Assembly (NCBI RefSeq): GCF_001194135.2
Contig: NC_068995.1
Span: 37,946,760 to 38,007,635 of the forward strand
Reading direction: 5' to 3'
DNA length: 60,876 nt
DNA from: Octopus bimaculoides
Lineage: Eukaryota
Positions 1 to 60,876 of this stretch are shown here, one piece after another. The position numbers and the translations under genes were made by a program. Numbering within the stretch: the stretch's first letter is position 1; every line of letters begins with the position of its first letter. A model generated the notes under the pieces. The model was not told where the DNA came from, made no database searches, and was given only the letters and a program-made list of their open reading frames with translations.

Positions 1-56
<56 letters not shown>

Positions 57-805
57 AAAATAACTTGCGGATTTAGAGATGAAACATACAATTACTGAAG
101 TCTGCTTATTTTATATGAAGTAAATGATAATTATCTATATATTGGTAATTCTGAACTATTTTTGAATGCTGATTTTAAATATCTTTTTAGTTTTTGCCTA
201 TCCTGTACACATTTTGATCAAATAGCAACTGGAAGTACACTGAAGTATCAGTTAACAATCATGTACACAGATTTTCATGGTCACGTCGTCTGTCGTAGTT
301 ACCAATGCCTGTTTAATAAACTTTATATTGGCTACTATTTTAACTTAAATCAGCATCGGGTTATAGCAATCTATTTTGCTGAGCAAAATAAATCAGATAC
401 TAACTATCATCAAATTCCCTTATATAATACAGGAAAAAAAAAACAATGCTTTATCTAAAGAAATGATAGACGTGATGGATCGAAACTAATAACAGATTAG
501 AAATCAGCGTAAAAAATTGATCCAAAACATTATGTAGAGATTTAAACAAATAAAATCATGCAAACTTGTGCTATATGTTTATACACGGAAATATGTACTT
601 TCATATATCTATCTATCTACCTATGTATGTTTGTATGTATGTATGTATGTATGTATGTATGTATGTATGTGTGTATGTATGTATGTATGCATGTATGTAT
701 GTATGTATGTATCTAACTATCTATGTGTCTCTCTGTCTGTCAGAATCTCTCTGTCTCTGTCTGTCTCTGTCTGTCTCTGTCTGTCTCTCTGTGTGTATAT
801 ATACG

Positions 806-852
<47 letters not shown>

Positions 853-939
853 ATACACACATATATATATATGCACACACACACATACAGCTAAGCGTTT
901 ACAGATTTTATTACATACTAGACAACTATGCTGCTGGCA

Positions 940-1430
940 GGAGAAACAGGTGCCACCATATGCACTCTTTTAGCATGTTATCTTAGACCTCCAAATTAAA
1001 GTTAGGATATATAACACATATGTCCTCCCATCTTTGCTATATGGAAGTGAAGCATGGGTTGGTTACCATAGGCAGGTAAGGCAATTGGAACGATATCATC
1101 AATACTGTCTGAGAAAAATTTTAGGGATGAACTAGCAAATGGCTATTAGTAATGTGGAGGTGCTTCAGAGGAGAGGCAGTAGAAGAGTAGAGTCAATGAT
1201 TTTGCAAAGACCTTTGAACTGGGGGGGGGGAGGGTCATCTGGTAAGGATGAGTCATGAGCGCCTGGCCAATCATCTGTTGTATGGTGAGCTGGAAGATAG
1301 TAGGAGACCAGCGCATAAGCCTAAACTAAAGTTTAAGGATTGGCTTAAAAATGCTCTAATACAGACAGGAATTGCAGCTTGTAATTGGGAGAGGGAGGCA
1401 CAAGAACGCGAATGATGGAGTAAGATATAC
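940..1430 (+). mobile_element. RTE-clade LINE, 3' part of ORF2, decayed
   Basis: Translates to DLQIKVRIYNTYVLPSLLYGSEAW...RLANHLLYGELEDSRRPAHKPKLKFKDWLK, typical of the RTE/BovB C-terminal region; contains stops. Confidence 0.85.
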
Positions 1431-1643
1431 ATACATAAATGTATACATACATAAATGTATACATACATAAATGTATACATACATACAAACACACACACGC
1501 ACTAAGACACACATACACACGCACACACACATATATATAGTACACAAGTTTTTGCAACAAACTGGGAACACGTGCAGTTTAATATTGTCACCTAGATTGA
1601 ATGATAAAAGAAAGATGTTTGAATATAATCCACATGTCTTCGA

Positions 1644-1683
<40 letters not shown>

Positions 1684-1739
1684 AAACAGAAATGATGAAA
1701 AACCACAGGAATTTTGTTTTTCACGACTAAAGAATATAT

Positions 1740-2420
1740 TAGAATCATCATAGCAAGGGTATTATACAATATGATACAAGGTAAGTTTCCGGTTTCGCTA
1801 ACGATTTCCAAAGTTTAAGTGTTGGATACAATACAGAGTTAGAGATTTTGTCTAAAAGGGGGATAAGTGGTAACCAAGGTATTGTTCAGTAAATGAGCAG
1901 GTTAAGTCTGTAAGTTTTTAATATTGATTTGTATTTGATTCTGGCTTATATCAATATTATATTCAAAAGATGGTTTAAATCCTTACTTTTCAATATAGGC
2001 TTATATTTAATTCTGTAATCAGATGCTCAGGTTGCCATAAATATGTAAATGACCAAATTTAATGGGATTCTGGAGCAAAGATTAACGTTGGAGGTTTCAA
2101 AGAAACTAATATTGAGAGTAAGTCACAAAACCGCGGCCAATCTGGTGAAGACTGTAAAAGCTTTTAAGGAAAATACTCTTAAAAACTTATGTTGAAGTGA
2201 TTTAATCTTTTTGCTGTTATCGACGGGTATAGTGAGGTTTCTTACAAGAAGCTGTTTAAGGAAATCAAATAGCACAAGAAGTGCAGTTTAGCTGTAATTT
2301 GATCGAATAATTGTTGGGATGCACAGAACGTGCAAAAAGTAACAACTGTCAGTTCACCTGAGCAGTTGATTGAACCCATTGGTAGACATTCTATCCCTGA
2401 TCCCTAATCTTTTATTTCAC
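1740..2420 (-). mobile_element. Possible highly decayed Penelope-like element RT fragment
   Basis: Minus-strand remnants CLPMGS, YKPESNTNQY and TLVTTYPP resemble PLE RT motifs (G-x-P-M-G-S, Y-R-K-P-T-x-T-x-x-Y, LV-x-TYHP); many stops. Confidence 0.35.
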
Positions 2421-3059
2421 TTTTCTTATCTAGTGACCAATTTATTTCTTCAAATATTTGTTTTTAGTATGTTTTTCCCTAATTTAATTGTTCTACTCTG
2501 TTCTTCCAGCTTTGCCACTCATTTCAGATTATATCTGCGTCGAGTTAACTTGGGATTCTCTAACGACAGAATAGCATTCATATAATTGACCTAACATCGG
2601 CCTTATGAGTAGGTACCTGAGTAATCTTGGTTGATCAATTATTACATGAGAGTATCTGGTAGCTAGGACACATATAGAGCTTAAATTGTACCTGCTTCAC
2701 TCCCTCAATTTGGATTTTATGTCCATTCGTAGTGACTGAAGTTGCTAACCGCGAGCTATGTATTCTTGGTTTTCAGCTTATCGAACTTCGATAAGGGAAA
2801 AGCCTAAAACCTACGATGGCAATAAATTATTGATTCTGAACGTTGTTTTTTTTTCTTTATCTGCTACGGACTGCTCGAAGCTTACAATCTTGCTACAGTT
2901 AGAATCCTTGGATCTTATGATTACACATATACACATACACCTAAACACACACGTGCACACACGTGTACACACACCCAGATGTGTATGTGTGAGTAAGTGT
3001 ATCTATGCATACATATTAACAATGGCAGGATTTAAGAAGTTTATGGTAGATAAGACTTT

Positions 3060-3344
3060 CTAATGTATCCTATGCATCATTGATGTCTCTGAGTATTGAT
3101 GTAGCAGATTCTTCTTTTATGTCGTTTAAATGCTTTATAATAATCCATTTTGCAAATGTTCTGGTTAAATGGAAAGATAAGCTTTATTAATTTCAATCAA
3201 TCGATTGCACGGTCAGTTTTATGCAGGTGCATAAATATGTTGTATGAATAAATGTATATGTGTGTGTAATTTACTGACTATGTATACACATATGCATTCA
3301 TGTACATACATACATAATTAGGTTCATACATATATGATACATAA

Positions 3345-3377
<33 letters not shown>

Positions 3378-3735
3378 TAAACGCATAATATCAAGTTGTT
3401 TACACAAAGCTCAATGTTTCAGAAAAGACGATGCTAGCACTTGACATTAGCAGCTCAGCGCATACATTGTGTCTTTGCAATTCCGTATATTGTACAAATC
3501 TCGAAATTGAACTTTGAAGTGTTGAATCCGAAATGTGGTCAGTATCATAATTGATTCAAGTAGCTGTTTCATAACTTTTGATTTATTTCCATATTTTCAA
3601 ATATATATGTATGTTCATTATTCTATTGTATTTTAGAGACACCTTAAGTATCTGCTGCTATTTTTGCTCTAACCTTATGTCAACATTGTTCTTGCCAATT
3701 CCTCCTGTAAAGAGGATGCACGACATTTGAAACTC
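3060..3735 (+). repeat. Non-coding block paralogous to 43330-43995 (upstream of CR-A); candidate regulatory or 5' exon module
   Basis: Collinear matches, e.g. TGCACGGT(C/T)AGTTTTATG, GTTGTTTACACAA(A/G)GCTCAAT, an identical 17-mer ATTAGCAGCTCAGCGCA (3446-3462 and 43698-43714), and TTGAATCCGAA. Confidence 0.85.
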
Positions 3736-3861
3736 TTTATATAGATATATCTAACTTCATTGAATTGAAAAAGATTTTTAATTTCAATAATAGCAGTTTC
3801 TACTACGTTGATAATATTAATTTCAAAGTTTGACAGAGGGTAATAAATTTCGATGCGTGAG

Positions 3862-4044
3862 GTGTGGGGTGTGATTAAATCCTTTACATCGACTCCGTTT
3901 CTCAGCTAGCATTTACTTTATCGACCTTCAAAAGGGATAAAATGTAAAATCGACTTCGGTTGAATTTGATTTCAGAACGTTAAGACTAATAAAATGTCGC
4001 TAAGCTTTAAGCCAGGTATGCTAACGATTCTGGCAGCTTGCCGC
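3862..4044 (-). mobile_element. tRNA-derived SINE (family also at 5250-5450, 5497-5647, 19289-19430)
   Basis: Minus strand begins GCGGCAAGCTGCCAGAATCGTTAGC, then a degenerate B-box-like region and an AGGTCGATAAAGTAAA core; homologous to the plus-strand copies. Confidence 0.75.
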
Positions 4045-4162
4045 TGTTTTTTCATTTACAATATTGAAATTATTTCTTCATTAAAATGCGACCATAGTTG
4101 AAAGTATACTTTAAATTCGCAGAGAATATATCTTTTTTCATAGTTCATTATCAAATAATAGT

Positions 4163-4557
4163 TGTTGTTGGCACTCCGTCGCTTACGGCGTCGAGGGTTC
4201 CAGTTGATCCGATCAACGGAACAGCCTGATTGTGAAATTAACATGCATGTGGCTGAGCACTCCACAGACACGTGTCCCCTTAACGTAGTTCTCAGGGATA
4301 TTCAGCGTGACACAGTGTGACAAAGTGTGACAAAGCTGACTCTTTGAATTACACGCACAACAGAAACAGCAAGTAAGAGTGAGAGAAAGTTGTGGTGGGA
4401 GAGTACAGCAGGGTTCGCCACCATCCCCTGCCGGAGCCTCGTGGAGGTTTAGGTATTTTCGCTCAATAAACACCCACAACGCCCGGTCTGGGAATCGAAA
4501 TCGTGATCCTATGACCGCGAGTCCGCTGCCTTAACCACTGGGCCATTGCGCCTCCAC
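4163..4557 (-). mobile_element. Full-length tRNA-derived SINE with 13-bp target-site duplication
   Basis: Minus strand 5' GTGGAGGCGCAATGGCCCAGTGG (A box)...GATTTCGATTCCC (B box), (CAA)n tail; TSD ATCAAATAATAGT at 4150-4162 and 4558-4570. Confidence 0.92.
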
Positions 4558-5249
4558 ATCAAATAATAGTAACACGCGACTAACAAACGACAGTGCACTG
4601 GTGTGATCATCCCTTGAAGATATATGGTAACTATTTCTTTCACCTATTTTTATATGTAGTATATTAATGTGTAGTATATTAATATTTCATTTCCAAACAG
4701 TAACTTAATGAAACATCACACGTGCATATCATGTTGTATGGACTTTAATACCAATGCCTTCGTATCATTAATACAATAAATCACCACTTCATTAATTTTA
4801 TTTCGCGTGGCATGTGTTTGTATATATTATTTAGTATTGTTGATCTATTTGGAAAAACGTGAAAACATTTGCTGATCATAAAAAATATACAATGTTTACA
4901 GAGATATTTATTGGCTTGCAGAACCGGTGTCAGTGTTACGCTTATTTTGAAACATATAAGATGGAATTGTATGCTTTTTTATCCATTTGTTTCTGGAGAT
5001 GGTGTGTGATAGTCTACAAAGGTAACATTAATGGCGGAATCTCAAGAGACAGAAATTGAAAACTAAAATTATTACGTCTATCATTTTTTGAATAGTTTTC
5101 TTTTATTTTCCATTACACTTGAAGTTGATCTATGGAAGGGAAGTGAAGGCTTTATTTATAATATTATTTTGCTTCAGCATATTGGTAAACTATCAACACA
5201 TCGCAATAGTTTTATTTGAGAATATATTATTGCGCGTGGAACATTACGT

Positions 5250-5647
5250 CGAACTGGCAAAATAATTGGCGCGCAGGACGAAATGCTTAGTGGTATTTCG
5301 CCCGTCGCCACGTTCTGAGTTCAAAATGCGCCGAGGTCGTCTTTGGCTTTTCTCTTTCCGGGGTCGATCAAATAAGTCACAGTTACGTACTTGGGTCAAT
5401 GTTACCGCCTTACCCCCTCCCCGAAAATGTCACGTCTTGTACCTATATTGTTATTATTATTATTGTTGTTGTTGTTATTATTATTATTATGAATGTGTCG
5501 AGCTGGCAGAATCATTAGGGCGCCGGGCAAAATGTTTAGAGGCATGTTGTCGTCCGTGTTTACGTTCTGAGTTCAATTTCCGCGGAGGTCAGGTCGGCCT
5601 TTAATCCTTTCAGTACACTCTCCCAAATTTCAGGACTTGTACCTACA
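5250..5647 (+). mobile_element. Two tandem tRNA-derived SINE copies (5250-5450 and internally deleted 5497-5647) separated by (TAT/TGT)n
   Basis: Shared GTTCTGAGTTCAA B-box region and CCGAGGTCG/CGGAGGTCA; the first copy carries the CCGGGGTCGATCAAATAAGT core. Confidence 0.8.
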
Positions 5648-5655
5648 AGATGAAG

Positions 5656-5762
5656 TCTTCTTCTTCTTCTTCTTCTTCTTCTTCTTCTTCTTCTTCTTCT
5701 TCTTCTTCTTCTTCTTCTTCTTCTTCTTCTTCTTCTTCTTCTTCTTCTTCTTCTTCTTCTTC
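5656..5762. repeat. (TTC)n microsatellite, about 35 units
   Basis: Perfect trinucleotide run. Confidence 0.99.
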
Positions 5763-5764
5763 AC

Positions 5765-6185
5765 GACGCCCAGTATACCCAACCTGATAAGGTTACACCA
5801 GGCACATGCATCACAGCCAGTTAGAATTTTCTTTAGGTCGAGTAGCCCATCCTGCTCAAAAGGTCCCTGAATAAAGGTTGTTTAAGGATGTTGAACAACA
5901 CACCAATGTTGTCAAAGGTGAATTATCAAAACCCCAAATAATTCCTTTCAACACAAGGCTATGATGCTTCCCCTCTGCTTCTACTTGTGATCAGAGATGT
6001 CCATAACGTCAGCCACTAGAGGTCATGCTAAAATGGTTAAGGTGAAACAACAGACAAGCAAATTTGTAGTATTGAGCAGAATATTTATACCAAGACAAAA
6101 CAATGTGCACGATAAAATTTTAATGAGTTAAGATAAGAATCCATGAGAACCACTGCCTGGTAATACATCAAGGAATTTACTATAA
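5765..6185 (-). mobile_element. Retroelement 3' UTR/SINE-like repeat of the (AAT)n-tailed family also at 17232-17282 and 52723-52840
   Basis: 5775-5820 (CTGATAAGGTTACACCAGGCACATGCATCACAGCC) is the reverse complement of 52725-52770; bordered by AAT/ATT repeats at about 6185-6248. Confidence 0.65.
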
Positions 6186-6198
6186 TATTATTATTGTT

Positions 6199-6249
<51 letters not shown>

Positions 6250-6250
<1 letters not shown>

Positions 6251-6562
6251 GTGCAAAAAATCGTGCTGACTGGAACGACTCATATACTGAGAAGAGCATT
6301 ATCGCTGTGAAAACAACATCCATTCATGAATTTTATTTTATCTTTTCTTTTATTTCTTTTTTTTTTAAATANNNNNNNNNNNNNNNNNNNNNNNNNNNNN
6401 NNNNNNNNNNNNNNNNNNNNNNNNNNNNNNNNNNNNNNNNNNNNNNNNNNNNNNNNNNNNNNNNNNNNNNNNAACTGGGAATGCATACAACGAGTTTCTC
6501 TGCCCTAGATATACGGAAAACACTCGGCGAGCAATGGGAAGAAAATTTGAAGAAAGAAGAAA
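6250..6562 (+). mobile_element. 5'-truncated 3' end of an R4/Dong-like (RLE) LINE, flanked by (AAT)n on both sides; spans gap 6372-6472
   Basis: VQKIVLTGTTHILRRALSL* and the 3' UTR match 53820-54033; (AAT)n at about 6201-6248 and 6562-6580. Confidence 0.8.
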
Positions 6563-6751
6563 AAAAAACAACATAATAATAATAACACTTAGAATGGTAT
6601 TAATAACAATAATTGACATGGCGTACTACTTCATATCTTATATTTCGCTTCAGCAATGTTTCTGGTAGTGAATCAAGGTTGACGCAACTGTAGCCGTTCG
6701 GAAATAAATTGTGTAGGATCCATATTCCATTTCACGTATAGATATAGTTTT

Positions 6752-6792
<41 letters not shown>

Positions 6793-6861
6793 TCTATGGT
6801 GGACCGCTGAATGTATGAATGTATGTATGAATGTATGTATGCATGTGTGTATGTATGTAAG

Positions 6862-8055
6862 CCATTATTCAGTTTTATTTCAAGTTGTCTTGCCAATAGG
6901 AAAAGAGCCGGTTTCTCACCTAAACCCAAGGCTCCTATCTTGGAATTTCAACATCAGCAGCAGGGTATTTTTGCTTGCATGTATGAATGCTTGTACTATG
7001 TACGTACGTATGTACGTATGCATATTTGCAGATTTGTATCTTTTGTTTTATGCATGTATTCTCCTGCATATACTTACATATCCAGACAAGCTCATATATA
7101 TATTTAAATGATAAAATTCTGGAAGGTGTTACAGATTTTTACAGTTCCACTGATGGATTGGATTTGTAGTGTTGGAATTAGCTTCCTCCTTTCTGGTTTT
7201 GAGTAGCCTGATTTCTCAGTATTGGTATTTAGGCAATGTGTTACAGTGTGTTGTAATCTGGATGGAGTAATTGCAGATTTCTCAGCATTTGAGATTCAAA
7301 TGCAGATTTAGCTCAGCGTATATATTGTCTCTCTCTCTCTCACTGAAGTTTAGCTTTATTTTAACATCGGCAGGGCAGCTAATTCACAAATGTGCACAGT
7401 GTTTCTTCTTATACCAAATCATTATATCATGTCTGTTGTGTTTACATTTTATTCAGATTTTCACAAGAATATTCCACCACTACTTCTTTTTATTTTCGGA
7501 CAACTGCTTATCATGTGGGTAATATCTTCGGTGTGAACTTCACAATTTTTGCATCAGTTGTCACATTATACTGCTTTTCTTGCATCTCTATCCCTGTTGT
7601 GTCTCAGGTACTTGGTCGATACGTACTGTTCCTGGATTACAGACGCATACACTTCAAAGTGGTAGGTAGTAATCCGGCTATTGATCCATGATAGACTGCT
7701 TTGGCGATCGATGTTACAATCATCTCAGAGTTTTCTACAAACATATCCATGCATAGATCTCTACTCATATAGGCTCATCTTTTCATGTGGTGATACGTTG
7801 CGGTAGAGTCGTGCGACTTCTTTGGGCATGTATTTAAGTTTATTAGATGAGGAATGCTACTCAAGCAACTTCCTTCCATGTCTTATGATATTGTCAGCCT
7901 CATATATGCAAACTTGGTCAATAGGTGGAGTTCGACACTTGGCAGTTAAAAGATGTTGTCGAAGGAATATGATACGACATTCAAATGCGTTTTGGATAGA
8001 TGTTGAGCCTCTGCCGCCTTGTTTTCGTATTAGGTAGAGGCGATCTACGTCACTG
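6862..8055 (-). mobile_element. 5'-truncated R4/Dong-like LINE, same family as 32990-35000
   Basis: The reverse complement of 7700-8055 aligns with 33740-34130 (DVDRLYLIRKQGGRG versus DVERLYLKRKLGSRG); 6941-7150 aligns with the reverse complement of 34735-34995; ends in (CATA)-type repeats. Confidence 0.85.
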
Positions 8056-9976
8056 CTTATGTGGAAATAATGTGTGCTTGTTAGTATTTTTCTTTTTTTC
8101 TCATGAATGTATGAATGTATGTATGTATGTACGTATGTATGTATGCTTCATTGTTCGCCACATTGATATAGTAACAAATAAGAAACATATAAAACCAATG
8201 TATTTACTTAGACAATATCTATCTTTTTGTTTTTGTTCGTATAACTTTAGTAAATTATATATTTAGTACCGGGATCTGTGTAAGTTCCATGGAATGGAAA
8301 ACATTAAGAAGACCTATTGAAGAAAGAATGGATGATTATCATTTTTACAGCGTTCATACTTTAGCTTTCTTTAAATTTTCTGGACACTCATCTAAGTCTC
8401 CTTCTGTGTTGTCTTTTTCTTCTTTTCAATATATCTTCCCGCTGTTCCTTTCTAATCGGTGCTCTATATCAGCACATCTTTTCTCTAGCAGCTGCAACTC
8501 TGTTTCTTGTTTATCCACAGTTTAGGCTAAATTAACCGTTATAAGAAAATACCAAATTTTTAAGCGAGCAGACGATAAATAATCGCACTTATGCGTATGC
8601 AATGGTCTCTATAAAAAAATTTAGTTCAATAAAACAAAATAGTTTCCAATATCAACACACCACCACTACCACCACCGCATCCACCACCGCTATCTACCTC
8701 TCTCTCTTTCAACATAACTGCCTCCTCTGTCCATCTCTCTCTACCTTTATCTTCCGCTAACTTTTTATATACGTAATAAGTATTCCTTCCACTCCATACC
8801 GCACATCGTTAACACTTCTCTGTCCCTCTTTTTCTCTCGTCCTCTTTTCTCACCGTCTTCGTATCTGCCTCCAGCTGACCACCTGACCACTAGGTCAATG
8901 TGCATTAATATTAATCGCCATTCTCTAAATATCCCTCTCTTTCGTTTTCACTCTCCATTTCTCTCTCTATCTCTCACTTTTACTCCACCTCTCACTCACT
9001 GTATCTCCACCTCCCAAACTAACTAATGTATTACGAGTGAACGAGCAAGCAGATTATTATATACATGTTTTTTGAATTCATCATTTAACTATGATATTCT
9101 ACTTCGTTATTTAGCATGCAAATAATTATGTTTTAACTTTCATACATGCATAACTATTTCAAAGGGGTAGAGATTCATCAGCATCAGATAATTCCTATTA
9201 TTTTTGATGTTATATAATTTTATTTGGCTCCCTATTATATTTCTTGGCGTTATGTTCGTCCGGCCATTCTAAGTATACTTTATTTCTTCGCTCTCACACA
9301 AATACAGAATTATTATTTTTTTGTTTGCAAACGTTGATCTACATGATATGATCTAACAAATAACTTCATTTTTTTTAGGTTGCTGACTTGCCCATTTACT
9401 CTACAGTGAAGTATAAGTTTGACAGTAATTCCTTCCTTTCACAATATTCAAGATCATTTTACTGTTTCACGCGGATATCGTTACAGAAACAACCGGTATA
9501 ATAGCGTCCGATGCATATATACGTTGATGCATATCTTCCTAAATATTGAAAGATGTCGCTTCTAAATACTCTACTAAGATGTTTGGATTCATTATGCAAC
9601 GTGCAAAGCTGATTGGAGTTTTATGACTGCACCACTAAAATATGTTCAGATAGTTATCTTAATTTTCCAAGTAAAAGAATCAGCTACAATGAAAATCATT
9701 ATCAATGTGGTAATCCGTCCATACTCATTGAAACAGAACGCATGCTGAGACGTATTTTGCGTTCTTCTTTCGTATTTAGAATGTGTTATAATGTGCATAT
9801 AAGTAATCAATCATAACATTTTTATCTGTAAAACTAATGACGTATTCAAGAAAAAAGACTAATATATCATTCAAAGAAAATAAAATAGAATCTTTCTGAA
9901 ATTCTTAATTTTGCTTGATAAAAACGAAAAGAAACTGTGATTTGTTCAGATTTACCTTACAGAATTATTATACATA

Positions 9977-11167
9977 ATGACATTTGTTCAATACTTCGTC
10001 CTGATTCTGACTACATTTCTATCGGTAGTAAATTGTGACCCAATGTACAAAGATGAGTTAAGGTTGAAAGACAAATTATTATCTAATTATACGAAACATA
10101 TAAGACCTGTCGTTAATTTAACTGCTTCGGTCGATATAAACGCAGAATTATGGCTTGAATTACTCTATGGTTTGGACTACGTAAAAAATATACTTGTGGG
10201 CCAGTACTGGATTCAATTTCAATGGACGGATGAATTCTTGAGATGGAATCCATTAAACTACAATAATATTACGCGTATCTATCTACCTATAAATAAGGTA
10301 TGGACCCCGTCTATTACAATGTTGAACACATTAATGGAAACACAATCTAAAAATAATTTTCTCGAAATGACTGTGGATTTTAATGGATCTGTCACAATGG
10401 TGGAAATTAAACTACTACAAACCTTTTGTGAAATATATGTTTACAATTACCCTTTTGATGCACAGACATGCGTTATTTCTATGGGTATCCCATCGCATAA
10501 ATTTCAAGATACAAAAATAAAAGAACTTTCATGCTATCGTAAAAGTGATATATCTGACTCTGAATGGGGTATCAGCTTCTCTTGTAATGTACATGGCACA
10601 AACAACTCTTTCTCGTACGCATCCGCTACGCTGTACTTACATCACCAAATAAAGATGGGTACCATCGCTATGCTGATTCCAACAATAATGATGACTATAT
10701 TAACTATCTCTATTTTTCTCCTGCCACCAGAATCTGGTGAGAAAGTTTCTCTAGCAATGACAATATTTTTATCAAATGTCTTGTACTTTCTACAAATCCA
10801 CAATGGCTTGCCAAAAAATTCAAATCAATTCTCGCTTCTTACCTTTTATTTAATGATATTATCACTGTTAAGTGGTATCGCTACTCTTGGTTCGGTGATT
10901 ATAACCAGGCTGTATGTAAATCAGTTAGTTGACAATAACAAATTGAACCCGTCGCACCAAAGTAAAACTTCGTTAAAAAACATTAATCAAATTGCTGATA
11001 TTTCAACAGTGTCTAAGGAAGAATTTAATCCTGTACCTAAAGCAGATATTTCAAGGAAAGGGATGAAAAAAGGTATTTTCCATTACAGCCGACTTGATGG
11101 TATATTCCTAAAAATTATGATTCTAACATCGGCAATAGTTTGCATTTTCTTTATGATTCTGTCTTAG
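9977..11167 (+). CDS. Cephalopod chemotactile receptor (atypical nAChR-like Cys-loop cation channel subunit), 396 aa, single-exon CDS (CR-A)
   Basis: Signal peptide; N-terminal helix and RP motif (LLSNYTKHIRPV); W-x-D-x-x-L-x-W and VWTP motifs; Cys-loop C151-x13-C165 (CEIYVYNYPFDAQTC); M1-M2 LLPPESGEKVSL; short M3-M4 loop; terminal M4. Lacks loop A Tyr, loop B Trp and loop C vicinal CC. Collinear without gaps with 36097-37296 through M3. Confidence 0.93.
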   Translation: MTFVQYFVLILTTFLSVVNCDPMYKDELRLKDKLLSNYTKHIRPVVNLTASVDINAELWLELLYGLDYVKNILVGQYWIQFQWTDEFLRWNPLNYNNITRIYLPINKVWTPSITMLNTLMETQSKNNFLEMTVDFNGSVTMVEIKLLQTFCEIYVYNYPFDAQTCVISMGIPSHKFQDTKIKELSCYRKSDISDSEWGISFSCNVHGTNNSFSYASATLYLHHQIKMGTIAMLIPTIMMTILTISIFLLPPESGEKVSLAMTIFLSNVLYFLQIHNGLPKNSNQFSLLTFYLMILSLLSGIATLGSVIITRLYVNQLVDNNKLNPSHQSKTSLKNINQIADISTVSKEEFNPVPKADISRKGMKKGIFHYSRLDGIFLKIMILTSAIVCIFFMILS

Positions 11168-12149
11168 AACAGAATGACATTTTTACATTTAAATTATAAA
11201 GTGATCTTGCATTGTGAATCTTCAATCATATATGATACTCCACTCATTCCGAGACAGACATAAATGTTTAACCTTTGCTTCACACATGGTTCCAAATAGC
11301 GAGGATATATGTACAGAGTTGTCACATACTACCCATTAGAAATGCTTAATTTAAATACTAACGCAAGATTTCCACTCTATGAAACGAACATTGAAAACTA
11401 ACTATTTTACTTCGCTCAATTTAGCCTCATGCTTATAATGATTTTCACATGTTATCCTCTATGCAAGTCTACAAGTCAAATCGTGGGCAATTGAAAGCAT
11501 ATATATATATATATATATATATATCAAAGGTGGGAGAGAAGACAGATTAGATTATCGTTCTCCTACTCCGGTCATAATTGGGTATACAATTAATATATAC
11601 ATATATATTTCCTTTATTATATCCCAGTTATACAGAAAATTACATTGGATACAATAAATTAAATTAAAATCTCGAGCAAGTGAGATGTTTACAAGATTTA
11701 CAATAATTCTTGTATGCAGTAAACTTTAATAGAGTATGGATATTTAAAATTGTCCTCGAATGAAATGAAATAAAGTAGTTCACGAATGAAATAAATATAT
11801 AGTCAAGTGACATATATTACGATCCTTTCAGGGTATATATAATGGTCAGGCGTTTTCCGTTTCAGAAAATATAATGGCCAGATGTCTTTCAGATTCTTTT
11901 CATCTGGCTGAATCAACTATCTTAATTTCATGAAGAGAAACTCTAGTAATTTTCTATGTTAAAGATGAGGTTAAATGTGTGTCCGAGGGAAGGGTTAATG
12001 AGGTATAAGATACATGTCTGCTGATATAAAGGGGATGATAGGAGAGAGAGGGAGAGAAAAAATAAGGTTAGTATTGGGATGTGTGTTGATAGAAATGTAT
12101 GTTTTTATATTGTTTTGGGAGGGAGGTGGTGGGAGATGGTGCTAGCTCA

Positions 12150-14075
12150 CATATTTACAACAAATGCGAAGATCATGCTTGCTCAAATATTTACAACAAA
12201 TTCAAAGAAAGAATTTCTATGATTCAAGAAGGTAAACTGACGACAAAGTACCAAAATACGCTGACGTTAAAGGAAAGCAATCACTTAACCAACTTTGAGA
12301 TGAAAACCAGCACCTTTATGGATTAAAGAAAGTTCACAAATCCAAAGAAATCCAAAACAACACAAAATGCAAAAATACATCATATACCGATGTGCCAAAA
12401 CTGCCAGCTTTAAAATGGCGCCCAATTTTTGCTGGTCCACCTTCATGCACACGTCTAAGCAACCCATTAGATACCATTCTGAAACCCCTATTTAAAAATT
12501 GCAAAGCTACATCAGAGATGATATGGAATTCCTGAACTATACCCTCCAGAAAGTACACCAAGACACAATCTTAGTCAGCTTTGACGTAACAAGCTTATAT
12601 ACGAAAACTCCACACGACTTAGGAATTGAAGCTGTTCACTTGTGGATTACATAGACTCAGGTTCCATTTCAGAGAGATTCCCGAAAGAGTTGATTTTTGG
12701 AAGGTCTCAAATGAATATTGGAGAACAACCACTTCCTCTTTCATACCTAACTGTATTTACAAATAAAAGGAACGACCATTGCACAAAAGGAGCCCAACAT
12801 ATGCGTCACTCGTTATGGATTACCTAGAGGCAAAACAATATTGCCAGCTGCAGCAAACGTTCAGTCACGACTTCGCCACTTACATTAATAGCAACTGGTG
12901 ACCTTACCTAGATGATTGCTTCATTTTCTAGGATATAAGGTAAGACCTGCAAAACTTCTATTCCATCATAAACAGGCTTCACGAACCAATACAATTTACA
13001 ATGAAATGTAATAGAAAGGAACTACCGTTTCTGGATATCGTTATCATTAAAAAATGGGAAAATATCGAAACAGCTATTTTACAAACCAATAGGCACACAC
13101 CAATACTTAAAATTCCGATCAGCACATTCCTCACAGGCCAAAAGGAAATTCCCTTTAAGCTGGCAAGAGGCAGCTGCACTATAGTTACTCACCATACACC
13201 ACAGCAAATAAGACTATATGAACTAAAATCATTCCCTAAAAGGCAAGAATATCCTGTGAATCTCACCAGTACGGCTATCTCCAAGGCCCGGAACGTTCCG
13301 CTGACACCACTGAGAAAAGCAAACCAAGAAAATAAAAAGGAAAAAACAGTTATCTCTTGTGTCGTCAGTCAGAAAGCAAGGGACTTCAACATTGTCAAAG
13401 TCGCCAAACGATATCTCACAATTCGCCAGCAATGCACCAAAATGAATGCACTCATAAAAGTCTCACAAATATAATATAAGAGACGCTAAGCACCGAACCT
13501 AAAAAACCTGCTCCCCAAGGCGAAATTTACGTCTAATATTGAACCAATGCAAGTTCAGAAATGCGGGGACACGCGATGTTGAACTTGTGAATACTTTGAA
13601 GAGGGTGGATAAATCTCCTTGAAAAACAATGAGATTTTCAAAGTTAATGCAAACATGAATTGCAAAAAAAAAAAGAAAAAAAAAGAAGAACTAGTCTATG
13701 CGCAACTTGCCTCCAATGTAAAGAATACAATATTGGTGAAACTGGAACGGGACTACATGGCAGAGTTTGTTTATAGGAAAAACAAATTAGATACCCTCTG
13801 TCAGAAACACTCCTTGCAGTGAACACTTCGCATAATTCGGAACGGAACAATATTAAGAATATCCCCCTTTCCTTAAGTTATGGTCGGACAACGAACATTT
13901 CCGAAAAAATAAAGAAGAATTCTTAGAAAGTACAAAGCACTACTGCACACAAAACAATGATATTGCACCGCACTATAACAGGACTCTCACTTTGTTTTTT
14001 TTTTTTTAAAAAAAGAACGCACATACACTTTCAATCATTTGATCTTTGAAGAGGGAAACAACCCCAGGCGGTACA
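12150..14075 (+). mobile_element. Penelope-like element (RT plus GIY-YIG endonuclease), frameshifted
   Basis: KWRPIFAGP, LVSFDVTSLYT, YLDDCFI, IQFTM...ELPFLDI, IPFKLAR; then CGDTRC*TC and CKEYNIGETGTGLHGRV (GIY-YIG region). Confidence 0.9.
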
Positions 14076-15204
14076 TTACCATTTCACTAATCACCCTAGA
14101 AATGAAGTTAAATACTTGAGTAGTGTAGATACGCGCGCACGCGCACACGCACAAGTATAAACACACACACACATACACGCACACACATGTATATATGTGC
14201 GTGCGTTGTGTACGTATTCATGGGTATGAAGGTATATACGCGCATATACATACACACATATACCTATACACACACACACACGCACACACACACACACAAT
14301 ATATATATATATACATACATTATATATATATATACACACACATATGTATATGTATATGTATGTGTGTACGTATGTATGTATATATGTATATATGTATGTA
14401 TATGTAGGTATTTATGCGTATGTATGTGTGTATATGGATATATATATATATATATGTATGTATACTTTCTATGTTTATATGTAGGGAAGTAAATACGTGA
14501 GCTAGGACTATCTCCGCCACCTCCAAAATGACAAAAAATACATTTCTATCAACAAACATTCCAAAACTAACCTTCTATTTTTCTCTCTGCTGTCATTCCC
14601 TTTTTATGACATGTATCTTACACTTCATTCATACCCCACGCCCCAGACACATATCTACACTCATCTTTAGCATAGAAAATTACTGAAGTTCCTTATTATG
14701 AAATTAAGATTCAGCCATAAGTAAAAAAAAAATTGAAAAAAACTCTGACTATTATATTGTTCACTAAATGTCAACTATTCAAATGGAACCAGCAGAACGG
14801 CACTTTCACAATCCCTGCATAAAACACTGCTTATACACACCACCACCTTCCAACTCCACTCTCAATCTATTGTCTTGTTTTTACCATTCACTATTTTCAT
14901 TCAGCTCTGGTTTATCAACACTCCTTCTCTTCCACACTTATTAAAAATCCCCAAACCAGACCTCAGACACACCCAGATCTCTTATATATGGAATCCCACA
15001 ACACAACACAACCTGTGATTAGTTTGATAATCGCCACCTACGAATACAGGATAGGTCTCCAGAAAAGTTAGGGAATCTTTAAAATATCTCCCCACCGAAA
15101 TTAACAAAGAACTTACCAGGTCTACAAACCAACCAATATAATTATATTATTAAAAAATTAAATTTATTAGAACTACCAGTGTAGACATCCTTTTACTTTT
15201 ACAA

Positions 15205-15294
<90 letters not shown>

Positions 15295-15390
15295 ATAGTA
15301 TTTCAAAAGATTGTATTTCTATTGGTGATTATTAAAATCTGAGTAGCAATTGATTTTTGACTACAGTGCACAAAAAAGCACAGTAACAAA

Positions 15391-15639
15391 TGTTGTTGGC
15401 ACTCCGTGGCTTACGACGACAAGGGTTCCAGTTGATCCGATCAACGGAACAGCCTGCTCATGAAATTAGCGTGCAAGTGGCTGAGCATTCCACAGACACG
15501 TGTACCCTTAACGTAGTCCTGGGGGATATTCAGCGCGACAAGGCTGACCCTTTGAATTACAGGCACAACAGAAACAGGATGTAAGAGTGAGATAAAGTTG
15601 TGGTGAAAGAGTACAGCAGGGTTCGCCACCATCCCCTGC
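15391..15639 (-). mobile_element. 5'-truncated copy of the SINE at 4163-4557
   Basis: Near-identical 3' body (GGTTCCAGTTGATCCGATCAACGGAACAGCCTG) and (CAA)n tail. Confidence 0.92.
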
Positions 15640-16404
15640 TGTTTAACTATGAACCTTTACTTCTTTATGTATCTTGTAAATTATTATATATTAACCTTTA
15701 TGCATAGATAGATATTTCAAAATGATCGGCATTTATCGCTATGGAAGTAAATATTAGTTCTGTGTTTCAACATTGTTATTTTACGTCTGCTTTCGTCCTG
15801 CGGCTGGTGACAGATATTGTTTCAGCATTCTGCCAAGAACGCACTTGTGTTTCTATTTTCTTTTCAAATATGTTAGTATAACATTGTGTAAGAAAGAATT
15901 GATTACTATTATGTGGTCTATTCAACTTATTACTATAAAGTCATATGTACCTTTGGCATATATTTAATTTTAATTGTTAAAGCTAGTTTATACAAAATAC
16001 TATGTTGCGAACTTTGAGAAAGAGTTAATTCATTTTACTATGAATAAATTGAAACTTGAAATTCTTTTTAGTATAATGTTAATACCTTTATTTTTAGCCA
16101 TATTATTTATTTATTTGGCTTCCAATAATTGTTGTTATATTATATCTTTGGAGATCTTTTAAATGTTATGTTATTTGTTGAATTGGATATTTTATTTAAC
16201 TGAGTAAGTTGTCCGTTTAGGAGATTAGTTTGTTTAATTTCTAGATCACTATGTAATTTTAGATTTAGCTATTAAATAGAAGATGTTAATGTTAAACGTG
16301 TTATAATGGTATTAATAATATCTGCTTTATTAATTATTTAAAAAAAATTTATTCCTCTCACTCCAGTTCACTCTGCCGTATCACACGGATATCAAATTTA
16401 TTTG

Positions 16405-16738
16405 ATAATAAACTGTGCCTGCGAAAACCTTTTGCGTCAAGTGAAGTCATTGTCGTGGCCGATACCAGTCCTGTCGGACCGGCACTCGTGCTGGAGGCAC
16501 GTAAAACGCACTATTCAACCGTGGTCAATGCCAGTGCCGCCTGACCTGGTTCCGTGCCGGTGGCACGTAAAAGCACCCACTACACTCTCGGAGTGGTTGG
16601 GGTTGGGAAGGGTATCCAGCTGTAAAAGACTTGCCAGATTAGATTGGAGCCTGCTACAGCATTCTGCCTTTCCAGTCCACAGTCAAACCGTCCAACCCAT
16701 GCCAGCATGGAAAGCGGACGGTAAACGATGATGATGAT
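16405..16738 (+). mobile_element. GC-rich SINE/retroposon 3' portion with (GAT)n tail
   Basis: Internal duplicated motif GTG(C)YGG(A/T)GGCACGTAAAA and terminal CCCATGCCAGCATGGAAAGCGGACGGTAAACGATGATGAT resembling RTE-type 3' ends. Confidence 0.7.
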
Positions 16739-16743
16739 ATAAG

Positions 16744-16816
<73 letters not shown>

Positions 16817-17231
16817 TTATATAAGCATACCTACATCTCTCTCTCCCTTCTCTCTCTGTATATATATATATAAATTTTATAATTAATTAATAATTATAAT
16901 TGAGGGCACACATGGGACGAACGTTGTTATAGATAAGAGTCAACAATACTCTAATAAGTCACCATTTCACTAAAAGCACAACAATTTGAAGAACATCGAA
17001 GGACGAGCACAGAAAATGTACTTAACATCACGGTTGTTAGTCGCAATTGAGTTTGCACATATCCCTGTAACATCTGATTTTGAGCTTTGAGATACTTCTC
17101 TTAGATCTCACCAGCAGGTCACACTGTTTACCCTGGGTTAAAAGTTTTACTCACTTCATGCCAGCTCGAAATTTAAACCATATCAGTGTATAATTTTATG
17201 TAAATAAATAAATACAGATATTATTATTGTT

Positions 17232-17282
17232 GAGTGAGAGAGCAGGACATGCCATCAAAGTGAAACTGGGGTAAAATATACG
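17232..17282 (-). mobile_element. 51-bp extreme 3' tip of the (AAT)n-tailed retroelement family, embedded in a (TTA)n array
   Basis: The reverse complement matches 52790-52840 (CGTATATTTTACCCCA...CTCTCTCACTC); TTA repeats on both sides. Confidence 0.85.
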
Positions 17283-17352
<70 letters not shown>

Positions 17353-17363
17353 ATAGCAATAAA

Positions 17364-17648
17364 AATAATATAAGTGGCCAGCAAGCATTAAACCAATAAA
17401 AGCGCAAATCCGTAAATTTTGTACTTAATTTAGAATTATAATTGAGGATACACGTGGCACCAGCGTTGTCATTGATTTTCTTCGACCTGTTGTACTTTCA
17501 GTGAAATGGTATCTTAGAGTATTTTTCGACTCTTATTTATAGTAATGCTAGTGCCTCGTGTACCCTCAATTATAATTATTAATTAATTATAAAATTTATG
17601 GATTTGCCCTTTTATTGACTTTAATGCTTGCTGGCCAATTATATTATT
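17364..17648. mobile_element. MITE-like element with about 105-bp terminal inverted repeats; partial inverted second copy at 16871-17010
   Basis: AATAATATAAGTGGCCAGCAAGCATTAAA at the left end versus TTTAATGCTTGCTGGCCAATTATATTATT at the right end; 16871-17010 aligns to the reverse complement of 17460-17600. Confidence 0.85.
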
Positions 17649-19906
17649 CTTATTTATGTGTGTATATACTTATTATAAATAATAATCTCTTTCTCACTAT
17701 GTGTCNNNNNNNNNNCTTTCATAATAGCACAACGATATAAGTTGGATTGTCTTTCTTTTGGCTGGGATTTTTCAAACCTTTTATGCACTACTCACTTAGA
17801 AACAATGGAGGAAACGTTTTATGGTTATAAGAAAAAATTGGAAATCGGCGACCACACATCTATTATTTTCAAACAAGTAATTAAACGTAAATAAAAAAAG
17901 AAACAATGAAGTCTTGTGAATTTTTTTCATTAACATGACATTTTAAGTCTCACTTCTAATCTATGGGCAATCTGAATCTGAAATATACTTTTAATAATTT
18001 CAATATAATTTTGAGACGAAAAGGTTGTGATATAAGGGTGATTTAGCTGTGGTTTGTAGTACATCCCACAAAATTACTATTACTGGTCTTCTAAAATATT
18101 AAGTATTAACACCAGGCAGTCACGTCTTGCCCCATTTCAAGTTTTACAGGAGAGAATATCTGCTGCTCCACTTTCTGTAGAAAGGGCGTGTTTCAAAGAT
18201 CAGGTGTTCCATTTGCTGTCAGCTTAGTGAAGGATTAGGATGCCACAGGTGATAAAGCGTAAACATTCACTGAAGCAGTAGGGTATCCAGTGTGTCTTGT
18301 GCAGTAAAAGAGTGTGTCATCACTGTTTGAGGCACTCACTTTTCACCATTTTATCACTTTGAGTGAGCTGTAATCCTCGATCGTGCCAAGACCAAATTAG
18401 GTTGCTTAGCATCCAGAGCTTCATCATGCACCCAGAGCCTTCAGCTAGACGAGCAATGCGATTGGTGATGTTCCAGTTGTTTCCAATGTTCTCAGACTGT
18501 TATTGTCGAAAAAAAAAACTAAACTAAACACGGTCGTGTGTGATGGAAATATCCTCTACTGGATCTGTTGATAATTTCCAGAAGTCTCTGGTCTAGCAAT
18601 GTAAATGGGCTTGAGTTTTGCCGATAGGAGATAAACTTTTCAGATATTGAAGTACGGTCAGTTAGGCTTGGTAGAGTTGTGCAGAGAGCGAGGAATATTT
18701 TCTGTACGCATCTGTCTTGGGCCCTGGTACAATTGACCATAATTGTGGAATTGTCCCGAACGTATCTGTCACATGTATGACGGATTAGGCTATGTGTGAT
18801 GTTTACTTTAAGCATTGACCCGCTGCATACCTATGCTCAGGAAGGAGAGGCAATGCTTTTTTGTCTGCTGCCTTTCATGAAAGAAGTTGTGCAGTGGATG
18901 AGTTTGAAAGTTTTAAACTTAGGTAACGTTCACTTAACCTACCAGCAAATTTGCTCGGGGCTGCTTCGAGCATAGGTCTGTAGATTGATGGAGGAGATGG
19001 GGAGAGAGGTCTTGAATCCTGGTCAGGGTGAATATTACTTTGTGTGAATTACCCGGTCAACTCTAGGAGGTCTGCTCACATTTGTGGAGTTGTCCTTGAT
19101 TGAATTTTCTGCCTTCTTGTTTTGACTTACATTATAATCGCTTTTATACATCGCTGCATCATATCTTATTGTATTCAATCATTCTGTACCTACATCGATT
19201 TATCTGTAAAAGCGTAATGACTAATAAACTATAATAATAATAATTATTATTATTATTGTTTTTGTTGTTGTTGTTGATTCTGTTCTCAAGGTGGCAAGGT
19301 GACAGAGCATCGATAATACGCTTTGCATCAGTTGTTCCTACCCTTTATGTTCGGAGTATATTTCGCACCGAGGTCAACTTTGCTTTTCATCGCTCAAGCA
19401 TCGACGAAATAAAACAATAATCAAGCAATAGGGCACACGTAACGACAAGCCCATTAAAAAAAAATGCTTGCCTTGTGCTATAAAATTTAGCGGTGAGATG
19501 GATCGATGATTGCTGCGAAGAAGAATTCGGGTAATCAAACCATAAATTATAAAAATTCTAGTTTCTATTTGACTATGTGTTTATAACATTAAAACACCTA
19601 TACCAATTGCGGTGGGGTGGACAGAAAATATTATTTTCCTCTGAGTATAGTTTCCCCAAGGAATAGAAAAGGGGTAACCCTTCACACTTCAGCACAAGTT
19701 GTGCAGGACACACTGAAAAAACAAACAAAACAAAAAAATAACAATAGTTTATAAAACAACAGGAAGTCAAAGTCGCAAATTAGAGAGAGCAGAACAACAA
19801 CAAATCGAAAAATATCTTCGTCCTCTGTGGGACACTAAAACCTACGTTCCAAGAGGAGCACTATCTTTTTGCCATAAGAAAAGAAGACCTCTTTCTGTTA
19901 CTCACA

Positions 19907-20763
19907 TAAGAGGTCTGATCAATAAGTATCCGGACCCTCGACATTGTAACGATGTTAAAGCACGCAGAGTACAGCCACTTTGCAAAGATTGTTCATATGC
20001 TCGAAGTTTGAAAGTCCTAAGTCACTTCCGCTGTTTGCAGTATGGCTTGAAAAGAAGGTGTGTAGCGTGTGATTGTTGTATTGAGCATGACAGAAAAAGT
20101 TGTTGTGAAGAAACCTACTCATACGCCTACGCAAAGTTGAATAAAGTGAATGGAGAGCAGTGTATGAGCCGCACACAAAGTACGAGATGTTCAGACAATT
20201 CCAAGGTGGATATTGACGAACGTTCTGGGTTACCCGCAACCAATAGAAGTGAGAAAAACTCGCAGATATGCGTGTAGCTGTGAAGAGTGATCGTGGAATC
20301 ACCATCCGTGAGTTATAAGAAGATGTGCAGATTAGTTACGCTTCAGATCAGTCCATTATCACTGTGAATTTGAGTATGAGACGCCTGTCTGCCAGGTGTT
20401 TGCCAAAACTGCTCTCAGCTGACCAAACAGACACTGGGTTTTCAGTGTTGTGCAAGATATTTGTGATTGTTTCGAGAACGATGAAAGCATTTTGAAAATG
20501 TTGCGTAGGCCTTTGAGCAGGTATCACGAAGCGTTTGGCAAAATGAGATGCAGATTCTCTTCTCAACTTGCTCTTCATGGTCAATGCGATGATTACACGC
20601 TACACACCTTTATTCGAGGCACTGCTGTAAACAGTGGAAGAGAGCTGGAACGTTAAAACCTAGTGCGCATTCACAGCAGATTTCAAGTTCAATCTGTGCC
20701 AAGAGGCTTCAATCTGCGTGTTTTAGCTTCGTTACCATGGCAACTTATTGATTAGACAACTTA
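19907..20763 (+). mobile_element. Internally deleted mariner transposon
   Basis: TIRs TAAGAGGTCTGATCAATAAGT and ACTTATTGATTAGACAACTTA; N-terminal transposase remnant GEQCMSRTQ...DERSGLP...SDRGITIREL...MRRLSARCLPKLLSADQ; catalytic region missing. Confidence 0.88.
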
Positions 20764-21289
20764 CCTGGGTCGTAGAAAGGTAAAAAAAAATGGTGTTGTG
20801 TTATCAAATATAGACATCTGCTGGTTTGTGACACCTCTCCACCTGGACATAGAAGACGAAATAATCATCTTACACGTGCTCAACTGGTTGGGACAGCACT
20901 TTGAGATGTGGGTGCAAATGGATAACAATTGTCTGGAAACAATTCCAGACCTAATAAATTAAGTAGGTAGCACCAACCTCCACGTGGCCGTTGAGGGTAC
21001 AAAGCGGAGGATTCACCTGTGTGTGGACAAATTATCTAAAGGTCTTCTGACCACAACAAAAGAGTACAGGAAGCCACCACCACGTTTACCGACACCACGA
21101 TAACCATAACCACCACCACCAACACCACCAAAGCAACGGCATCAACACTGGCAGTTAACCACCACAGTTGCAAAAACAACAGTAACAACAACAGCAAGAG
21201 CTGACACTCGAGGTGCTAAGCGCCCTTTCTCGGTCGACGCTTGTTCCAATACTGTAGTTCCGTTAATGAAACAATCTGCGGAAAATCCT

Positions 21290-23152
21290 GTTTGACAAAT
21301 AGCGACCACACCTGCTCAATCTTAAGAGAACACTATGAAACGTAGTCTGGAATCTTAAAGGAATATTTTTACGAAAAAGTTTATTGAAATGAATCTATCA
21401 CTCGTGTAGTTACAAAATAAGATGTAAGTTGGCAGAGCGAGGAAAACCTTTACTGACGGAAACTTTATAAAAGAATGCATGATGAAAGCAGCAATGACTT
21501 GTGTCCAGAAAAAGCTAACATGTTTGGCTGTATCAGCCGTTCAGCAAGTTCAGTTGTGCAGAGAACAGAAGAACTTGGAGAGAATATACAGTTATAGATA
21601 CATGAGAAAGCTAAGAAAGTTTTGTGGTATTCTCTTTCAATGGATGAGTCTACTGATCTCTCTAGTACGTCACAACTTCTTGTGTTCATTCGTAGTGTTA
21701 AGTGAAACTTTGAGATTATGGAAGAAATGGCATCCGTTTGCAGTATACATAGAACAACAACTGGAGAAGATATTTTCAAAGAGGTGCAGAAAACTTCGCA
21801 AAACTATAACTTTTAGTGGAATCAGGTTCGATGCGTTACAGTCGGTGAAGGAAAAAAACATAGCAGGAGTGAGGAAAGGTTTGGTAGGGCGGATCCAGAC
21901 CAAGTTAGAGGAGCTTCAAGTTCCGAAAGCTTTGTTTATACACTGCATTATACATCAGCAAGCATTCTGTGGAAAGCATATATTTCTTGCGTACTAAAAC
22001 CGGTTACAGCTGTGGCGAACTTTATTCGGAATCATGGGCTTAATCACCGACATTCCCAAGCTTTCCATGAAAGAGTGGATTCTAATTTCTGCGACTTGCC
22101 TTACTACAGAGAAGTGAGATAGCTCAGTTGCAGTAAGGTCCTGTTTCATTTTTATAAGTTCCGAAGAGAAATAGATCTTTTTCTCGCCGAAAACAATAGA
22201 ACTGATCCACAGCTGTCAGATCCTTCATGGTTATCAAAGTTGTCAGTTTTAGGTGACGTCGCTTCTCATATGAATGAACTGAATTTAAAACGGCAAGGAA
22301 AGAATAACCTTGTCTGTGATATCTACTGAATTATTACAGCATTTCGGAGAAAGCTATCATTGTTTGTAGCACAACTTGAAGAAGGAAACTTCGATCATTT
22401 TCAGTATTTTTGAGAGTTTTGCATAGAAAATGTGGAACAGGTTAACCTCAAGTTTAAAAAGTTATTCGGGAATTAAATAAGCATTTTTCTCAAAGAGTTT
22501 CAGATCTTGACAGAATTCAGAATGAAATTCTTTTGTTTAAGAAGGCCTTTTGCTGTAATCTTGATAACATGCCAACAGAACTACAACTGGAGCTTATTGA
22601 CTTGCAAGCTTATAACTTGTTGAAAGAGAAGGAAAACGCATTGAATTTTATCGCTGCTTGCCTGCTGATGTGCTTTCAAAATTGAAAAAAAAATGCCTCA
22701 GGAATGGCATCAGTTTTTGGAATGACTTATGTTTGTGAGCAAACTTTTTCATGAATGAAATGAGTGAAGTCAATACATCGAACAAGGTTCACTGATGAAT
22801 ATATGAAGGCAATTTTTATGGTTGGCTGCAGCAATCATAAAGCAAATGTTGATGATATTTTGGAAGCAAAAACGCCAGTTTCACAAATCTCATTAACTTT
22901 TGTGCTGCTTACTTTTTAAGCAATTCAGCTATGTGCACACTTTTTCTAAAAATTCTAAGTTGGTAATATTTTGGTATTATTAAAATGTTTATTGTTTTTT
23001 TATTATTTTGTGTATTGTATGTATTGTTAAATAAATAGGATGACTATTTTTTGTGTACATTCAGTGTATTCCATATTGTACTGAATTGAACAAACTATTT
23101 ATCTGGCCCACGCTTGGCATTCTTTAAGCTACATTTAGTTTGGTGACCCCTG
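21290..23152 (+). mobile_element. hAT (Buster/SPIN/GTF2IRD2-like) transposon, decayed transposase with right TIR
   Basis: YSLSMDESTDLSSTSQLLVFIR, FIHCIIHQQAFC, NFIRNHGLNHR, SWLSKL, LQLELIDLQ; right end AGTTTGGTGACCCCTG; left TIR not seen. Confidence 0.9.
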
Positions 23153-25989
23153 TTTTAGCTTATTGAAAGAATTTCAATGTATCATCTCTTAAAACCTTTT
23201 TTGCTTCTTATGTTTATAATTTATCAATGCTTATACTTTATTACACTGCATTTATGAATTAAATTTTTCGCAAACAGAATCCAGCTAACAGTAATAATTC
23301 GGGGACCATAAAAGTATAGGTTTTTGAATTCCTATCATTAATTTTACTCAGATTTATTAAGGCTGTATCGGATTGGTCTATGCTTAGTTGGGATTGATTG
23401 CGTTTAGATTTAGATAGGCATACTTTTTTTTGTTTTATTGATTTTATTTGGACTTATGTGATGTACCTTAAGTTGATCTAAGCTTATAGTCATTTGAAGT
23501 TAGAGTTTACTTCTTAAAGAACAGTGTTGATAAATATTTGACTCTGAGAGAAAATGGTTGGGGGTGGGAATGAACCAAATACTTTCTCTTCATTTAGATT
23601 TTGAGTGGGCTACCATATTAAGTTGTTCAGATATAGAGGGAACATCTTAAAATGAATTTTAAGATACATGTTTTACTCAGAGGATTGAACTCCTGAAACG
23701 GTCGTATGCAACCTAAAATATTAATTTCGATGCCTGTTATTTTCTCTTCACCAAATATTTTTTTCTTTATTAAAAAATACATTTTTATTTACAATTCTAT
23801 ACTTTATTATATTATTACTATTTTTGTATATCCATATATTTATATGGTCGTATACATTTTTAATATTCATATATTTCGCATATTTTTATATGTACTTTTA
23901 ACAGATCAATATATGTTTTTGAACAATTTTGATCTTAATTACTTCCGTAGGCATATGTATTCATTGTGGTTTACCTGATTTGAACTTTCTCCAATCAGTT
24001 ACATATATATATATATATATATATATACATAAAATCCGAAGTTCTAAGTGTAAGACTTCTGTATGATTCAAGCAATACGTGGTAGGTACGAAAAACAACG
24101 TTCAGTAACAATAATAAATTATTGGCGTTGTAACATGTATGCTTTTGCAATATCAAATTCCGATCAGCTGAAAAGAATGTCTATAGCTCACGGTTAGGAC
24201 CGTGACTTGCTATGAATGTAAATAAAAATACAAATTGATGGATTGGAGCAGGTAAAATCAAAACTACATATATCTCCTGGCCAGCAGATTTTCTGATATA
24301 ATAATTACTCAACAAGGTTTACTCTGTTAGCAACACAGTCGGACTAATTTACCTTAGTTATACGAACAGCAAGTTAACTTAACGACAATTTAGACTTCTT
24401 TAGTTAAGAAAGTATGTGTCTGCCTTTTAAAATGTGAGTTGCTTCCTGGTTACATAATCAGCATGGCTCTCGTTTTCCCGTGTTTGGGGTGGCAATTTTC
24501 ACTAGGCTTAATTATAACGTGTATTGTTTTCACTTCCCAGAAGTACTAGATGAAGCTGCACAGTGATATCATGATTCACAAATTCTTTGAAAAAGAATCT
24601 GCGCTAACTATCTCAATTGTTGTTCCGTAATGCTCTAAGACTGGTCACGACATATCTCAATCATCGTTACCGTAACCATTACTTCAGCAGGGAACATAAA
24701 CATGTTCGTAGGTATTAGATTGAGCAATTATTTTTAATGCAGTCGTTGGTTATGACCGGTCAGAAAGTTACCATTCGCTTCACGTAGCAAGTGAGGCGGA
24801 TCACCAGACTTCCTCGTCGGACGTACATAACTTCTATACTAATTGAAGTATAAGCTCAGTATCGATTAGCTTAATGGTTAAAAACAACCCTGAAATAATT
24901 TTTCCGAAACAAAAGCTCAACTTGTGAAAGACCGAGACGCTCCCTTTTTAGTCAGTACCAGATGTGTCTGAAAATGGTCAAATTATGTCCGTTTACCGTT
25001 CACTAATCAGGAGGCTGGTAGCATTCGACAACGACTTCATAGGATTATATACTATACATATATATATGTGTGGTGGGGTGTCCAATGTTACTGTCTGATA
25101 AGAAGTGTCGGCTTGCTTACGTCTACGGAACGTATAAGTTTGTCAAAAGAGACCGATAGGCTGTGTATCGGTTTTCATAATATATAAATACTGGGTTTGA
25201 TTTGAGTAATCTCGGCAAAGCTGTGCTCAGCAAGGCTGCAGTCTGATAGCTGAATCAAGTAAAAGATAAAAAGTATGCAAGCATCGCTGTGTAGCTGAGA
25301 GGTTCTAAATGTTAATAGATGCTTCATTTTTAAAATAATGCCTATTGGATATGCTGTTATAGTCCATTTAAACAATTCATCTAATAGGAATAATAAAAGA
25401 CAATAATAAAATTCAGGCGCAATGCTAAAACGCAATGATCGATTTTACGAACAAGCTACGTGACAAGATAATTTCTTTGTAACTTTTGAATATAGGAGAT
25501 AAGAATTGATCAACTTCACCCAATAAAGGTGAAACAATTTTTTAATCGTAGACCAATTATAAATAATAGTATTTCGTCCAAATCTTTTCCAATACTTTCG
25601 TAGTGTCCCTTATAATTCTTCATGTACATATTTCTCGGAAACCGGAAGCACTATTAATTGCTGATTTTCCATCTTTCATCCAGCGCACATAATTCTATAA
25701 CTCTTCACAGTTTATGACATATCAAAGCAAACATCATTGGATATACTAACTCCAATGTATCGGAAACTTATAGCTCATTATTTGCAGAAGCATGCAACAA
25801 CGTCTCAGTGTTCGCAGATGTTCCACGTTTCCTACCTTTAATGTTTAGTGGCAGGCAAGAATGAACTTCTAAGTGACTTTGGTTGTCAACGGAAATTAAC
25901 TGGCTAATTGCACCGGAAAAGTTTTATGATGGCACTTATGAATGATTTCTAGAAATTTCTGGACTGGTAGTGCTAATGAGGATATTGCC

Positions 25990-26460
25990 GGTTCGTAATA
26001 AACTTTCCAGAAATGGAAATACTGTCAACTGGGCCCTGCTCGATATTTGATTTTAATCAGTTTATGTGAACCCACATGATATAGTGTGGAGGCTGTTTAC
26101 AGGAATGCTTTCAAAAATCATTTACGAGCACCTTGATAACCAGAATTTACTATCAGAAGAACAGAAAGGCTATAGGAACGCGTGATCTATTTATATACAG
26201 ATAAAGGAGTTGTAAATGAAGTAAATGCTACAAAAGAATATAACAATAGCATGGATAGATTATAGGAAAGTCTATGACATGATCCCACACTCATGGATAA
26301 GTGAATGTTTGAGTATATTCTATATAATAGATAACAAGAGAATTGATTAGATTTAACATGAAGAAATGACACACTTTTAGGGAAACTTAATATCAAAAGA
26401 GGAATTTTCCAGGGGGACTCATTTTCCTCTTTAATGTTTGTCTTATGTTTGATCTCTAGT
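25990..26460 (+). mobile_element. R4/Dong-like LINE RT fragment
   Basis: EHLDNQNLLSEEQKG, AWIDYRKVYDMIPHSWI, NIKRGIFQGDSFSSLMF. Confidence 0.85.
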
Positions 26461-27266
26461 ATACGAACTCTTTCACTGTATTCATGAGACAGAACAAAAG
26501 TAAGGGTACTGATAATATTCGTAGTGAAAACTACGTCTAGGTGAGTTGTGAATGCTCAATGAAACTATATCGTACTTTCATATCTATAATATTTGGAAAA
26601 ATATTTGATATTGCTACTGCTCAGATACATGAAAAATTCTATCCTACAAGCAGCAAACTCATATTGTAGCGGACAGAAATATTGAGTGTTAAGTGTGTCA
26701 ATATTTAAGAAATAGAAGTGTCGTCAAAGTGCATAATGAAAATCTTGTTTTATTATGCAAACGTTGATTACTGTTAGATATTTTACCTTCAATACACCGT
26801 AATTATGGCATCACACATGTTCATAGATATTTTATGATATATACATGAAAACAAAGTAAAATTAACAAAAGCATTATATTTCCTAATATAATAATGTAAC
26901 TCATTAGGCATGTTTGCAACTATGTTTTATTACTTTTCGAAACATACATTTTGATTACATCTTCAATCAATTTTCCCAAACGAATGCTAATGCATGTCTA
27001 TTAAGCAAAATATACAATTTCAGATTATACAAGGTTGCCCTATACTGAGTTTAATAACATATATTTGGATCAATATTGGCAAAGCAGATGAAAGTGAAAC
27101 TTAGGGTCTCTTGAGTCTTTCAGGAGTGGTGTATTGCATTCACCTTTTGTTAAATCTCAGTTGTTTGTTAATAGATGTTTTCCCACTATTGAATGCTATG
27201 AAAGTCTCATGTAATTGTAAGCAAATGCTTTGGTCACGCTAATGATATTAGCCACACGTTCAAATA

Positions 27267-27310
<44 letters not shown>

Positions 27311-27779
27311 CATACTTATACATAAACATATAAATAAACATATACACAACATATGTGTGTAAATACATGCATACGTGCAGACAAAGACACACATACACAC
27401 TTCCACACACACACGCACAAACACAAACACTCACACACACACACACGCACACACTCGCATTGTATATCTATATAGAGCGGGTCATGCACGTATTAGTTTG
27501 CACACAAACTTTTCATACACCAGCCAGAATGTATGAATGTGTTTAAAACCCACAGCTTTTGGAATTTAAAATCAATACCATTTCGCATAAGATTGCAGCG
27601 CACAATTTAAAACTTCAGTTTACTTACCAATGAATATGGTGAGTATCTGAATTCCATAAAGTTCTCCTGTTCTCATGTCACTTGTTTTCTGTTAGTATAT
27701 ATATATACACACACACACACATTGCTTTCAAGTAACCCACAAATGAACAATTACAGTTTCCCTAAATTTACTTGATAAA

Positions 27780-28128
27780 TGATGTTGGACAACAAACGCT
27801 AAGGTGGTGCGAAAAATTTAGACGATGGGTCGTGTTAGACGCAAAGGAGAGTATATCAGCTGCAAAAGAGATTATATACACTGACAGCTTTTCGGTGCAT
27901 TCAAAATCCACATAGCATCCAACCCGCCCAATTCTCCATTATGGGTTAGGGCCTGGAATACTCCAAATAGACGCATGTTATGTCACTTAGTCAAATTAGC
28001 CCATCGTTTCCTCCACAAATGTATTGTCGTCAATCCTGTACTTTCCCATACCACCCGTTTCAACATCACTAATACATATACAAACTATGCTATTTTGATC
28101 CCGAGCAACTCCGGGTATCTCCGCCAGT
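27780..28128 (+). mobile_element. Possible non-autonomous Helitron 3' end
   Basis: Subterminal hairpin CCCGAG-CAA-CTCCGGG (28100-28115) followed by CCAGT (CTAGT-like); 5' limit uncertain. Confidence 0.45.
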
Positions 28129-28732
28129 GTGTGTATATATATATATATATATANNNNNNNNNNNNNNNNNNNNNNNNNNNNNNNNNNNNNNNNNNNNNNN
28201 NNNNNNNNNNNNNNNNNNNNNNNNNNNNNNNNNNNNNNNNNNNNNNNNNNNNNNNNNNNNNNNNNNNNNNNNNNNNNNNNNNNNNNNNNNNNNNNNNNNN
28301 NNNNNNNNNNNNNNNNNNNNNNNNNNNNNNNNNNNNNNNNNNNNNNNNNNNNNNNNNNNNNNNNNNNNNNNNNNNNNNNNNNNNNNNNNNNNNNNNNNNN
28401 NNNNNNNNNNNNNNNNNNNNNNNNNNNNNNNNNNNNNNNNNNNNNNNNNNNNNNNNNNNNNNNNNNNNNNNNNNNNNNNNNNNNNNNNNNNNNNNNNNNN
28501 NNNNNNNNNNNNNNNNNNNNNNNNNNNNNNNNNNNNNNNNNNNNNNNNNNNNNNNNNNNNNNNNNNNNNNNNNNNNNNNNNNNNNNNNNNNNNNNNNNNN
28601 NNNNNNNNNNNNNNNNNNNNNNNNNNNNNNNNNNNNNNNNNNNNNNNNNNNNNNNNNNNNNNNNNNNNNNNNNNNNNNNNNNNNNNNNNNNNNNNNNNNN
28701 NNNNNNNNNNNNNNNNNNNNNNNNNNNNNNTT

Positions 28733-28930
28733 TTAGAACATTTATAAAGAGAAGGTCTTACAGCTGTTTCCAGGCTAGTTATATCCCTTCATCGGAGACG
28801 GTGTGAGAAAATGGTTAAACAATAGTTATCTTATCTAAATTAAACATTTTTACCAAAACCATCACCGATGAAGGTATATAATAAATATCATGGAAATAGC
28901 TGTAAGACCTTCTATTTATATATGTTCTAA
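28733..28930. repeat. Fold-back inverted repeat, about 87-91-bp arms with a 21-bp loop
   Basis: 28733-28818 aligns with the reverse complement of 28840-28930 (e.g. AGAAGGTCTTACAGCT and AGCTGTAAGACCTTCT). Confidence 0.9.
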
Positions 28931-28984
28931 TATCTTCATACCCTTGTTTTTTTCTATCTCGTTCTGAAAAAAACCCAACTTTTA

Positions 28985-29800
28985 TATAGCTCTTGACAAA
29001 GTCGATCATGGTATGATATGCCACAAACTGCGTGATCTCGGCATAGCTGGAAAACTTGGAGAGTGGTCACATGACTTTCTAAAAGATAGATGGCAGGCAG
29101 TATTGGCTAATGGAGCCACCTCTATGAAAACACAAATAGTGAGCAGTGTTCCACAGGGCACTGTCTTCGGACCACTGCGTTTTATAGTGGCCCTCTCAGA
29201 TATGCACTCAAGTGACCGGATAGCCACCCTTGCAAGCTACGCAGACGATACGAAATTCTCACAGAAAATACAGAACTCCAGTGATGCTGCACATTTGCAG
29301 CAGGAGTTGGACTCAATTTACATAGGGGCTGAGGATAATAATATGCACTGGAAGCAATCCACAGAAGATTCACAAAGAAGATCGTCTCCTAGCAACTGCT
29401 CAGCTATTTGGAAAAGCTGGAACAGCTAAGACGCTACTCCCTGGAGAGAAGGCGGGAGAGGTATGCAGTAATATACATCTGGAAGATCATGGAAGGAATT
29501 GTGCCAAATTTTGGCATTGAAAGCTACACCAATGCCAGGACGGGTTGACACTGCACAGTGCCAAAGATCCCAGCAACACCATTGCGCTTCAGGACCAGTT
29601 ACTGCAACAGTTTGGGTTTCAGGGGCCCACAGATTTTTAATATTCTCCCAAAGAGCCTGAGGAACCTGCACAAAGAAGATGTAGGGGCTTTAAAATCAAA
29701 GCTGGACGTCTTCCTGTCGAGAGTCCCAGATGAACTTACCTCACAGCAAGAAGTGGAAATGAGAGTAGCTACATCAAAACCGCATTCGTCACCAAGTGCT
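28985..29800 (+). mobile_element. CR1/Jockey-group LINE, RT and 3' region with internal deletion
   Basis: DKVDHGMICHKL, SSVPQGTVFGPL, SYADDTK, YSLERRRERY, FNILPKSLRNL. Confidence 0.9.
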
Positions 29801-29967
29801 ACAGTAGAGGAACATATATCNNNNNNNNNNNNNNNNNNNNNNNNNNNNNNNNNNNNNNNNNNNNNNNNNNNNNNNNNNNNNNNNNNNNNNNNNNNNNNNN
29901 NNNNNNNNNNNNNNNNNNNNNNNNNNNNNNNNNNNNNNNNNNNNNNNNNNNNNNNNNNNNNNNNNNN

Positions 29968-30017
<50 letters not shown>

Positions 30018-30301
30018 TGAGTACTCGGCGGACGATTATTGTTCGTAAAGGATACAAGTAAGCCTTCTCATAGAGTGAGAATTATCATGTCTAACTTTTC
30101 GGGTTCTGAACAAGATGACTGCGTAACACTTTGAGAATCATCGCCCTCTATCTGTTTGTAAAATGTTTTTATTTATTCACGACACCTATGCTGTATGTTG
30201 CTTCTTTCAAATATGTATAAACTTCACAGTCGCTCCATCTTCTGCTATATTTGAAGGTACTATAATGAACATTGTATCTAGAAACTTATGGAGTCATACT
30301 C

Positions 30302-30682
30302 TGTTGTTGTTGTTGGTACTCCATCGCTTACGACGTCGAGGGTTCCAGTTGATCCGATCAACGGAACAGCCGGCTCATGAAATTAACGTGCAAGTGGCTG
30401 AGCATTCCACAGACACGTGTACCCTTAACGTAGTTCTCGGGGATAATCTCCGTGACACAGTGTGACAAGGCTGATCCTTTGAATTACAGGCACAACAGAA
30501 ACAGGAAGTAAGAGTGAGAGGAAGTTGTGGTGAAAGAGTACAGCAGGGTTCACCACCATCCCCTGCCGGAGCCTCGTCGGGGTTTAGGTGCTTTCGCTCA
30601 ATAAACACTCACAACGCCCGGTCTGGGAATCGAAACCGAAATCCTATGACCGCGAGTCCACTGCCCTAACCACAGGGCCATT
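30302..30682 (-). mobile_element. Near full-length copy of the SINE at 4163-4557
   Basis: Same body with tRNA head remnant (GGTTTCGATTCCC B box on the minus strand) and (CAA)n tail; no TSD seen. Confidence 0.92.
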
Positions 30683-31399
30683 AAACACACAGGAATACAC
30701 AAATCATTCGAATCTTTCTTTCTCTGGACCCTCTCCTTTTGTGCACCACTCCAAACACCTAAGTAACTATCACGCAAGATTTTTCAAGTCCAGACACGTA
30801 TTTCTTAACGTCTTCCAAAATTGTATTTTTGTTATTTTTTCTACTGTAAACGTCGAATTTATATGCAGTGTTAAGAAGGACTGCAATAATTATCACGAAC
30901 ACCTAGCTCTTACTTCCAAATCAGAGCAACAAAACTAGATGAAAATTTATACAAACATCTAGACTGAAAAATAACATAGATTTTAGTTATAACATTCTTG
31001 ATATCTTATAAACCGAAGCAATTTTGAAATTTACGCCGTATTTATTTTACAGTTTACGCTAATCAGCAACGTGTTTATTAATATACACATTTACTAAATC
31101 TACGTTGATTAAGCAAAAGTGGATTTGCACTGTTCAAACAAGTCAAGAAATATGTAAACATCAAATAAATGATATAAAATGTCTTGAAATATTTCATTGC
31201 ATGTGTAACTTTTGTGAGAAATTCAAGATCTAGAGATTACTGAGACACTGCTTCAGTTAAAATGAATATGCTGCGGAACGAGTTGATAATTATGTTAATC
31301 GGAATGCTTCTGGTTGGTAATTTTGTGGATCAAGATTAGTTCTATAAATATATTCATACATGCATATATGCATATATAATAATGCACAATTGTATATAT

Positions 31400-31430
<31 letters not shown>

Positions 31431-31701
31431 AGCGGAATGGCTGTGCGATAAGTAGCTTGCTTACCAACCACATGGTTCTGGGTTCAGTCCCACTGCGTGG
31501 CACCTTGGGCAGGTGTCTTCTACTATAGCCTCGGGCCGGCCAAAGCCTTGTGAGTGGATTTGGTAGACGGAAACTGAAAGAAGCCCGTCATACATATGTA
31601 TATATATGTATATGTATGTGTGTGTATATGTTTGTGTGTCTGTGTTTGTCCCCCACCACATCGCTTGACAACCGATGTTGGTGTGTTTACGTCCCCGTAA
31701 C
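31431..31701 (+). mobile_element. tRNA-derived SINE with CORE-like segment and internal microsatellite; the 3' half of the same family is at 40105-40320
   Basis: GGTTCAGTCCC B box and CACCTTGGGCAGGTGTCTT; shared GTTTGTCCCCC...CATCGCTTGACAACCGATG between 31650-31701 and 40110-40170. Confidence 0.8.
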
Positions 31702-32527
31702 NNNNNNNNNNNNNNNNNNNNNNNNNNNNNNNNNNNNNNNNNNNNNNNNNNNNNNNNNNNNNNNNNNNNNNNNNNNNNNNNNNNNNNNNNNNNNNNNNNN
31801 NNNNNNNNNNNNNNNNNNNNNNNNNNNNNNNNNNNNNNNNNNNNNNNNNNNNNNNNNNNNNNNNNNNNNNNNNNNNNNNNNNNNNNNNNNNNNNNNNNNN
31901 NNNNNNNNNNNNNNNNNNNNNNNNNNNNNNNNNNNNNNNNNNNNNNNNNNNNNNNNNNNNNNNNNNNNNNNNNNNNNNNNNNNNNNNNNNNNNNNNNNNN
32001 NNNNNNNNNNNNNNNNNNNNNNNNNNNNNNNNNNNNNNNNNNNNNNNNNNNNNNNNNNNNNNNNNNNNNNNNNNNNNNNNNNNNNNNNNNNNNNNNNNNN
32101 NNNNNNNNNNNNNNNNNNNNNNNNNNNNNNNNNNNNNNNNNNNNNNNNNNNNNNNNNNNNNNNNNNNNNNNNNNNNNNNNNNNNNNNNNNNNNNNNNNNN
32201 NNNNNNNNNNNNNNNNNNNNNNNNNNNNNNNNNNNNNNNNNNNNNNNNNNNNNNNNNNNNNNNNNNNNNNNNNNNNNNNNNNNNNNNNNNNNNNNNNNNN
32301 NNNNNNNNNNNNNNNNNNNNNNNNNNNNNNNNNNNNNNNNNNNNNNNNNNNNNNNNNNNNNNNNNNNNNNNNNNNNNNNNNNNNNNNNNNNNNNNNNNNN
32401 NNNNNNNNNNNNNNNNNNNNNNNNNNNNNNNNNNNNNNNNNNNNNNNNNNNNNNNNNNNNNNNNNNNNNNNNNNNNNNNNNNNNNNNNNNNNNNNNNNNN
32501 NNNNNNNNNNNNNNNNNNNNNNNNNNN

Positions 32528-32590
<63 letters not shown>

Positions 32591-32989
32591 TGCACACAAT
32601 AACGTCTGAGAAAGAAATGAAGCCTATATAACGGATTAAAAGAAATTCTATTGAAAAGTTTGCAAAAAAAGCTTCGACAAGAAAAAACCAAAAAAAAACC
32701 CCGAAAAAACAAAACAAACGATTTACCGCATTACTAATCTAAACCCATAACTGATTAGTAAGTTGGGTATTTAATCAATTATCTTATAATAAAGGGGTGG
32801 AATTGAATAAGTGCGTTTGTTAATGATATTGGCATAATGGCGCTACCTAGGCACACAAAATTTGTTTCAGCACAAAAATTCACATAAAAATCTCTCAAAT
32901 CATACATACATGCATGCATGCATACAAACATACGTACATACATACATACATACATTCATTCATTTATACACTCATTGTGAATGTACGAG

Positions 32990-35000
32990 ACTATAATGCG
33001 AAAGCATAGAAGGAAGTTAGTTTCAATGTGGCTAGACAACACGAAATCCTTTGATTATTTACCCCAATCATGGATGCTAGAAGCCCAGAACTTGCCAAGG
33101 TTTCAATAAGCGTAGTCAAAACCAGAGCTGACCTGACTTTATCGTGGCCCACCGTCTTGAAATTAAATGCTGATAGAGAATACAGTATCGCAGAGGTATA
33201 TTCCCAGGGGGCATCACTTTATGATGTTTATAGTTTCAGCAAACCCCTTGTCACTCATGTTAAGCAAGTCTGAAGCATATAACACTGGTTCACAAGGAAG
33301 CAGAAATACGAAAATTACACACTGTTTCCTCGTGGATGATTTGAAATTATAAGCAAAGAATATACTTCTTGATTTGTTTACAACAGTGTAAAAGGATATA
33401 GGGCTGGGAAGAAGAAAGCCGTAAGCCAGACTAGCAACATCTCCATCAATGACATAACAATCTCCTCTATATCTGATAAAGAATGCTACAAGTATGTATG
33501 GGTTTATGAAAACATATCTTCAGATGGCACCTGCAACTAAACACATGTCACTAAATGATATTACAGCTGAATAAAGAAAATGTGGACTTTGAAACTCTCT
33601 GCATTCAATAAAACAGTGGTTCACAATGTGTTTGCAGTGTCAGTGCTCATACTAAGATTTGGGTTGCTTGATTGGACGCTTGATTGGATCCGAGTTCTTG
33701 ATTTGGAAACCCGGAAGTTACTAACCAAAACACATAATTCCCACGTCAAAGGTGATGTCGAACGCCTTTACCTAAAACGAAAACTGGGTAGCAGAGGCTT
33801 AACATCAATCCAAACTGCTTTTGAATGTCTTAATATATCCCTTCGGCAACCTTTTTTAATCGTGAAATGTAGAAGTGTGTCCCTTGACCAAGCTTGCATA
33901 CATGAGGCTGATAACATCATAAGACTTGGATGGCAGCTAGTTCAGCAGGATTCTTTGTCTGATAATCTTAAATACATGCCCACAGGAGTCACACGTCACT
34001 ACAGCAACGTATCACGAGATGAACTGATGAGCGGGTATAAACAGAAGACCATGCATTGATAGTTTAGTACAAAGCTCAGAGATGATAGTAACACTGATCA
34101 TCAAGGCAGTCTATCATGGACTAACAAATGGATTACTATTGTCCACTGAGAAGAGCATACTTCGCAATCTAGGAACAAGAAATATCAATCAAATGCCTAG
34201 TGCACAAAAGGGACGACGATGAAGGAAAAGTAGCAAGATCTGACGACCGATGCAAAGTTTGTGACGTGATTACTGAAAATATCAACCACATCAGTAGTTG
34301 TCCGCAAATGTCATCGCGGTATTAGCTACCGATGAGACATAATGTTGTAGCTTGGATAATACATAATGAAATCCATCGGCAGGATAACCCTGAGGACAAA
34401 AAAATAAGAATCCACAGAATGGTAGAAGCCATAGCCACTCATAATAAAAAAAGAGTACTGGAGGAATAGTCCAGTGAAAATAAAGTGTAAAAGCAATAGA
34501 CCTGAGATAATGATTTGGGATAGAGAAGTGAAACTGTGTACAGTTGTGGAAATTAGCTGCCCAGCGAATGTTAACATAAAGCTGATGATCAGTGAGAAAG
34601 GGAATAGCTATGCTGAACTACTGAGAAATCTGCAGTTAGTCTATGCAGATTACAAGTTCAGGTATATACTTGTAATTATTACGGGTCTGAGATAAATACC
34701 AATCTTCATAAATTAGGCTGAATCGAAGACTATAGATCCCAGGAACTGTAAAAACCTGTAAAACATTCCACAATTTTATCAATTAAGTAGCATGCAAATA
34801 TATGCATGAGAACACATACATAAAACAAAACACAAATCTGCACATATACATACGTGCATAAATACATAACCGCATACATACATACATACATACATACATA
34901 CATACATACATACATACATACATACATAAATATATACATACATACATACATACAAAATATCCTCTTGATATTGTGGAAATTCTAATGAAGTAGCTTTGGA
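32990..35000 (+). mobile_element. R4/Dong-like (RT plus restriction-like endonuclease) LINE, decayed, about 1.1 kb upstream of CR-B
   Basis: THCFLVDDLKL (RT), DRCKVCDVITENINH (CCHC remnant), RPEIMIWDREVKLCTVVEISCP (PD-(D/E)xK). Confidence 0.9.

Positions 35001-60876: not shown

What the first reader, a model, noticed from the sequence alone, without database searches (positions are those of the whole stretch)
10637..10831. CR-A has lost the near-invariant pre-M1 arginine and an M2-M3 proline of the gating interface
Seen: CR-A reads L-H-H223-Q (codon CAC, 10643-10645) where CR-B reads L-Q-R223-K (CGT, 36763-36765). CR-A also has F285 (10829-10831) where CR-B has P285. Established: the pre-M1 Arg (alpha1 R209) is nearly invariant in pLGICs and, with the beta1-beta2 loop and M2-M3 Pro (alpha1 P272), couples binding to gating. 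P285 sits at 29', one position from the P272 equivalent. The alpha1 E45-equivalent is aromatic in both genes (Y68/F68). Inference: CR-A, despite an intact 396-aa ORF, may be a non-gating or obligate-heteromer modulatory subunit, or the His-His pair may confer pH dependence, which would be relevant to octopus acid avoidance.
Basis: partly seen in the sequence, partly recalled or inferred. Interest (0 to 1): 0.78.

Follow-up and report, generated by a model that had tools for sequence, protein, structure and literature searches.

The report
Octopus taste-touch receptor with rewired gating joint
One octopus "taste-by-touch" receptor gene has lost an almost universally conserved arginine. That loss is part of a wider rewrite of the joint that links ligand binding to pore opening, while the pore itself stays conserved, so this subunit probably gates abnormally or works only as a helper in mixed receptors.

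Summary
CR-A (window 9977-11167, 396 aa) reads H222-H223-Q224 and F285 where CR-B, CRT1, squid CRB1 and 21 other octopus CRs read x-R-K/R. 20 of 21 of those also have P285. H223 aligns exactly with nAChR alpha1 R209, and F285 is 29'.

The change is not isolated. CR-A's lineage-specific residues pile up in the four loops of the ECD-TMD coupling interface: 19 of 51 positions, against 0-8 of 51 in nine other lineages. Its TM helices and the rest of the protein look ordinary.

A codon model gives interface omega 1.74 on the CR-A branch versus 0.55 in the background (p=0.001). TM helices give 0.27, which rejects neutrality at p=0.0005. The ORF could not have stayed open under long neutral drift. 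CR-A is therefore neither an error nor a long-dead pseudogene. It is a maintained subunit whose coupling interface has been released from constraint or remodelled.

- The superfamily-conserved M2-M3 proline is 23' (P279), and it is intact. The 29'/30' proline is variable.
- The closest O. sinensis gene, P0002, is the orthologue of a neighbouring O. bimaculoides pseudogene, not of CR-A. No CR-A orthologue was found.
- Nothing here bears on pH sensing.

Function is inferred, not shown. The most likely role is a weak or silent homomer, or an accessory subunit in heteromers.

The parts
9977..11167 (+). CR-A: intact single-exon ORF of 396 aa plus stop. It is a chemotactile-receptor (nAChR-derived pLGIC) subunit.
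   Evidence: ORF. Pfam Neur_chan_LBD and Neur_chan_memb. CRT1 structures 9e6b/8eis at E=1e-110 and 1e-107 over the full length. AF2 model has mean pLDDT 79 with beta-sandwich plus M1-M4.
9977..10036 (+). Signal peptide MTFVQYFVLILTTFLSVVNC. The gene call on record starts at M23 and omits it.
   Evidence: It is homologous to the N-terminus of P0002.
10166..10189 (+). End of beta1 and the beta1-beta2 turn (aa 64-71, YGLDYVKN). F68Y and N70K are unique to CR-A.
   Evidence: The AF2 model places the turn at 68-71.
10427..10471 (+). Cys-loop (aa 151-165, CEIYVYNYPFDAQTC). Both cysteines and YPFD are kept, including D161, the usual salt-bridge partner of the pre-M1 Arg. N154Y, A155V, T157N and E162A are unique.
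   Evidence: The salt-bridge role is from PMC4778918 and PMC4795631.
10631..10657 (+). Pre-M1 segment (aa 219-227, LYLHHQIKM). The basic cluster R-R-K is replaced by H-H-Q, and five of nine positions are unique to CR-A.
   Evidence: In the AF2 model beta10 ends at residue 223.
10640..10648 (+). Codons CAT CAC CAA (H222 H223 Q224). The sister genes read CGT CGT AAA, so both R-to-H changes are G-to-A transitions at CpG.
10736..10807 (+). M2 pore helix (aa 254-277). GEK (-1'/0') and L265 (9') are kept. The outer end is changed: L271F, H275 at 19' where others have D/E, and N276 at 20' where others have K.
10790..10846 (+). M2-M3 linker region (aa 272-290, LQIHNGLPKNSNQFSLLTF). Eight of 19 positions are unique. 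P279 (23', 10811-10813) is retained. K283N lies at 10823-10825 and P285F at 10829-10831.
   Evidence: The conservation of the 23' Pro is from PMC4795631.
10346..10348 (+). S124, which aligns with CRT1 E104 (the vestibule acidic ring that tunes Ca2+ permeation). It is D/E in 17 of 22 CRs.
   Evidence: The function of E104 is from bioRxiv 10.1101/2025.03.03.641191.
36097..37296 (+). CR-B: intact 399-aa CR subunit with the canonical interface (R223 at 36763-36765, P285 at 36949-36951). It is the orthologue of O. sinensis P0020.
   Evidence: There are 14 kb of collinear flanks at 81-88% identity. dS is 0.15. Only 4 of 51 interface positions are unique.
47367..47621 (+). Remnant of a further CR gene (ICD to M4) with an in-frame stop. 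It shows birth-and-death turnover in the array.
   Evidence: tblastn.

Best explanation
CR-A is a real, selectively maintained subunit gene of the octopus chemotactile-receptor family. It lies in the tandem array that also holds CR-B; in O. sinensis that array also holds the CRT1 orthologue.

Since it split from its nearest paralogue, which happened before the O. bimaculoides / O. sinensis split, selection on it has been partitioned. The TM helices and pore remain under purifying selection. The four elements that join the ligand-binding domain to the pore (beta1-beta2 turn, Cys-loop, pre-M1, M2-M3 linker) have evolved at or above the neutral rate.

The loss of the pre-M1 arginine arose by a CpG G-to-A transition. 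The whole R-R-K cluster became H-H-Q. These changes, together with P285F, K283N, D/E275H, F68Y, N70K and four Cys-loop changes, are parts of that single shift.

Inferred consequence: the canonical Arg-Asp lock between beta10 and the Cys-loop is gone, so CR-A by itself should couple binding to opening poorly. It may give weak or silent homomers, or poor surface expression. It most likely serves as an accessory subunit in heteropentamers with neighbouring CRs. There it would alter efficacy and, lacking both outer acidic rings (S124, H275), permeation.

Shown: the sequence facts, the rarity of the changes, the regional pattern of selection and the genomic context. Inferred: every functional statement.
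For: - Sequence and register.
- Arg is invariant in 21 other CRs and P0171. It is present in 181 of 185 related domains and is 94% conserved superfamily-wide (PMC4795631).
- CR-A has 10 unique departures at otherwise invariant columns, against 0-4 for the others.
- Lineage-unique residues: interface 19/51, TM helices 4/69, rest 39/254. The sister P0002 has 5/51 (Fisher p=0.002), the pseudogene has 8/51, and seven other lineages have 0-7/51.
- An unbiased 15-aa scan peaks only at 58-87, 153-167, 213-237 and 263-302. Block permutation gives P=0.0009.
- ML codon model on five taxa: interface omega 1.74 versus 0.55 (p=0.0013); TM 0.27 versus 0.29, with TM=1 rejected at p=0.0005; interface versus TM on the CR-A branch p=1e-6.
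- The result holds without codons 68, 222-224 and 285 (1.61 versus 0.51, p=0.002). No other terminal branch shows it.
- Interface dS (0.27-0.30) is like the gene's (0.25), so there is no sign of conversion from a distant donor.
- ORF survival under neutrality is 0.05 at d=0.05 and 0.003 at d=0.10, against a branch dS of about 0.25.
- Pre-M1 Arg to Ala is non-activating in ELIC and unexpressed in GLIC (PMC4778918).
Against: - There is no expression, protein or electrophysiology data for CR-A.
- Interface side chains are surprisingly replaceable in an alpha7-GluCl chimera; the 'no wild-type contact left' construct still gates (PMC11601209).
- His next to the retained D161 could still form a charge-assisted bond.
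- Known accessory nAChR subunits keep the pre-M1 Arg (my own knowledge, not tested here).
- Omega greater than 1 is not significant (p=0.06-0.13), so relaxation and positive selection cannot be separated.
- The interface partition was defined after seeing the finding.
- The analysis rests on five taxa, a home-made codon model, one genome and no orthologue.
- Only about 10 of the 26 O. bimaculoides CRs were sampled.
Confidence: 0.45

Rival explanations
1. Compensated interface. The many interface changes offset one another, for example through a His223-Asp161 bond or the new K226. CR-A would then be an ordinary homomeric ligand-gated CR, and the arginine loss would have no functional meaning.
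For: - In the alpha7-GluCl chimera the interface tolerates wholesale replacement, and the first and third Arg of RRR can be mutated (PMC11601209).
- D161 and the YPFD motif are kept.
- The AF2 model is confident across the interface, with block pLDDT of 81-93.
- The ORF and TM helices are under selection.
Against: - The Arg is kept in 181 of 185 relatives and in every other CR.
- Its alanine mutants fail in ELIC and GLIC.
- An omega of 1.6-1.7 over 51 codons is more change than compensating for one or two hits would need.
Confidence: 0.2
2. Recently inactivated or never-expressed gene. CR-A would be drifting towards pseudogene status in a birth-and-death array, and the open frame would be a leftover.
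For: - The array holds a neighbour with a nonsense codon (P0004psi) and two degraded remnants.
- No orthologue was found in O. sinensis, O. vulgaris or the SRA-derived proteins.
- Whole-protein rate is similar to the pseudogene's (51 versus 41).
- An ORF survives a short neutral period with P=0.28 at d=0.02.
Against: - TM-helix omega is 0.27 on the CR-A branch and neutrality is rejected (p=0.0005).
- Interface dN is about equal to the full branch dS, so the interface has been free for the whole branch while the TM helices were constrained. That pattern is not one of recent death.
- There are no stops or frameshifts in 396 codons.
Confidence: 0.15
3. Adaptive new gating mode. Positive selection rebuilt the coupling interface, and H222, H223 and H275 together with D161 form a proton- or Zn2+-sensitive switch.
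For: - The interface omega point estimate exceeds 1 (1.74; 1.61 without the flagged codons).
- Three new histidines lie in elements that adjoin at the interface: pre-M1 and 19'.
- pH-gated pLGICs that use His/Glu clusters exist (SsCl, PMC13065796; GLIC, PMC5760087).
Against: - Omega greater than 1 is not significant (p=0.06 and 0.13).
- Both R-to-H changes are CpG transitions, the commonest mutation at Arg codons.
- No functional data exist.
Confidence: 0.12
4. Restorative RNA editing. A-to-I editing of the middle A of CAT, CAC or CAA would recode H222R, H223R and Q224R. The protein would then regain the arginine, as in the harm-permitting model for coleoids.
For: - Both R-to-H changes are genomic G-to-A substitutions at a conserved site, the class the harm-permitting model predicts to be tolerated in O. 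bimaculoides neural genes (PMC6881472).
- All three codons have A at position 2.
Against: - The 301-nt RNA around the site shows no unusual structure (z=-0.33), and no inverted repeat covers it.
- The 5' neighbour is C in all three codons.
- The prior for any given A being edited at a useful level is low.
- Editing would not explain the other roughly 17 interface changes.
Confidence: 0.03
5. Sequencing or assembly error, or a private allele of the sequenced animal.
For: Only one assembly supports the sequence, and the protein cluster has a single member.
Against: - Three adjacent codons and 19 interface residues differ, with synonymous differences as well.
- The gene lies in a gap-free 11-kb block.
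- dS to its nearest paralogue is 0.38, so it is an old, distinct locus.
Confidence: 0.03

Closest known systems
Octopus bimaculoides CRT1 (chemotactile receptor for terpenes 1; PDB 8EIS, 9E6B-D, 9YI4)
   Same: - Full-length homologue with 49% identity and E=1e-110.
- Same length class with a short ICD.
- Same Cys-loop YPFD, M1 Pro, SGEK, 9' Leu and 23' Pro.
- Aromatic residue at the alpha1-E45 position.
- Same chromosomal array, judging by the O. sinensis order P0002, CR-B orthologue, CRT1 orthologue.
   Different: - CRT1 has R202-R203-K204, D255 (19'), K263, P265 and E104. CR-A has H-H-Q, H275, N283, F285 and S124.
- CRT1's lineage has 1 of 51 unique interface residues, against 19 of 51 for CR-A.
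- CRT1 is a proven homomeric channel. CR-A is untested.
CR-B (window 36097-37296) and its O. sinensis orthologue P0020
   Same: Tandem neighbour 25 kb downstream on the same strand, in the same family, 47% identical.
   Different: It has the canonical interface and a clear orthologue at 83% aa identity with dS 0.15. Its pre-M1 to M3 omega is 0.19.
O. sinensis P0002 and O. bimaculoides P0004psi (nearest paralogue pair)
   Same: Closest relatives of CR-A, at 57-58% aa identity and dS 0.38-0.42. They share a subclade-specific Cys pair (C186/C203).
   Different: - Both keep R223 and K224. P0002 keeps P285, while P0004psi has L285.
- P0004psi carries a nonsense codon at position 42.
- They are orthologues of each other, not of CR-A.
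Engineered or disease pre-M1 Arg mutants of pLGICs (ELIC R199A, GLIC R191/192A)
   Same: Loss of the beta10 Arg that salt-bridges the Cys-loop Asp.
   Different: Those are single laboratory substitutions in otherwise wild-type interfaces, and they give non-activating or unexpressed channels (PMC4778918). CR-A is a natural, long-maintained gene in which the surrounding loops have changed as well.
Accessory or structural subunits of heteromeric nAChRs (alpha5, beta3)
   Same: The proposed role is the same: a subunit that does not drive activation but tunes efficacy and permeation in heteropentamers.
   Different: Those subunits keep the pre-M1 Arg and a conserved interface (my own knowledge, not tested here). 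Co-assembly of CR-A is untested.

Membership tests
Pentameric ligand-gated ion channels (Cys-loop / Pro-loop receptors) | Neur_chan_LBD plus Neur_chan_memb domain architecture, with a beta-sandwich ECD and four TM helices | tested here: met
   Pfam E=6e-33 and 3e-12. More than 130 PDB pLGIC chains match. The AF2 model shows beta strands plus M1-M4.
Pentameric ligand-gated ion channels (Cys-loop / Pro-loop receptors) | Cys-loop with two cysteines 13 residues apart and the [F/Y]PxD motif | tested here: met
   C151...YPFD...C165.
Pentameric ligand-gated ion channels (Cys-loop / Pro-loop receptors) | Pre-M1 arginine that salt-bridges the Cys-loop Asp (94% conserved) | tested here: not met
   H223 (CAC) stands in its place. 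Arg is present in 181 of 185 related domains and in all other CRs. This is a highly conserved feature rather than a strict requirement, so membership by homology stands.
Pentameric ligand-gated ion channels (Cys-loop / Pro-loop receptors) | M1 kink proline and M2-M3 23' proline | tested here: met
   P235 and P279 are present. Their conservation is from PMC4795631.
Cephalopod chemotactile receptors (CRs) | Closest homology to characterised CRs rather than to neurotransmitter nAChRs | tested here: met
   CRT1 scores E=1e-110 and squid CRB1 2.5e-41, against 1e-28 to 1e-35 for 5-HT3A, nAChR alpha1 and alpha7. CR-A nests inside the octopus CR tree.
Cephalopod chemotactile receptors (CRs) | Single-exon gene of about 390-400 codons in a tandem array with other CRs | tested here: met
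   CR-A has an uninterrupted ORF. The array order is P0003, P0004psi, CR-A, CR-B, and the CRT1 orthologue comes next in O. sinensis.
Cephalopod chemotactile receptors (CRs) | Non-acidic (aromatic) residue at the alpha1 E45 position, and no vicinal loop-C cysteines | tested here: met
   Y68, where other CRs have F and 104 of about 172 related domains have E. There is no CC pair in the sequence.
Cephalopod chemotactile receptors (CRs) | Expression in sucker sensory epithelium and activation by poorly soluble ligands | not testable with these tools
   No transcript or functional data were reachable. The exact 396-aa product is not on record in any assembly.
Accessory (non-transducing) subunit of heteromeric pLGICs | No or weak homomeric currents, co-assembly with other subunits, and a change in their properties | not testable with these tools
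   There is only indirect support: the interface-specific shift in omega and the reported heteromerisation of CRs.
Pseudogene | Disrupted frame, or neutral evolution (omega about 1) across the whole gene | tested here: not met
   There are no stops or frameshifts. TM-helix omega is 0.27 and neutrality is rejected at p=0.0005. ORF survival under neutrality is below 0.05 beyond d=0.05.

The most novel reading that the evidence does not exclude
Positive selection, not mere relaxation, rebuilt the whole ECD-TMD coupling interface of one octopus chemotactile receptor. A histidine triad (H222, H223, H275) replaced the universal Arg-Asp lock, giving a subunit that gates, or modulates gating, in response to a different cue such as protons or metal ions. 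It would be the first natural pLGIC known to work without the pre-M1 arginine.
Probability: 0.12. Interest if true: 0.8.

Novelty: new variant of a known kind. Interest (0 to 1): 0.52.

Why it matters
The pre-M1 arginine is one of about half a dozen residues conserved across pentameric ligand-gated channels from bacteria to humans. Why the coupling interface is so conserved is still argued, because laboratory mutants of it can be both lethal and tolerated.

CR-A is a natural experiment on that question. Selection has kept its pore helices and reading frame while all four coupling loops changed, including that arginine.

If CR-A is expressed, it tells one of two things. Either a pLGIC can gate without the Arg-Asp lock, or sensory receptor families create dedicated non-transducing subunits. 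The second would add a combinatorial layer to octopus taste-by-touch coding.

It also gives clean, cheap experiments: H223R, interface swaps, and co-expression with CR-B or CRT1. If CR-A is instead silent and unexpressed, it is an ordinary step in the birth-and-death turnover of a chemoreceptor array.

Tried and rejected
- **Orthologue check.** The closest O. sinensis protein, P0002, first looked like a positional orthologue. I rejected this because P0002 is collinear at 83-87% nt identity with a different O. bimaculoides locus, P0004psi in L004. In addition, dS for CR-A versus P0002 is 0.42, against 0.15-0.21 for true orthologues.
- **O. sinensis interval.** The interval that should hold a CR-A orthologue (CM016874.1:13,732,290-13,753,403) could not be fetched, because no called protein lies in it.
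- **Whole-gene acceleration.** This is not significant (Tajima 59 versus 46, p=0.24), so "fast-evolving gene" is not the explanation.
- **Homologue searches.** Two searches returned only 22 and 28 proteins. The full set of 26 O. bimaculoides CRs could not be assembled. The exhaustive search is clustered at 50% identity and was used only for column statistics.
- **Exact-protein look-up.** The 396-aa product gave no hit, so there is no transcript evidence.
- **Primary CR papers.** PMC7605239, PMC10228259, PMC10262778 and PMC11055638 are not held. The bioRxiv supplements were not useful.
- **RNA-editing idea.** The local RNA fold has z=-0.33 and no inverted repeat covers the site, so there is no support.
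- **Gene conversion from a divergent donor.** Interface dS is normal and none of the sampled CR clades carries the CR-A interface residues.
- **Other ORFs in the window.** Pfam found no domains in five of them.
Full report
**What is there**

The window is part of Octopus bimaculoides chromosome CM046615.1, at roughly 37.947-38.008 Mb. It holds two intact single-exon genes on the + strand: CR-A (9977-11167, 396 aa) and CR-B (36097-37296, 399 aa).

Both genes carry Neur_chan_LBD and Neur_chan_memb domains. Their best solved relatives are the octopus chemotactile receptor CRT1 (9e6b/8eis, E=1e-110 for CR-A) and squid CRB1 (8eiz). These score far ahead of 5-HT3A and nicotinic receptors. They are therefore members of the cephalopod chemotactile receptor (CR) family.

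Neighbouring loci show a tandem array: P0003, a nonsense-bearing gene (P0004psi), CR-A, then CR-B. In O. sinensis the CRT1 orthologue follows next.

**Checking the observation**

- CR-A: L221-H222(CAT)-H223(CAC, 10643-10645)-Q224(CAA) and F285 (TTC, 10829-10831).
- CR-B: L-Q-R223(CGT, 36763-36765)-K and P285 (CCC).
- Position 68 is Y in CR-A and F in CR-B.

The register is also right. H223 is 12 residues before the M1 proline and K256 is 0'. In muscle alpha1, R209 is 12 residues before P221 and K242 is 0'. I checked the alpha1 segment against PDB chains, and it matched at 100% from residue 198. F285 is therefore 29' and alpha1 P272 is 30'.

The AlphaFold model of CR-A (mean pLDDT 79) ends strand beta10 exactly at residue 223. 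It places residues 278-286 in the M2-M3 loop.

**How unusual it is**

All 21 other octopus CR sequences retrieved have Arg at 223 and K/R at 224. So does P0171, which was found later.

I aligned 207 domains from 148 representatives of the nearest 50%-identity clusters in a 1.8-billion-protein library. The column is Arg in 181 of the 185 domains that have a residue there. At least one of the four exceptions, the single His (P0044), is probably a one-residue misalignment.

A published balanced set of 561 pLGICs gives 94% Arg, with no substitution above 2% (PMC4795631). The Arg salt-bridges the Cys-loop Asp. Its alanine mutant does not activate in ELIC and is not expressed in GLIC (PMC4778918).

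The proline is a weaker case.
- P285 is Pro in 20 of 21 close CRs, and Leu in P0004psi.
- In the wider sample, Pro sits at 285 in only 11 domains and at 286 (the alpha1 P272 position) in 89, with Ser there in 65.
- Several cephalopod CR-like representatives have no proline there at all.
- The M2-M3 proline conserved across the superfamily is 23' (GLIC P247, 88%). CR-A keeps it as P279.

**The change is not isolated**

CR-A carries 10 unique replacements at columns that are otherwise invariant in the family. Every other member carries 0-4.

I then counted residues unique to each lineage, leaving out each lineage's own orthologues. CR-A has 19 unique residues among the 51 positions of the four ECD-TMD interface elements:
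- beta1-beta2, residues 64-71
- Cys-loop, 151-165
- pre-M1, 219-227
- M2-M3, 272-290

For comparison, its sister P0002 has 5 of 51 (Fisher p=0.002), the neighbouring pseudogene has 8 of 51, and seven other lineages have 0-7 of 51. In the TM helices (4 of 69) and the rest of the protein (39 of 254) CR-A is ordinary.

A 15-residue sliding scan that assumes nothing about structure gave the same picture. CR-A exceeds the maximum of eight other lineages only at 58-87, 153-167, 213-237 and 263-302. Random placement of four blocks of the same sizes reaches 19 hits with P=0.0009.

Besides R223H and P285F, the set includes:
- R222H, K224Q and T226K in pre-M1
- F68Y and N70K in the beta1-beta2 turn
- N154Y, A155V, T157N and E162A in the Cys-loop
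- D/E275H (19'), K283N and others in the M2-M3 region

The Cys-loop cysteines, YPFD with D161, the M1 proline, SGEK and 9' Leu are all retained.

**Selection**

Pairwise dS places the split of CR-A from its nearest relatives at 0.38-0.42. That is before the O. bimaculoides / O. sinensis split, where dS is 0.15-0.21 for true orthologue pairs.

I wrote a GY94-type codon model with these features: five taxa, F3x4 frequencies, synonymous time shared across partitions, and CR-A as the foreground branch. It gave the following.

| Partition | CR-A branch omega | Background omega | Test |
|---|---|---|---|
| Interface | 1.74 | 0.55 | equal: p=0.0013; CR-A=1: p=0.059 |
| TM helices | 0.27 | 0.29 | CR-A=1: p=0.0005 |
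| Rest | 0.85 | 0.82 | no difference |

On the CR-A branch, interface versus TM helices differ at p=1e-6.

Dropping the codons that triggered the finding (68, 222-224, 285) leaves 1.61 versus 0.51 (p=0.002). No other terminal branch shows the shift, including the pseudogene. Counting estimates by the Nei-Gojobori method agree.

A simulation shows that a 399-codon ORF of this composition stays open with probability 0.28, 0.05 and 0.003 after 0.02, 0.05 and 0.10 neutral substitutions per site. The CR-A branch dS is about 0.25. Whole-protein rate is not significantly raised.

The gene has therefore been kept as a membrane protein, while its coupling interface alone changed regime for the whole length of the branch.

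**Origin of the substitutions**

The sister genes read CGT CGT AAA where CR-A reads CAT CAC CAA. Both R-to-H changes are G-to-A transitions at CpG, the most mutable kind of site. P285F needs two steps (CCC to TTC), and the CTC intermediate is the state seen in P0004psi.

**Orthology correction**

The closest O. sinensis protein, P0002 (57% identity), at first looked like a positional orthologue. It is not. It is collinear at 83-87% nt identity, flanks included, with an O. bimaculoides locus 16.7 kb upstream of CR-A (L004:15385-16566). That locus has an in-frame TGA at codon 42.

No CR-A orthologue appeared in two homology searches. The O. sinensis interval that should contain one is 21 kb long and similar in length to the O. 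bimaculoides interval, but it could not be fetched.

**Mechanism**

Shown:
- the sequence facts
- the rarity of the changes
- the interface-specific shift in selection
- the retained constraint on the pore helices
- the array context

Inferred: without the beta10 Arg and the adjacent basic cluster, and with altered partners in all three apposed loops, CR-A should couple ligand binding to opening poorly on its own.

CRs are reported to form homo- and heteropentamers, and only a few of the 26 have been characterised. The most economical reading is therefore a subunit specialised for heteromers, where other subunits drive gating.

CR-A also lacks both outer acidic rings. It has S124 at the position of CRT1 E104, which tunes Ca2+ permeation, and H275 at 19'. 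It could therefore lower Ca2+ permeability as well.

I give this reading 0.45. The rivals are:
- a compensated and normally gating interface, 0.20. The alpha7-GluCl work shows the interface is more tolerant than conservation suggests (PMC11601209).
- recent death, 0.15
- an adaptive new gating mode such as pH or Zn2+ sensing through the three new histidines, 0.12. The omega estimate exceeds 1, but not significantly.
- restorative A-to-I editing of CAC to CIC (Arg), 0.03. This fits the harm-permitting model for coleoids (PMC6881472), but local RNA structure gives no support.
- artefact or private allele, 0.03

**Comparison with what is known, and novelty**

CR-A is a member of the pLGIC superfamily and of the CR family by homology, architecture and genomic context. 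It fails one highly conserved feature, the pre-M1 Arg.

I found no description of a CR, or of any characterised pLGIC, that lacks this Arg with a co-ordinately remodelled interface. However, the primary CR papers could not be read here. I class it as a new variant of a known kind.

Interest is moderate. It is a clean natural experiment on binding-gating coupling and a candidate accessory subunit in a topical sensory system. It rests on one genome, five taxa and no functional or expression data.

Noticed in passing
L004:15385-16566 (O. bimaculoides CM046615.1, about 16.7 kb upstream of CR-A, outside the window): The true orthologue of O. sinensis P0002 has an in-frame TGA at codon 42 (AGA to TGA in the conserved H-I-R-P motif). 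It also has L at the 29' proline. It is either a unitary pseudogene or an assembly error. The record annotates only a 177-aa C-terminal product.
   Followed up: partly
window 47367-47621 (+): A remnant of another CR gene (ICD to M4, 35-48% identical to family members) with an in-frame stop lies 10 kb downstream of CR-B.
   Followed up: partly
window 10532-10534 and 10583-10585 (CR-A C186, C203): CR-A, P0002 and P0004psi share two extra cysteines in the beta8-beta9 / pre-loop-C region, where all other CRs have Y/F/L and G/D. This may be a subclade-specific disulfide near the ligand pocket.
   Followed up: no
window 9977-10042 and 36097-36267: The gene calls on record start at internal methionines: CR-A at M23 (374 aa) and CR-B at M58 (342 aa). 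This cuts off the signal peptide. The full ORFs start at 9977 and 36097 and align with the N-termini of relatives.
   Followed up: yes
L007:10001-11203 (O. sinensis P0171, next to the CRT1 orthologue): This CR reads SGKK instead of the family-wide SGEK, so the -1' glutamate of the selectivity ring is a lysine. It also has L at position 68. It is another array member with a non-canonical key residue.
   Followed up: no
L004:16775-17515 and L001:13086-13784: A heavily degraded CR-like remnant (25-29% identity) lies just downstream of P0004psi/P0002 in both species. This pseudogene is therefore older than the species split.
   Followed up: no
window 10346-10348 (S124) and 10799-10801 (H275): CR-A lacks both outer acidic rings. 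It has S where CRT1 has E104 (D/E in 17 of 22 CRs), and H at 19' where others have D/E.
   Followed up: partly
window N-runs at 6372, 17706, 28154, 29821, 31702, 39289, 41550, 46267, 51054 and 59367: Of the ten assembly gaps (4341 N in total), seven (28154, 29821, 31702, 39289, 41550, 51054, 59367) run into ORFs listed; six of those show (TA)n- or (CA)n-type dinucleotide repeats at a gap edge, while the 59367 gap does not. The three shortest gaps were not examined. The gaps seen probably mark unresolved microsatellites.
   Followed up: no
window 13001-13474, 21479-21997, 33580-34059, 38175-38750 and 56346-56816: These ORFs of 150-190 aa between and after the CR genes have no Pfam match. They are probably decayed repeats. 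Several window segments match multiple non-collinear places in the O. sinensis loci.
   Followed up: partly
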